Positions 1-64,000 of a DNA stretch of 64,000 nt are shown piece by piece; within the stretch, counting starts at the first letter, position 1, and every line of letters begins with the position of its first letter. Location of the stretch: positions 128,001 to 192,000 of the forward strand of contig CAXXXF010000016.1 of assembly GCA_963667175.2 (NCBI GenBank), in the 5' to 3' direction. Source of the DNA: Candidatus Latescibacterota bacterium (GTDB lineage: Bacteria; Latescibacterota; UBA2968; GCA-2709665). The notes under the pieces are model-generated. The model searched no databases. It was not told the DNA's origin and saw only the letters and a program-made list of their open reading frames with translations. Made by a program: the position numbers and the translations under genes.

Positions 1-83
1 CCGCCCACTCTCGCTGTTCAGAAAAATAAATATATGGTATTTCACACTATAGCGCAAGCATTAAATTCCGGACAGACACCCGC

Positions 84-446
84 TTATCGCCCTCCGTCGA
101 CCAGGTTCTTGAGTTGCCCGAGCATTTCACGCAACTCGTCCATGACCTCTTCGAGTTCCTTCGGCGGAATCGACGCGGCCGCGGACTTGCCGACCGCCGG
201 ATCACTCCACAGAGAGGGGTCTTCTCTGAGGCGATCGAGCGCGCCTTTCAGCGTGTATTTTTCATCCTGTCTCAGACGTTTGATGGCCAGTACGATTCTG
301 AGATCGCGCGCACGGTACAGCCGGTTTCCGGAACGTCCCCGCCGGGGCCGGAGCATGGGAAATTCCTTCTCCCAATAGCGCAGAACCTGCGGCTCGATAC
401 CGGTTTCCTCAGCCGCTTCACGGATGGAATAGTAGATCTTCTTCAT
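84..446 (-). CDS. MerR-family HTH transcriptional regulator
   Basis: YYSIREAAEETGIEPQVLRYWEKEF..RGRSGNRLY is a MerR HTH signature; lies directly downstream of der. Confidence 0.9.
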   Translation of the reverse strand: MKKIYYSIREAAEETGIEPQVLRYWEKEFPMLRPRRGRSGNRLYRARDLRIVLAIKRLRQDEKYTLKGALDRLREDPSLWSDPAVGKSAAASIPPKELEEVMDELREMLGQLKNLVDGGR

Positions 447-452
447 TGCGTG

Positions 453-1772
453 TCATCGCTTTTTCTTGAATAAGATACGTACCGGAGTTCCCTTCAGATC
501 GAAACGTTCCCGCATGCGGCGTTCGAGATAACGCCGATAGTGTTCCGGCACGTCCCCGGGCCTCGTGGTAAAGAAAATCACCGTGGGCGGTTCTACCACG
601 GGTTGAACACAATAGTACATCTTCGACGCCCGACCCCTGCGGGTGGGCGGCGGATGGGTGGCGTTGACTTCCTGGAGAAACCGGTTGAGGGCGGAAGTGG
701 CAATTCGCAGACGCCGTCTGTCGTAAATCTCGAGCGCCGTCTCCAGAATCTTCCAGGCGCGCTGGCCGGATAGAGCGGAAACAAAAAGGAGCGGAAAGTC
801 TCTCAGTGAGGGAAACCGGCCGACAATATCCCGCGCGTACACGATTGCCGTCTTGTCGTCCTTGTCGATCAGATCCCACTTGTTCATCGCCAGCAGGGCG
901 CCCTTGCCCAATTCGGCCGCGTCGCCGAGTATCTTCACGTCCTGAAGCGTGATCCCTTCGTCCGCATCGGCGATGACGACGGCGACGTCGCACCGCTCCA
1001 GGCTCGTTCTGGTGCGAACCGTGCTGTAATATTCGACCTGCGCTTTCACCTTCGCGCGCCTCCGAAGTCCCGCGGTATCGATCAGCAGGAAGTCGCGGCC
1101 GTTTCGCTTCATCGGCAGATCGATCGCATCGCGTGTCGTGCCGGGAATCGGACTGACCACCATCCGGTCTTCACCGGCCAGCCGATTGATGAAGGTGGAC
1201 TTGCCCACGTTGGGTCGGCCGACCACCGCAATACGCGGTACGCCGGCGTCTTCTTCAGGGTCAGCATCGGTTTCCGGAATGAGCGCGACCACCTCGTCCA
1301 GAAGGTCGCCCGACTTGCGCCCGCTCAGCGCCGATACGGGCACGGGCTCGCCAAGGGCCAGACCGTAGAAGCCGGCAACGTCCGGCTCGTCGCGTTCCGA
1401 ATCCACTTTGTTCACAACCGGCAGGCAGGGTGTCCCGTTCACGCGTACCAGACGGGCGATGGCGGCGTCGTCGTCGGTGGGGCCGGTCCTGGCGTCCATG
1501 ACGAGAATGATCACGTCCGCTTCGGCCACGGCCACCTCTACCTGATCCCCCACGGACTGCGCAATCCCCGCGTCTGGATTGAGCGTATAGCCGCCGGTAT
1601 CGACCAGCGTGAAAACCCGGCGGTTCCAGGCGACCTCCGCGTAGTTTCGGTCCCGTGTCACGCCGGGAAAATCGTCGACCACGGCCCGCCGGTGGCCCAG
1701 AAACCGATTGAAGAGTGTGGACTTCCCCACGTTGGGTCGTCCAACGATCGCTACAACACGTCGCTTCGGCAA
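453..1772 (-). CDS. der: Ribosome biogenesis GTPase Der (EngA)
   Basis: Two tandem G domains (GRPNVGKS twice, DTGG/DTAG, NKVD/NKWD) and a KH-like C-terminus. Confidence 0.97.
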   Translation of the reverse strand: MPKRRVVAIVGRPNVGKSTLFNRFLGHRRAVVDDFPGVTRDRNYAEVAWNRRVFTLVDTGGYTLNPDAGIAQSVGDQVEVAVAEADVIILVMDARTGPTDDDAAIARLVRVNGTPCLPVVNKVDSERDEPDVAGFYGLALGEPVPVSALSGRKSGDLLDEVVALIPETDADPEEDAGVPRIAVVGRPNVGKSTFINRLAGEDRMVVSPIPGTTRDAIDLPMKRNGRDFLLIDTAGLRRRAKVKAQVEYYSTVRTRTSLERCDVAVVIADADEGITLQDVKILGDAAELGKGALLAMNKWDLIDKDDKTAIVYARDIVGRFPSLRDFPLLFVSALSGQRAWKILETALEIYDRRRLRIATSALNRFLQEVNATHPPPTRRGRASKMYYCVQPVVEPPTVIFFTTRPGDVPEHYRRYLERRMRERFDLKGTPVRILFKKKR

Positions 1773-1797
1773 GGTCTCAACTCCGGTGGGTGCCGCG

Positions 1798-3213
1798 TCA
1801 GGCCAACTGATGCGGCAGAATATACGGGTGCGGCGAACGCATCAGGTCGTCTTCGGAACCCGCGGGGGCATCCCCCCGTGCGGCCCGCGCCGCCGTGTCC
1901 GCAAGATCGTAGGTGCCGATCAGAACCCGGCGCTTCAGAGCGCTTTCCAGGTCGGCGGGAGTCAGGTCGTCGAGAAACAGGCCGTGATGGCTCACGCAGT
2001 TGGGAGGCAGGATCACCAGATCGGTTTCACGCCACTGCGACTTCAGCGCGTCCAGCATGTCTTGTCCGGTCAATAGCCCCGATACCGTGATGCCCTCACC
2101 CAGAAAGCGGTTCTTCACCTCCACGACGCGCACAGACATCCAGGGGATACGGTTCAAGCGCTTCGCCATCGGCCGGATGAACACGGCGCCCAGTACGCTC
2201 GTGACCAGCGTTATCGAGATCCGCCCGGACGTCAGCGATTCCAGCGCCGGCGCCCCCGCTGCGAAGCGGTCCGTGAACCGCCGCACCATCCCCACGCCGT
2301 TCTCTACGAGCGGAAAGCCGTCGTAGTGTGCGGCCTCGGGGACTCCCCGGCCGGACGTCAGATAGAATTCGTCTCCGAAATAGACGAAGTTGACGCCAAA
2401 CTTCCTGCGAAACTGCCGCTGCCATGCCGACGCCTGATCCAGGCACTCCACGGCAACTTCCGGCGTTACCGGGTCCAGCCGGGGCAGGTTCTGACGGTAT
2501 CGGGTCAGCCCGAGGGGAACGATGCCCACGGATTCCACGGAGGGGTACCATCGGGCCAGGTCGTACACCGTCCGTTTGAGGTGCTGACCGTCGTTCAGCC
2601 CCGGGCACAGAACGACCTGCGCGTGCATCCGGATGCCGTGACTCGCAAGGAAATCGATACGTTCCATCACGTCCACCGGCTCCGTCCGTCCCAGAAGCGT
2701 CGCCCTGAGTTCCGGATCGGTCGCGTGGACGGAGATGTACATGGGGCTCAGGCGCTGTTCGACGATCCGGCCGAATTCCTCTTCCGAAAGGTTCGTGAGG
2801 GTGACGTAGGCGCCATGGAGAAAGGACAGCCTGTAGTCGTCGTCCTGGTAGTAGAGGGTCTTGCGCATCCTTTTGGGCATCTGGTGGAGAAAACAGAATA
2901 CGCACTTGTTGTTGCACTTGATGATGGGCATTTCCGACAATGTCACGCCCAGGTCGTCGTCCGGATCCTTTTCTACGTCCACCACAACGACCTCGTCCCC
3001 CCGTCGGAGAACCACCTCCACCGTCTCTTCCGCGACGTGGAAGCGGTAGTCGATCGGATCGCGCACGGGTTCGCCGTTGATGGATTCGATGACGTCTCCG
3101 GGCCGGATGCCAACGGCCTCTCCAATCCCTCCGTAGGCGACCGCTTCCACGTCGAGCCCTGCGACTGCTTCGTCGACCTGAGGCCGACCCTCCACCTGAC
3201 CTGATTTTTTCAT
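1798..3213 (-). CDS. PDZ + radical-SAM-like DUF512 protein
   Basis: N-terminal PDZ-like region, CNNKCVFC (CxxxCxxC), DDDYRLSFL and ENGVG motifs. Confidence 0.88.
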   Translation of the reverse strand: MKKSGQVEGRPQVDEAVAGLDVEAVAYGGIGEAVGIRPGDVIESINGEPVRDPIDYRFHVAEETVEVVLRRGDEVVVVDVEKDPDDDLGVTLSEMPIIKCNNKCVFCFLHQMPKRMRKTLYYQDDDYRLSFLHGAYVTLTNLSEEEFGRIVEQRLSPMYISVHATDPELRATLLGRTEPVDVMERIDFLASHGIRMHAQVVLCPGLNDGQHLKRTVYDLARWYPSVESVGIVPLGLTRYRQNLPRLDPVTPEVAVECLDQASAWQRQFRRKFGVNFVYFGDEFYLTSGRGVPEAAHYDGFPLVENGVGMVRRFTDRFAAGAPALESLTSGRISITLVTSVLGAVFIRPMAKRLNRIPWMSVRVVEVKNRFLGEGITVSGLLTGQDMLDALKSQWRETDLVILPPNCVSHHGLFLDDLTPADLESALKRRVLIGTYDLADTAARAARGDAPAGSEDDLMRSPHPYILPHQLA

Positions 3214-3406
3214 TTGAATTTATATATACCTGTTAGAGAATAGAGTACACAAAATACTTAACCCATCACTTTGAAGTTAAGACAATTGGTGAAAACGTCA
3301 AGAAAAATGTGCTGATCCGCCAGCGACGTGCGATCCCCCGGGGGCCAACAGACACGGGTCGCCACAATAAAACCCTTCCTTCGTCCGTATGAACCCGGTC
3401 CCGCCT

Positions 3407-3949
3407 TCAACGTTCCGGCAGGAACAACAGCCCGGGCCTGACGCCGCCGACCTCCTTCAGGATTTGAGGGTCGAGGTCGATGACACGATGGAGGGTCTTC
3501 GCGAGAAGAAGTTGTCGGGCCGTCAGTCCCTCGGCGCCGCTAAACGTGGTACTGCGCAGGTCCGTGTTGCAGAAGAGGGTGTTTTCGAGATCCGCTTCCT
3601 TGAGCGAGCCCTCGCTGAGATCGCAATCCGTGAAATCGGCGCCCGCAAGTACCGCCCCATAGAGATTCACGCAGTTCAGATTCGCCCCGCGGAAGGTGGC
3701 GCCCCTCAGATAGCCGTCGCTCAGGTCCGTATGATCCAGTACGGCGCCGTCGAAGTTGGCGCCGACGAGCGTGGCCGAACTGAGATTCTCGTAACTCAGG
3801 TCCATGCCGCTGAAATCCACGCCACTGAGGTCTTCGTAGCTGAAATCGGCGCCGGAAAGATCGGGCGTGAGGCCGGGGTTTTCGGCCCGCCAGCCGTTCC
3901 ATGCCTGGACGCTTTCCCTGATGATGTCCAGATGATTCGGATCGGCCAT
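3407..3949 (-). CDS. Pentapeptide repeat protein
   Basis: WNxWR N-terminus followed by A(D/N)LxG-type pentapeptide repeats. Confidence 0.9.
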   Translation of the reverse strand: MADPNHLDIIRESVQAWNGWRAENPGLTPDLSGADFSYEDLSGVDFSGMDLSYENLSSATLVGANFDGAVLDHTDLSDGYLRGATFRGANLNCVNLYGAVLAGADFTDCDLSEGSLKEADLENTLFCNTDLRSTTFSGAEGLTARQLLLAKTLHRVIDLDPQILKEVGGVRPGLLFLPER

Positions 3950-3982
3950 TCAAGTACCCGCCATAGCGCGTCTTCAGGGCGT

Positions 3983-4882
3983 TCACGTTGTGAGTGTGTT
4001 GACGAAATGGTTCACAAAGCGCTCCGATTCCACGTCCACGCATACCTCGGCGTTGGACTCGATCGCATCGGAACGGATCGGAACCGTTGCGCCGTTGAGC
4101 CTGTCGGAACGTGTTTCCACGTGGATGGCGCGGGACCGCGTTTCGCAGAACGTGGGGTCGAAGACCATTGCCACGGCCAGCGGATCGTGCAGAATGGGAT
4201 GCTCCCTTCCGGAATCCTCGCGCCACAGTTGGATAAGATCGAAGCACAGGCGGTTGATGGTCCGGTCCACCGATCCGATCGTGTCTACCTGCGCGTTACT
4301 CAGGCGGCACTTTTCGGTCACGTCGAGGCCCACCATGGTGATCGGTACGCCGGCGCCAAAGACGACGTGCGCGGCTTCGGGGTCGCAGAGGATGTTCCAC
4401 TCCGCCGTCAACCGACCCACGCATCCTCCCATCAGGCAAATTGTCGTTTTCTCCGCCAGACGAGGCTCCAGGGTGAAAGCGGCGGCAATATTCGTCAGCG
4501 GGCCTATGGGTACGAGCGTAACGTCGCCATTGCCTCTCAAAATCGTATCGACAATAAAGTCCACGGCACGGCCCTCCGCGGGCCTGACGGTTCCGGGGTA
4601 CCGCCGAATGGCCTCCATCTGACGCGGCCGATGCGACTCGATTGCCGCCCGGCCCTTGGCGTGCGAATCGAACAGCGGCTTCCCGATACCCGCGAACACG
4701 GGAACGTCTCCGCTGCCGAGCGCATCCAGGACGCAGCAAGCCAGCTCTGCCCGCCGCGCCGTATCGCGGAAGACCGTGGTGACGCCCACAAGCTCGATCT
4801 CACCGCAAAGCAACGCGAACGCCAACGCGAGCGCGTCGTCAACGTCGTCTCCGATATCCGTATCGAGGATGATCTTCTTCAT
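3983..4882 (-). CDS. Inosine/uridine-preferring nucleoside hydrolase family protein
   Basis: DTDIGDDVDDA motif, GPLTNIA, AEWN..DPEAA, LHDP. Confidence 0.93.
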   Translation of the reverse strand: MKKIILDTDIGDDVDDALALAFALLCGEIELVGVTTVFRDTARRAELACCVLDALGSGDVPVFAGIGKPLFDSHAKGRAAIESHRPRQMEAIRRYPGTVRPAEGRAVDFIVDTILRGNGDVTLVPIGPLTNIAAAFTLEPRLAEKTTICLMGGCVGRLTAEWNILCDPEAAHVVFGAGVPITMVGLDVTEKCRLSNAQVDTIGSVDRTINRLCFDLIQLWREDSGREHPILHDPLAVAMVFDPTFCETRSRAIHVETRSDRLNGATVPIRSDAIESNAEVCVDVESERFVNHFVNTLTT

Positions 4883-4932
4883 CTGATTCTGCTCCCGAAT
4901 TTCGACAGCCGTCCCCTGACACCCGCGCGTCG

Positions 4933-5655
4933 CTATCCCTTCGCCTTCCCATTGGCGCCCGGGTCGAAAAACGATCGATCAACGATCACGTCGAGCGGAT
5001 TATCAGCGTCCACCGGGCGCGCGCCGATTTCAAACAGGCGCACATTGTCCGTCGACGCCAGGGCGAACACCGGCTTTCCTTGCGCCAGCGCGTCTCGGCA
5101 CAGCGCTTCGATCTTTCCTCCGGCTTCCGCATGGGCAACCAGAATGACGTCCGACAGCGCGGCAACGCGTGCATTTCGTTCGGATGCGCTGGCGACCGTG
5201 GGTCGATGTACATGATCATCGAAAAAGGACAGAATCGCGAGGCGGCCTTCATAGAGCGATGGATTCCATACCTTTAATATCCTCATCCTGCCGAGCCCAC
5301 GGGCCGGACAGAACACCAAACGCGCAGGTCCTGGCAACAGGGTGTATAGAAGCTCTTTTTCCATGCGCGACTGAAAGCCGCACACAATCGTCACGCCGGC
5401 GTCCCGCAGTCTCCGTGCGAGATCGAACGTCTTCAGGATCGGATCGCCCGGGCACCGCGCCGAACAGAAGAAACCAATCAACCGTCGCTGAAGAATCCGT
5501 GGATTCCCCATAAGCGCTACGGGCGCCTCGTCCCCGGCGCCAATGGCTCGCCTCAACACCGCCGGCATATCCGGCGATTCTCTCGTATAGCGTCTGATCG
5601 TCAATTCAGACCTCGGTATTCCATGTGCGAACCGACGGCTACTGCGATCATTCAT
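4933..5655 (-). CDS. Short DprA/Smf-like Rossmann-fold protein
   Basis: GN..IL, GFQSxME, RNARVAALSD.ILVAHA..GG motifs; no C-terminal winged helix. Confidence 0.7.
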   Translation of the reverse strand: MNDRSSRRFAHGIPRSELTIRRYTRESPDMPAVLRRAIGAGDEAPVALMGNPRILQRRLIGFFCSARCPGDPILKTFDLARRLRDAGVTIVCGFQSRMEKELLYTLLPGPARLVFCPARGLGRMRILKVWNPSLYEGRLAILSFFDDHVHRPTVASASERNARVAALSDVILVAHAEAGGKIEALCRDALAQGKPVFALASTDNVRLFEIGARPVDADNPLDVIVDRSFFDPGANGKAKG

Positions 5656-6007
5656 CTTCGATTATGGTCTCGGTTACCCTTCTCAACTGGGGCAAATTTC
5701 CCATACAGGCATCAAAGATAATCTCGTGATCCAATACATCGTAGTGGTGTGAGATTATGTCTCGCAGACGCATGATCTTGTTCCATTCAACTTCAGGGTA
5801 CTTCTCCAGCAATTCCGGGTTGAGACCGGCCAGACTCTTCACATTCTCGCCGATTATCTGCGGTCGCATCGCAACCGCATCGAGAGTAAACAAGGCGTCA
5901 GCGTCCGAAAGGAGATCATCGGGCGTACGTATGTCCTCAAGTCGCTGCATAATGAGATCAGTCGACGTGAGGATGTTTTCCAGACTATCCCGTACTGGAG
6001 CGTTCAT
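5648..6007 (-). CDS. HepT/DUF86 HEPN ribonuclease toxin
   Basis: QIIGE..YPEVEW..LRDIISHHY (RX4HXY); coupled to the upstream MNT gene. Confidence 0.9.
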   Translation of the reverse strand: MNAPVRDSLENILTSTDLIMQRLEDIRTPDDLLSDADALFTLDAVAMRPQIIGENVKSLAGLNPELLEKYPEVEWNKIMRLRDIISHHYDVLDHEIIFDACMGNLPQLRRVTETIIEDE

Positions 6008-6297
6008 ACGTAAAGCGCCTCTTTTTCGATGCGTTGGATAAATCCGGTTCGGAGATTCTTACTCAACCGCCGGATATCCACCCTGCATCCAAGGGCTTGC
6101 TCCACAAAGATGTGAAGCCCGGCCAGATCGTCGAACTTCGGCTCCCTGAGTTCGACAACGAGGTCGACGTCACTTTCATCCCGCTGCGTTCCCGAAGCGT
6201 ATGACCCGTACAGACCGATCCGTCGGACGCCAAATCGACGCTCCATTTCAGCTTTATTCTCGGCAAGAAACCTGAGAATGTCTTGTGCTGATCTCAT
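6004..6297 (-). CDS. Minimal nucleotidyltransferase (MntA-type antitoxin)
   Basis: FGVRRIGLYGSYASG..DESDVD (GSX10DXD); start taken at ATG 6297. Confidence 0.88.
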   Translation of the reverse strand: MRSAQDILRFLAENKAEMERRFGVRRIGLYGSYASGTQRDESDVDLVVELREPKFDDLAGLHIFVEQALGCRVDIRRLSKNLRTGFIQRIEKEALYV

Positions 6298-6352
6298 AAT
6301 TGCTTCCTTAATTCGCGATGGGCAGATTCTACTACTTGGAAAATAACATCGG

Positions 6353-6385
6353 AAACTACGAAACACGCGAAAAAAAAGAAAAATC
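6353..6385 (+). repeat. Solo copy of the ACTACGAAACACGCGAAA repeat
   Basis: aactacgaaacacgcgaaaaaa matches the core of the arrays flanking GxxExxY at 24.6-25.7 kb. Confidence 0.7.
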
Positions 6386-6538
6386 CGTGGCTGAAATCAA
6401 TTACGACAAGACGCCCGCATGCAGCGCATGGCACTGCGCAGGCGGGCGCAAAACCACAACGTTGCACTTCAGCCTGGCAATGCGACGATTTCCATCATTA
6501 TGGTCGCCCCAACGAGGCATGACAACTGTTTCGCTAAT

Positions 6539-6628
6539 TCATGCATGAGTCGAGGAAGACGGTACATCTGCAACTGCCCCAAAATCATCAGGATTCGATT
6601 CAAGCCACGCTTTCGTTCGATTTCTCAT
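6539..6628 (-). pseudogene. Truncated HEPN-domain gene (5' remnant)
   Basis: MRNRTKAWLE.. overlaps the end of the MNT gene as HEPN partners usually do, then stops after 29 codons. Confidence 0.5.
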
Positions 6629-6959
6629 ATAGCGTCTTCCCTGTGCTTTCTATCCGGCCGAGAAACGAAGCGCCCTGATTTCCAAGAAGCTCGTACTCGG
6701 TCCTGGTGTAGACAACAAGGTCAACGGGAATATGCCTGTTGATCTCCCTGATACTTTTCCTTACCGCCGTTCTTACCTCCATTCTTTCCACATAGGTACG
6801 CGGGACCGACTCCGAATCCAGGATGACCAGCAAATCGAAATCACTCTCCAATTCCCGCTTACCAGCGACAGTAGATCCAAACAGAACAATCCTGTACGGA
6901 TCAACCGTCATAAGACACGAGACGATATCGTCAAGGTCGCTGGTCGTCGTTTTCTCCAA
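6600..6959 (-). CDS. Nucleotidyltransferase domain protein (MNT)
   Basis: RIVLFGS..G...ESDFDLLVI and PVDLVVYT motifs. Confidence 0.85.
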   Translation of the reverse strand: MEKTTTSDLDDIVSCLMTVDPYRIVLFGSTVAGKRELESDFDLLVILDSESVPRTYVERMEVRTAVRKSIREINRHIPVDLVVYTRTEYELLGNQGASFLGRIESTGKTLYEKSNESVA

Positions 6960-7000
6960 TCTAAACCCCTCTCACAATCGTCTTCAATTTGCTCCCCAAC

Positions 7001-7135
7001 GCGGTCACCACGCCATCACTCCCCCCTTGAGGGGGAGGGTCAAAAGCACCCTCACTCGGCGCTGCGCGCCACCCTCTCCCAGGGGGAGAGGGTCTGATTG
7101 CCAGCCCGATGGCGCGCCGGTGGGGGGTTCTCACC
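7001..7135. repeat. REP-like palindromic composite repeat, copy 1
   Basis: atcactccccccttgagggggag..ccctcactcggcgctgcgcgccaccctctcccagggggagaggg; direct copy at ~7957-8080. Confidence 0.85.
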
Positions 7136-7335
7136 CCATGCACTCAGGTGAATTCCAGACCGTTGATCAGCCATGAATATGGGGATTATATATGTTAGTG
7201 ACCAACCGTAAATACGCAAATTACAGGCCATTAGTAAAGGCCAAATTTCCGTACACGTCACGCCTAGGGGCTGATTCAATCCCTGGGATTATCGTTATTC
7301 TAACTGTCTTTTGATTATCATTTACGTTTTTCCGC

Positions 7336-7364
7336 TTGACACACTTACCCTGTCCGGATAGATT
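7336..7364 (+). promoter_or_regulatory. Sigma70-like promoter for the small gene at 7424
   Basis: TTGACA-17 bp-TAGATT. Confidence 0.6.
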
Positions 7365-7423
7365 TTTGTCGTAACTGGGGGCGGTCATTATTGAAAACAG
7401 ACAGTGTTCAGACATACGCATAA

Positions 7424-7684
7424 ATGAGACTGCAGATGTCTATTGACTACAAGAAAACAGCTAAGGAATTTGCCCCGGTTGTCATTGCCCTGATTGCGCT
7501 ACTCGGTCTTATGTATGGAATGATCAATCAGGCAGAGGGGCGTATCAATGATCGAATAAACAGGCTGGAATCAAGAATCGATAAGCGGTTTGATCGGCTT
7601 GACGTTAAACTCGACATGTTCATGGCGAAGATTGATGAAAACAGTCAGCGCATTGCGCGTTTGGAAGGTAAAGCAGGTCAATGA
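7424..7684 (+). CDS. Small protein with one TM helix and a coiled coil (start may be 7436)
   Basis: Hydrophobic VVIALIALLGLMYGM then heptad-rich RINRLESRIDKRFDRLD..RIARLEG; has an upstream promoter. Confidence 0.7.
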   Translation: MRLQMSIDYKKTAKEFAPVVIALIALLGLMYGMINQAEGRINDRINRLESRIDKRFDRLDVKLDMFMAKIDENSQRIARLEGKAGQ

Positions 7685-7696
7685 GCCACATCCGGG

Positions 7697-7772
7697 TCGA
7701 ATAACAATAGAGCAATGCTTAACAACAATAAGCCCATGGGCTGGATCAATCCCTGGGCTTATTGTTGTTCGA
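7697..7772. repeat. Hairpin/inverted repeat downstream of the small gene
   Basis: aacaacaataagccca..tgggcttattgttgtt stem; the right part is also repeated at ~7262-7302. Confidence 0.7.
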
Positions 7773-7794
7773 TCTCAAGGTCAAACCTCGTGAT

Positions 7795-7873
7795 CGTTTA
7801 AACGTAATGTGCCTCTTTTTCGACGCGTTGAATAAACCCGGTTTGGAGATTCTTACTGAGTCGACGGATATCC
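7795..7873 (-). pseudogene. Diverged duplicate of the 3' end of the MNT gene (6002-6080)
   Basis: gcctctttttcgacgcgttgaataaacccggtttggagattcttact..ggatatcc aligns with 6002-6080. Confidence 0.75.
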
Positions 7874-7956
7874 TTCAGGAGACTCGATCGCCAGTTGGCG
7901 TACACAACTGACTCGGACAACGAGACTCACCAAAGACACCGACTCTCTGTACGTCG

Positions 7957-8080
7957 CGCGGTCACCTCGCCATCACTCCCCCCTTGATGGGGGCGCCCTC
8001 ACCCGGCGCTGCGCGCCACCCTCTCCCATAGGGAGAGGGTCTGATTGCCAGGCCGACGGCGCGCCGGAGCGGGGATCTTA
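7957..8080. repeat. REP-like palindromic composite repeat, copy 2
   Basis: Direct repeat of 7001-7135 with a small internal deletion. Confidence 0.85.
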
Positions 8081-8112
8081 TGGTCATCTCCTACCGTAAG
8101 AATTCAATGATG

Positions 8113-8307
8113 TCATAGCTTGCCGGATTGCCCTTCGGGTACTGACAGGCCATCTTCCCGGAGTGCGATGACGTATCCGTCGATTGCCTCCCTGATATTG
8201 GCACACGCTTCCTGTCTCGTGGCCCCCTGACTGACACAGCCGATCAGACTGGGGCACTCAGCCACCCAGAAACCGTCTCGACCGGGATACAGTACAGCCT
8301 GTCTCAT
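8113..8307 (-). CDS. hicB: HicB-family antitoxin (no HicA seen)
   Basis: GFWVAECPSLIGCVSQGATRQEACANIREAI. Confidence 0.88.
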   Translation of the reverse strand: MRQAVLYPGRDGFWVAECPSLIGCVSQGATRQEACANIREAIDGYVIALREDGLSVPEGQSGKL

Positions 8308-8596
8308 CCTGTCCTTTATTCGCTTCGTTGTTTTCGTTCTCGGCCAGTCACTTCGTGCCAACATTTCTGATCTTCTACAGCCGGCGTGAACGCCAACACA
8401 GATGTTTGGATGGGCAGCCGCAGTCTGGTTGCGCGCTTCGAGAACAAATGCAATAATCCTGCCAATGCGCGTTCCAATTCGTTGCAGTGGTCTGCCTGGC
8501 TATTGTTAGCAATATCCACCTGACGATGTCAGAATCTCCGACGCACATTTGGAGCGCCCGGCCTTGCTGCTGTAACGTCACGTAACAACCCGCATC

Positions 8597-8821
8597 TCAC
8601 GCGAATTCGTAGAGTGGCACTGTCGCTGAGGGGCGGCGGTCCTCCTCGAGCACGCTCTCAATCCTTCGAACCGTGTCGAGATTCAGCAGCCCATCGCCGC
8701 AAAAGGAACAGACCTCAGCCGGAACATGGTCGATAACGACCACCTGGCCTTTGCGCCGTACGGTGTGCGTGATGCCTTTCGCTTCGTATTCGCCTGGACA
8801 TCCGTCAATGCTGCATTTCAT
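8597..8821 (-). CDS. YgiT-type zinc-finger antitoxin
   Basis: MKCSIDGC..VIDHVPAEVCSFCGD. Confidence 0.85.
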   Translation of the reverse strand: MKCSIDGCPGEYEAKGITHTVRRKGQVVVIDHVPAEVCSFCGDGLLNLDTVRRIESVLEEDRRPSATVPLYEFA

Positions 8822-8883
8822 TGCGATCGTCTCCTTTGGGTCGGAGTAACCCATTTGGGCAGTTTGGGTTCATATACCACATT
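8818..8883 (-). pseudogene. 3' remnant of a DUF4258-like toxin
   Basis: Reads VYEPKLPKWVTPTQRRRSQ*, with the stop overlapping the YgiT start (ATGA). Confidence 0.55.
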
Positions 8884-8899
8884 TGTACCGATCGAAATC

Positions 8900-11800
8900 T
8901 CAAGCCCAAGGGCCTATGCCTTCCGTGATCTTGCGATACAGGAACTTCTTATCCAACTCCCTTGCACGTTTCTTTACCGCACGATTCAATTCATCCTCGT
9001 TAAGCTGCAAATGAGCCATCTTCATTTCGAAGAAATCGTCCTTTTCCGATACTGCATCGATTTCCTTTCGCATCCACACACGACACCGAGAATCCGCTGA
9101 ACGTAGAAACAGAACCCAGGCGGCGTACGCGGTAGTCGGATCAGGAGCATCGAGATATGCCTTCCACCAATGACGACCGCAAGCTTCGATCCACTTGGAA
9201 CGTGCCGAACTACGGAAAAGCCTTTCATTGTAAGTCTCGAGTTCACCGTCAGGCCAAGCCTCAATGTTGGGCAACGAATTGTTAGCCCGAAAACCATCCA
9301 GTACCGTCGTGCGCATCCGCCTCCACGCAAAGGGCGTGGTCCGGTCTTTTTCGATTACCTCATTGAGCCAATCCGTTTTGTTATTCTCCGATGCGGCAAG
9401 CGCAATTTCGAACAGTGCCAGGTCTGTACGAAAGCACTTTTTCCCCAATATTTCAGCTCGAAGATCCAAGACTTCTGGCGAGTCCAGTACCCGGAAAGCC
9501 AGACGCAGAAGATCTCCGACTTGAATTCGACGAACGATCTGAGCCGTTATCGTGTCAAAAATACCGCGCCAAAAATTCGCACCCCGGTCGGGTTCGTCGG
9601 CGAGTAAGACCTCGCACAGCGTTAAGATTACAGGTGTAGCCAAAAAGACTCGGTGTTCAACCTGAGCGGTACCCCCGGACCAACTGTTTTGCCACTGTTC
9701 GACGTATTCCGGTACATGGGCGAGTATGGATTCGATATCCCGTCTATCGAGTTCTACCGGAAATAGATCGACGCCCTTTCGACGGGCTTCATTTATTCGG
9801 GATGCACCTGTTTCTAGTGCGCGCATACGTGCACGGACATTTGTTAGATCGGATCCCAGTTCGAAGTTGTTCAGGGCGTCGGCAGCCATTGCGGTTCCGA
9901 CGATAGCTGCCGCCAGCCTTACTTCTTCCGGCTTTTCTCCGCGCCGGCGCGCGGCTTCGAGCAAACGCCACGGCGCGAGTCTGGGTGCTAACTCTTCGAA
10001 CGACACCGACAAGGAAGCTTCGATTAGAGAATCAGATCCAGACTGATTATAGTAGAAATGTCTATTTGGACTCCACGACCAACAGCCTTCCAAGAGTTCG
10101 CGACCGAAACGACGCACGTCCGCTTGGTTCATTATCATGAATGCAGGTGTCGAAAGGTCGTCATCTTCATGCAAGGTAAACCTGAGAATCCACGACCACG
10201 CAAATTCGGTAAGTTCGAACTGCTGCAACGCAAGTAGCGTTAGTAAAGCCTGTTGCTGTTTCGGCGGAGCCGAGTCATACTGCCTTATTAGCGTATCCAC
10301 ATCAGCGGCCGTCAAAGGGTTCAGTACTATAGTATAATCACGTAATAATTCCGGAGGGTCCGCCTCGATTATTGCTTCAACTTGGTTCCGACCTTGCAGA
10401 CTCCCTATTTCGATCATTAAGAGTCGGCTTGCGGCGAATGACTCGTTTTTTGTGTCACTTTCTCGTACTTTGCGACGAAGGGCACGTGCCGCTGCTGCTT
10501 CAGCTTCCCCGGAAAGGATAAATTGATTCGTCGCCGAAATAGCGCTCCAATAGCGAGACTCACCTGGGCAAGTTTCAAGGCCTTGGAGTTTGCGACGCAT
10601 AAGGTCGGCAAGCAAATCTGGTGCAGATCGAGCAAGAGCTGGTACGGTTTCTTCGAATCGAACATCATGAATCGTCGGCCCCATGCTTCGGTTCAACTTC
10701 TCAACGTCTAGATTTGCGGCTATTTCGCTAAGTTCGACTATGAAATTGTCGGGTAAATCAAAGGTGGGATCCAACCACAACTCTCCTATTCTCTTTATGC
10801 GGGATTGCACCGGGAGTTCCCGATCCTGAAGGACCTCGTGAGCGTGTTGCCGTTCCAGAGGTAACAAACTTTGGCCTGGATTTGACAAATAGTCTCGCTC
10901 ATAGTTGCGGCCACCACCGATGTCCGGGTCCAGAAGTGCAGCTGCTTTGTCATCCTGCTCGCAACCGGTCAACCAAAGTAATAGCGCGGCAACGCGCTTG
11001 GGTAGATCGGGGTGTACACCGGGTTCCGGAATGCGACTACGGACTTTCTCCGATAAGTCACGCAGACCCTCAGCAGTTTCTTCGGGATCGACTTCGTTTA
11101 ACAAGCAGAGCCATTCCAACGCCTCCCAGCATCCACTATGATCTCCGGCGGCAAGGGCAGTGGCCGCTGCCTCAAAAGCTGGCAACGCTTTATGCAGCGG
11201 AAAGCCTTCAAGAATCGCCGGCACTGTCGACTTAACGAGACCCGGAAACCGATCGACCAGATTGAGTTCGACACCGACAACTGAAATGGTACCGGCACAG
11301 TGAGTTCCGATCATTTTCGAGAGATGATCTTCCCTCCATTTTCTCTGTTCATCGCTCCGTTTTCGCCGAGTGTCAATGTCACGATAAACGGTACCCATCC
11401 AACGTCGTGTACGTTCGACCAAGACTTCAAGGGCCGCGTTGTCCGTCCTCGGAATAGCGCACAACGCCTTTACAGCCCAATGTCGTGCTGATTCATGAAC
11501 ATAGGTGTCCGAATTTTCAACTGCGTCAATCAGGGCTCCGGGAAGATCTGACGCAAGTGCTACGATTTCCTGCCTTTGCGCATCGGTTGCATTCTGATCG
11601 TGTAACCACGCCGTTAGTAGGACCCCGGATGTTGAACTGGCTCCCCGGCCCTGTTCAATTAGAATTGACACTCCCGCACGCAGTATCTCTGAAGTTTGAT
11701 CGAATCCCGCAATCGGATCAAGCCAATTCATTAACTCGACATCTAAGGATTCAAAGTTTTGTGACGTCTGCTTATCGAGATGTGTCACAAGCGAAATTGC

Positions 11801-13432
11801 AAGCGCATGCGCGACGATTGCGGGTTCAAGTACCAAATCGCCTGACGAATTGGCCTTTACGAAACGACCGTCGACAATATCGCTCAGCCGTGCGTAAACC
11901 TCTCGTTCCGTGAGGTCGGGACGGCTCATTGTCTCTCCAAGCGACTTAATCGAATACTCCCGAATGCCATCTCGATATTGTCGTGCTATGTCTTTCAGCC
12001 AGTCTCTCCAATCGACTTCACTGAATGACTCTCCGGCCCGCACGCCAAGCGCGTCACGGCCGTATTCCCAGAGCAATCGGTGCAGTGTTATTGGTTCAGT
12101 TTCGCCAAATCGTCCTCTGAATCGAACAACCAAATCGAAAAGGCGCGGAGTACGTGCCATTTCAAGCACATCCTGGCGAAAATCCTCACGCCTAAGACCC
12201 TCGTACGCCAGCATCTGTTCGATTTCACCGCCAGGCTCGGCATCATAACGTCCAATTTCGATCGGTACAGCCGCTTCTACCAGACCATTCAGTGTAGACA
12301 ACCTATTTTCAAAATGATGCTTCCGCGTACTGACAATCACCCGTATTCTTCCTCTAAATGATCCTGATTGCAGAACTTTCAGCAAATCCAACCACGAAAC
12401 TGACGGCTGCTGATTTAATCCATCAAACCAAACCGTTACAGATGGACCTTCATGTACAGGACGTTTTAGTATACGGTCGAGGCGTCGGTGCCAATGATCA
12501 GGGCTTCTTACATCTGTCAATGCAAAAAGACGTTCTGCCAAAAAACGCTTAAATTCCGTATCCGACACAGCCAGATTTCCGGCCACTGCCGATGATGGAA
12601 TTGTGAGAATTACAGGTTGCTCGCTTCGGTTTCCGAATAACCATTCTAACGTCGTCCAGGTTTTGCCAACGCCTTCACGACCCAACACGACCGCAGGGGC
12701 ATCATCCCGCGCGGATCCACGCCACCAGCGGTCCAGCGAGTCGTGTACATTCTTGCGCTTGACCTTCTTTTCTGTGGATCCTCCCGCGCAATTCTGTCCA
12801 AATACTGCAGCGGACTCTCTCGGGTTATTCCAGATCTCGTTGAGTCTTTCGTGTGATATCTGTCGCAATGATTCGAACCCCAGACACCAGGATTCCAGGT
12901 CGCGTTTTAGTCGTTTAATGGCAGCAACAGATGCAATTTGAAGATCGCGAGCAGCCCGCCCTGCGGCACTTGAAAATATGGTGTCGACTAAATCAGGAGA
13001 AGATGCGCACAACGCTACGAGAGGCCCGATTTCATCGTCCTGCCAATCAAAAGTCAAGATCGGTACGCCATGCCAGTCGCCACATTGATCTAGCGACTGC
13101 CGAATTTGCTCCGGCACTGTACGTGTCGTAACCAAAATCCACGCTTCAAGGGCTTGATCACGTCTGACTGCGTGTTGAATCTCTCCCAGCAGCTTGCGCT
13201 CGTCAAAGCCGGTTTTGTCACTGTACTTCTTGCATTCAAGGCGAAACCGCCTGCCCTGCTGTCCAGCGGGCCCTGCATCAGCTCCGTGTTGAAAGCCCGA
13301 GCGGGCGACTGCAATAGGTACGTTGAGGAGGCGACCGATCAAAGCCGCTACAAGCTTCTCGAACCCGGACGAATCCGTCTCGTTCTGAAGCTCGTGCTTG
13401 AGGTTTTTCAAGGCTGCTGAAATCGTAGACAC
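8900..13432 (-). CDS. Large defence-type protein: N-terminal Mrr-like PD-(D/E)XK nuclease + STAND/NACHT-like ATPase + helical C-terminus
   Basis: FEKLVAALI..QHGADAG..RLECKKY; Walker A GREGVGKT; Walker B VWFDGLNQ; 1510 aa. Confidence 0.72.
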   Translation of the reverse strand: MSTISAALKNLKHELQNETDSSGFEKLVAALIGRLLNVPIAVARSGFQHGADAGPAGQQGRRFRLECKKYSDKTGFDERKLLGEIQHAVRRDQALEAWILVTTRTVPEQIRQSLDQCGDWHGVPILTFDWQDDEIGPLVALCASSPDLVDTIFSSAAGRAARDLQIASVAAIKRLKRDLESWCLGFESLRQISHERLNEIWNNPRESAAVFGQNCAGGSTEKKVKRKNVHDSLDRWWRGSARDDAPAVVLGREGVGKTWTTLEWLFGNRSEQPVILTIPSSAVAGNLAVSDTEFKRFLAERLFALTDVRSPDHWHRRLDRILKRPVHEGPSVTVWFDGLNQQPSVSWLDLLKVLQSGSFRGRIRVIVSTRKHHFENRLSTLNGLVEAAVPIEIGRYDAEPGGEIEQMLAYEGLRREDFRQDVLEMARTPRLFDLVVRFRGRFGETEPITLHRLLWEYGRDALGVRAGESFSEVDWRDWLKDIARQYRDGIREYSIKSLGETMSRPDLTEREVYARLSDIVDGRFVKANSSGDLVLEPAIVAHALAISLVTHLDKQTSQNFESLDVELMNWLDPIAGFDQTSEILRAGVSILIEQGRGASSTSGVLLTAWLHDQNATDAQRQEIVALASDLPGALIDAVENSDTYVHESARHWAVKALCAIPRTDNAALEVLVERTRRWMGTVYRDIDTRRKRSDEQRKWREDHLSKMIGTHCAGTISVVGVELNLVDRFPGLVKSTVPAILEGFPLHKALPAFEAAATALAAGDHSGCWEALEWLCLLNEVDPEETAEGLRDLSEKVRSRIPEPGVHPDLPKRVAALLLWLTGCEQDDKAAALLDPDIGGGRNYERDYLSNPGQSLLPLERQHAHEVLQDRELPVQSRIKRIGELWLDPTFDLPDNFIVELSEIAANLDVEKLNRSMGPTIHDVRFEETVPALARSAPDLLADLMRRKLQGLETCPGESRYWSAISATNQFILSGEAEAAAARALRRKVRESDTKNESFAASRLLMIEIGSLQGRNQVEAIIEADPPELLRDYTIVLNPLTAADVDTLIRQYDSAPPKQQQALLTLLALQQFELTEFAWSWILRFTLHEDDDLSTPAFMIMNQADVRRFGRELLEGCWSWSPNRHFYYNQSGSDSLIEASLSVSFEELAPRLAPWRLLEAARRRGEKPEEVRLAAAIVGTAMAADALNNFELGSDLTNVRARMRALETGASRINEARRKGVDLFPVELDRRDIESILAHVPEYVEQWQNSWSGGTAQVEHRVFLATPVILTLCEVLLADEPDRGANFWRGIFDTITAQIVRRIQVGDLLRLAFRVLDSPEVLDLRAEILGKKCFRTDLALFEIALAASENNKTDWLNEVIEKDRTTPFAWRRMRTTVLDGFRANNSLPNIEAWPDGELETYNERLFRSSARSKWIEACGRHWWKAYLDAPDPTTAYAAWVLFLRSADSRCRVWMRKEIDAVSEKDDFFEMKMAHLQLNEDELNRAVKKRARELDKKFLYRKITEGIGPWA

Positions 13433-13730
13433 AATGCTGGCCTGTGCATTGGCATTCGGTTCACGGAGCTGGTTCTGCAGAACTCAACATTTCCGAGTGA
13501 CTCCCAACTGCATTCTTCCAATACGGCATCGACTATTGATTTATCGAGATTGTATATGTACTTGCGCTGCCGGGCACTGTATCTGACGCCGATGTACAGC
13601 CTCAAATGGACTCGTGCCGTAGACGACTTGTACCTTTGGTACCGGAGTGCCCTTCAGATTCTTAGCGACGACGTACTGCATCGAGATTGCACCATTCGAG
13701 CTTGCCCGCTTGCGTCTTCCCTGACCTGGC

Positions 13731-16700
13731 TCAATCAGAATGCCGAAGTATCCCTTGGCTAAACAGTTTTTCCTGGGCGCGCTCGGCGTTTTTCCGGACT
13801 CTTTCGTCGTTATGTTCGAGACCGGCTTTCAAGATCGCTTTTGCATCGTCAGCCGGAATGTAGAAACCGCCACTTCTGGGTAGCACATCCGTCAGCTTGG
13901 CGAAACATCCGACTACCCTTGGAGTATGTTCAGGAAGCATTGCTCGCAATTGTCGAGTCGCATCGTGTGGGAGCCGTGTTTCCGGGTCGTCGTCACGCCC
14001 GTCTCTGAGATTCTTGGTTTCGTTCAGGATTCCACGAATCTTCAAGACCCTCGACAAGGCATCTAAACGCCATTCGGTATCAAGGCATTCAGCTTCGAAC
14101 CATTCAGAAAATTTCCGAAGTTCCAATGCTTCCTCGGTCTTCAATCGCCACTCGAAGAAGGTGACGATTCTGTCCTTTGAACCATTTTCAAGCTGATTGC
14201 CAGCTTTTCGCAATGAATGCCCTACATAGTTAAACAGAGTCGCCCAATGCTCTCTCTTACCATCGCTAGCTTTGTAGAATCCGTTCAGTAGACTACCAGC
14301 GCCTACCAATGGAAATACTCCCCATGTGTAGTATGAAAACAAGTGTTCCCCAATGATGCCCGTGAGATTTCCTAAAACATTCTCCCGATCTCTCAATCGG
14401 TCCAGATGATTCAGGGCGAACTCGAAGTCATCGCGAACATATTCAAAGACTGCCTTATCCGGGTGATTATAGCGAAGAAGGCTACCGAAGGCCCCACGCC
14501 AAGCGGCAAAATTGTGTTGGGGAAACAAGATCGACTTGCGGTCTGATGCCCAATGTTTATCAAGATCGAAAATTGACCGGTAGAGCCTACCCAGGATCAC
14601 GTATTCCGGAATTGTCAGCGGATACGCCGCTTCCGATCCAAACCTCTTTTCGAGGATCGCCTTCAATTCCGGTACGTCCGCTTTGCTATCTTGTCTGCGT
14701 ATCCAGAGTCCAAATTTGACCAGATTCTCCAGCGCGCACCCCCTTGTTGTGTTAATCGCTTCGGTCAATTGATCGTCACGGTTCAATGGTGTCCGATCAT
14801 CTCGATCGAGTAGCCAGTCGTATTGCGTACAGAGCAGGCCCAAGATGGTAACCAAATGTACCCGAAAGTGAGCCGGAACTTCCGCATTGTGTTCCAAACA
14901 CGCCTCTACAAAGTTGCAGACGGCACGCCGCGCGGTATGCCATCGGGGAGACACGCGAGATCGATCCCACAGTTGAGCGACACCGTATGGATGCTCATTT
15001 CTAGGATCCGAGTGCGAGAGCACCCATTCACAAAACGGAAACCATTGTTCGAGTTTGTCGAAGTTCTTCGCCTTTACCTGGTCCCGCATTGCATTAATCA
15101 TCGCCCTGACGTAAATGGGCCGAAGGATGTTTTGGCGATTACTCATCCAGAAATCGAGCCTGTCGACCTGCGGGATTATTGACTCTCTGAAGACAATCTG
15201 AAACGCATCAGCAAGTGCTTCAATGTTTATGTCCGTGAGCCAGTCATCGTTGGGCCGGTGTTCGTCCTGCCACTCGTTTATGTATTCAAGCAGTTGTACA
15301 TCCGATAGCGCCGCAAGTTCTTGGGGCGATCTTGGACTGAGGTTCGTAACCACCCCGCCATTGGATATTCTGCGACGCGAGTAGCTCTCATCCGTTATTT
15401 CATCCTCGGTTTCATCGGCTTCAAGTTCCTGATAGTAGTCCGAATACTTCCCAAAAAGCAGTTGCGCGAACGGTCTGAGTTGCTTTCGATGGAAACCCAA
15501 TGTCTCCCTGCTCAAATCTGGATTCCGTAAATTCGTCACCCATGAAGAAGCGGTAATCCTCCTCTGGAGGGCCGCTGAGGATTTCATCATATATTTCCTT
15601 ACGCTCGTTCTCGGTGAGCAAGTCCTCGCCGAAGTGTTCAGCGGCCAACCTGATCATCCGCTGAAATTCGTAGCCATATCGCAATCGGCCGTATTCGTGC
15701 GCTACAATGAACTCTCGAATCCACGGTTTGGTTTGCTCGCAAGGGTGCAAAGCGTAAAGGTGCTGACGGAGACGCGCGAAAACAGCCCAACGCTGATTGC
15801 GAAGAATTCCGTCCAGAGCCTCAATCGACTCGCTCTCTTGTTCAAAGACCCTTTCACAGACAGAGGTTAGCGTATGGACAAGGGTCTCTTTGGAATCCGG
15901 ATAGTCCGTTTTTGGTTCGTTGAGTCGCGGACACCAAGTTTCCGAATAGTCGGAAATCGTCTCGCTATCAAGATCGTCTTCGTGTATTCCGAAACGAATC
16001 ATAGTCGCCGTTGCGTCAATCAGTATACGGGCGACCTTGTAAGGCTCTTTATCAGCCAGCGGTCGAACGTTCTCGTTAAGGATGTCCGTAAAAATGGAGC
16101 TGAATCTCGGAACCGGTTCAAGTGTCGTCGCAATTAACGAGGCGACATCATGGCCATTCATCTGCCTCTTTTGTTTCTGCTTTTCTTCTGCGTCGGGGTC
16201 AGGGGCAAATTGGACCAGTATTTGCGCAAGTTCAGCGGCAGCATCGGTTTGGTCCGTGGAGATCCAATATGCCAGCAGATCTGGAAATTTAAAGGGAAAG
16301 AACTGGTGTTCGAGTCTCGCGTACTCAAGCATCTTTGGTAGCAGTTGCGCTGATCGCTCGCCGTCGAGTTTCAATGCAATTTCTAGGATATTTGCGTAGA
16401 CCTTCGGATTATCTACGGCCGGCAATTTCAACACCAAGTCGAGTACAACCCGAGGAGCGCACACGCACACATCTTCGAGATATTGAAGTTCCGGCCAAAA
16501 AGGAAAACGGACGTATCCATCTGACAAGTACTCGGCTTTGGGTGGATTCTTGAAGAATCCCCTTTCCTTCAAAAACGGAATCCAAACGGGGTGCGTTGCG
16601 TTTGTAAAGAAGAAGACGTAATTAGCGCCCCTACGTGAAATCAGCCTATAAAGAGCATCTACGTCAGTATCGGAGTGTTCGGATTTACCCAGGATGGACT

Positions 16701-17547
16701 GGATCTCCTGCTGATCCTGCGCCGTAATTGGAGCGAGAAGATCATAGACCAAACGTTCAAGCGTTTCAACATTCTCCATGAACTTCATTTCATCTCTTGC
16801 ACGGATTGACCGATGATGCGCGAAACCTTCCAGCTGACTCCACGTCTTGTGAAACGCATCCCGTTTTCGGTTTTGGATATCAGTTCCCATTTGATCTGCC
16901 ATCGGGTCGATGTTTCTAATCGCAATCTGAATTTGTTCCTTTCGGGACGGCTGTAGATTTAGCTGCAAATATCGATCGATCCTTCTGAGCGTCTCGTCAA
17001 GTCTAGCGTCGATTTTCTTGTCCTTCCAGATTTCCCTGTATCTATTCTTATCGTTCACAAAACGCTCACGTATTCCCTGCCTCATTCCCGGGAAGTCGTA
17101 AGTCTGTACATCGCTTTCGTAGACGACTCGAGGAAGTTTCTCCACGAGCTCTCTCAATGACTGCGCAGCCTGAGAGATCCGGTCCGGATTATATGGGTTC
17201 TCCAAGGCGTAAAGCGCGCCCAAGTACCAATCCCCCAAACGGTACTCTTCAGTTTCAACGCGTCTTAACGATTCCAAAACTTGCAATTGAATGGTGCTGA
17301 GTTGTAGTGGTTTCGGCTGACCTAAACTTACCTGTTGGTCGCCGCCACAAGTGCCCGAAGCGAACCCTTTGGCAGCCTCCTGATCACCCAACCGCTTCCT
17401 TGCATCCAGGATCTCGATACCGGCGAGGCGGTCTGACGCATCGTAGTCCAGCGCGATCCCTTCCTCAACCCTATCCGTCGTCACCGTTGTTTCCTTTAGG
17501 CGGATGTAAAGCGCATCGACCTCACGATCATAAGAAACCTTTACCAT
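13731..17547 (-). pseudogene. ~1270-aa uncharacterised protein split by a frameshift near 15505, with a DUF2283 antitoxin domain fused at the N-terminus
   Basis: ORFs 15421-17547 and 13731-15590 overlap and read on as ..ESRFEQ / LGFHRKQLRPF..; first ~55 aa (YDREVDALYIRL..GIEILDA) resemble DUF2283. Confidence 0.7.
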
Positions 17548-17554
17548 CGTCGCC

Positions 17555-17806
17555 TCAATAGAATGTGTATACGGTTATGACAACGATCTCAATCTGCTTT
17601 TCAACAAAGATAGGCCTGACTTTCTTTCTCATGTAGAATTCACCATTCCAATTGCTACGAAACGGGAAATCCCTATTGCTAACAAACCTGCATTCATCCG
17701 CCGATCTCCATGCGGAGGAACGAATCGACTCGACAACTTCCTGTTTCGTGGCGCCACGATGCCTCATTTGATCGAGTGCATGATTGGAAAATCGGATTGG
17801 TTTCAA
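17555..17806 (-). CDS. DUF4258-like (RelE/BrnT-fold) toxin
   Basis: IRFSNHALDQMRHRG..EIVVITVYTFY; directly upstream of the DUF2283 domain. Confidence 0.8.
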   Translation of the reverse strand: MKPIRFSNHALDQMRHRGATKQEVVESIRSSAWRSADECRFVSNRDFPFRSNWNGEFYMRKKVRPIFVEKQIEIVVITVYTFY

Positions 17807-18897
17807 TTGTCCTTAAGTTTTGTCTGAGTTCGCCTGACAAATGATGAGCGAGGTCCAAGCAAGACTCGAGTGGTCTGTGCGGAGATCCCGCGCGGAATCT
17901 CCGCAACGCCGAGGCCTGATCCGAAAGATTCAGAACGTGCGAATGCAGACATTCTCGCATCTCTATACTCCGACTCCACGTAGTTCGTTTCCGAGGATGA
18001 GATTTTCTGGTGAGGGAACCCACTTGTCTTCGGTGGGAAGATGCAGTTGATTTCTAAGTTGCCGCTTGTACCGTCGCAGTCCCTCTGTCCTCCCGATTTT
18101 TCGCAGATGCCCGGCCCTCGCAGAGTTCAAATGGATTGAATATTCGCCATCGACGTACAATAAGCCCGTGTCGTACGATCGATGATGAAGAGCGCAGAGG
18201 GCTAAACCATTGCTGACGGCATCGTGGCCTTTTGGATGCGCATGAGGGACAATGTGGGCAGCATCCACAAGATCCAATTGGATCCCACACATCGCACACG
18301 TATGGTCATATACCTCCAACACCTTTTGCCGGAACTGCGGGCTTCGAGGGTATGCAATTCGGGTTAAGGTGACTCTCCGTCTGTTTATTTCAACTGATCG
18401 GTGAAGGGGCTGTCCGAGCGGGGTTTTACAATGAACCTCAAATAGCTCCTCGAGATCTTCGTCTGCGGCTTCATGAAGTACTGATGCGTTTTCCACATAT
18501 ATGCCGATTAGATCGGCCCGGAAGTTGATCACGTTTTGCCCGTCGGTATCGAGATACGTAGAGAATCCTCTTGTCACAGCCATACGCATTGACGATAGAC
18601 GAGTATAAATGGAAAACCGTTGCGCTCGCGGATTACGATCCAGGAATCTATCTGGATCCCAAGCGCTAAACGCCTTCGCATCTGCGGAAAAACCCAAGAC
18701 CAATACTGTGTCCCCGATTTGCCTGTCTTTGGTCAATTTCGTTGGCAGATGGCCTGGACACTGGATCCGGTATTCGTCCGGATCAGAACGTCGAGCAAAG
18801 TGGACATTACCTATGAATACCGAAAGATATCGATCCTTATAGTAGAATCGGTACGGGTTATCTCCACCGACGAAGTACACAGCATGCGTGTGTTGGC

Positions 18898-20322
18898 GGG
18901 AATGTACCTATCTTAGTTGAAATAGAAGAGGCTCCGATGTAAATTGGATACGGTAGTCGCGAAATGAATACTGTATCCTCATACGAAAGGAGCCTGTGAT
19001 GGGCAAGGTATCATCGAAGTCTCGTGAAGTCAAGTTGAACACGGAAGGTGTTGTGAGGTCCAGGGCGGTTCCCGCGGGTATGCTGGAGGATGTTGACGTC
19101 CGTGTGGCCTTTATCCAGTCGCTGATCCCTCTGGGTCTGGCCGCCGTGGAGGAAATCTTGCAGAATGAGGTCGCCGCGTTGACGGGCAAGAGATACAGTC
19201 GCAAGACGTGCAAGACCCGGAATCGCCGGTGGGGCACGCAACGGGGATCGGTGTATCTATCGGACCAGAAAGTGCCCATGGACGTGCCGAGGGTGCGCGA
19301 CGTGGTAGCCAATGAGGAGGTGCCTCTACAGGCGTATCGCCGCTTGCAGCGCCCCAAAGACATGGACGAAGGGTTGCTGCTTCGCGTCCTGGGCGGCCTT
19401 GCCACGCGTTCATACGCCCGTTGCGCAGAGGCGGTACCCGAGGCGTTTGGCTTGTCTTCGTCGACGGTCTCGAAACGGTTCATGAAGGCATCGGCGGCCA
19501 AGCTGAGGCAGTTTCAAGAACGGTCGCTTGCCGGCTATGACCTGGTGGGGCTGTTTATGGATGGCAAGACCTTTGCCGATCAGCAGATGATCATTGCCCT
19601 TGGCGTGACCATACACGGGCACAAGGTCCCGCTGGGGTTCGTGCAGGCCGCCAGTGAAAATGAGCGCGTGTGCCGGCAGTTTGTCAATTCGCTCATTGAT
19701 CGCGGACTGCGGTATCACCAGGGGCTGCTGTGCCTCATCGACGGCTCGAAGGGATTGCGGTCCGCGCTGACCAAGGCCCTATCCGGATACGTCGCCATAC
19801 AACGCTGTCAGTGGCACAAACGGGAAAACGTGATCGCCTATCTGCCCAAATCACAGCAGGACGAGGTCAGAAAGGCCCTCCACGATGCGTACGACAAGGA
19901 GACCTACAACGACGCCAAAGCCGCACTCCAGGCCCTCAAACCCTCCCTGGCGCTGAGGAATGCAGCGGCACTGAACAGCCTCGAGGAAGGGCTCGAAGAA
20001 ACCCTCACCCTCCATCGGCTGGGACTCATGCCACAGCTCAAACAGTCGTTCCGCACCACCAACTGTATCGAATCCCTCAACGCCATGGTCGCTCAGCGCA
20101 CACGCAATGTAAAACGATGGAACAACTCCGATCAGCGATATCGATGGTTGGCAGCCGCCCTGTTGGATATACAGCCCCGACTGCGGAGAATCAAAGGATA
20201 TCGCTTTCTTCCCGTACTCAGACTTCCACTACAAAAACACCTCAACCTCAATCATGACGCGCAAGAGGCCTACGCCGCCGACTGAACGCCTCTCCTTTTT
20301 CAACTAAAAATAGTACTTGCCC
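18898..20322 (+). mobile_element. IS256-family insertion sequence
   Basis: ~35-bp imperfect TIRs (gggaatgtacctatcttagttgaaa / tttcaactaaaaatagtacttgccc); 8-bp TSD GTGTTGGC at 18890-18897 and 20323-20330. Confidence 0.93.
18996..20285 (+). CDS. IS256-family (Mutator-like) transposase
   Basis: VPRVRD, LFMDG, LIDGSKGL, QRCQWH, TTNCIES motifs. Confidence 0.93.
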   Translation: MMGKVSSKSREVKLNTEGVVRSRAVPAGMLEDVDVRVAFIQSLIPLGLAAVEEILQNEVAALTGKRYSRKTCKTRNRRWGTQRGSVYLSDQKVPMDVPRVRDVVANEEVPLQAYRRLQRPKDMDEGLLLRVLGGLATRSYARCAEAVPEAFGLSSSTVSKRFMKASAAKLRQFQERSLAGYDLVGLFMDGKTFADQQMIIALGVTIHGHKVPLGFVQAASENERVCRQFVNSLIDRGLRYHQGLLCLIDGSKGLRSALTKALSGYVAIQRCQWHKRENVIAYLPKSQQDEVRKALHDAYDKETYNDAKAALQALKPSLALRNAAALNSLEEGLEETLTLHRLGLMPQLKQSFRTTNCIESLNAMVAQRTRNVKRWNNSDQRYRWLAAALLDIQPRLRRIKGYRFLPVLRLPLQKHLNLNHDAQEAYAAD

Positions 20323-20401
20323 GTGTTGGCGTAAGGCGTCAAATAACGCGTGAAAGAGGTCTTTCCTGTCGAGTAGCATCATTTCGCATAGGCCTCGTTG
20401 A

Positions 20402-23400
20402 TTATACAGACGAAAGCTCTTCGACAAATCGAGGATCGATCGAGTATGTGGACGATATCCACTCATCAATTCCCCGCAAACGGCGGTCGGCGCACAACTC
20501 CGTTAGGTTCGGTGACATGAAGCGTTCCTTTACGGAGTTGGGTATATTCTTTTCGCCTGCGTCTCGATTGATACCGCGGACAAGCGAAGTGAAGGAAAAC
20601 AACTCCCTCAAATCAGCCCACTCGGCACCGATTCCTGACAGGAACACGAAGTCGGCTCTTCTCGTTAGCGACGACAGCTTCTGATAGTTGAAATTGCCGA
20701 TATACTTACCGGCGTTCTTCTTGAAGACAAGTGCGGAATACCTGTAATTGTGCAGCAACTCCCCGATAATTGCCAGTCGATGTAAGTGATCGTCCGGGAT
20801 TGTGTTTACCGGTGTAAGGAGATCGTCAAGCAACCAATTTGTGACGTGGAAGCCGTCACCCCGGGTCAGCCAATACCAAAAGCACGTGTCGCCGCCTGTG
20901 ATGGCGAGAGCCGCAAAGGCTTCCTCTTTCGAATGCAGACCCACCCAACCGGATTGCGACGGACCAAGAACACTGCGATCATCGGGATGTAATACTGGTG
21001 GCGGCTCGATATACGTGGAGATGAAATTGCGTGCAGTTGGCGAGAATCCCAACTTGAAAGAATTACGTCCGAGACGGCGGTCGGGAGTTAAACGTGACGT
21101 CGAAGACTGAATATGCATTGCTAACAATTTCGCCCCAAAACGGTTCGTAAGGCGGGGAATTCCGAAAGATTCATTCGGCATCACATCATGCACCTCGTTA
21201 TAGGAAAGATTGTCCAACAAAAAATCTCGATAGGCTGCGCGCCACCTGTATAGGCGGGTAGCGAACAAATCGGTTTTCTGCGCGGCGGAAGTAAGCCATA
21301 TCGTACATCTCTGGCTAACGCCAGAGAATAGCGCAGCCGGTATATTATCGAACGAAGAATGCCAATGCGTACCGGCGCCGGCCATAAGTTCACGTAGTTC
21401 CGAAAATTCAAAGCTAAAAGTCGTTGAAAGTGGGACAATTAACCCACAGCGTCCGCGCCGGCTCAGGATGCGGTGTGATTGTACGACAACGTAACCATAG
21501 ATATCGGGAAATTTTAGATTCTTAGTAGACCGGACTACATAGCCAACCGACCTGCGGTCTACGTACGGCGGATTTCCGACGATCACGTCAAACCCGCCTC
21601 CGTGCATGATGCCATAGAACTCCACAAACCAATGAAATGGCTGGTGGCTTGCGCACCATTGCTCGAAGGCCGTTTGGTCGCCGGTTTTGACGCCGCACTC
21701 ACCGGCCAGATATCGGTTCAACTGGTTACGCAGCTTATCAAGTCGCCCTCTCAGGTCGAATTTCGCACTTGCAAACGCATTCGCATCCATCTCGTGGTCG
21801 GTCTGCATTTCCTGGAACAGACGAAATGCGCGGTCCGCCAATTCGGCGCGTTCTTCGATTTCAGGGAGAGATTGTTCCTTGAACAGATCGCCCCTTACCG
21901 CCCGTCTTACGTCATCGAGAGACGTGAAGCCCACCAATGTGTTACCGGCACGTACGTTGAAGTCAATATCAGGCAAGGGCTCGATTTGCTCATAGTGTTC
22001 CAACTGTGCGACAAGTTTCAGGAAGAGGCGCAGCTTGCAGATTTCCACGGCTTCTTCCATGATGTCCACGCCATAGAGGTTGTTGATAATGATCGACTTG
22101 AGAATGAAATATCTCTCGCTGGGATGCGAGTCAACCTGCTTCAGAATCTTTCGGAAGTCGCTCATTTTTTCAGGGCGGTGCTTGCGTTGCGACCGCTGCA
22201 GATCATCCAGAAGCCCCCGCATTGCTTCGAGGCACGCGGTGTAGATCGGCTCCAGGATGTTGAGCGCGGCGAAGAGGAACGCGCCAGAACCGCACGTCGG
22301 ATCCAGAATCGACACGGCGGAAATCGCCTTCCAGAAGGCGCGGACCAGTTCAGGACCCTCGCTCCCCGAGATGACGTCCTGCGCGAATTTTTCGATATCC
22401 AGGTTGTAGGTGATCAGGTCGTTGATGGCCGTGACCTCACCCAAGGCGAGTTTGGCGTATACTTCCTCGTAGTGGCGCCGCCGTGCGACGTGCTCGCGCC
22501 AGGTTTCCGTTGGCAGGGCATAGTCGCCTGTCGCGGGTTCGTTCCAACCGTCGCGTTTTGCGACATCTTCCAGTCCTGCTGCGATTTCCGAAGGCAGGTC
22601 GCGCTTTCGCACAAGGTCTTCCTTCTTGTGGATATCGTACGTGATCCCGTGACGGACCGCTTCGTAGAAGTACCGATCCGACTCGTCCTGCAACAGAGAC
22701 CACACCCCTCCGTCGGCCCTGAATGCAATCGGGCACGACTTCCTCGCCCGATCGAACAGAAAGGGAATGATCGTGTTACGGCTGATGTATCCGGTAATGT
22801 CCTCTTTGGTGTAGTAGGCCCCCATCTGCTTCTGGTTGATGTACTTCTCGAAGATGTAACCCAGCACGTCGGGGTTGATTTCATTGTCCTGATGTAACGG
22901 CCGGTCGTCCAGGTGCCACGTATAGGCATCGAAAAAGTCGAAGATTCGCTCGAACGCTTCATCGGGTATTTCTATCTCTGGATTATCCCGCTCCAGATCG
23001 TGGACGTCGAACAGGCCGCCATTGAGAAAGGGCACCTTACCCAGCAGCGCCGACAATTCCGGAGAACGATTCGCCTCCGGCTGCCCCAGCCCTTCGTGGA
23101 ACAACTTCAACAGGAACAGCCTGTAGAACCTGTTGAATCGCCCGTTTCCATATTGCTGACGCACGCTTTGGAGGCGGTCGCGGAGATATTCGGTGTTGTT
23201 GTCGAGGAATCCGCGTTTCTGAATGAAGTAGATGAACATCATGCGGTTCAGCATCAGCGAGGCGTACCATTCTTTGTCGGCCAGGTCTCCGATCCCCTCG
23301 ATGAACCCCAGAAAGGCCTCGTGTTCCTTCTTGAAGCGGTCGTAGAACCGTTTGGTGACCTTCTCCACGTCGAAGGCTGCCCGAACGCGGCCGGATACGT

Positions 23401-23851
23401 CGACAATCGTCAGGTCTTCTTCTTCATCGAGTGTGAAGACGATGTTATCCAGCTTCTGAATGAGGCGTTCGCCGGTATCCCCTCGCCGGTACGACTCTGA
23501 TCGTTGCCGGTCGGGACGGCCCGGTTCGCGTTTTACCCATTGCCAGGACTGCTCGCCCTTGTCATGGGTGGCGTAGACGATGATGTGTTCTCGGACCTGT
23601 TTCGCGACGGCCTTTTCGATCTTCCTTCGGTTGGAATATTCGGGAATCGTCGTCTCGTCGCCAGAGACGTGTTGATAGGCGACCATGCCCCGTTTGTGGG
23701 CAATAGCTTTGAGTGTAAACGACCGCTCGCCGACATCAATGACCGTATCGACGCCCCCGTGGTCCCAGCCCAACTCCTCGATGAAGAGAGCGCGGAGGTT
23801 GAACTTGTCCAGATACGTCCTGACTCTTTTTCTGTTCAGAATTGAAGACAC
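20402..23851 (-). CDS. Large N6-adenine DNA methyltransferase (Eco57I/type IIG-like, gamma motif order)
   Basis: VPFLNGGLF, GAYYT, LDPTCGSGAFL (motif I), VGNPPY (motif IV), C-terminal putative target-recognition region. Confidence 0.9.
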   Translation of the reverse strand: MSSILNRKRVRTYLDKFNLRALFIEELGWDHGGVDTVIDVGERSFTLKAIAHKRGMVAYQHVSGDETTIPEYSNRRKIEKAVAKQVREHIIVYATHDKGEQSWQWVKREPGRPDRQRSESYRRGDTGERLIQKLDNIVFTLDEEEDLTIVDVSGRVRAAFDVEKVTKRFYDRFKKEHEAFLGFIEGIGDLADKEWYASLMLNRMMFIYFIQKRGFLDNNTEYLRDRLQSVRQQYGNGRFNRFYRLFLLKLFHEGLGQPEANRSPELSALLGKVPFLNGGLFDVHDLERDNPEIEIPDEAFERIFDFFDAYTWHLDDRPLHQDNEINPDVLGYIFEKYINQKQMGAYYTKEDITGYISRNTIIPFLFDRARKSCPIAFRADGGVWSLLQDESDRYFYEAVRHGITYDIHKKEDLVRKRDLPSEIAAGLEDVAKRDGWNEPATGDYALPTETWREHVARRRHYEEVYAKLALGEVTAINDLITYNLDIEKFAQDVISGSEGPELVRAFWKAISAVSILDPTCGSGAFLFAALNILEPIYTACLEAMRGLLDDLQRSQRKHRPEKMSDFRKILKQVDSHPSERYFILKSIIINNLYGVDIMEEAVEICKLRLFLKLVAQLEHYEQIEPLPDIDFNVRAGNTLVGFTSLDDVRRAVRGDLFKEQSLPEIEERAELADRAFRLFQEMQTDHEMDANAFASAKFDLRGRLDKLRNQLNRYLAGECGVKTGDQTAFEQWCASHQPFHWFVEFYGIMHGGGFDVIVGNPPYVDRRSVGYVVRSTKNLKFPDIYGYVVVQSHRILSRRGRCGLIVPLSTTFSFEFSELRELMAGAGTHWHSSFDNIPAALFSGVSQRCTIWLTSAAQKTDLFATRLYRWRAAYRDFLLDNLSYNEVHDVMPNESFGIPRLTNRFGAKLLAMHIQSSTSRLTPDRRLGRNSFKLGFSPTARNFISTYIEPPPVLHPDDRSVLGPSQSGWVGLHSKEEAFAALAITGGDTCFWYWLTRGDGFHVTNWLLDDLLTPVNTIPDDHLHRLAIIGELLHNYRYSALVFKKNAGKYIGNFNYQKLSSLTRRADFVFLSGIGAEWADLRELFSFTSLVRGINRDAGEKNIPNSVKERFMSPNLTELCADRRLRGIDEWISSTYSIDPRFVEELSSV

Positions 23852-23870
23852 CTGGATGTCCCCTGATGCG

Positions 23871-24329
23871 TCACGTCCGAACGAGATCGACCAGCGAAAC
23901 GGTGTCGATTTCGTCGAATCGCGCGAAGTCGTGCCGGTTCTGCGTTACCAGCCTTCGGATGCCACGGGTTGTCATTGTGGCGACGATATTGGCGTCATGC
24001 AACCCTTTGCCTTGAACGCCATATCTCAATGCAAGTTGGCGCAGATTGCCAGCGACCTCCTGGTTTTCGTCGAACAATTGAAGGTGACGCCGGAACTCAT
24101 CCACGTTTCCAACAACGTCGCGTACGTTCAGACCAAGACCGTTTGCACGAATGGGACGCGATGCGACTGCCATGTATTCCCTGAGAATCTGCCCACTTCC
24201 GGCGAGGCGAATACCGCGCCCGGGGGACTCGGCCAGTAGCCTTATTGCTTCCGCGTGTTGGCGTCGCGATTCGTCCGTCGCGGTCAAGAGGACGTTGGTG
24301 TCCAGAAAATGAAAATTACCGGCCATCAT
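23871..24329 (-). CDS. PIN-domain (VapC-like) toxin
   Basis: FLDTNVLL..QILRE..LHDANIVA..LVTQN..DF. Confidence 0.9.
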   Translation of the reverse strand: MMAGNFHFLDTNVLLTATDESRRQHAEAIRLLAESPGRGIRLAGSGQILREYMAVASRPIRANGLGLNVRDVVGNVDEFRRHLQLFDENQEVAGNLRQLALRYGVQGKGLHDANIVATMTTRGIRRLVTQNRHDFARFDEIDTVSLVDLVRT

Positions 24330-24588
24330 CGCCATAGATCTCATCCCGATTCCACGACGTCGTCTTTCCAGTCCTGACTGTCACCAGATCCAGCATCGGG
24401 ACATCCTCGTTTTTCGTGCCTGTCCCGTCCAACTCAGCAAGACCGGATTCATTATCGGACCTGGGACGAAGAACGAAACCGTCAGGCCCTTTCTCGATCT
24501 CAAGATGGTCTCCGGGACCTACCCGCAGCATGTTCAGCACCCGCTCTGGCAGGGTGACCTGGCCTCCTGAGCTTATCTTTACAATCAT
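24316..24588 (-). CDS. AbrB/MazE-type antitoxin
   Basis: VKISSGGQVTLP..LRVGPGD; overlaps the PIN gene. Confidence 0.85.
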   Translation of the reverse strand: MIVKISSGGQVTLPERVLNMLRVGPGDHLEIEKGPDGFVLRPRSDNESGLAELDGTGTKNEDVPMLDLVTVRTGKTTSWNRDEIYGDDGR

Positions 24589-24646
24589 GGGGACTTCCTT
24601 AAAACCGGATGGTGAGTAACCGAACCAGTAATAACGTTGCAATCAT

Positions 24647-24811
24647 GAAACAGAATCAAAGGCACGAACTACGAAAGACGCGAAATAGCGCGAAACAAGA
24701 TCAAAGGCTCGGACTACGAAAAACACGAAACAGAATCAAAGGCACGAACTACGAAAGACGCGAAATAGGATCAAAGGCATGAACTGCGAAAAATACGAAA
24801 TGGCACGAAAC
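24647..24811 (+). repeat. Tandem array of four 35-50 bp units (gaaacagaatcaaaggcacg-aactacgaaagacgc)
   Basis: Units start at ~24647, 24692, 24727 and 24762; the array ends just short of the GxxExxY stop codon. Confidence 0.9.
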
Positions 24812-24816
24812 GAGGT

Positions 24817-25203
24817 CTATCGTTCGTTTACGAAACGTTCGTGTTCTAATCCTTGATGATGGCCGAAATTGACGAGCAGGCCGAGTTTCACGCCTGTTGA
24901 TTTCAGGTAGTTGACAATTTGCGCGCGGTGTTCATCTCCCAGTTGTTTCACTGCTTTGATTTCCACGATAATCCTATCGAAACAGAAAAAATCCGGCTGG
25001 TAGAACTGTTTCAACGCCTGTCCTTTGTAATGTATTTTCAGGTCCATTTTCTCTTCGTACGGGATCGCCGAGGAATCGAATTCCATCGCAAGACACTCCT
25101 GGTAAACCGCTTCAAGAAAGCCGGTTCCCTTTTCCTTGTACACTTCAAAGCAGGCGCCGACAATCCGATAACTTTCCTCTTTGTAGACGATTTCTCCAGT
25201 CAT
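24817..25203 (-). CDS. GxxExxY protein (PD-(D/E)XK-like nuclease family)
   Basis: GFLEAVY, PDFFCFDRIIVEIKA, AQIVNYLK..GLLVNFG. Confidence 0.93.
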   Translation of the reverse strand: MTGEIVYKEESYRIVGACFEVYKEKGTGFLEAVYQECLAMEFDSSAIPYEEKMDLKIHYKGQALKQFYQPDFFCFDRIIVEIKAVKQLGDEHRAQIVNYLKSTGVKLGLLVNFGHHQGLEHERFVNER

Positions 25204-25740
25204 ACCTTTTGTGTCTTTCGTTGTTTATCGGACCCATAGTACAGATGATCCGGGGCGCCTGCGGTTCATCGTCCACTTCGACAACCTGAACGCCTCTCTG
25301 TAGACGATTTGTCCCTTATATCTTTCGCGTTTTTTCGCGCGTTTCGTAGTTGGTCTTTCTTTGTTTTTCGCGACTTACGCAGTCGATCTTTTCGTGTCTT
25401 TTCGCGTGTTTCGTAGTTAATATTTCTTTGTTTTTTTGCGTTTTTTCGCGTCTTTCGTAGTCAATCTTTCTTTGTTTTTTCGCGACTCTCGTAGTCAATC
25501 AGACCCATAGAACAGATGACTCTGCTGGACTCGTGCGGTTCGTCGTCCACTCAGACAACGTAAATGCCTCTCTGTAGACGATTCTCCAGTCATACCTTTC
25601 GCGTTTTTTCGCGTGTTTCGTAGTTAATGTTTCTTTGTTTTTTGCGTCTTTTCGCGTCTTTCCTCGTCTTTTCGCGACTCTCGTAGTCAATCAAGCCCAT
25701 AGAACAGATGATCCGCGGTTCCCGCGGTTCGTCGTCCTCG
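25204..25740 (-). repeat. Three degenerate tandem units of helicase 3' end + ACTACGAAA array + GxxExxY 5' end
   Basis: cccatagaacagatga/cccatagtacagatga at ~25233, 25504, 25696; tgtagacgat at ~25182, 25299, 25573; tttcgcg/tttcgtagt arrays in between. Confidence 0.88.
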
Positions 25741-28700
25741 TGCACGACACAGAGCCGCCCATCCTCCCATATCTCGATCACGACAGAAGCCAGATCCTCG
25801 TCGGAAATACCGCTTCGCAATTGCCGGTTCAGTGTATCCACGGTCGATTGCCGTAGCGGATATCGGTAGATCTCACCCACCGCCCGACGAAGTTGCTGTG
25901 TATCGAAGAGTGTGCCCTCGACACTCTCGGCATAGTTCTTCAGTCGTTCATAGGTACGGAACCTCGCGCCGGAAGGTCGTCCCAGTTGACCGCCGACCTG
26001 ATTCTCCTCGCGCGCGATCCGTTCCGCGGCCTTTCCGACAAGATTGTGATGTTTCTCGTGTCGGGGCAGTGCCGGTGTGTCCGGCTTGCATTCTGCCGCA
26101 CGCAGGATTTCAAACTGGCTTTCCGTGACACTGCTGCCTTCCCAATCCATCCACGCGAGGGCGTCGTTGTCCTGGGTTGTCCGCATGTAAACGAGTACGC
26201 CATTCTGCTGATTCTCTTTAGGCGAGGCGGCTTTGGAGGCGTGCACGACGTCCGGCATCTCCTCCACTGTTTTCTCCAGCGTCGGATCGGCAGTCGTGGC
26301 GTTTCTCCAGATCTGATAGGCATATGAAGCCAGGTCCACCTCGGAATCGTCGTCGCCGTCGAGGATTCCGGTCTGTTCGTTATACAGATCCACGACGGAA
26401 CGAGTGTCATCGTCCTCGAAAAAGGCCTCGTCGGTTCCCACCACTTCCGCGTTCTCGCCCAGGCGCTGTCTTACGCGGGCGCGTAACCGAATCACACGTT
26501 CGATGCCCTCGGCGGGAAGAAAGGAGTAACAGAGGATGTCCTGCGCCGACTGCCCGATGCGGTCCACGCGTCCGGCTCTCTGGATCAGCCGGATGATTGC
26601 CCACGGAAGGTCGTAATTGACGACGATGGCGCAATCCTGCAGGTTCTGTCCCTCGCTCAACACGTCCGTCGCGACCAGCACTCTGAGTTCCTCATCAGCC
26701 GCGATCTGCCCGCCCTTTTCATTGCTCCTGGGACTGAAACGCCAGGCCAGCTGAGTCGGATCCGCCGAACCGCCCGTAACGCCGGACAACCGTTCCATGC
26801 CCTCATCCCTGAGCTGACGTTCCAGGTAATGTACCGTATCGGCGAACTGCGTGAAGACCAGAACCTTGTTACGTGGATGCTTGTCCGCAAGGATCTTCTG
26901 CAGAGCGGCAAGCTTGGCGTCGAGCGACGGATTCCATTGGCCGAAGTCCTCCAACATTTCACGCAACGTTCTGGTGTCCGACAAAAGAGATTGCAGCAGT
27001 GACTCGCCGAAGTGACGCGGGCTGAGCCAACGAAATCGACTTCTGTATCGTTCGCTGTAATCAGTGTAAACTCTCGCGGCGTGCCGACGGAACTCTTCCT
27101 CGGTTCTTAGGGAGTATTCGGTCTGATTCTGGCCGCCTTCGTCCTCTCCTTCGTCAAAAATGTCACCGGCAGCGCCGTCCGCATCCTCGTCGTAAGATTG
27201 GGGATCCAGAATGCCGGCATCTGTCGTGCCGATCGGCAGATCGAGTCCGTTTTCGATGGCATGGATAAAGATGAAGTTCCTCAGCACGTGCCGCTCGATC
27301 GACAGCAGGAACGAATGACCGCTGCTTTCAAGGCGTTTGAACAAATTGGTACGGCAGAAGCCCATTAGGCGCCTTCCCGCGCGCGACAGGTCCTGCAGGA
27401 TTCGGTCCTCGGCAGAAGATGGCGGCGGATCGACCGACGACATCAGGTAGTTCGCCAGACCGTAGCGCGGGAGTTCCAATCCGTTGATGGCGGAAACCAC
27501 GTTGTCGTCGAAGAGCCGCGCGTACTGGTTGTCGATTTCGAAACCCACGGTTCGCGGAACGCGAACGGGGAAATAGGAGCGCGAGCCGTCTTCGAACGTC
27601 AGATACCTTCGTCCATTCGCCGAATCCAGCGTGGCGTAGTTCTCCTGAATAAAGCTGCGCGTGCGCCGTACGAGGTAGCGTCGCATCAATTCGCGCCAGT
27701 CGTCCGCGTATTCGGACTGTTCGAATGCCGCGAGCGACCGGACGTCCGCCTGGTGGCGGCGAATAAACTCGGTTTCTCCGACCTCGCGCAACAGGCGCTC
27801 GGGTCTGATGCCCAGGTCTTCATCCTCATGCACAAACAACCGGATCTGGTTTGAGAGATCGTGGTACGTCTTGTTGTACGGCGTGGCCGAAAGCAGAATG
27901 CACTTGCTCTCGTTCTCACGAATGTATTCCTGGATTGCGCGGTACCTTTTTCCCTCTCGATTCCGGAGATTGTGGCTCTCGTCAATGACAACCAGCCTGT
28001 AGCGTCGCATGTCGGGGAGTCTGTTGATCGCCCGGCTGATCGAAAGTACCCGCGCCCGCAATCGATACTCGTCGCGATAGTCCTCCCACATCGGCGCCAG
28101 ATTCTTGGGGCATATAATCAGCGTTTCTACCCCATAATCGTCTTCAAATACCCGCGCTAACGCCGTGGCCATCAGCGTTTTACCGAGTCCCACCACGTCG
28201 CCGATGATCACCCCGCCGCGTTTGTTCAGGTGATGCGCGGCGATCTTCACGGCGGCCACCTGGAAATCGAGAAGCTTGTTGCCGAAGTCGTTCGGAATTC
28301 GGAACTCAGTCAGACCCGCCCGGGCTTCCTGAGACAGGTGATAAGCCATCTTCACGTAAATGTGGTACGGCGGAATCAGTCGAGGCCCCGCCCAACTCTC
28401 GTCGATAATCTTGGTGAGTTCGTCCGAAATATCGATGCACCAGCGGTCGGACCAGCGATCTTCGAACCATTGCGCAAGCTTTTCGCAGGCATCGTGATCC
28501 ATCACGTCAACGTTCAACTCACCCTGCCGGGAAAGACCGGACTGCGTGAGATTGCTGCTGCCCAGGTATCCGATTGTAGGATTGATGGGATCCGGCCGGA
28601 ACAGCATGTAGAGCTTGGCATGGAGCGTGTGGCGAAGGTAGAGCTTGACCACGACCTTTTTCGCTTTAATCTGTGCTGATAGCCTGCGAAGTCCGGCCTC

Positions 28701-29036
28701 ATCTACATTATTTGGCGCACCGGTGGCTAACTGATCCCTGAATTCTTCCGCGAGCCGTTTCTTCAGGCGAAGCGCGGTCTGATTGTCGAGTCTTTCATCC
28801 CGAGCGATCAGACTCCTTGCAAGTCGAAACTCGTCGTGCGGCAACCGATGCATGCCCACCAGCAGCCGGCAACAGTGCCCCTCCCCACCCTTCCACTTTT
28901 CGACATATTCGTCAATATTCCGCCACCCACGCAGGTTGAAGTAGCCGACACAGAAGTCCGCACGTTCGGAAACCTCCATCGTCTCCTGAAGTGCAGGAAG
29001 AAGCGGCTGCTCAATATTGTCGAAAATTCGTGGCAT
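25590..29036 (-). CDS. PLD-like nuclease domain + SNF2-type SF2 helicase
   Basis: [14 protein letters not shown] (PLD-like), [33 protein letters not shown]. Confidence 0.9.
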
Positions 29037-30367
29037 CAGGAGATCTCACTATGTCGCTGGTTCGCAATCGCTTTACACCTCGGACATTTGGCAATACCAG
29101 ATATAGGTAAGTATCCTCCATCTGTCAACCGGCTATTGAGAATCCTCACTACCCTAATGACTACTAACTAGTTGGTAACAATATGCTTAACCCCACATTT
29201 TGCCGAGTTACTCCTTACGACGAGTGACGATTCGCACGTCGAAAAATCCAGAAGGAAGAATAGAAGAAAATGCCTTCCTGCGGAATCGACTACGTCACAA
29301 ATCGAAACCGTTCGTTTTGCCAGGCTCGTTCTTGGATGGTCCAAAACGAATCGGCCATTCAAGCAATTAACTTAAATGGCGTTGGACTAACAATACAATT
29401 GGCAAAAAAGCGTATTATAAAACGAATCACTAACCAGATGAACTGGCCAATTGCGGTGGGATATTTCTTGTTTTACAACGCGAAAACTTGCACGTGTTTC
29501 GAATCTTAGTTTCTGGGTCAGCGGCCGAGGACATCAAATACAGTTTGATATGGGATGATTGAACTGGTGCAGCAATGCCGCGTAAAGACCATCCCAACGG
29601 AAAGGAGAAACCGCACAATATTACTGGTTTTTCCCCAATCCTCCGAGGTAGTCAGGTATTGTAATAAGCACCTTTATCCGCTCCCTTTCTTCCGTGGTTA
29701 TACTGCGAGAGACAAACGGGAAGAGATATAACAGAAGCTTCTTCGAATTGTCCCATGCATCACTTGTGTAAGTCATTCCATTGTGTAGCATGTTGAATGT
29801 TGTCATGATCCATTTGATGTATACAATCGGAATTAGCAAGTCGGAAATGCTCGTCCATCGATCGGCAAGATCCTCGCGCCGGTATTGAGTCTTTAATGTG
29901 TCGTCGCACTGCCCTGTGCAACACCAATAGACATGCTCGCAATGCTCTTGCCTTCGTTGCCCTTCCCGATGACGTCGGCTCCACTCCACTACAATGCCAC
30001 ATGGTTTCGGTAGGAGAAGATTCTCCCCACAATTGGTGCATAACAGATCAGATTTCTCCATGTAGATATCTGCGGGTCTCGGATGGCACACTTCCCATTC
30101 GGCGTAGGATTTAGGGAAAAAGCGCTTCGCAAGCGCTAGCCCCTGGGGGGAACTAATACATTCACTTTCAATTCTCTCATGGTCGTACACCAAGATTTCA
30201 AACTGCGATTCGGATGCTTTAAGTACAGATGCAAGACCAGAACTTATAACGGTGGAGTAAAACCCAACAAAACCATCACAATTGTGAGTAGAAATACGAT
30301 CGTGAATATCGAGTTCGTCGCGCCCTACGTGCCAATATAGGGTGAGACAACTCCCCCTTCGAGATTA

Positions 30368-30868
30368 ATGTCGTATCATGGGCGGAGAGGAGAACAAGAG
30401 ATGAGGTCAAGAACCGATGTTGTAGGCAACGGCAGCAAGGGGTCTCTGGTTGTGGAGGTCCCGCGCGGGACCTCCACAACCACGAGGCCGGATCCGGAGG
30501 TGCCGGCGCGTGCGAAGCGTCGCCGGTTCACGGCAAAGTACAAGCTTCGCATCCTGGAAGCGGCGGATGCGTGCCGTGCCCCTGGCGAAGTGGGCGCGCT
30601 GCTGCGCCGGGAGGGGTTGTATTCCTCGCAGTTGACGCAGTGGCGTCGTGCGCGTCGTGAGGGGTCGCTCAAGGCGCTGTCGAAGCTGCGGGGACCCAAG
30701 GGACATCGCCGCGACGAGGTGGCCGTCGAGAACCAGCACCTGCGCAAGGAGAACGCCCGTTTGCGTCGACGATTGGAACAGGCGAACACGATCCTCGAGA
30801 TCCAAAAAAAAGCCTCCGAGATCCTGGGTGTCCCCCTGAACCGGCCAGCAGGCGACGACGACGTATGA
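30368..30868 (+). CDS. IS3-family transposase OrfA (HTH)
   Basis: RRRFTAKYKLRIL..LLRREGLYSSQLTQWR. Confidence 0.88.
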   Translation: MSYHGRRGEQEMRSRTDVVGNGSKGSLVVEVPRGTSTTTRPDPEVPARAKRRRFTAKYKLRILEAADACRAPGEVGALLRREGLYSSQLTQWRRARREGSLKALSKLRGPKGHRRDEVAVENQHLRKENARLRRRLEQANTILEIQKKASEILGVPLNRPAGDDDV

Positions 30869-31878
30869 TCCGTGCGGCAGAACAACTGGCCCCGAAGGTG
30901 GGCTTGGCTTCGGCGTGCCGGGCCCTGGGTGTGGCGCGTGCTTCGGTCTACCGTGCGCGTAAGCCAGCCCCACGCACGCCTCGTGGCGCGCGGTCCTCGT
31001 CGCCACGTGCGCTTTCCCAAAACGAGCGCGCCGCCGTGCTGGACATCCTGCACGAGGACCGCTTCGCAGACCAGGCGCCACCGGCAGTCTACGCCGCGTT
31101 GCTGGAGGAAGGGCGGTATGTCTGCTCGATCCGGACCATGTACCGTCTGCTTCACGACGCAGGGGAAGTGCGCCAGCGGAGACACCAGCTCCGTCATCCA
31201 CGTCTGGAACCGCCCCGCTTGATGGCGGATGCACCCAACCAGGTCTGGACGTGGGATATCACGCGGCTGCCAGGACCACGCAAGTGGGTGACCTATCCCC
31301 TCTACGTCGTACTGGATCTGTTCTCACGCTATGTCGTGGCCTGGACGGTCGCCACAAGGGAGAGCGCCACATACGCCAAGCGCCTGATTGCCAACGCATG
31401 CCAGAAACAGGGCATTCAACCCGGACAACTGACGCTGCACCAGGACCGCGGCGCACCCATGACGGCCAAGACCTTTTCGCAGTTGCTGATGGACCTCGAC
31501 ATCCTGGCCAGCTACTCTCGACCCCGTGTGTCCGATGACAACCCGTATTCCGAAAGCCAATTCAAGACGCTCAAATACGCGCCTTCATACCCCGGGCGCT
31601 TCACCAACCCGCAAGAAGCACGCACCTATTTACAGGCCTTCTTTCCCTGGTACAACACACAACACCGGCACAGCGGACTGGGCTTACTCACGCCCGATAC
31701 CGTCCACCACGGGCTGACACAGCAGTTTCAAGCCGCCAGACAATCGGTGCTGGACCAGGCCTATCACAACCACCCTGAACGATTTGTTAAGGGGCATCCT
31801 CGTCCACCACGCGTTCCAGACCAAGTCTGGATTAACCAACCACAGAACACCATCGAATGCCATCAGTTGCTTCACTAA
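30865..31878 (+). CDS. IS3-family transposase OrfB (rve DDE integrase core)
   Basis: PNQVWTWDIT, LHQDRG, DDNPYSESQFKTLK. Confidence 0.92.
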   Translation: MIRAAEQLAPKVGLASACRALGVARASVYRARKPAPRTPRGARSSSPRALSQNERAAVLDILHEDRFADQAPPAVYAALLEEGRYVCSIRTMYRLLHDAGEVRQRRHQLRHPRLEPPRLMADAPNQVWTWDITRLPGPRKWVTYPLYVVLDLFSRYVVAWTVATRESATYAKRLIANACQKQGIQPGQLTLHQDRGAPMTAKTFSQLLMDLDILASYSRPRVSDDNPYSESQFKTLKYAPSYPGRFTNPQEARTYLQAFFPWYNTQHRHSGLGLLTPDTVHHGLTQQFQAARQSVLDQAYHNHPERFVKGHPRPPRVPDQVWINQPQNTIECHQLLH

Positions 31879-32363
31879 ATTCCAACGGGAGGTGTCTCAT
31901 TTCTATTGACACGTTCCGGCGCTTTGTTACGGAATCTCCAGAATGTGCATTATGCTTACAACTGACAAGCCACCGTACACGCGTCACTCCTCCGACTCCA
32001 GTACGAGTCTCTTCAACTATCAAGTCACGGCCCGCGTCTGGGCCACGATCCGGGCCCTCAATAATCCTGAAGTTCAGGTGTTCTAGGAATTCACGAGCAA
32101 ATAACTCGAATTGATCGCGGTTATGTCCACCCGACGAACTGGCGATTTCCTTGAAGTCAAAAATTGGCATTTGTTGGTCACCCTCCCATAAGAAGTGACG
32201 GCCAAATCCACAAGCCACCGAGCAACCAGCCGTCACCGGCCCTTCGACAGACTTAGGGCGCCGGCACGACTCCTGCCTGCCTGTCGCGAAATTCGCGGCG
32301 CATGCAGAGCTGAACAACGCGAAGCCACGCCAGGTAGGTTCATCTACTCATCTAAGCCATTTT

Positions 32364-32969
32364 TCAGGCTGTTGCCAAGTGACTGGCCATTTCACGGCCA
32401 TATTGCGAAATCGCCCGAAATAGAACCTCTTCGATACCCCAATTGCGTTGGTTGTCGTCAAACCAACTCAATGCTTGAACAAAGTCATCCCGGGTGTATT
32501 TTTTTCGTTTCCAAAGATGCTCGAAATCTCCAATAGAAATATTGTCGATCCAGCGAATCTTCCATTCCACAGCAGTCGCTTCTTCAGGATTAGCAACATT
32601 TCCCCAAAATAACCGCCGTTTTTCATCGTCAATTATTGCTGATGAAACGTGAATTTGAAAATTTCTGAGCTCCCGTACGACACATAGCAGCGGCTGACCG
32701 GAAGTATTCAGTCTATGTTTGGGGCGTGTATGTTGGACATCCTCAATGGAAACGAGTTCGGTTAAGGCTGCACGAATGAGGGCACCTTGAAATCGGTCTT
32801 CATTCCGATTTTGTCCTCCGATCTTGCTTATGAATTCAAGAGAATTCTCAATGCGATCAAGAATCTCCGGCTCGACTCCCAACGACTTCTTAATGCTATC
32901 TTCAAGAGTAAGGAAGACATGACCTCGGTCAATTGTAGTGAGATTATTGAAATCCATTGAAATGGTCAT
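32364..32969 (-). CDS. Hypothetical protein, possible HEPN domain
   Basis: Helical, low-GC ORF with LRNFQIH (RX4H); start uncertain. Confidence 0.55.
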   Translation of the reverse strand: MTISMDFNNLTTIDRGHVFLTLEDSIKKSLGVEPEILDRIENSLEFISKIGGQNRNEDRFQGALIRAALTELVSIEDVQHTRPKHRLNTSGQPLLCVVRELRNFQIHVSSAIIDDEKRRLFWGNVANPEEATAVEWKIRWIDNISIGDFEHLWKRKKYTRDDFVQALSWFDDNQRNWGIEEVLFRAISQYGREMASHLATA

Positions 32970-33747
32970 GATGAGCTCCGTATATTTGCTTTCAACAACT
33001 GGTGGACCGGTACAGACGCTGGCTACCACCGTTTGAGTCTCAACGTACCTTGGCTAGGTCAGTCTCACAAATGGGGACTGAGCGACGGTACCGGTGGGCT
33101 CGTGCCGCTTCCCGCCAACTTGCCGTAAGGTCGGTTTTGAGTTTGTTTCATTTACTAAAAACCGCTATATTGGCTCTTGTCAACGTCCTTGCAGCCTCCG
33201 CATGTCGGGTGGCCTGCCGAATAAAAGAGCCGCTTATCAAAGTGGCGGGTCGCTCCCGTCTCTGGCGAATAAGCAGGAACCTTCCCGCATACAAACTGCG
33301 AGGATGTTGACAACCACCTGGCACCTTATAACAGGTGCCGAGAGGAAGTCCATACTCATGGTTTGGGGGAGGTTTCGATGTCTCGCTCTCGTTGGGTTCT
33401 TTCCAGTTTCTCAATAGCTCTGTTCGTGGCCGGGTGTGCCAAGGGTACGGTTTGGGTGAAGCCTCGAACGAATCTCAGTGATCTTAAGCGTATTACTGTC
33501 CTACCTTTTGAAAGTAATAAGCCTGGGCTGGGAGATGAGATCTCAAACAGAATGGCGACAGCTCTACTTCAACTAGGTCATTTCGATGTCTCCGATGCGG
33601 CACGCTTTCAGTCAGGTGAAGGCGCCGTGTCGTCCAATGCGGTTTTTGACGGCTCCGATGCGGATGCTGTCATGACAGGCTCAATCCGAAGGTACGGAAA
33701 CTGGTTCACTGGCAAGGACATGAACATTGACGTCAAGCTGACGAGTA

Positions 33748-34969
33748 GTACCTATTGACTTCTAATCCTGGGCGTGCTTATAGTTTGATGTCTCCCCTTA
33801 AGAGGAAGGAGCCATCGGCATGCCAAAGAAATACGTTGTGCGTCTGAGTCCCGAAGAACGTGAGTGTCTGGAGGATCTGGTAAACAAAGGCAAGACGCAA
33901 GCCTACCGAATCCGGCACGCCCACATCCTCCTGAAGGCGGATGCGGAGGGTCCGGCGTGGCTGGATCGTCAGATCACGGAGGCCTTTTCGTGCAATCGGT
34001 CTACGGTTGAGAACATCCGTAAGCGTTTTGTGTTGGGTGGCCTGGAATCGGCCCTTGACCGAAAGAAGCGCGCGCATCCACCCACCGAGAGAAAGCTGGA
34101 TGGGGCCAAGGAAGCCCGCTTGATCGCGTTGGCTTGCAGTGAACCCCCAAAGGGGCGTAAGCGGTGGACGCTGAAGCTGTTGGCCGATGAGCTTGTGGCC
34201 TTAGAGGTCGTGGAAAGCATCTCCTACCGAACGGTGCAGAGGACGCTAAAAAAAACAAGCTTAAGCCTCACCTGAGAAAGTGCTGGGTGATCCCGCCCGA
34301 GCGGAACGCCGAGTTTGTCGCCGCGATGGAGGATATCTTAGACGTCTATCAACGGCCGTATGATGCCTCGAGGCCCGTGGTCAATATGGACGAACACCTG
34401 GTACAATTGGTCAAGGAGACGCGGTTTGGGGTCGCAACACGTCCTGACAGCCCCCAACGCTTTGACTACGAGTATGAACGGAACGGAACCGCCGTGAACT
34501 TCATGTTCACCGAAGCCCTTTCGGGCTGGCGCAAGGTGAGCGTAAGACAACGCAAGACCGCACGGGACTGGGCACACGAGATCAAGGCGCTTCTGGATAT
34601 ACACTACCGTGAAGCCGAAACCGTCGTGTTGGTGTGTGATAACCTCAACACGCACAAGCCTGCGGCACTCTACAAGGCCTTCCCACCCGAAGAAGCGCGA
34701 CGGCTGGCCAGGCGTCTCGAAATCCACTACACACCCAAGCACGGGAGCTGGCTCAACATTGCAGAGATCGAACTGAGCGTCTTGAGCAGCCAATGCTTGA
34801 AGGAACGCATCCCCGATATCGAATCCCTCAAAGAACAGACTTCCGCCTGGATGAACGATCGCAACAACAAATGCCAGACCGTCGATTGGCGGTTCACGAC
34901 CGACGATGCTCGCATCAAACTGAAAAGGCTGTACCCAGACTACGCCGAAATTTAGGCGTCAATGGGTAG
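33748..34969 (+). mobile_element. IS630-family element, copy 1
   Basis: TA target duplication; TIRs gtacctattgac / gtcaatgggtag. Confidence 0.93.
33820..34955 (+). CDS. IS630 transposase in two ORFs, probably joined by a programmed frameshift at the A-run
   Basis: HTH ORF ends near ctaaaaaaaacaagc; DDE ORF has VNMDE, CDNLNTH, SWLNIAEIE. Confidence 0.9.
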
Positions 34970-35217
34970 TAGATCAGGCGGCATTGTCTGGACGTGTAAC
35001 TACAAGACGGACTGGGCCTTCACGGGACTGGGAACAGAAGGGTCCTTAGCCAGTAAAATCGTAAAGGAGGTTGTTAAGAGATTCAGGGAGAGCGCTGGCC
35101 GTTAGGTTTCCGCGATACTTCAGTAGAAAAGCCCTGACGCAACAGACTTGCTTGGCATCAGTCGTCATCCATTATATCGCCATTGCATGCAATGAAGGAA
35201 CAGAATCCGGTGTGAAG

Positions 35218-35516
35218 GTGGGGCAGACATTCCTGTCTGCCCTTCTCATTATGCTTCTCTCGGAACGCAGACTGAAGTGTGGCTAGGGCCGAAGTTGAAA
35301 TCCCCCCACCGCATCAGCCGTCGCCTGACGGCTCGGCTTCTGCGACTCCCCCTCAAGAGGGGAGTGATTCGACCGCCAATCGGGATCGCGCGCTTACGAC
35401 CACCGATATGGTTGTGCCTGAGCATTGCGAAGCCGCGCCAGGTAGGGGCAGGTTTGAAACCTGCCCCTGTAGTTTGTTTCGATGTACGTGAGCAGACAGG
35501 AATGTCTGCTCCCCCC
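35218..35516. repeat. Cluster of nested REP-like palindromes
   Basis: gtggggcagacattcctgtctgccc (35218) with an inverted mate at 35491; gtaggggcaggtttgaaacctgcccct (35442); actccccctcaagaggggagtgat (35345), related to the 7.0/8.0 kb repeats. Confidence 0.8.
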
Positions 35517-36402
35517 TTCGATTGAGGTGACGCTTGAAGTCATAATCCAAGAATTCAGTATGGCCGTGGCACGTTTAACGGCTGCTTCTGTCAAATTCGA
35601 GCCTGTCCGCCTGCTGATTGAGTTCGGCCAACGCCTCTTCGGCATACTCAAGGGATTCTCGCAGCCTTTCTGTACAGTCGAATTCACGGTCGATAAATTC
35701 ACCTGAATCCTCGATCTCCGATTGAGCCACAACGCCTAACCTAATCAAGAATAGAGTGCTGCTCTCGCGACGGAAAAGACACCTGAAGTTCTACAAAATA
35801 AATAGAAACATTAAGTTAATACGTCCAAAGATTGAGACTGAATTGCTCTAACCACAGCTCGGCCGTCCTTAAGGACGGCTCGAATATGACTCTCCAAGTC
35901 CGCCGCGGTTCGTGCATACGCGCCAATATACCCGGAACGCAGAAGGCCAAGGAAACCCTCTTGGCGAAGGTACCTTCCGTCTAAAGAATCGTAAGTAATT
36001 CGGAAGGCGCCTCGTGGTCCGATAAATTTGGGATCGCGGCGAAGAATATCGAAGTGGTCCACAGGGATTGTCACAGGGCTTTTACCCAATGTTGCATCGC
36101 GTCTCACAAACCTAAGGTAGAAAACTTGTGGATTAATTCTGTATTCGAGTGGTCCGGAAGAATGCGTTTGGCTAAAGCGTTTCATGCGGCTCAGTTCTGC
36201 CTTTAGCTGATCATCGGGACGATATATCCAATCCGTCTTATGACCATTATAGTCTGGCTCCAACATCTTATATTGCACCATCACGATGTTTCGCTTGACG
36301 GCATTAAGGTAGATTAAATCGACACCGAATACATGTTCAAGCGGTAGCCTATTGGCCGTGATAATTTCGAGGAATTCGCCACTATTTTGGAAAATCGCCC
36401 TA

Positions 36403-37624
36403 CTACCTATTGACTTCTAATCCTGGGCGTGCTTATAGTTTGATGTCTCCCCTTAAGGGGAAGGAGCCATCGGCATGCCAAAGAAATACGTTGTGCGTCT
36501 GAGTCCCGAAGAACGTGAGTGTCTGGAGGATCTGGTAAACAAAGGCAAGACGCAAGCCTACCGAATCCGGCACGCCCACATCCTCCTGAAGGCGGATGCG
36601 GAGGGTCCGGCGTGGCTGGATCGTCAGATCACGGAGGCCTTTTCGTGCAATCGGTCTACGGTTGAGAACATCCGTAAGCGTTATGTGTTGGGTGGCCTGG
36701 AATCGGCCCTTGACCGAAAGAAGCGCGCGCATCCACCCACCGAGAGAAAGCTGGATGGGGCCAAGGAAGCCCGCTTGATCGCGTTGGCTTGCAGTGAACC
36801 CCCAAAGGGACGTAAGCGGTGGACGCTGAAGCTGTTGGCCGATGAGCTTGTGGCCTTAGAGGTCGTGGAAAGCATCTCCTACCGAACGGTGCAGAGGACG
36901 CTAAAAAAAACAAGCTTAAGCCTCACCTGAGAAAGTGCTGGGTGATCCCGCCCGAGCGGAACGCCGAGTTTGTCGCCGCGATGGAGGATATCTTAGACGT
37001 CTATCAACGGCCGTATGACGCCTCGAGGCCCGTGGTCAATATGGACGAACACCTGGTACAATTGGTCAAGGAGACGCGGTTTGGGGTCGCAACACGTCCT
37101 GACAGCCCCCAACGCTTTGACTACGAGTATGAACGGAACGGAACCGCCGTGAACTTCATGTTCACCGAAGCCCTTTCGGGCTGGCGCAAGGTGAGCGTAA
37201 GACAACGCAAGACCGCACGGGACTGGGCACACGAGATCAAGGCGCTTCTGGATATACACTACCGTGAAGCCGAAACCGTCGTGTTGGTGTGTGATAACCT
37301 CAACACGCACAAGCCTGCGGCACTCTACAAGGCCTTCCCACCCGAAGAAGCGCGACGGCTGGCCAGGCGTCTCGAAATCCACTACACACCCAAGCACGGG
37401 AGCTGGCTCAACATTGCAGAGATCGAACTGAGCGTCTTGAGCAGCCAATGCTTGAAGGAACGCATCCCCGATATCGAATCCCTCAAAGAACAGACTTCCG
37501 CCTGGATGAACGATCGCAACAACAAATGCCAGACCGTCGATTGGCGGTTCACGACCGACGATGCTCGCATCAAACTGAAAAGGCTGTACCCAGACTACGC
37601 CGAAATTTAGGCGTCAATGGGTAC
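36403..37624 (+). mobile_element. IS630-family element, copy 2
   Basis: Nearly identical to copy 1 (a few SNPs); TA duplication at 36401-36402 and 37625-37626. Confidence 0.93.
36475..37610 (+). CDS. IS630 transposase (frameshifted two-ORF form)
   Basis: Same protein as copy 1 except one F->Y change in the first ORF. Confidence 0.9.
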
Positions 37625-38605
37625 TACCAGTCAGATCACTATCCATTAGCTTGAATCCTGGAACCGTTCTGGCGTCGTGTTCTATGACTGAATCTTCATG
37701 AACCTTAACAACCTTATTCCGCCAATACTCACTGTCCCGGCTATACGAGGTCTCAACTCGATTGAGTGCAGTTTCGCGGTGGTCTGCCGAACTAACCAAG
37801 AGGGCGGACGCGGATGCCGGCAACCCAAATGCCTTAAGCGAAAGATCGACTGCATCTTGCTGAAGTGCGCTATTACCCGAATACGTCTTCGGTGATTCTA
37901 TCTGTTCAATTACAGCCTGCATTGCTTTTTGATTTGCATCAATCGCTGCGAGCGCCTTGATCAAATGTACACTCAACTTGGGAGACAATGGTATCACTGG
38001 CTCTTGGGATTCAAGTCGACTACGCAGAATTGCCTTGAGCGATGATTCTGTTACAAGACTCAAAATTCCTTCCTCGGTTGGCGGATGCACCTTACGGACA
38101 GCCGAAAATTTAATGCGACTGTCTAGCGTCGTAACCGCGGTACATGACTTCACTAATCCGATATAAGCCTCGGTGTCACCTATTGGCATCTTCCCGATTA
38201 GTATTCCAACAGAGAGGTCGCGCACCTTTTCAGTTAGGGAATGGATACGAGCAATCGTAAACTGTTGGATTCGGTTGGCGTATTCGAGAGCTCCCCATTC
38301 CTCTTGTGAGAAACGGTAGATTACCAGCGGTTTCCGGCCAACCAAATTTGTGATTGTATTGATCCATCGCATGCGAATACCTTTCCAAGTGCTAGATTTC
38401 CGTACACGCAATTAACCTCAGATCGGTCGCGCCTCTGACACACCTGACGCAAGTAGACCGCTGGTTTTGAGGGCAGCAGAGAAAATAAATCTTGCCCTTT
38501 GTCAACTATAAATCTACCTTCCTGCTGTTTACGTTTTTGCGGTTGGAGATTCATTGTCAACCACGGCATCGCCAAATTGAATTTGGTCAATTAAGGAGAA
38601 TCCGT

Positions 38606-38815
38606 ATGCCTATCGAGCCGACCCCATCCGAATTCGAAGTGTTGCACAACGATCTTGCTGAAATAAAAGCCTTGCTGGTATTGTTGATAGAGGTGAACGG
38701 CGGAAGCGTAGCATTAGAGGACCGGCATTTAAAGGATACCATCAAGAACGCTGAGAGAGACGAACTTCATAATGTTGCAGCCATGTTAAAACCACTCCTG
38801 AAAAATCCAGAATAA
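38606..38815 (+). CDS. Small hypothetical protein, possibly an IS1595 passenger
   Basis: RBS aggag then ATG MPIEPTP..; converges on the IS1595 remnant. Confidence 0.5.
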   Translation: MPIEPTPSEFEVLHNDLAEIKALLVLLIEVNGGSVALEDRHLKDTIKNAERDELHNVAAMLKPLLKNPE

Positions 38816-38825
38816 CCAGCCCCGC

Positions 38826-39116
38826 TTACGTCGTCAGTTCCTCGTATTTCACTCGTTTACCGATCATGCCGGCTACGACATCTGCCATCTGGTCGATGGT
38901 ATCTAGATCTCGGATGTTGTGCCCGCTCGTGAATTTATCGACGTATCGGTGCAGGTGCTTTCCCGACAACAATCCATGGTACATCTTGTTCCGGATGATT
39001 TGATGTACGACCTTGTACTTCGCGACACCATCCTCAAGGGCCGCGTGTGCCCTTGCAAGTTTCGCACAGGACCAGGCTATCTGCTCGCGTACCGTCGTGG
39101 GAACTGGTATAGCCAT
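38826..39116 (-). pseudogene. Chimeric remnant: unrelated N-terminus fused to an IS1595 transposase C-terminus
   Basis: C-terminal SGKHLHRYVDKF..HNIRDLDTIDQM..MIGKRVKYEEL resembles IS1595 ends; N-terminus recalls HNH-nuclease N-termini. Confidence 0.6.
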
Positions 39117-39356
39117 GACTTAGTCTTCATCGAAACCGATGTTAGGCAAGAGACAGTGCAACCGGTTCTTCTGTCCAATTCTCTTGTGGCCGTCTCCGCA
39201 GCAATGGACCTCACGGGCTCGATGCGTCACCGAGCCGGTTTCAGTATGCGGTATAGCGTTTCCGGAAACCCCTGTAATCCGACGCCGCATCCCTTCTGGC
39301 AGGCTCCATCCAAAGCCGCCGCAACCGTTCGCTGAAGTGTTCTGCTGAGCGATAAT

Positions 39357-40350
39357 TCATTCCCATTCACTCCCATCAAGTTTCTCGGCGACCTCCGAAG
39401 CGTCGACAAAGTCTCCGATTTCTTCTTTCAAATTGACGAACCTTCTGCCAAATAATCCACCAGACGATGACTTGGTGTAATTGGTTTCTATTGGGTTGCC
39501 GCAGAAAAAGCGGTGGCCCGTTTCGACTCTGTAACCGCAACGTCTTTTCGCTTCACCAATAACAGTAATAATCTTGCCGTCATACTCGTCGGTGTCTCGA
39601 CCCTGTATCAAGGTCTTGTCGAGTCGCCTACCGTCATAGTCAACATCATACACACTTTCAATCTTCCAAAGCACTCGAACTGCTTTGTTTGTGTAAATCC
39701 CCACATAGTCATGCTTTCGATATCCACGGTCAGATGGATCAAAATAGATCCCATGCTCCCGATTGATTTCAAAGCTTATTCCACACGGAACGATTCTCAT
39801 CAAAAACCTTGATTGATCGACCAGACCGGTTTCATTGCAATAATCAATGTAGTCATCGGCTAACGATTGCATATTCTGCAAAAAGCTTCCCAAGTGCCGT
39901 GCAAATCGTTTCGTATGTCGTACTGCAAAACACGACACTTGGATACTTGCTCCTGATAGTTTCTGAAATCCTATCTTTATCCCTTTCGTCGATCTCTTGT
40001 CTGGTCAAAAGCAACAAAATCTGTTGTGACTCGCCTTCAAAGCCCCGTGCATGGCGAAGTAGCTGCTTCTCGCTAAACCCTTGATCGACCTTTGATTCAA
40101 TCAATATCTTGAAGCTCTTCTGTATAATCGCTCCATCTGGAATCGAATTCTTCGCACGCGTCTGTTGGTTTATTTCGACCCCGATTTCAATGGGATCGCC
40201 GGTGACATCCATTATGCCAGTGACATCAGTCAGAAACCTCGACGCGCGTGAGGCGGAATACTCATAGATTCGTGCCAAGAGCTGTAAGGTATTGTTTGTT
40301 ATTGTGTTTTCAGCTGAAGAATAACGTTGAAAGTAGTGTATTTTCGACAT
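39357..40350 (-). pseudogene. PD-(D/E)XK-superfamily protein frameshifted near 39870
   Basis: HYFQRYS..EN..TNN, IPDGAI..ILIESK in the first ORF; the overlapping second ORF continues MQSLADDY. Confidence 0.7.
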
Positions 40351-40479
40351 GCGTTTTCCCCACTCTAAGGGCTAAACTGACAGGCTGTACTACTTGCACT
40401 CGGGTCCCCCGCGTCTACCCGGCGGGCGGTTAGTGAAGCGCTTCCATCGACGACTGGAATTGGACCGCAATGCTTCTTT

Positions 40480-40878
40480 CTACAGGCGGCGGACGTCGGG
40501 CAGGGCGGCCATCTTTTGGTCGAGCGTGAGGACTTGCATTCCAGCGCGTGAATAGTCGTCGGCGATAAGCCGGTCAAACAAGCCGGCGCCGCCGCAAGCA
40601 TGAAGGGCTTCGATAACCGAGCGCCCGTTCAGGGGGGAGACCAGGCCGCTGCCCAGCGCGTCGAGCAAAGAGGTTCGCGCATCGGCTTTCGATACGCCAT
40701 AGTGGTGCTGTACCGCCACGTAGGTCTCTCCGACGACCTGGTTTGAAACGAAGATTTCATGGCCGTGCTCGCGGACCAGCGCGCCAAGTTTGCTTACGCA
40801 ATACACGAAGTGTTCTTCCGGATCTCTGGTGAGCAACCGCACGAGGACTGACGTGTCAATCCCGAAGCGACGGGTCAT
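40480..40878 (-). CDS. PIN-domain toxin
   Basis: GIDTSVLVRLL..VVGE..GLFDRLI..LTLD. Confidence 0.85.
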   Translation of the reverse strand: MTRRFGIDTSVLVRLLTRDPEEHFVYCVSKLGALVREHGHEIFVSNQVVGETYVAVQHHYGVSKADARTSLLDALGSGLVSPLNGRSVIEALHACGGAGLFDRLIADDYSRAGMQVLTLDQKMAALPDVRRL

Positions 40879-41098
40879 ACGATTTCTCCCGGAATTTCTG
40901 GAGATCAAACGTCCCACGTCCGCGCCGGATCTTGTCGCGAAGCGTACCGAGACGGGAAAGATCAATCCGTCTGGGCTTCAGCGCGAACCCGTCGGGGCCT
41001 TCTACGATCTCGAGCTGGTCGCCCGGGCCCACCCCCAGGGCGTCGAGCACCCGCGCAGGAAAGGTGACCTGGCGTTTTGACGTGATTTTGACAATCAT
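40856..41098 (-). CDS. AbrB/MazE-type antitoxin
   Basis: MIVKITSKRQVTFPARVLDALGVGPGD; RBS aaggag. Confidence 0.88.
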   Translation of the reverse strand: MIVKITSKRQVTFPARVLDALGVGPGDQLEIVEGPDGFALKPRRIDLSRLGTLRDKIRRGRGTFDLQKFREKSYDPSLRD

Positions 41099-41107
41099 GC
41101 CGCATCT

Positions 41108-41146
41108 CCTTACTATTAATATAATAAAGTAAGGCAAACAGGTCAA
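41108..41146 (-). promoter_or_regulatory. Sigma70-like promoter with a palindromic operator (TA autoregulation)
   Basis: TTGACC-17 bp-TATATT on the minus strand; CCTTACT..AGTAAGG inverted repeat spans the -10 box. Confidence 0.65.
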
Positions 41147-41147
41147 G

Positions 41148-41588
41148 TCAGTCGCCACCAAACTCCATGTCCCCCGGCATCTCCCCCACCCGGCGTTCCG
41201 GTCCCGGGCGAAAGTCCGGGACCTTAAGGAGCTGGCTCCCCGCCTCGATCGAATCGTGCGCTCTGATCGCGGGCGCGACGGTGTCCATGGCCCTGTACAC
41301 GTCCAGCGGCAGCGGCTTGCCATCGCGCACGGCGTCTCTGAAGTGAAGGTGAACGTAATAGTCGGCGTCGCCGTGGCCGCTGCCCCGGGCGCCTGGCGGG
41401 ACATCCGTGCGCTGATACTGCCAGTCCACCTCAGCCCAGTCGTTCATCTGGGTATCGGCAAGCCACATCTTCGGCTTTTCGTTGAGCGAACGGCGCCACT
41501 CGATACTGCCCTCGGTGCCGATGAACTGCCACCAGTGGTGGTCGCCGTGCGGCCTGGGCTGGGTAAACCCGCACAACATCCGGACCAC
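41148..41588 (-). pseudogene. C-terminal fragment of a Gfo/Idh/MocA oxidoreductase
   Basis: IGTEGSIE, SGHGDADY, PLDVYRAMD..SIE.G...VPDFR; no Rossmann N-terminus. Confidence 0.65.
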
Positions 41589-41591
41589 CGT

Positions 41592-42675
41592 TCACCCACT
41601 CCTGGAAACCCGAACCGGGCCGACGATCAGATCGTCCGGCAGGAGGCTCGTCGTCACGATTGAATGCGAATGGTCGAAGCCATCGGTGGTGACCTGGGCC
41701 ATTGCGGTATAATGCGTGCTTTCTCCGCTTACCCCGCTGCGGTTTCCGCCGCTGTGTCCCCGGAGCCATTTCGGATCGACCAGCTGCTCGCCCTTCCACT
41801 TCCCCCGCGTCGCCAGCAGATGACCGAACCGGGCGATATCCGACGGGCTCATCACCACCCACCCCGGACCGCTTCGCACCACGTGACCGTTGATTTCATA
41901 GGGCGGATCGAGATAGGTATAGGAATCCGGTATGTCCGGATAGAAGTACTTGCTTTCACTCACCGTACGGCCGGTTGTACCAGTCCCACCGCTGTGCCGG
42001 AATGCCGATTTTGCCGAACAGCCGCTCGTCCAGCACCTCTTTCAGGTCGCGGTCCCATACAAAGGTCAGCGCCTGGCCCAGCCGCCAGAATCCGGCGCTG
42101 CTGTAGTGTTCTTTCGTGCCCGGCTTCACGTGGGAATAGAGGGTCATAGAACGGATCGCCGGTCCAGGTTGCCCACTCGGGGGCGCCCTTCGCGTCCCCT
42201 TCGCCCATGCGTTTCCCAGTTCCATGGGGAAACCCTCCCTGGTGCGCGCTACGGTCCTTCGCTCCGATGAGGTGGCGCCAGGTGAGCGTCCGGTGGTGTC
42301 CGCGGTTCAGGGTGTTTGTGCGGATGCGATAGCTCCCCCTCCCCCGTCCAGGTCCTGTGGATCGGTTCGTCGGGATCCAGTATCCCGTCTTCCACGGCGA
42401 ACCCGATCAGCACCCACATGAACGCCTTGCCCATCGATGCCGTCTGAAACCGGTAATGCCGGTCGCCCCAGACATGCACGAGATAACCTCCGCGCGTGAG
42501 GACCGTGCCCCACTTGTCGCCGGTATGGTCCCTCGCCGCCGAACGACGCGCCCTTGATGTCCAGTCCCGACAGAAAGCGTTCGAACGCTTCGCCGTCCAG
42601 TCCGGCTTCAGCCGGCGTGATCTCGACCCAGTCATTACCGGGGTAGGTTACCCAATCCGGGATGTCATTTCCCAA
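41592..42675 (-). pseudogene. Serine hydrolase (beta-lactamase family) with about five frameshifts
   Basis: SMGK (SxxK), PGTKEHYSS and DIARFG segments lie in successive different frames. Confidence 0.75.
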
Positions 42676-42764
42676 GGTACAATCCTTTCAATCTTACACC
42701 ATAATGGGTTGCCTTCCAATAGTTTCAGTGCCTGACGTTCATGTATGATCCGAGGCCGTCAGTC

Positions 42765-43466
42765 TCATTTTCGACTTGAGGTTTGCTCATTTTTCGAGGC
42801 GCGGCCGCTAAACATCGCTACGCAGCCCACGACTTCAATCGAAACGTCCGTGAATCTTTGAACCAGCATTCGTTTCAGCCCTTCGAGGCTGTCGCTTCGA
42901 TTGGAAAAGATCCTCTTCTTATTATAGAAGGCCATCAGTCGCTGCGCCATCCAGCCGTGAGACGGACCGCTTTGCAGCAGGGTTGCGCCGAAAATGACCG
43001 CATTGTGATTCATCACTTCCTTCAGACGGTCGAACGCAACCGCTTTGGATTCAATCGTCCCCGGAAGACAATGCAGCACATAGTTTATGCCTACGGAGTC
43101 AAACCTGCCGACGTCTCCGGGAATCGGTTCCAGGACACTGCCGAGATGCGTACTGGGGCGGTATCGTCCGATCCGTTCGGTTGTGAATTCCAACGTGTTC
43201 GGGTTCGGATCCATCAGCACAATATCCGGCGTGTCTGACGGGAACCGGCAGCGATCCAGGAAATAGCCCGTTCCGACGCCTACGTCGAGGTGATTCGACG
43301 AGACATGGTTGGAATAGAGATCGACAAGATTTTTGGTGGGACACTTCCAGAGAAACCGATTAGATATACCGAGGACCAGGAAGTCATAGACACCGAGTGT
43401 TCTCATGGTGTAGACAGCCTGTCCGGCATCCGTTCGTTCGGTCATATCGGCCATTGGAGACATCAA
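42765..43466 (-). CDS. Class I SAM-dependent methyltransferase
   Basis: HLDVGVGTG, FDSVGINYVLHCLPG. Confidence 0.88.
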   Translation of the reverse strand: MMSPMADMTERTDAGQAVYTMRTLGVYDFLVLGISNRFLWKCPTKNLVDLYSNHVSSNHLDVGVGTGYFLDRCRFPSDTPDIVLMDPNPNTLEFTTERIGRYRPSTHLGSVLEPIPGDVGRFDSVGINYVLHCLPGTIESKAVAFDRLKEVMNHNAVIFGATLLQSGPSHGWMAQRLMAFYNKKRIFSNRSDSLEGLKRMLVQRFTDVSIEVVGCVAMFSGRASKNEQTSSRK

Positions 43467-43620
43467 ACAGCGAGTGTAAGGGGTTGATATACGATATTTG
43501 CCACTCGCTCATTATTCCGTTTCAAGGGCAATAGCATCCGAGGCCTACTCCAGGCGCCCGGCAGTCCAAGTGGGAGTTGCGGAACTACGCTCACATTGGC
43601 CAATACCTCATCCAATGTCA

Positions 43621-43905
43621 TCACGGTTTACGCTCCCACTCTTCACGAAGACCATCAACGTACTCTTGAGCATCAATTCCTTGCCAGATTTTCTTACCTA
43701 ATCCACGCAATTCCAAAATGCTCCGGTTCTTGGGCTCCCTCTGGGCGACGAGAGCCAAATCATGAACCGCCATTTCCAACAGGCGAAGGCGCTCCGCGGT
43801 CGGCAACGGTTTGACGTATTTTTCGTATACGTCCACCAATTGATCCGCCGTACCATTCCCTTTCCCTTTGCGCGTTAAATGGTCACACTGGCTTGACAAA
43901 GCCAC
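43621..43905 (-). CDS. Small putative antitoxin (start uncertain)
   Basis: LPTAERLRL..SILELRGLGK.IW.GIDAQEYV..LR.EW; followed by a short MTLDEVLANV.. start that soon loses similarity. Confidence 0.6.
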   Translation of the reverse strand: MALSSQCDHLTRKGKGNGTADQLVDVYEKYVKPLPTAERLRLLEMAVHDLALVAQREPKNRSILELRGLGKKIWQGIDAQEYVDGLREEWERKP

Positions 43906-44160
43906 GCCGGGACGCAGCCAGGGTGTGAGTCCGATGTCCGCTAACTCCTGAATTTGTAGTTACTTCTGAGATTTGTCGGACGTCGCCAATATACGTAGAT
44001 TCGACTCCCGTTCCTTTGCCAATACAGGTAGGTTTTGCCGGCGAGGAGCCCAGGTCCGTCAACGCGTCGAGGAATCTGAAAACCGCAGTAAACGTACCAA
44101 TAGCCGTGACGTGACGCAACGTTGAGACGCGCGCTCCGGCCAGTCGCCCTTCGCGGCCAG

Positions 44161-44430
44161 TCAGGTATCTACCCGAGCTCGAAGTGGGAATCGATCAGGA
44201 TGGCGGATGGTTTCCAACCCCAGATCTATATCCAAATCGGGCCAATAGAAGTGTCCGGGAGTCGGCTCCTTCACGTTCAGGATGCTTCCCACCGAAGCAT
44301 CTTTAAACCACGGGAAATCCTCGTAAGAGAGGAAAATCTCCTCCTGGCCGGCCAGCAACCAGACGCCGTGTGCGGATATGCCGCTGACCTCAACTTCCGA
44401 AGTGCCGATGCCATGCTGTTTGGAACTCAT
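44161..44430 (-). CDS. DUF2442 family protein
   Basis: LSYEDFPWF..HFYWPDLDIDL. Confidence 0.85.
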   Translation of the reverse strand: MSSKQHGIGTSEVEVSGISAHGVWLLAGQEEIFLSYEDFPWFKDASVGSILNVKEPTPGHFYWPDLDIDLGLETIRHPDRFPLRARVDT

Positions 44431-44629
44431 GTCTTTTCTCCTCTATTATTCCTTCTGCCTCCTTCAGTTGCCGACGCGACAGTCCATAATTCCTGGCAAG
44501 TTCAATCTCGGGCTCTAACCAATACTTGGCCTCACCCTCCGTACAAATCACATGAACATGCATCCGCGGCTCCTCGCGGGAGAAGAAAAAGAACCGGAAT
44601 CCACGCTCCCTGTGAATCGTGGGCGCCAT
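44390..44629 (-). CDS. DUF4160 family protein
   Basis: GFRFFFFSREEPRMHVHV..EAKYWL. Confidence 0.88.
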   Translation of the reverse strand: MAPTIHRERGFRFFFFSREEPRMHVHVICTEGEAKYWLEPEIELARNYGLSRRQLKEAEGIIEEKRHEFQTAWHRHFGS

Positions 44630-44756
44630 AATTGATCTCCTGCTGTTACAGTTTCATACTGCCTATCCTGTTCATCCGTGTTTACTGGTTTTCCACGAGG
44701 CAATCCCGACAAACGGGCCTTTGGAGCTTCGGACGACGAAAACGGGCCACCAATAG

Positions 44757-44792
44757 AAACGGCCATTCAAACGTGAAAGTTAAATGGCCATT
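44757..44792 (-). terminator. Hairpin downstream of the tRNA, possible terminator
   Basis: ggccatt-caaacgtgaaagtta-aatggcc inverted repeat followed by a short T run on the minus strand. Confidence 0.4.
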
Positions 44793-44817
44793 GTCCGGGC
44801 AGCGAAAGTGGATTTTA

Positions 44818-44893
44818 TGGAGCGGGAAACGGGACTCGAACCCGCGACTTCAAGCTTGGGAAGCTTGCGCTCTACCAGCTGAGCTATTCCCGC
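44818..44893 (-). tRNA. tRNA-Gly (anticodon CCC)
   Basis: GCGGGAA acceptor stem, D arm AGCTCAGCTGGTAGAGC, anticodon arm CAAGC-TTCCCAA-GCTTG, GTTCGA T loop, CCA end; 76 nt. Confidence 0.97.
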
Positions 44894-44910
44894 CCCGATT
44901 CTGATGAAAT

Positions 44911-45864
44911 CTACCAACTCCCTCCGAGGGTGTCAAGAATTTTGAGAATGGCGTCGGGCGCGCCGTCTTCGTTCGCGTCGATCCACGTCAGCCGGCGATC
45001 CTTGCGAAACCACGTGAGTTGCCGTTTGGCGTACCGCCTGGTACCCATCTTGATCTGCGCCCCGGTTTCATCCAGGTCCAGTTTCCCGGCCAGATAATCG
45101 AAAACCTCCCGGTACCCGAACGTATTGAGCGCGTTGAGCTCCGGACCGTAACCGCGGCGTTGCAATTCCCGGACTTCGTCGACGAGCCCCGAAGCGAACA
45201 TCGCGTCGACCCGTTCTTCGATCCTCCGGTACAGCAACGACCGGTCCATCCTCAGCCCGAACCACGCCACGCGCCAGTCTCTCTCCGTTTGCGGCGGTTG
45301 CTCGTGAAGCGCCGACAGCGGCGTTCCCGTCAGCTCGAAAACTTCAAGCGCGCGCACGATACGTTTGGTATCGTTGGCGTGCAGGCGTTCGGCCGTTCGC
45401 GGGTCGACACCGCGCAACCTGGCGTATATTCCGGCCGGGTCTTCCTCTGCGCCGGCCATCAGACGCTCCCGGACGGCTCGCGGGGTGCGCGGCATCGGCG
45501 AAAAACCGTCGAGAACCGCCTTCAGATAGAGGCCCGATCCCCCCACGAGTACAGGGATCCGATTTCGCTCCAGAATCGACTCGATTGCCGCGCGAGCGTC
45601 GCCGGCGTAATGCCCGGCGCTATAATCCTCGTCGGGGTTCACCACGTCGATCATGTGGTGTCTCGCAAGGGCACGCTCTTCCACCGTGGGTTTGGCCGTA
45701 CCGATATCCATATGCCGGTAGATCTGACGCGCGTCCGCGGAGACCACTTCACCGCCGAGCACCCTCGCCAGGGCGATGCCAACCCGGGTCTTGCCGGATG
45801 CGGTCGGGCCCACGAGCGCCAGTATGCGGCGCTGCCTATCTGCTGAATCGCCGGTCGATTTCAT
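44911..45864 (-). CDS. miaA: tRNA dimethylallyltransferase
   Basis: GPTASGKT, MDIGTAKP, VGGSGLY, YAKRQLTWF. Confidence 0.97.
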   Translation of the reverse strand: MKSTGDSADRQRRILALVGPTASGKTRVGIALARVLGGEVVSADARQIYRHMDIGTAKPTVEERALARHHMIDVVNPDEDYSAGHYAGDARAAIESILERNRIPVLVGGSGLYLKAVLDGFSPMPRTPRAVRERLMAGAEEDPAGIYARLRGVDPRTAERLHANDTKRIVRALEVFELTGTPLSALHEQPPQTERDWRVAWFGLRMDRSLLYRRIEERVDAMFASGLVDEVRELQRRGYGPELNALNTFGYREVFDYLAGKLDLDETGAQIKMGTRRYAKRQLTWFRKDRRLTWIDANEDGAPDAILKILDTLGGSW

Positions 45865-47668
45865 CGAGAGACATCTTCACCACGGTCGGCCTTCCGTTCG
45901 GACAGACAAACGGTTCCCGTGTGGCGAACAGCCGGTCGATCAGCGCCCGCATCGCCCTCAAAGAGAGTCGCTCTCCCGTTCGGATGGCCGTGTGCCGGGC
46001 GTAGGCGGCCGCCAGTCGATGCTCGAGCGGCGACACAACGTTCCGGCGGCCGGCGGGGACCGAAGACCGGGACTCCGAACCGGTCAGATCGTCGACGATC
46101 TCCTGAAGAAGCCGGCCGTCTTCCCATGCCTTGAGCTCCACCGGAATGGCATCCACAACCACGGTATTCCCGCCAAAATCCCGTACGCCGAAACCCATGG
46201 CTTCAAGCAGCGGCATCGCCTCCCGCACTGCCTGTATCTGCGCCAGGCCGAAGTCAAGCGTGACCGGAAACAGAAGTCGCTGGCCCGATCCCACGTTTGC
46301 TTCGAAGGAACTGAGCGTCTGTTCGTAGATCATCCGCTGGTGGGCCAGGTGCTGATCGACGATAATCAGGCCGTTCTTGATACGCGCTAGGACGTATTTG
46401 TCGTGCACCTGCCAGACCGGGACCTGATCGACGGTTCCATCGTCCGTCAGGTCCGCGCCTTCTTCTCCGCCCGCGCGCTCTTCGCGGCCCTCCTCCGTTT
46501 TCCTTACGGACAGGGAAAGCGCCATCTGCACGTCTTCCAGACCCAGGGGATCCGGAAGATAGGCGTCCCGCTCCACCGGCGCGTCCGCGACGCCTCCTGC
46601 CAGGTCCGGCGCCGCGGACGACGAGCCGTTCGTCAGAATCGCGGGCGCTGCAAATCCGCTGTCCACCTCCGGGACAAGGTCTTCCTCCCTCAATCCCGCG
46701 CGCACGACTTCCGTAACCGCTGCGTAAACCGTTGTCTCGTCCGAAAAACGCACTTCGCGTTTGGTAGGATGCACGTTGACGTCGAGACGGGAGGGATCCA
46801 GCTCCAGGAGCAGCGCAAATGCCGGATGGAAGCCCTTCACCAGCAATCCGCCAAAGCCATCGCGCACGGCGTGCGCCACCGACCGGTCGCGAACCCACCG
46901 CCCGTTGACGACCATTGCCTGCTGGGCGCCCGACTTCCGCGCCAGTTCCGGTCTCCCGGCGAACCCCCAAACCCGGATCCCATGCCGCTCACCGTCCAGG
47001 AAGACGGCGTCGCGGCCCATCTGAACCCCGAATACAGCCTCCAGACGATGTTGGCTTTCCGCCCGTCCCAGGTTCAGGATTTCACGCCCGTTATGAGAAA
47101 GTACGAATGCAATGGATGGATACGCCAGGGCCAGGCCCGTCAGAGCATTCGCCACGTGTTTGAATTCGGTGTCAACGCCCTTCAGGAACTTCCGTCTTGC
47201 CGGCACATTGAAAAACAGGCCGTGGACGGCGACGGTTGTTCCCCGGTCTCGGCCCGTGGACGCGACGTCGCGCACCCGTCCGCTTTCCACGCGCACTCGC
47301 GTGCCCTGCAGCTCCTCCTCGTGGCGCGTCTCGATTGCCATTCGGGACACGGCCGCGATACTTGGCAGGGCCTCGCCGCGAAACCCCAGCGTACGCAGCG
47401 TGCGCAGGTCGGCGAGATCCGAGATCTTGCTCGTCGCGTGCCGTTCCAGAGCCAGCAACGCGTCGTCGGGCGACATCCCGCACCCGTTATCGCTGACCCG
47501 TATGGACTCCTTGCCGCCGCCCGCCACTTCAACCACAACGCGGTCGGCGCCCGCGTCAATGGCGTTTTCCACCAGTTCCTTCACCACGGAGCCCGGTCGC
47601 TCCACGGCTTCGCCGGCTGCGATCCGATTGGCGATTTCGTCGGATAGAACTCGAATCCGGGTGGGCAT
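45836..47668 (-). CDS. mutL: DNA mismatch repair protein MutL
   Basis: IAAGE, ELVENAIDA, GFRGEAL, DVNVHP, DQHLAHQR, CPNGRP. Confidence 0.97.
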   Translation of the reverse strand: MPTRIRVLSDEIANRIAAGEAVERPGSVVKELVENAIDAGADRVVVEVAGGGKESIRVSDNGCGMSPDDALLALERHATSKISDLADLRTLRTLGFRGEALPSIAAVSRMAIETRHEEELQGTRVRVESGRVRDVASTGRDRGTTVAVHGLFFNVPARRKFLKGVDTEFKHVANALTGLALAYPSIAFVLSHNGREILNLGRAESQHRLEAVFGVQMGRDAVFLDGERHGIRVWGFAGRPELARKSGAQQAMVVNGRWVRDRSVAHAVRDGFGGLLVKGFHPAFALLLELDPSRLDVNVHPTKREVRFSDETTVYAAVTEVVRAGLREEDLVPEVDSGFAAPAILTNGSSSAAPDLAGGVADAPVERDAYLPDPLGLEDVQMALSLSVRKTEEGREERAGGEEGADLTDDGTVDQVPVWQVHDKYVLARIKNGLIIVDQHLAHQRMIYEQTLSSFEANVGSGQRLLFPVTLDFGLAQIQAVREAMPLLEAMGFGVRDFGGNTVVVDAIPVELKAWEDGRLLQEIVDDLTGSESRSSVPAGRRNVVSPLEHRLAAAYARHTAIRTGERLSLRAMRALIDRLFATREPFVCPNGRPTVVKMSLDEIDRRFSR

Positions 47669-47787
47669 GCCGAGACGCCTGTCTTTGCGCATTGCCTGGA
47701 AAGAAACGAAGTGACGCGGTTCAGAACCGCCTTCGCCGCGGCCCTCGGAATCCGGGAAGACCAAAACCCGATAAGCCCCGGTCCGTC

Positions 47788-49188
47788 TCAGGAACGCGTA
47801 CCGCTGACCCTGCCCCCGTTGCCAATCAGGCCCTGGCGCTTCAAACGGTGCAGGGTGCGATCGAACGCGTGGACAACGTGATCCAGATCTGCTTCGGTAT
47901 GCACGGATGCCGTCAATCCGACCAATCCGTTCAGATCGACGCCTTCCAGCTGCATCGCGGCGCGGAACCCGTCCCGCAATGCCGGATTGGGCGCCTTCAG
48001 CCTGCGGAAGTCATAGGTGCCGCCCATGATCGCTTCCAGGCTCGGCGCCATGGGGCCGCTGTCGGGCAGGAACTTCACCCCCGAGAAATCACCGTATACG
48101 ACCCAGTCCGCGCCGTGGTCCGCAATGACGCCGTTGAGGCGTCTGCGCAGGGATTCGCCGTACCGATTCGCCCGTGCGATATGGGTTCCGTCTTCGATGG
48201 CCTTCAGCGTGGCAATCCCGGCTGCCGCGGAAACGGGATTGGCGTTGAAGGTGCCCTGGTGGGGCATTTTCCGGCACGTATCCCACTCCCGGTCTCCCCG
48301 GAACGCCAACAGGTCCATGATATCCTCCCGGCCGGCAAGGCAACCCCCCGGAAGCCCGCCCGCCAGAATTTTCGCCAGCGAAGTGAGATCGGGCCTGACG
48401 TTGTAGTGGGCCTGAGCGCCGCCGGGCGAACATCGAAAGCCTGTGATGACTTCGTCGAAAATCAGCAGCACGTCGTGCCGTAGCGTAACCCGCCGCAAAT
48501 CATCCAGGAAACCCGGTCGGTTCGGCACGACGCCAAACTGGGCGCCGGTAGGCTCCAGAATGACACATGCGACGTCGTCGTCCCGGTCCAGAATCTCCTC
48601 CACCGGATCGATCCGGTTTGGTGGACAAAGGCAAACCGTATCCGCGACTTCACGAAGAACGCCGGCGGGAACAGGTTCGTCGAAATGCGGCAGGACACCC
48701 ACAATGAGGTTGTCGTGCCAGCCGTGGAAGTGGCCGAAGAACTTGAGCACCTTTCGCTTTCCGGTAAACGTCCGGGCCAGCCGGAGCGCCATCAGCGTCG
48801 CCTCCGTGCCCGAACTCGTGAATCGGACGCGTTCGGCAGAAGGAATCAGCTTGCGGACCCATTCGCCCCATTCCACCTCCAGTTCGTGACACGCGCCATA
48901 GTGGGTGCCGCGCGCCACCTGTTCCGAAACGGCCGCCACCATCTCTGGATAACAGTGCCCCAGCATCAGCGCCCCGTGTCCCATCCAGAGGTCCACGTAT
49001 TCCCGGCCGTCCACGTCCCACTTGCGGCCGGCCTCGGCGCGGCTGGCATAAACCGGAAATGGCGCATAGTAGCGCAGGTCGTGGGTGACACCGCCCGGAA
49101 AAATCCGTGACGCTCTTTCGTACAGCGCACGGGAGCGGTCGAGCGTTTCCCGGAACTCCCCGTTTATTCCTTTAATTAATTCATCCAC
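47788..49188 (-). CDS. Class III PLP aminotransferase (GSA aminomutase-like)
   Basis: SSGTEAT, FHGWHD, LIFDEVITGFR, LAKILAGG, GTFNANP. Confidence 0.9.
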   Translation of the reverse strand: MDELIKGINGEFRETLDRSRALYERASRIFPGGVTHDLRYYAPFPVYASRAEAGRKWDVDGREYVDLWMGHGALMLGHCYPEMVAAVSEQVARGTHYGACHELEVEWGEWVRKLIPSAERVRFTSSGTEATLMALRLARTFTGKRKVLKFFGHFHGWHDNLIVGVLPHFDEPVPAGVLREVADTVCLCPPNRIDPVEEILDRDDDVACVILEPTGAQFGVVPNRPGFLDDLRRVTLRHDVLLIFDEVITGFRCSPGGAQAHYNVRPDLTSLAKILAGGLPGGCLAGREDIMDLLAFRGDREWDTCRKMPHQGTFNANPVSAAAGIATLKAIEDGTHIARANRYGESLRRRLNGVIADHGADWVVYGDFSGVKFLPDSGPMAPSLEAIMGGTYDFRRLKAPNPALRDGFRAAMQLEGVDLNGLVGLTASVHTEADLDHVVHAFDRTLHRLKRQGLIGNGGRVSGTRS

Positions 49189-49310
49189 AGTTATTTGTCT
49201 CTTTTATTTAACGTGAATATTCAATGTCGTTCCGACGTGATTCACGGACGCCGGCCGCGGATTGGAAAAATAACGAACAGCGAGAAAAAAGCAACCGGCA
49301 ACAGACGCCG

Positions 49311-51368
49311 TCATGCCCGCGCCGGCAACGGGTAGGAAAACGTCCGGTCGGCGTCGACGCCGGAGAGACCCCGGGGAACCTCCGACATGACCCAGAGATG
49401 CCGTTCGGATCCTGCGTGTACAAGAAATCCCCGGGGCCGGTCCGGGCCGTCCCACGCCAACGGTTCGACGCGGCTTACCGAGGGTTCAGTATCCCAGTGA
49501 TGGATAAGCGTGACAAACGTGGCCTCGCGGGAATCCCGGCGGCGGATGAGCAGATCTCCGGTTTCCGTCGCGGGTTGGAGGGGCGCTTTTCCGAGGATGA
49601 TTCGTGCGCCCTTTTCTTCGGGCAGGAATGCCCCCACCCCACCCCCGGGCAGGCCCCAGTCCAGGGAAACCACTTCCTCAGGTACGAGTTCAACCGGCTG
49701 CCGGACGTGGGCATATCCGTCGCCGAAGAGCGTAGCGGTTCCGCGGCGCAAGAGTCCGGTGTATCCCCGCCGATCGTCCGGGTATCTGCACACCCAGTCC
49801 AGCCGGCACTCCCGTGGCGCCGTCACGAGGAACAGATCCCAGAAGTAGGAATCCGTCCACAGAATCACCCGGCGCATGGCAACCCCCAAATAGGGGCCTT
49901 TCTCCCATGAAACACCGGCATCGGCCACTTCGAATCCGCACGTGTGTTTTGAATCGAAGTTCACCAGCCGCCCTTCCGCCGGGGGCTGAGAGCGTCCGTT
50001 GACCGTTACGGTATTGTGGCTGAGTGTCTGGCGGTACCAGCTCTCGTTCAGGCCGACGCCATATCCGGGCGTGCCCAGGTCGGTCGCAACCGGGAGTCCT
50101 CGTACATAGAACGAAATCGACAGTTTGTCAGGATGTCCGTGTCCACCGCCGTGGGGGCCGTACTTCATCAGCAAGCAACTCTGCCGATGATGGGCCTCCC
50201 TGGACCTCAGGACGGCCACTCCGGACGGCTTCAGAACGGCGCTGCTAACGTCGAGCCCACCGTCCGGACCGGGCAGATCCACTCCATAGAGCAGCGCTTC
50301 CACGGCCGTTCGTGGATGGCCGGAGTAATTGCGTTGGAGAATCCGGGCGAAGTCCGGGTCCCTGTACCACCCGTACGCCACCTCGTAAAAGGACTCCGCC
50401 GGCGGCACCCCGTGGCAGACGTCCGACAGCAAGGATGAGAAATACCAGCAGTCGTTGGTGGCGGGCAGCCTGAAATCGGGAAATGCCAGCGACACCGGCG
50501 CACGGAACATCGCCTTCAGCCGGTCGTCGTCCTGCAGGTCCGTGCCGACGTTCTCAGAAACCTGAACGTGAGCAATCAACGCGGCGAGGGTATAGAAGTG
50601 GTAACTGGAGGATCCCTCCCACCACATACCGTCATCCAGAACGCCCTCCCGCAACTGGTGGCGGAATCCGAACCTTTCGTCCAGGGCCACCTTCTGAAAC
50701 CGCGCTTCGTCCAGGCAGATCCCAACCGCCGCGAGTGCGGCATTATGCCAGCATTCGATGTTGTGGATACGGTGGAATTTTTGGCTCAGTATGTGTTCCG
50801 CCGCAAGTGCCAGCAGGTTCGTTTCGATCAGCGTCCGCTCGCGGGCGTCCAGGGTATCCCGGACCAGATCATAGGCTCTCGCAACGGGAATCAACCACAC
50901 CGCCTCGTCGAGTGAGTGATTCGCCACCTTGCCCCAGCCGTACGGCAGTTCCCGCTCGATCGGATACCCCGGATAACGCTCAGCGTAGGCCAGCAGAATC
51001 TCTCTGCATCTTTTCAGATATGCACGGTTTCCATCCAAACGCCACATGAGCGCGAGACGGTACGCCATTTCGGAAAGTCTGTTGTTGACGAACCAGCGCC
51101 AGGCAGAATCGTACGGCTCGCCCGAAAAGACGCGCCCGTCCTTCGGACATCGATGGGCGTTCGGAGAATTCGCGTCAAACGTGAGTTCCACGGCGTGATC
51201 CGGACAAAAGTAATCGTGGTAGTAACCCGCGGGGCGATCCTGCGGACGCATCTTTTGGCCGATAAAGGCATCCGCACCCGCCTTGAGTCGATGGAATGCA
51301 TGGACGAATCCGGCGCGGGTCCGGCGTTGCGTCGCCCGTTCCAGCCGACTGCCGGGGATCAGTTTCAT
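49311..51368 (-). CDS. Heparinase II/III / oligo-alginate lyase-like protein
   Basis: IHNIECW, DGMWWEGS.SYH.Y, GHGHPDKL, HNTV. Confidence 0.85.
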   Translation of the reverse strand: MKLIPGSRLERATQRRTRAGFVHAFHRLKAGADAFIGQKMRPQDRPAGYYHDYFCPDHAVELTFDANSPNAHRCPKDGRVFSGEPYDSAWRWFVNNRLSEMAYRLALMWRLDGNRAYLKRCREILLAYAERYPGYPIERELPYGWGKVANHSLDEAVWLIPVARAYDLVRDTLDARERTLIETNLLALAAEHILSQKFHRIHNIECWHNAALAAVGICLDEARFQKVALDERFGFRHQLREGVLDDGMWWEGSSSYHFYTLAALIAHVQVSENVGTDLQDDDRLKAMFRAPVSLAFPDFRLPATNDCWYFSSLLSDVCHGVPPAESFYEVAYGWYRDPDFARILQRNYSGHPRTAVEALLYGVDLPGPDGGLDVSSAVLKPSGVAVLRSREAHHRQSCLLMKYGPHGGGHGHPDKLSISFYVRGLPVATDLGTPGYGVGLNESWYRQTLSHNTVTVNGRSQPPAEGRLVNFDSKHTCGFEVADAGVSWEKGPYLGVAMRRVILWTDSYFWDLFLVTAPRECRLDWVCRYPDDRRGYTGLLRRGTATLFGDGYAHVRQPVELVPEEVVSLDWGLPGGGVGAFLPEEKGARIILGKAPLQPATETGDLLIRRRDSREATFVTLIHHWDTEPSVSRVEPLAWDGPDRPRGFLVHAGSERHLWVMSEVPRGLSGVDADRTFSYPLPARA

Positions 51369-51519
51369 GGCACACTCACTGCTTTAACGGCCGGTTGCCA
51401 CACTTGCGGTCGAAACTTATCTTTCATGCCGTCACGTCGTCATGGTTGCACGGCGGGCGCCACGTTCGGGTCCGCGCAACCCCCTGCCATCGGAAATCCC
51501 GCGATCACCCGGTTGCCCT

Positions 51520-52119
51520 ATGCGCGGCGAACTACCGACCATTCTCATATCCCCCGATGAACTCCGGGAGAGGGTTCGTAAGCTGGGCGCCCGAATATCG
51601 GCGGACTTCCGCGCCGAGGGCGCTTTCCGGCCGAAGGACTCGAACGCCGGTGAAGAGCGGCTGAGGGACGGGACGTCGCCGTCTCTCATCCTTGTCGGCG
51701 TACTCAAAGGCGCCCTCTTCTTCCTGGCCGATCTGTCCCGGGAGATCTCGGTACCGGTCGAGATCGAAACCATGTCCGTAGCCAGCTATGGCACGTCGAC
51801 GCGGAGCTCGGGCGTTGTGCGGATCCTCAAGGATCTCGATAGGGACATCTCCGGCGCGGACGTACTTCTTGTGGAGGACATTGTGGATACCGGCCTGACG
51901 ATGGAGTACCTGTTGCGCACTCTGGACAGCAGGCGCCCCCGAAGCCTGAAGGTCTGCAGTCTGCTGGATAAACCCGCCCGTCGAGTCGCGGACGTGCCCA
52001 TCGACTACGTGGGATTCTCCATCCCGGACGAGTTTGTCGTGGGCTACGGCCTGGACTACGACCAGCGATACCGAAATCTCCCGTATATCGCGGCATTGAA
52101 GAATTTTCAAACGTCATAA
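51520..52119 (+). CDS. hpt: Hypoxanthine phosphoribosyltransferase
   Basis: VGVLKGA, LLVEDIVDTGLT, FVVGYGLDY..YRNLP. Confidence 0.95.
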   Translation: MRGELPTILISPDELRERVRKLGARISADFRAEGAFRPKDSNAGEERLRDGTSPSLILVGVLKGALFFLADLSREISVPVEIETMSVASYGTSTRSSGVVRILKDLDRDISGADVLLVEDIVDTGLTMEYLLRTLDSRRPRSLKVCSLLDKPARRVADVPIDYVGFSIPDEFVVGYGLDYDQRYRNLPYIAALKNFQTS

Positions 52120-52280
52120 CGACGGCTTTCTCAACGCCCCGGAAGGAAACCGCACACTGGTGTCATGTCGGAGTTGCTTCGCTGCCTGAAACGTGGTCAT
52201 TGAGCTTGTCGCGAAATGCCCGCGTTTCACGATCCGAAAAAAGGCCGAATTCAGGCAATCTATCTACGGGGAAGAACGCT

Positions 52281-53024
52281 CTAGGTTCCGCGATTCCGGT
52301 CGGGTTCCGCCAACAAACGATTCACGGACGTGAACAACCCTTCAACCATGTGTTCCGTAAGCCTTCCCGTATTTATATTGTAACGGCTGAAGTGGTAACT
52401 GGCAATCAGAATCCGGGAATCACGGTCGAAACGGTAGATCCTTCCGTGCATAAAACGGTATCCTGCCATCTTCTGGATGATGCCGTCCGCCCGCAACAGG
52501 CGCAGCCAGGCTTCAAACGCGTCTCTCCCCATCGCCAGTACAACCCGAATCCGTCTTAACTGTTCCGTTTCCATTTGCAGCCAGCCCAGGCAGGCGCGCT
52601 TCTCGCTGCCGTTCGGCCTGTTCGCGGGCGGGACGCACTTAACGGCGTTGGTAATGTAGACGTTATTGAGTTTCAAGCCGTCGTTCGGGTGGGTGGACTC
52701 CGGCTGATTGCAGAATCCGTGCCGGTAAAGCGCCCCGTACAGCACCCGCCCGGCCCAGTCGCCTGTAAACGGCCTGCCGGTACGGTTCGCGCCGCGGGCC
52801 CCCGGGGCAAGACCGATAACGAGCAGACGTCCGGACGCATCGCCGAAACCGGGCACCGGTTTTGCCCAGTAGCCGCCGGCATTCCCGGTCCGCCTATCCG
52901 TGGAAACGAACGTAGCGCGGTAGTCCACCAGCCGCTCACACCTGGCGCAGTCTGCAATCTGCTCGAAGAACACCCTTTCCGCGCCCGCCTCGCCGCACAC
53001 CCCGCGCTGCGGTCCCACGCCCAT
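52281..53024 (-). CDS. Uracil-DNA glycosylase (family 5, UdgB-like)
   Basis: CARC..PVPGFGD..GLAPG..GANRTGRPFTGD. Confidence 0.9.
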   Translation of the reverse strand: MGVGPQRGVCGEAGAERVFFEQIADCARCERLVDYRATFVSTDRRTGNAGGYWAKPVPGFGDASGRLLVIGLAPGARGANRTGRPFTGDWAGRVLYGALYRHGFCNQPESTHPNDGLKLNNVYITNAVKCVPPANRPNGSEKRACLGWLQMETEQLRRIRVVLAMGRDAFEAWLRLLRADGIIQKMAGYRFMHGRIYRFDRDSRILIASYHFSRYNINTGRLTEHMVEGLFTSVNRLLAEPDRNRGT

Positions 53025-53036
53025 CGCGCCGCCTAC

Positions 53037-53070
53037 GAAAAAGAGGCGGTCCCGTCGGGCCGCCTCTTTC
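53037..53070 (-). terminator. Rho-independent terminator
   Basis: aaagaggcgg..ccgcctcttt stem with a T run on the minus strand, after the glutaredoxin gene. Confidence 0.75.
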
Positions 53071-53095
53071 GAAATTGCGAATTGAATCCGATTGG

Positions 53096-53458
53096 TTAGC
53101 TTCCCGGCCTGTTATTGAAAAAAACCGCCTGTTGCGACCGGGCCATGGCCTCGTGTTCCTCGTCGGTACAAGAACTGTCGGTGGGAACATCGGGATCGGG
53201 GCCAGCGGGCCGGTATCCGCCTCGAACCAGATAGGCTTCCAATTCGTCGCCGCTGATGTCGGCCAGAATCTGTCCGTTGAAATCGAGGGTCGGCTGCAGC
53301 GGTTGCCCGCTCTTCCGCACCATTTCCTCGTAATTCTCCGGAACGTTGATAATATCCTTGTCTTCGTACTCGAGCCCGTATTTGGCCAGTACCGCCCGGA
53401 TGCCCCGGCTCCACCCGCATTGGGGTTTGAGATACGCGGTAATCGTGGGATTACCCAT
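53096..53458 (-). CDS. Glutaredoxin-like protein
   Basis: YLKPQCGWS, KSGQPLQP. Confidence 0.8.
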   Translation of the reverse strand: MGNPTITAYLKPQCGWSRGIRAVLAKYGLEYEDKDIINVPENYEEMVRKSGQPLQPTLDFNGQILADISGDELEAYLVRGGYRPAGPDPDVPTDSSCTDEEHEAMARSQQAVFFNNRPGS

Positions 53459-53631
53459 TCGAGACTCTCCTTTTCCTTGAATTAGCCACCGGAACACGAT
53501 GATTTCCTCTGTCATCTAACATAACGAACTTCGCCGTAATTTGCAAGTCCAATCGCCTTTTGTGCGGACCGTCCGGGTTCTTCCGGGCGCACAGTGCCGA
53601 ATATTCGTGGCAGCGGTTGACGCCACGCGGG

Positions 53632-53934
53632 TTACTCCGCGGCATTCACCGCATCGGCAAAATCGAGGTCCGCTCGGGTGACGGCGTTTTCGCTATGCGT
53701 CGTTACCGTAACCGTCAGGGTCTTCTTCCTGCTGTCAAGATGGATGTCCGAGTGATGGTTGTTGGTGTCCATGACCTGTGTAAGCGTGCGCACAAAGGCC
53801 ATCGTGGGGACGAACTTCTGAAATCTCCATATTCGGTGAAGCGCCTTGCTTTCCCGATCGTATTCCCACCCCTCCAGATCCTTCAGGGCTTCCAGGATCT
53901 GCTCCTCCGTCACCAGGGTTTTGTCCTCGCGCAT
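53632..53934 (-). CDS. Pterin-4-alpha-carbinolamine dehydratase
   Basis: NHHSDI, TTHSENAVTRAD. Confidence 0.85.
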   Translation of the reverse strand: MREDKTLVTEEQILEALKDLEGWEYDRESKALHRIWRFQKFVPTMAFVRTLTQVMDTNNHHSDIHLDSRKKTLTVTVTTHSENAVTRADLDFADAVNAAE

Positions 53935-54084
53935 AACCGCCTCCCTTGAAAATGACAACCCATGACATATTGCGTTAGACCGCGCCTTCCGCGCCAGTCG
54001 ACCTGAATGCCTGTCGTCCGTAACCCGTCCCAAAGGGACCGGCGTCCGGTTCGGGAGACAATATACCAGGAATTCACAGGACGA

Positions 54085-54726
54085 TCAATCCCCGCGGAGG
54101 TTCCCGGCAACTCCCAGCGCCCGCTCATATTCTTCCGGGGTATTGATGTTTCGCAGCGAATCCAGTTCTGGATCCACGCCCCTCAACTCGGGCGCGGACA
54201 AGCGGCGGCAGTCACAACGTTCCGCCAGCATCGTGAGTCTGAAAGCGCCGGTATCCAACATGTCCTGAATCGCCGGGAGTACGGACACCCGATAGACGGC
54301 GGCAAGCGGGTGCAGACGACCGTCTACGTACGGCATGGTGATATCGGCTTCGCAGGCCAGACGCGCAAGGCGCCGAACAAAATCAGGGCGCAGAAACGGC
54401 GCATCGCAACCGCACACGAACGCCGCATCGGCGTGCCGGGAAATGGCTTCAAGACCCGTCGCCATCGCCTCCAGAGGCCCCCTGCCCGGCAGCCGATCCC
54501 GGATGACGCCCACGTTGTCGGGAAGGCCCGGCAGTCTCTGTCCCTGCGCCGCAACCACAAGAACCGGATCCAGCGTGCCGGCGAGCACACGAACCACGCG
54601 CTGCAGCAGCGTTTCTTCGCCGAAGCGCAGCCAGGCCTTGGGTGATCCCATCCGTCGGCTCTGTCCGCCGCACAGCACGATGCCGCCAAGCGAGATCACG
54701 CCCTCTTCGGCGTCCATAGCGGCCAC
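54085..54726 (-). CDS. mobA: Molybdenum cofactor guanylyltransferase
   Basis: VLCGGQSRRMG.PKA, GPL, CDAPF, NINTPEE. Confidence 0.92.
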   Translation of the reverse strand: MAAMDAEEGVISLGGIVLCGGQSRRMGSPKAWLRFGEETLLQRVVRVLAGTLDPVLVVAAQGQRLPGLPDNVGVIRDRLPGRGPLEAMATGLEAISRHADAAFVCGCDAPFLRPDFVRRLARLACEADITMPYVDGRLHPLAAVYRVSVLPAIQDMLDTGAFRLTMLAERCDCRRLSAPELRGVDPELDSLRNINTPEEYERALGVAGNLRGD

Positions 54727-54738
54727 GGCCTGCTCCTC

Positions 54739-55686
54739 TCAGTCGTGCTTACTGCTTGCATAGTGGTTCTGCAACGGATCCAGGCCAAAGTCGTTCTCCA
54801 GGTCGCGCAGTACGGAGTGGACGTGGTTTGCGTCGTTCTGGGTGTTGTCGTATTCCACCAGATGGGTTGGGCCATGGATCCGGTAATAATGCTTCTCGCC
54901 GGGTTGTATCCCGCCGGCCCAGGCGAAGTGAAGACGGTCCACTCCCGCCTTTCGAATGCGCGCCAGATGAGCCTGCGCAAGGTCCGGCCGGAGGTTCGTT
55001 GCGTACACCTCCAGAATCCGCATCACCGATTCCTTCTGCGGCGGCGGCATTTCAGAAACGGGCAGACCCTCCGGATCGCCAATCCGCGCCGACCTGCTGT
55101 TTCGAGTGAGGATATCGCTGGGCGCATCCGCCGCGATCCGGACCGCGGCCTGCAGATCCCCGGGCAGCGTATTCAAAATGCCTCGCGCCAGGTCCTCTTC
55201 ATCGCGCAGCACGCGCCAGCCCTGCCGCTCTCCGGAGGGCACACGCGCCGGGTTCGCGCCCCAAAAGGCCGGTGTGGACGACACCTCTTTTTCCTCGCCG
55301 ACCGAAACCGTCAGGGACAGGTGATGACCGTCGATTCGCCAGCCCCAGGATCCTGTTCCCGATGCAAGATCGCCAAACAGCGTCAGAAAATACCCATCCG
55401 GGTCCCTCCGAAATCGCGAGGTCGTCTCCGCCTCGATCTGTCCGAGGATGCCCTCGAGAACCATGATGTCCAGCGCTTTCTGATATCCGTCGTCGCTGAG
55501 CGCGCATTTCAACAGACGATGGGCCGCGTCCCGCTGGGCCTGCGACATTTCCCTGAAAGGCACGCCGTTCCGCTCGACGGGTACGTAATTCCAGTTGAAA
55601 CGCTCTTCGTGTTCGAACGCAAACAGGATCCGCTTCCGTTGTTCCGCGGTGAGTTCGTTCATGAAATCCTGAGCTTTGCGCAGCAT
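54739..55686 (-). CDS. DUF3500 domain protein
   Basis: WGWRIDGHHLS, FWGANP, HFAWAG, YYRIHGP, NHVHSV.RD..NDFG. Confidence 0.85.
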   Translation of the reverse strand: MLRKAQDFMNELTAEQRKRILFAFEHEERFNWNYVPVERNGVPFREMSQAQRDAAHRLLKCALSDDGYQKALDIMVLEGILGQIEAETTSRFRRDPDGYFLTLFGDLASGTGSWGWRIDGHHLSLTVSVGEEKEVSSTPAFWGANPARVPSGERQGWRVLRDEEDLARGILNTLPGDLQAAVRIAADAPSDILTRNSRSARIGDPEGLPVSEMPPPQKESVMRILEVYATNLRPDLAQAHLARIRKAGVDRLHFAWAGGIQPGEKHYYRIHGPTHLVEYDNTQNDANHVHSVLRDLENDFGLDPLQNHYASSKHD

Positions 55687-55965
55687 GGTAACTCTCCCCG
55701 TGAGGGTACCTGTGGTCAAGAGTTGGTTCTCGCGATTGACGCCGTCAGTTGGACGAATCGCCTTCAGCCGCGTGGAATTCCGCGAAGTACTGCTGGTTGT
55801 TCGTCGTTTCGCTCGCTTTGAGCGCCACAAGGATAGGGGCCGGACGCGACGGCCGGGGGGCCGATTCGATGCTGGAAAGCCATGGTGTTTTCAAGTCGTC
55901 AAAAAAATCCCGAAACAACGCGCCCTCGGCTGTTACGGGATGGGTGGTCGGAATCGGAGCGACAG

Positions 55966-56988
55966 TCAGGCGGCAACACCCTCCATCTCCGTAACGTATT
56001 TGCCGTAACGCGCGGCGCCGTTACAGCTCGCCCTGTGGTAAAACATCTTTTGCGCCGCCGCCACGTTGGCAGCCTGACCCTTCCAGACGGCGCGGGCCGG
56101 ATCCTGTAACGCCCTCCCGTAAGAATAACTGAGTTCCCACGGGAAGCCGCCGATCTGATTCATCGCGTTCAGGTGCAACGTGGAGAGTTCCGGGCTCTGA
56201 CCCCCGGACAGAAATACCACACCCGGGACGGCCGCAGGAACCGTGCGCCGGAGGCACCGGACGGTCGCTTCAGCCACCTCCTGAACGCCCGCCTGTACCG
56301 GACAGTTGGCGCCGGACAATACCATGCTGGCTTTGAGCAAAGTACCTTCGAGAACGACCCCGTGCTCTCCCAACTCCGAAAACACGTTGCGTAACACCGA
56401 TTCGGTTGCCTGCTCGCACTGCTCGATAGTATGGTCGCCATCCATCAGCACTTCGGGCTCTACGATGGGCACAAGACCCACCTCCTGGCACTGGACTGCG
56501 TACCGCGCAAGGGCGTGGGCATTGGCCTGGATGCACGCACGCGTGGGAATCCCGCCGCCGATCGCGATGGCCGCCCGCCATTTGGCGAATCGGGCGCCAC
56601 TCTTGTGATACGCTTCCAACCGGCTCCGGAGTCCGTCCAGACCCTCGGTTATCTGTTCATCCGGAAATCCCGCCAACGGCACGAGCCCGGTGTCCGCCTT
56701 GATACCGGGAATCATCCCCCGGTCGGTCAGCAACCTGGGAAACGGCACGCCGCCGATCGAGGCCGTGTTCAGCGTCTCCTCGAACAGAATGACGCCGCTG
56801 ATAAAATCCGCCAGGTCCGGTGTCGTGAACAACATATCGCGATACGCGCGCCGTGCTTCGGCTGTGGGTTCCACGCCGACGTCGGCAAAACGCTTCGTGA
56901 TGGTACCCATACTCTCGTCTGCCGCCAGAATTCCTCTGCCCGCGGGTACCAGTGCGCGAGCCGTGGCTTCGAGTTCCGCTCTTGACAT
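55966..56988 (-). CDS. Fructose-bisphosphate aldolase class I
   Basis: GILAADES, FAKWR, VPIVEPEV, FLSGGQS, SYGRALQ. Confidence 0.95.
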   Translation of the reverse strand: MSRAELEATARALVPAGRGILAADESMGTITKRFADVGVEPTAEARRAYRDMLFTTPDLADFISGVILFEETLNTASIGGVPFPRLLTDRGMIPGIKADTGLVPLAGFPDEQITEGLDGLRSRLEAYHKSGARFAKWRAAIAIGGGIPTRACIQANAHALARYAVQCQEVGLVPIVEPEVLMDGDHTIEQCEQATESVLRNVFSELGEHGVVLEGTLLKASMVLSGANCPVQAGVQEVAEATVRCLRRTVPAAVPGVVFLSGGQSPELSTLHLNAMNQIGGFPWELSYSYGRALQDPARAVWKGQAANVAAAQKMFYHRASCNGAARYGKYVTEMEGVAA

Positions 56989-57082
56989 CGACAACGACCT
57001 CACTTCCCGGTGATATACGGCATGCTTGCATATGCACCGTAGAATATACGTTATAATTGGACGCTGTCCAGCAGATTCGGGT

Positions 57083-58045
57083 CTATATTCTGGGGTCCGT
57101 GAGATCTTCGCCGGCCCCTTGTTCGGCATCCGGGGTATCAAACGTCCAAACGTCGTTGTAGACAGTGCTTCCCGCGATGGACCCGCTGTACCCGCCGAGC
57201 AGCCAGATCTTCTCCCGAAAGTCCAGGCACGGAAACGCGTGGCGAATCCCCCACGGCGCGGCGCGGTGACTGCGCTGCCACGTCCGGCCGTCGCGGGAAT
57301 ACCAGACGTCGTTCATATTGATTGCCGGCTCGATGGCCCCGCCGGCAATCCACATCTTGCCCGCGTATTTGAAGCAACTGTGGAACCGCCGGGGGTTCCA
57401 GCCCGCATGGGTAGCCTCCTGTTTCCACGATACGCCGTCCGAAGAACTCCAGACGTCGCTATGGTTGACACGGCGATCGTGATAATTTCCTCCTCCGAGA
57501 ATCCACATCCTGTTTCCGTGTTCGATGGCCGGAAACATGGCGCGCAAGGCCCATGGGGCGCGTTCCACAACCAGGTCCCACCGTTGCCCGTCTTCCGAGC
57601 ACCACACGTCGCTGTAATGGTCCTTCCGCTCCCAGTTGAGCCCGCCGAGAACCCAGATCCGGTTATCGTAGACCAGACTGCCGAACGCGCCGCGACACCC
57701 CCACGGGGCCTGATGTGTCACCCGATCCCAGTTTCGGCCGTCGCCAGAACACCAGATATCCCCGAACGTGTGAACGCCGTCGAATCCGCCCATCAACCAT
57801 ATTCGGCCTCGCAAGACCACGCAGCCCGCCAGATTCCGGGCAGGCCAGGGCGCCGCCGGCAGCAGGCATTCCCACGTCAGACCGTCGGTGGAACGCCAGA
57901 CGTCGTTCAGGCGCGGAAAGTTTCCGGGACCCAGCATCTGCCAGCCGCCGAGCAGCCAGATCTGATCCCCGAAGACCGCGGCTCCCGGTGAATCTCTGGG
58001 CGGCCACGGCGCGGAGCCGGTGATACGGTTCCAGGTCGCGGTCAT
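57083..58045 (-). CDS. Kelch/beta-propeller repeat protein
   Basis: About six repeats of APW..R..IW.LGG..DVW.S.DG..W. Confidence 0.85.
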   Translation of the reverse strand: MTATWNRITGSAPWPPRDSPGAAVFGDQIWLLGGWQMLGPGNFPRLNDVWRSTDGLTWECLLPAAPWPARNLAGCVVLRGRIWLMGGFDGVHTFGDIWCSGDGRNWDRVTHQAPWGCRGAFGSLVYDNRIWVLGGLNWERKDHYSDVWCSEDGQRWDLVVERAPWALRAMFPAIEHGNRMWILGGGNYHDRRVNHSDVWSSSDGVSWKQEATHAGWNPRRFHSCFKYAGKMWIAGGAIEPAINMNDVWYSRDGRTWQRSHRAAPWGIRHAFPCLDFREKIWLLGGYSGSIAGSTVYNDVWTFDTPDAEQGAGEDLTDPRI

Positions 58046-58187
58046 CCTGCGGGTGTGCCGCCCGAAAAACCCTTCAAGCTGCGGACTTCCCTTTTTTGTT
58101 TTCCAACGTCTCGCTTTTCCGATATATTTGACATCTGTCACGTCCGAAGTCGCGAATCGACGAAACCCGGGGCGCTGCCGCAATCCT

Positions 58188-59006
58188 ATGTACCGTACAC
58201 TCGTTTACGCCGTCTTCAGCCAGCTCGCCGTTGGCGGGTTGTTATCGATGCTGGTCGTTCCACTTGAAGCCGGCAGACGTTTTTTCCGGTTCTGCGCACT
58301 CGCCAGCCTCGTGTTTCTCCTCCTGGCCCTCACGCTGGGGCCTTACCCCGTCCTGACGCCATTGGAGAATGGCGCGACGGGCGGCTTGCTGCCCCGCTTG
58401 TTGTTGTCGACCTGCGCCCTGCTCGCCCTGGTCTATCTGCTTGTGGTTCTCGCCGAACGTATAAAGCCGCAGAAGCCACTGCTTGCAGCCGCGGGTCTGA
58501 CCGGCGCCGCCGGGTTGCTGTCGGACGGCTGGACTGCCTGCGCCGCGTGCCCTCCGTCATATGCGAGCCTGTTGACCGCGGCGTGTTATCTGATCTCCGC
58601 CCTGTTCCTCGGCAGCGTCATTTTCGCGATGATCCTGGGTCACTGGTACCTCGTGGTACCCGCGCTCCATATCCGGCCCCTTCGCGCCCTCACGCGATTG
58701 ATGCTCGGCGCGACGCTGGCCAAGGTGATGCTGACCGCGGCCACGATGTGCGCCTTCTGGGCGGACGGCGACACGTCGATACGCGAAACGCTGCGGTCTT
58801 TCTGGGGAATCGGCGGTCTATTCCTCTGGGTGAGGGTACTCTTCGGATTGCTGGGTCCGCTTATTGTGGGTTTTATGGTCTGGCAGACCGTGAAGATTCA
58901 CTCGACCCAATCGGCCACTGGCCTGCTATACGTGGCGACGATTTTTGTGCTGATCGGGGAGTGTGTTTCCGCCTATATTTTCTATACAACCACCATACCG
59001 GTTTAA
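58188..59006 (+). CDS. Polytopic membrane protein
   Basis: Multiple hydrophobic helices; AMILGHWYL and STQSATGLLY segments. Confidence 0.75.
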   Translation: MYRTLVYAVFSQLAVGGLLSMLVVPLEAGRRFFRFCALASLVFLLLALTLGPYPVLTPLENGATGGLLPRLLLSTCALLALVYLLVVLAERIKPQKPLLAAAGLTGAAGLLSDGWTACAACPPSYASLLTAACYLISALFLGSVIFAMILGHWYLVVPALHIRPLRALTRLMLGATLAKVMLTAATMCAFWADGDTSIRETLRSFWGIGGLFLWVRVLFGLLGPLIVGFMVWQTVKIHSTQSATGLLYVATIFVLIGECVSAYIFYTTTIPV

Positions 59007-59021
59007 CAGCCCGTTGGCCCC

Positions 59022-59510
59022 ATGGAAATCAGTTTCCGCTGTTGCGACTGCCAGGCCGTCAACCAGGTTCGGCCTTCGAAGGCCGAGACCTCGTGTACGG
59101 CCTGCGGCCGAACGTTCCCAATGGCGTTCTCGGAAAATATCTTACACGGCAATCAGGTCGACGTCTGCCCCCGATGCGAAAAGACCGACTTTTTCGTCCA
59201 AAGAGACTTCAACGGAAAAATCGGCCTGGCGATCGCGGTCCTCTTTGCCGTCGTTGGGCTGGTTTTCGTCGCGCTGGACCGCCCCATTTACTTCTACGTC
59301 TGTCTTTGCGCGGCCGCGATGATCGACCTTGCGCTGTACCTGTGCCTGCCGGAAATCACGATCTGCTACAGTTGCAAGACTGCTTTTCGGGGGGCTCGCA
59401 AAAACCCGAAGCATCAACCGTTCGACCTGCATATTGCAGATATGTACGACAACCGCACCCAGGGGATGACACGCGATGAAGCGGGGACGGCAACCGGTAG
59501 ACCGGGTTGA
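59022..59510 (+). CDS. Zinc-ribbon membrane protein
   Basis: Four CxxC pairs and two TM helices. Confidence 0.72.
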   Translation: MEISFRCCDCQAVNQVRPSKAETSCTACGRTFPMAFSENILHGNQVDVCPRCEKTDFFVQRDFNGKIGLAIAVLFAVVGLVFVALDRPIYFYVCLCAAAMIDLALYLCLPEITICYSCKTAFRGARKNPKHQPFDLHIADMYDNRTQGMTRDEAGTATGRPG

Positions 59511-59584
59511 CTGACGTCAACCGGCCCATTGCCTCTGCGGCAATTCCGGCGCCACAGCTGGTGTTCGTACCGGACTCGCGGCTG

Positions 59585-60154
59585 TCAATCCGCGGCGCCA
59601 AAGGCCAGTCCCAGGCTGATCCGGAAAGAGGAGTCCGCTTCGTCGTCGGCGATCATCATCTTGATTTCACCGAACCAGAGCATCCCGGGCCCGAACCGTC
59701 TGCGGAACCCGAGGGGAACGTTCAGGGTCACCTTCGTGTCCTCCGGGACATTCACGTTGATACCGCCGCCCTGCCCGTCGGGCTCGATAATGTCCCATCT
59801 CGACAGATGGACGCCGATTCCGCCGCCCACGTAGCCGAAAGTATCGCCCTGGCCAAAGATGAACTGGGCTTCGCCGTTAATGGAATAAACCCTCAGGGTG
59901 GGCTGGATAACCAGGTCCACACCGGGAACGAGACGGAGACGCGGAATGAAGATGGAACCGAAGTCGACGTGCCCGCCGACCGCCAGCCGGGCTGAGTCGA
60001 ATTCATACCCCACGTACTCCTGGGACTCCTGACGCGTCAGGTCCACACCAGCCTTCAGACCAAGCCCGCGCAAGCCGAGCGCGTCTGCCCGGCAGTGACC
60101 TAAAACCAGGCAGGCGGCAATCAGACCAAACGTCCACCTCGTACACTGACGCAT
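59585..60154 (-). CDS. Putative outer-membrane beta-barrel protein
   Basis: Signal peptide, amphipathic beta strands, C-terminal ISLGLAF. Confidence 0.65.
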   Translation of the reverse strand: MRQCTRWTFGLIAACLVLGHCRADALGLRGLGLKAGVDLTRQESQEYVGYEFDSARLAVGGHVDFGSIFIPRLRLVPGVDLVIQPTLRVYSINGEAQFIFGQGDTFGYVGGGIGVHLSRWDIIEPDGQGGGINVNVPEDTKVTLNVPLGFRRRFGPGMLWFGEIKMMIADDEADSSFRISLGLAFGAAD

Positions 60155-60236
60155 AGGGATGCCTCCCTGTTTCCGTTTTCGCCCGGCGGCGGGCGCCCCG
60201 TTCAGGCAATGTTTCACGTCGCCCGCAATCGCGCCA

Positions 60237-61328
60237 TTATGCGTTGAAGAGGAAGCGGATGACGTCGCCGTCCTGGACGGCATACTCCCTTCCTTCGGTG
60301 CGCATCCTGCCCGTTTCACGCAACCCGGCGACGCCGCCGGCGGCCAGGACGTCCTGGTAAGCGGCCACGTCCGCCCTGATGAACCCGCGCTCCATGTCCG
60401 AATGAACCCGCCCCGCGGCGGCTGGAGCCCGCGTGCCTTCAGGAACTTCCCAGGCCTGCAGCTTCTCGTTTGCCGTGGTGTAGAAAGCGATCAGCCCCAA
60501 CAGGGCGTAGCCCGCGCGAATCAGCCGGATTACACCCGGCTGCGCCAACCCCATGTCCGCCACAAAGACCTCACGGTCGGCAGGCGGCAATTCGGCGATC
60601 TCCGCTTCGATCTGTGCCGCCAGGACAAGGACGCGGTCGGCGCCGACCCTCTCCCCCAGCCTGGCCGTCGGGCCGCCCCCGTCAGGCAGATCCGATTCCG
60701 AGACGTTCGACGCGTACAACACGGGTTTGGCGGTAAGAAAGTTGAAGGGCTTCAGGACCTCCAACCGCGCTTCCGTCAGATCCTGATCTCTCAAGGGCAG
60801 AGACCGCCCCAGCCCTTCGATGGCCCCCCTGAGGGTTTCATACGCGAAGCGTTCAGGGGCGCGGGGATTGGAACGCAGGATGCCTTCGAGCCGGCGCGCG
60901 ATCCCTTCGGCCGATTCGAGATCGGCCAGTTCAAGCTCGGTTTCGACGGTTTCAACGTCCCTTACCGGATCGGCGATGCCATCCACGTGCGGCACGTTTT
61001 CGTTATCGTAGGCGCGGACGACGTGAACCAGCGCGTCGACCTCTCGAATCCGAGCCAGAAACCGGTTGCCCAGACCCTCGCCGCGACTGGCCCCCCGCAC
61101 CAGACCGGCAATATCCACAAACTGAACGAACGCGGGAACGCAGGCTTCGGGCGCGAGCAGTTCATTCAGCCGTTGAAGGCGCTCGTCCGGCACTTCCACG
61201 ACGCCCACATTCGGTTCAACGGTACAAAAGGGATAATTCGATGCTTCGACGCCGGCCCTGGTGAGCGCATTGAAGAGGGTCGACTTGCCCGCGTTTGGCA
61301 GGCCGATGATGCCGATATTGAGGGCCAT
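60237..61328 (-). CDS. ychF: Redox-regulated ATPase YchF
   Basis: GLPNAGKSTLFNALT, NYPFCT, DIAGLV.GAS.GEGLGN, EGREY.V.DGD. Confidence 0.96.
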   Translation of the reverse strand: MALNIGIIGLPNAGKSTLFNALTRAGVEASNYPFCTVEPNVGVVEVPDERLQRLNELLAPEACVPAFVQFVDIAGLVRGASRGEGLGNRFLARIREVDALVHVVRAYDNENVPHVDGIADPVRDVETVETELELADLESAEGIARRLEGILRSNPRAPERFAYETLRGAIEGLGRSLPLRDQDLTEARLEVLKPFNFLTAKPVLYASNVSESDLPDGGGPTARLGERVGADRVLVLAAQIEAEIAELPPADREVFVADMGLAQPGVIRLIRAGYALLGLIAFYTTANEKLQAWEVPEGTRAPAAAGRVHSDMERGFIRADVAAYQDVLAAGGVAGLRETGRMRTEGREYAVQDGDVIRFLFNA

Positions 61329-61427
61329 ACTCGCTGGCAGGATACTGCGGACGCGTTCGCGCCCGAAAAAAAAACAGCCAGAGGCTAAACTTAATCCGCT
61401 GGCCGACAGAAAGTTGACCAACTAACG

Positions 61428-61694
61428 TTAAAGCCCGCCGCTGATGGCGGTGACAAAGTGGACCTCGCTTTCCGCCTCTACCCTCTGACGCATTCCGTCG
61501 TTGCTTACGATGCCGTCGATTGCAACCGCCAAACCGGGCCTGATACGGCCATCGTCACAGATCCGCTCCCTGATTCCCGGAAACTCAGCTTCGAGGTTCT
61601 CGATGACCTCCCGTATCGTCTCTCCCGGTACCTGAACCTGCTCCAGGCCGTCGGTGAGACGACGCATGAGAGACGGAATCCAGACCTCCGGCAT
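61428..61694 (-). CDS. MoaD/ThiS-family ubiquitin-like protein
   Basis: Beta-grasp pattern ending AISGGL. Confidence 0.82.
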   Translation of the reverse strand: MPEVWIPSLMRRLTDGLEQVQVPGETIREVIENLEAEFPGIRERICDDGRIRPGLAVAIDGIVSNDGMRQRVEAESEVHFVTAISGGL

Positions 61695-61697
61695 GGC

Positions 61698-64000
61698 TCA
61701 CCCCTTCCCGCTGCCCCCGCCATTGTTGTTGCAGATTGTCTCCAGGACGCGCCCCGGGGACATGGGCAGGTCGCGCAAACGCACGCCGATGGCATCGTAG
61801 ATCGCATTCGCCACGGCCGCCGGCGGAGGAACGATGGGCACTTCACCGACACCTCGAACCCCGTACGGGTGGCCAGGATTCGGCACCTCGACGATCACCG
61901 TCTCGATCATCGGCAAATCCAGGCAGGTTGGCATCCGGTAGTCCAGCAGGCTGGCGTTGACCAGGTCGCCCTTTTCGTTGTAGAAGTATTCTTCGTTCAA
62001 CGCCCACCCGATACCCTGGGCGACGCCGCCCTGCATCTGTCCCTCCACGTAGGCGGGATGGATGGCCTTACCGGCATCCTGCACGATCGTTACCCGGAGA
62101 ATGTCGACCTTTCCCGTGTCCGGATCGACTTCCACGTCCACGACCATAACGGCGTAAGCCGGCCCCGCCGCCTTTCCGGCCACCGCCGCCCGACCGACCA
62201 CGGGACCGCCCGTGGCGCCAAGCTTACCCGCCAGTTCGGTAAACGTGATGGATTTCTCGGGGGCGGACCTGGACTTGAACACGCCGCCGTCGAAGACCAC
62301 GTCATCATCCGGGATCTCCCACAATCTGGCGGCCCTTGCGACCATCTGGCGCTTCACGTCTTCCGCGGCCTCGTAACCGGCCCACCCCGTGGCAAAGGTC
62401 ACGCGGCTCCCTCCCGTGCCGTCCGTCTGCCCGATGGCGTCGGTGTCAACCACCATCGGCTTCACCTGCTCGGCCGGAACCCCCAGTACCTCGGCAACCT
62501 GCATCGCGATGGAAGTCCTGGTGCCTCCGATATCGGGCGAACCCTCGACGAGATTAACCGTTCCATCGCCATTTACACTGACCACGACCGTTGACGTGCC
62601 ACCCCCATTGAACCAGAACCCGGATGCCACGCCGCGACCCCGATTGGGCCCGTTGAGCGTGGACTGATAGTGATCCGACGCCATCGCCGCCCTTACGCAT
62701 TCGTCGTGGCCGATCCGGGGAAAGACCGGTCCGTCGGCACGCCGGCTGCCCTCTTTGGCGGAGTTATTCAGGCGAAACTCGAGCGGGTCGGTACCGAGAG
62801 TCTCGCAGATCTCGTCGATGACGGTTTCGGCGGCGAATGCGCCATTGGTGGCGCCCGGCGCGCGGTACGCCGAAGTCTGTGGTTTGTTCACGACAACGTC
62901 GTACCCGTCGATGACCACGTTGGGGATGTCGTACGGAGAAAAGATACATCCGGCCCCGGCGCCCACGGGCGATCCGGGATAGGCCCCGGCTTCATACGCC
63001 AGATACGCCTGCGCGGCGACCAGTCTGCCGTCTCTTGTGGCGCCCATCTTCACCGTCATATAAGAACCGGGCGTTGGACCCGTCGCTTTCAGAACTTCCG
63101 TACGGCTCATCACCATCTTTACAGGCTTGCCCGTCATCCGGGACATGAACGCTGCCGTCGGTTCCTGGTAGACGCGGAACTTGCCTCCGAATCCGCCGCC
63201 GATCTCCGCCGGAACCACCCGGACGCTGGACGTGGGCACGCCCAGGACGTCGGCGACCTGGTCGCGAACTTCGAAGGGCCCCTGGGTACTGGTCCAAACG
63301 GTAATCTGATCGTCGAGATTCCAATAGGCCGTCACGTTGTGGGGCTCGATGTAGCCCTGATGCACCGTCTGCGTACTGAATTCCCGCTCAACCACGATAT
63401 CGGCCTCGGCAAAACCCCGGTCAACGTCGCCCAGCGTATGCTGGAAATGATTGGCGATATTTCCGGTTTTGTCCGTCGCCTGGCCCAGCGATTTCACCTT
63501 CATGGTCTCGTGCAGCAGGGGCGCGCCGTCTTCCATCGCGGGGCGGACGTCGAGCACGGGCTCCAGGACTTCGTATTCGACGCGTATGAGATCCAGCGCT
63601 TCTTCGGCGATATGGGCCGACGTTGCCGCGACCGCCGCAACCGCATGGCCCTCATAGAGCACTTTGTCGGACGCCAGGACGTTGGTGACCAGGTGGGGCA
63701 GACTAACCGAACCTTCTCCAATGTTCGCCACCTTGTCTTCGTAGTGCATCGCGAGGTCGGCGCCCGTCATGACGGCTTTCACGCCCGGCAGCGCTCTGGC
63801 CGCTCCCGTGTCGATAGACAGGATACGGGCGTGCGCGTGGGGGCTGCGGAGGGTCTTTCCGACCAATACGCCAGACGTGTGGGTATCCGCGCCGTACTTC
63901 GCGCGGCCGGTCACCTTGTCCGTGCCATCGTGGCGAATCGGTCGGGTTCCAACCACGTTGTAGCGGTCGATGCCGAGATAGTCTTCCGTTCTTGTGCCCA
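61698..64000 (-). CDS. Xanthine dehydrogenase/CoxL-family molybdopterin-binding subunit (5' end outside the window)
   Basis: RSPHAHA, IGGGFGGK, AYRAPG, GQMQGG, GVGE. Confidence 0.92.
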   Translation of the reverse strand, partial: GTRTEDYLGIDRYNVVGTRPIRHDGTDKVTGRAKYGADTHTSGVLVGKTLRSPHAHARILSIDTGAARALPGVKAVMTGADLAMHYEDKVANIGEGSVSLPHLVTNVLASDKVLYEGHAVAAVAATSAHIAEEALDLIRVEYEVLEPVLDVRPAMEDGAPLLHETMKVKSLGQATDKTGNIANHFQHTLGDVDRGFAEADIVVEREFSTQTVHQGYIEPHNVTAYWNLDDQITVWTSTQGPFEVRDQVADVLGVPTSSVRVVPAEIGGGFGGKFRVYQEPTAAFMSRMTGKPVKMVMSRTEVLKATGPTPGSYMTVKMGATRDGRLVAAQAYLAYEAGAYPGSPVGAGAGCIFSPYDIPNVVIDGYDVVVNKPQTSAYRAPGATNGAFAAETVIDEICETLGTDPLEFRLNNSAKEGSRRADGPVFPRIGHDECVRAAMASDHYQSTLNGPNRGRGVASGFWFNGGGTSTVVVSVNGDGTVNLVEGSPDIGGTRTSIAMQVAEVLGVPAEQVKPMVVDTDAIGQTDGTGGSRVTFATGWAGYEAAEDVKRQMVARAARLWEIPDDDVVFDGGVFKSRSAPEKSITFTELAGKLGATGGPVVGRAAVAGKAAGPAYAVMVVDVEVDPDTGKVDILRVTIVQDAGKAIHPAYVEGQMQGGVAQGIGWALNEEYFYNEKGDLVNASLLDYRMPTCLDLPMIETVIVEVPNPGHPYGVRGVGEVPIVPPPAAVANAIYDAIGVRLRDLPMSPGRVLETICNNNGGGSGKG

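Follow-up and report, generated by a model that had tools for sequence, protein, structure and literature searches.

A GxxExxY nuclease gene between inward-facing repeat arrays in a defence operon: a candidate small, operon-embedded selfish cassette

The window is a stretch of 64,000 nucleotides from a contig of a Candidatus Latescibacterota bacterium, and the defence operon considered here is read from its minus strand. The upstream host gene encodes a helicase-nuclease of the HKD/PLD-SNF2 type, whose native body (25689..29036) matches the Pfam families PLDc_2, SNF2-rel_dom and Helicase_C and the PADLOC entry 'HKD+Snf2' (E 1e-50). It is followed by the cassette described below, then by a pair of genes for a MazE/AbrB-type antitoxin (24316..24642; PF04014, E 1.6e-08) and a PIN-domain toxin (23871..24344; PF01850, E 6e-09), and finally by the downstream host gene for a type IIG-like restriction enzyme/methyltransferase (20402..23851; PADLOC REase_MTase_IIG, E 8e-286; Pfam Eco57I), all on the minus strand. 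An earlier note, made from the sequence alone, had placed the element between the helicase and the methyltransferase of one operon; the common operon stands, with the correction that the MazE-PIN pair intervenes before the methyltransferase. The cassette consists of an intact GxxExxY gene of 128 codons (24817-25203, minus strand; PF13366, also named PDDEXK_3, and TIGR04256), a left (upstream) array at 25204..25692 and a right (downstream) array at 24643..24816. The borders of the locus carry the words TTGATTG and ATGATTG.

Both arrays are composed of one 30-nt unit. The unit contains three direct CGAA sites at +4, +13 and +23, which are 9-10 nt apart, and it is devoid of self-complementary arms, in agreement with the earlier description of the repeat as non-palindromic with a period of about 9 nt. 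The core pattern ACTACGAAANNCRCGAAA, with at most one mismatch allowed, has 10 matches in the window and none in each of 100 shuffles. Six matches on the minus strand, from 25333 to 25687, fall in the left array, where the core is on the gene strand and a degenerate proximal unit (25204-25230) adjoins the gene. The right array carries the core on the plus strand, with matches at 24668, 24713 and 24748; the four downstream units counted earlier are thus three core matches and one degenerate unit at ~24783, with a period of 35-45 nt. The tandem periods are 35 nt in one array and 33 and 44 nt in the other, with a sub-period of 10 nt. The inverted pairs found around the gene, together with the ACTACGAAANNCRCGAAA matches, confirm that it lies between inward-facing arrays of one repeat. 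The position of the innermost units is constrained: the proximal unit is found at -31 from the ATG in 5/8 orthologues and 34-39 nt past the stop codon in 5/8, the distance at the present locus being 34 nt.

The left array had been read as a simple series of minus-strand copies, which holds for its six matches. It also contains two additional tandem copies of a composite segment, in which repeat units are joined to a helicase-3′-end-like piece and to the first ~9 codons of GxxExxY. The GxxExxY 5′ fragments of these pseudo-units lie at 25567-25593 and 25293-25314, and each is followed by its helicase-3′-like piece (~25499-25556 and 25231-25285), all on the minus strand. The same type of tandem duplication of the junction segment, with host sequence included, occurs at both GxxExxY loci of the genome. 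The helicase reading frame runs into the array, as was claimed, and by translation gains a repeat-encoded tail of 32 residues that begins DYESREK and extends, with its stop codon, to 25590 (25590..25688, minus strand). In the word ATGA, this TGA stop overlaps an ATG with which a truncated copy of the GxxExxY start opens. Alleles without the cassette have the same native C-terminus, ...RIICSMGLI, and in the cassette-free helicase genes of G011 and G003 (genomes of the genus are designated G) the stop lies 4 residues past ...SMGLI. Arrays differ in length by indels of 10, 14 and 44 nt among the sampled contigs, and one contig of sequencing run X1 joins 23818 to 24668, skipping the MazE and PIN genes. 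A cassette-excised allele was not seen among the assembled contigs of the sequencing runs, an observation that says nothing on excision.

The protein is assigned to its family with large margins over the cut-offs. PF13366, its sole Pfam match, is matched with 138.1 bits (cut-off 22; E 2e-40) over profile positions 2-116 of 117, and TIGR04256 with 138.9 bits (cut-off 35; E 9e-41). The GxxExxY motif (G28, E31, Y34) and the PD-(D/E)XK catalytic residues D71, E81 and K83 are present. Among 114 sequences, E31, Y34, D71, K83, Q95 and Y99 are invariant and E81 is conserved in at least 90%. The AlphaFold2 model has a mean pLDDT of 94.9, and structure searches with it return a PD-(D/E)XK fold whose closest neighbours are DUF820, Cas4 and lambda-exonuclease-type nucleases. 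The best Foldseek match is the Cas4 protein SSO0001 (4ic1; E 1.9e-4, TM 0.50; VIA Z 6.9), and the highest VIA Z is 7.7, values that describe the general fold and no specific function. Searched by sequence, the solved structures contain no relative of the family, the sole match being 2f8l (E 0.013). Since the catalytic residues are kept, the predicted fold is that of the PD-(D/E)XK nucleases, and dN/dS is 0.08-0.17 in 20/21 orthologue pairs, as expected under purifying selection, the gene product is probably a working protein. A table row in PMC3424549 gives the function of PF13366/PDDEXK_3 as unknown, and the passage of PMC8934634 that names GxxExxY does so incidentally. In the literature searched, the family is named only in passing and TIGR04256 not at all, and no printed description of a gene-plus-arrays cassette was found there.

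That GxxExxY genes go together with oriented arrays on either side is a genuine and general association, as follows from the flanks of other members of the family. Inward-facing arrays are found at 7/7 orthologues in the genus. At the loci of relatives, inverted 9-mers (at least 7) are shared between the two flanks in 16/40, compared with 66/20000 random positions, and inverted or direct words in 24/40 (direct background 104/20000). At loci from other phyla, inverted words are shared between the flanks in 30/72, against 7/860 displaced controls; inverted or direct words occur in 44/72, and the other 28/72 have no shared flank words by this measure. The cross-phylum search used a six-sequence alignment, and its sample therefore leans to the 'GLLINFG' clade of the family. 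The motif class tracks the protein clade and not the genome, both within and across genomes: paralogues within one genome keep different motifs, and locus L014, which belongs to another family and has a different neighbourhood, shares the clade and the motif of the present gene. Clean terminal inverted repeats delimit elements of 475-773 bp at 18 loci, about half of which begin TCTGAA. No target-site duplication of fixed length is evident at these 18 clean ends; one locus, L107, has an imperfect direct repeat of ~10 nt.

Within the genus, a single operon provides alleles in which the cassette is intact, decayed, absent or moved, a naturally occurring series. The helicase is present in 9 of the 15 sampled genomes, and its junction is intact in G000, G013, G007 and G009, decayed or internally deleted in G006, G004 and G005, and empty in G011 and G003. 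The search for empty alleles in relatives was thus successful, and it uncovered the decayed and relocated ones as well. Intact copies are found elsewhere in G003 and G005, in the same operon, and in G004, on another contig. The alternative sites are the MazE/methyltransferase junction and two junctions that involve a nucleotidyltransferase gene, with a truncated PIN gene on the other side in one case and a DUF2283-like gene (so named by reading of the sequence, without a domain search) in the other. In G005 and G001, the PIN homologue is cut after ~20 codons by a second copy of the cassette. Relocated copies bring along ~45 nt of the helicase 3′ end, and ~62 nt of the empty allele are missing from the filled one; therefore, in this lineage the ends are unlike those of a cleanly bounded transposon. 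Inheritance of the cassette is mostly vertical with the operon.

Beyond the operon, the 30-nt unit is dispersed in the genome, with 72 matches in 51 clusters and none for a control pattern. An example is a solo unit (core 6355-6372) detected by motif and repeat searches within a ~200-nt dispersed element at 6332..6531 on the plus strand. A nucleotidyltransferase gene follows downstream, and its orthologues in G001, G004 and G005 carry a full cassette at the position of the solo unit. The genome has two GxxExxY genes, both bracketed by inward-facing arrays with their own motif, and the motif of the second paralogue, CACAAAGACAC, is likewise dispersed (30 matches). Clusters with both orientations of either motif within 1.5 kb or less occur only at these two genes. 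Solo units sit within other composite modules; GC content per codon position failed to separate true from false reading frames when the solo units were to be oriented relative to genes.

The reading that we prefer, with a probability of about 0.5, is that the locus is one copy of a widespread class of small, selfish, operon-embedded nuclease cassettes, in which the phased arrays are putative protein-binding ends. The design is a gene for a PD-(D/E)XK protein of ~125 residues between inverted arrays whose motif recurs about once per helical turn, and the cassette sits in sense orientation at a gene junction of a host operon, in this genus a defence operon. A cassette of this type, recurring in many phyla, looks like an undescribed selfish DNA element. 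The helicase/methyltransferase junction was probably its original point of entry, and GxxExxY would owe its expression to read-through of the host operon. The nuclease may bind to the arrays, probably in multimeric form, in keeping with the three phased CGAA sites of the unit, the fixed distances of the proximal units from the gene and the arms that keep the motif and not the spacers. The role of the arrays would then be comparable to that of transposon ends with several sites, or of the flanks that a homing nuclease recognizes. The nuclease, in turn, may help the cassette to be copied or retained, through cleavage of DNA followed by recombination, which would account for the adjacent host DNA that moves along. 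A bolder version, which we regard as a tentative minority view, makes GxxExxY the only enzyme of a novel class of mobile elements in prokaryotes; it would assemble on the phased arrays at both ends, cause its own cassette of ~0.5 kb to be excised or to be copied into operon junctions, and seed gene-less units in lineages such as this one.

The mobility of the cassette could also be passive. In this unlikely but serious alternative, the arrays are generic, recombination-prone intergenic repeats, and GxxExxY is a passenger moved and duplicated by homologous or microhomology-mediated recombination of the dispersed units with each other, with an unrelated protein role. The wide dispersal of the unit in the genome fits this explanation, as do the many other short-period modules that fill the intergenic regions (16-mers occurring at least 5 times cover 216 kb of the genome, a descriptive figure). 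The co-movement of host flanks, the tandem junction duplications at both loci and the array indels sized like repeat units point the same way. Moreover, an S23p-like gene (PF05635) of the same genome, which encodes no nuclease, has similar short-repeat flanks, so that such flanks may not be nuclease-specific. It is difficult, however, for generic repeats to account for a layout that surrounds one protein family across many phyla with differing motifs and clean inverted ends, including in genomes with almost no gene-less copies. The fixed distances of the proximal units to the start and stop codons and the different motifs kept by paralogues within one genome also argue against a mere passenger.

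The earlier note had proposed a system similar to that of RAYT transposases and their REP repeats, where the flanked gene is the master copy and its product may bind, cut or spread the gene-less units. Parts of this proposal survived, namely the generality of the oriented arrays, the agreement of motif and protein clade, the existence of empty alleles and the dispersal of gene-less units, here for the motifs of both paralogues, and the layout with a gene between inverted repeats does resemble a REPtron. As a whole, the proposal is rather improbable. The unit is non-palindromic, the protein is not of the Y1/HUH type, and host DNA is carried along. In the genus, genomes with the matching gene have 72, 4, 13, 37, 30, 29, 10 and 9 units, and those without it 2, 8, 3, 25, 0, 17 and 10, the genomes being related and hence not independent; a clear relation between unit count and matching gene is not apparent. 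The two genomes without any PF13366 match, G002 and G008, have few units (2 and 3), as a REP-like system would suggest, but G010 and G012 have 25 and 17 without the matching gene, G013 has only 4 with it, and G011 has none, its four PF13366 matches all belonging to other clades. The confinement of solo units to composite modules, without inverted pairs away from the two genes, also speaks against dispersal by the nuclease. In five Bacteroidota genomes with 2-6 PF13366 matches each, a narrow end-motif pattern gave a total of 8 matches, 5 being at cassettes. Finally, the present genome contains a separate REP-like hairpin word in 566 copies, with Y1-like open reading frames located elsewhere.

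A further alternative places the function of the arrays in RNA. They would pair in the operon transcript and be cut, for example by RNase III, freeing the cassette mRNA and insulating the host operon, as may be imagined from the ORF-bearing intervening sequences of 23S rRNA. The orientation of the cassettes counts for this model as it does for the selfish-cassette reading, both neighbours being on the cassette strand in 49/66 loci and both on the opposite strand in 3. At the present locus, neither a sigma-70-like promoter on the cassette strand nor an intrinsic terminator on the gene strand was predicted, which likewise fits both readings, and in the minimum-energy fold of 24640-25420 (minus strand) the two arrays pair with each other. 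Against the RNA model, the fold does not clearly surpass the shuffles (z = -1.57), 1/20 of which folds as well, and the two arms keep the motif and not the spacers between motifs, which are not complementary, while their unit numbers differ. The mismatches between arms (n=157) are mostly transversions (89), and those compatible with G-U pairs number 26 in the sense RNA compared with 42 in the antisense RNA. Such selection for a stem is therefore not apparent, and the model is very improbable. The slightest chance is given to an accessory gene useful to the host, such as a nuclease regulated via the arrays as operators and kept to help the restriction system: mostly vertical inheritance under purifying selection fits it too, and several homologues lie in restriction-modification operons (L107 between hsdR and hsdS by domain search; in L001, L002, L005 and L018, the gene that ends upstream reads as a type I R or M gene by its sequence, without a domain search), but others adjoin unrelated genes (RuvX/O-methyltransferase and histidine kinase/TPR by domain search), the gene is lost or decayed at the junction in 5/9 genomes with the helicase operon, though G003, G005 and G004 keep copies elsewhere, and its PADLOC match is weak (E 0.0025).

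Should gene and mirrored arrays prove to be one functional unit, as the selfish-cassette reading holds, a large family (PF13366/TIGR04256) gains a testable role, and a very small, widespread selfish element dwelling in operons, defence and housekeeping ones included, joins the known mobile elements. If GxxExxY were in addition the sole enzyme, an orphan family of many phyla would receive a function and a dispersed class of short-period repeats an explanation. The many gene-less units of this genome make the link between repeat and nuclease directly testable, and the allelic series of the genus can serve the same end. For annotation, the cassette accounts for spurious basic tails on neighbouring genes, for short false ORFs within arrays and for the variation in array length from strain to strain.

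The cassette can be compared with several known systems. By its fold and its D...ExK plus QxxxY residues, the protein resembles the Cas4, RecB and lambda-exonuclease nucleases, but it is about half their size, is 13-18% identical to them and lacks the Fe-S cysteine cluster, so that the likeness is one of fold; no Cys quartet of the Cas4 kind is found among the invariant columns, and the neighbouring genes are not cas genes. REPtrons (REP/REPIN with RAYT) likewise have a single small gene between inverted copies of a short repeat, a repeat family that is also dispersed in intergenic space, as here, and paralogues with their own repeat classes. They differ in their enzyme, which is of the Y1/HUH IS200/IS605 type (PF01797) instead of PD-(D/E)XK, and in their hairpin, in place of which the present unit has a non-palindromic triple of phased CGAA sites; moreover, gene-less dispersal is not general for the cassettes, and a link between copy number and gene was not seen. 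The intervening sequences of 23S rRNA have inverted termini. Those with an ORF (S23p; Coxiella, Leptospira; PMC4990558) are small selfish inserts of ~0.4-0.5 kb with one short sense ORF in a transcribed unit, and the S23p-like gene of the present genome has repeat flanks comparable to those of the cassette. The cassette, in contrast, is hosted by a protein-coding operon junction, its ORF encodes a nuclease and its arms bear no signature of RNA-stem selection; Rfam has no match at E ≤ 1 in 20000-30000 of the window. Free-standing homing endonuclease genes of phages are lodged between conserved genes, are patchy in relatives and carry their flanks along. The cassette is similarly present or absent at one site, with flanking host sequence moving along, and differs by its inverted motif arrays at both ends; we know of no homing endonuclease genes with such arrays. 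Tn7 and Mu have several transposase-binding sites per inverted end. Although the cassette has no DDE, Y1, serine or tyrosine recombinase but only a 128-residue nuclease, has no evident target-site duplication of fixed length and, in this lineage, drags host DNA with its ends, it shares terminal inverted repeats with TIR transposons and MITEs and, with Tn7, Mu and MITEs, the occurrence of internally deleted copies and phased multi-site inverted ends, whose outermost bases are TCTGAA in many phyla.

The GxxExxY gene (24817-25203, minus strand) encodes a protein of 128 residues (PF13366, E 2e-40; TIGR04256, E 9e-41) and belongs to an operon in which all genes lie on the minus strand. The most likely reading, to which we assign a probability of about one half, is that the gene and its inverted flanking arrays form a selfish, operon-embedded nuclease cassette, with the phased arrays acting as its cis-acting sites. 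Transcription runs from an HKD/PLD-SNF2 helicase-nuclease (reading frame 25590-29036; PADLOC 'HKD+Snf2', E 1e-50) through a repeat region, GxxExxY and a second repeat region into a MazE/AbrB-type antitoxin gene (24316-24642), a PIN toxin gene (23871-24344) and a type IIG-like restriction enzyme/methyltransferase (20402-23851; PADLOC E 8e-286). The cassette had been placed between the helicase and the methyltransferase; this holds on the helicase side, but the toxin-antitoxin pair intervenes on the other. A variant is present in an assembled contig of the sequencing run X1, where 23818 is joined to 24668 with 30 other letters between, and the right array, downstream of the gene, stands directly at the methyltransferase start without the pair. 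Two relatives (L010 and L121) carry two tandem antitoxin genes after the cassette. In the source genome, G000, the first is apparently deleted to its last few bases (24643-24700), so that the right array borders directly on the sequence preceding the second MazE gene.

The repeat unit is about 30 nt long, with CGAA at +4, +13 and +23, a spacing of around one helical turn. The core ACTACGAAANNCRCGAAA has 10 matches in the window (up to one mismatch) and none in any of 100 shuffled windows. Three copies on the plus strand, followed by a fourth degenerate unit, lie downstream of the gene, and six on the minus strand lie upstream, which confirms the observation of the earlier note that inverted arrays of one repeat point at GxxExxY. 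Translation also bears out that the helicase frame runs into the array, by 32 codons, and its TGA stop overlaps the ATG of a truncated GxxExxY start. Besides plain repeat units, the upstream region includes a composite segment in two additional tandem copies, each combining a piece that resembles the helicase 3' end with repeat units and the first ~9 GxxExxY codons. Such junction copies number five in the congeneric genome G007, where the adjoining helicase orthologue (G007:C1:5492916-5493665) bears an in-frame TAG within its matched C-terminal 251 residues. Contigs of the sampled runs differ from the window by array indels of 10, 14 and 44 nt.

Among the 31 genomes of the order, 25 carry PF13366, G000 included. 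In all seven orthologues of 72-90% identity, the left array runs along the gene strand and the right arrays are inverted. With 38 relative loci fetched, the flank-word tally covers 40 loci: 16 share at least 7 inverted 9-mers between their flanks, 13 share at least 10 direct ones, and 24 exceed one or the other threshold. Only two PF13366 genes occur in G000, and their flanks share 13 and 12 inverted 9-mers; at 20000 random gene-sized positions, at least 7 were found in 66 cases and at least 10 in 17. The second gene (C4:279098-279448) lies between inward-facing arrays of a different motif, CACAAAGACACNAAGACAC, which has 30 matches across G000; at this locus, tandem duplication also affects the 3' end of each neighbouring gene. 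For either motif, only the clusters at the two GxxExxY loci have both orientations within 1.5 kb. The expected co-variation of arrays with protein phylogeny was found among these related loci: motif classes track protein clades and not genomes, paralogues of one genome differ in motif, and the motif of the second-paralogue clade persists in a different family and gene neighbourhood (locus L014). Since the loci are related to each other, the agreement is evidence for joint inheritance of gene and flanks; it is not evidence that the protein recognises the motif.

A six-sequence alignment used as query yielded 80 named loci, 72 of them with both 200-nt flanks, from Bacteroidota, Cyanobacteria, Poribacteria, Latescibacteria, Chlorobiota, Spirochaetes, Fibrobacterota, Calditrichia and others. 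Against a threshold set at the 99th percentile of displaced controls, inverted 8-mers are in excess at 30 of the 72 loci versus 7 of 860 controls; direct words exceed the corresponding threshold at 27, and either kind at 44 (our own count of rows). Typical ends start with TCTGAAYCA, followed by phased GATT. Clean inverted arms bound elements of 475-773 bp at 18 loci, with no consistent target duplication among these. The neighbours are diverse (RuvX/O-methyltransferase, hsdR/hsdS, histidine kinase/TPR, an EVE-domain gene). Type I restriction-modification operons host several cassettes, which follow hsdR or hsdM and precede hsdS: L107, on a Saprospiraceae MAG contig, by domain search, and L001, L002, L005 and L018 by reading of upstream gene ends. 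At L107, a ~10-nt piece of the hsdR 3' end is repeated just past the far end of the cassette.

Neighbour orientation is biased towards the sense direction, with both neighbours on the cassette strand at 49 of 66 callable loci, both opposite at 3 and mixed at 14. Neither promoter-like sites nor terminator-like sites on the gene strand were found at the cassette. Together these features fit a gene predicted to be expressed through read-through transcription of its host operon. Minimum-energy RNA folding of the cassette pairs the left and right arrays with each other, at an energy not clearly below that of shuffled sequences (z = -1.57; 1 of 20 shuffles as good). Arm alignment in 27 of 113 loci (1244 aligned positions) gave 157 mismatches, 89 of them transversions; 26 are G-U-compatible on the sense RNA and 42 on the antisense RNA. 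Because the arms preserve motif and phase but not spacers, and unit numbers are unequal between them, the comparison favours arrays of putative protein-binding sites over a conserved RNA stem.

The helicase is present in 9 of the 15 genus genomes, and the state of its 3' junction varies. The cassette is intact there in G000, G013, G007 and G009, the last with an additional, internally deleted tandem copy, and decayed or internally deleted in G006 (directly between helicase and methyltransferase), G004 and G005. The empty alleles sought in relatives exist in G011 and G003, where the helicase stops four residues past ...SMGLI, ahead of the antitoxin gene. Elsewhere, G003 has an intact copy between MazE and methyltransferase, G005 has one within a truncated PIN gene that precedes a nucleotidyltransferase, and G004 has one between a DUF2283-like gene (by sequence reading) and the same nucleotidyltransferase; the copy in G001, at the G005-type junction, bears a stop codon. 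The nucleotidyltransferase orthologue in the window has a solo, gene-less unit at 6355 in place of the cassette of relatives. Relocated copies retain ~45 nt resembling the helicase 3' end, and ~62 nt of the empty allele is missing from the filled one; movement thus looks like recombination or conversion dragging its flanks, rather than clean cut-and-paste.

The main rival reading, passive carriage of the gene through recombination between dispersed repeats, is considered unlikely. The core is dispersed in G000 (72 matches forming 51 clusters, spread over 14 of 18 contigs), mostly as single units inside other recurring modules.

Orthologue dN/dS is 0.08-0.17 in 20 of 21 pairs (0.44 in one low-divergence pair), which indicates that the GxxExxY protein is under selection. 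As for the nuclease of the proposed selfish cassette, E31, Y34, D71, K83, Q95, Y99 and N112-F113-G114 are invariant in 114 sequences, and E81 is at least 90% conserved. A confident AlphaFold2 model (mean pLDDT 94.9) predicts a minimal PD-(D/E)XK fold. The DUF820-type protein 3ijm (Z 7.7), Cas4 SSO0001 (Foldseek E 1.9e-4, TM 0.50), lambda exonuclease and the nuclease domains at the N-terminus of type IIG enzymes match it best; no close structural relative is among the fold-search matches.

In G000, 16-mers present five or more times cover ~216 kb. Positions 6332-6531 of the window form a composite dispersed element of ~200 nt, which combines a single CGAA-phased unit with two hairpins, one short (GTGGC...GCCAC) and one GC-rich. 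Further copies exist in G000 and across the genus; a 1.4-kb query around it gave 35 matches in G000, many to the stretch itself. Intergenic stretches of 0.5-1.3 kb and 40-50% G+C (e.g., C15:868378-869260, C4:341000-341700, C6:309300-309700) are mosaics of short-period modules, including GGACAGGAT, CAGGATT and CAGC-GGTCAGC runs, and yield long false ORFs with low-complexity translations.

No published description of a GxxExxY-plus-arrays cassette was found in the literature searched (supplements excluded). The earlier note proposed a RAYT/REP-like system, in which GxxExxY binds, cuts or spreads its repeats. This is supported in part; enzyme class and unit shape are both unlike those of REP/RAYT. 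In the genus, genomes with the matching gene hold 72, 4, 13, 37, 30, 29, 10 and 9 units and those without it 2, 8, 3, 25, 0, 17 and 10, so that unit numbers in these related genomes bear no clear relation to the gene. In five Bacteroidota genomes, each with 2-6 PF13366 matches, a narrow end pattern gave only 8 matches altogether, 5 of them at cassettes. Two further observations are counted against the likeness. First, an S23p-like gene outside the window (G000:C2:122746-123030; PF05635, '23S rRNA intervening sequence protein', E 1.8e-19) lies between short-period GAAGAAGGAA-type repeats, in direct copies on both sides and with an inverted copy further downstream, and may represent a second small-gene family using the same kind of repeat frame. 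Second, the GC-rich hairpin-type word CCTGCCTGC and its complement have 566 copies in G000, often as hairpin-like pairs beside dispersed modules, and one of three weak Y1-transposase-like ORFs (G000:C7:62956-63120) has CCTGCCTGC on both sides. These may constitute a genuine REP/RAYT system that is distinct from the GxxExxY cassette.
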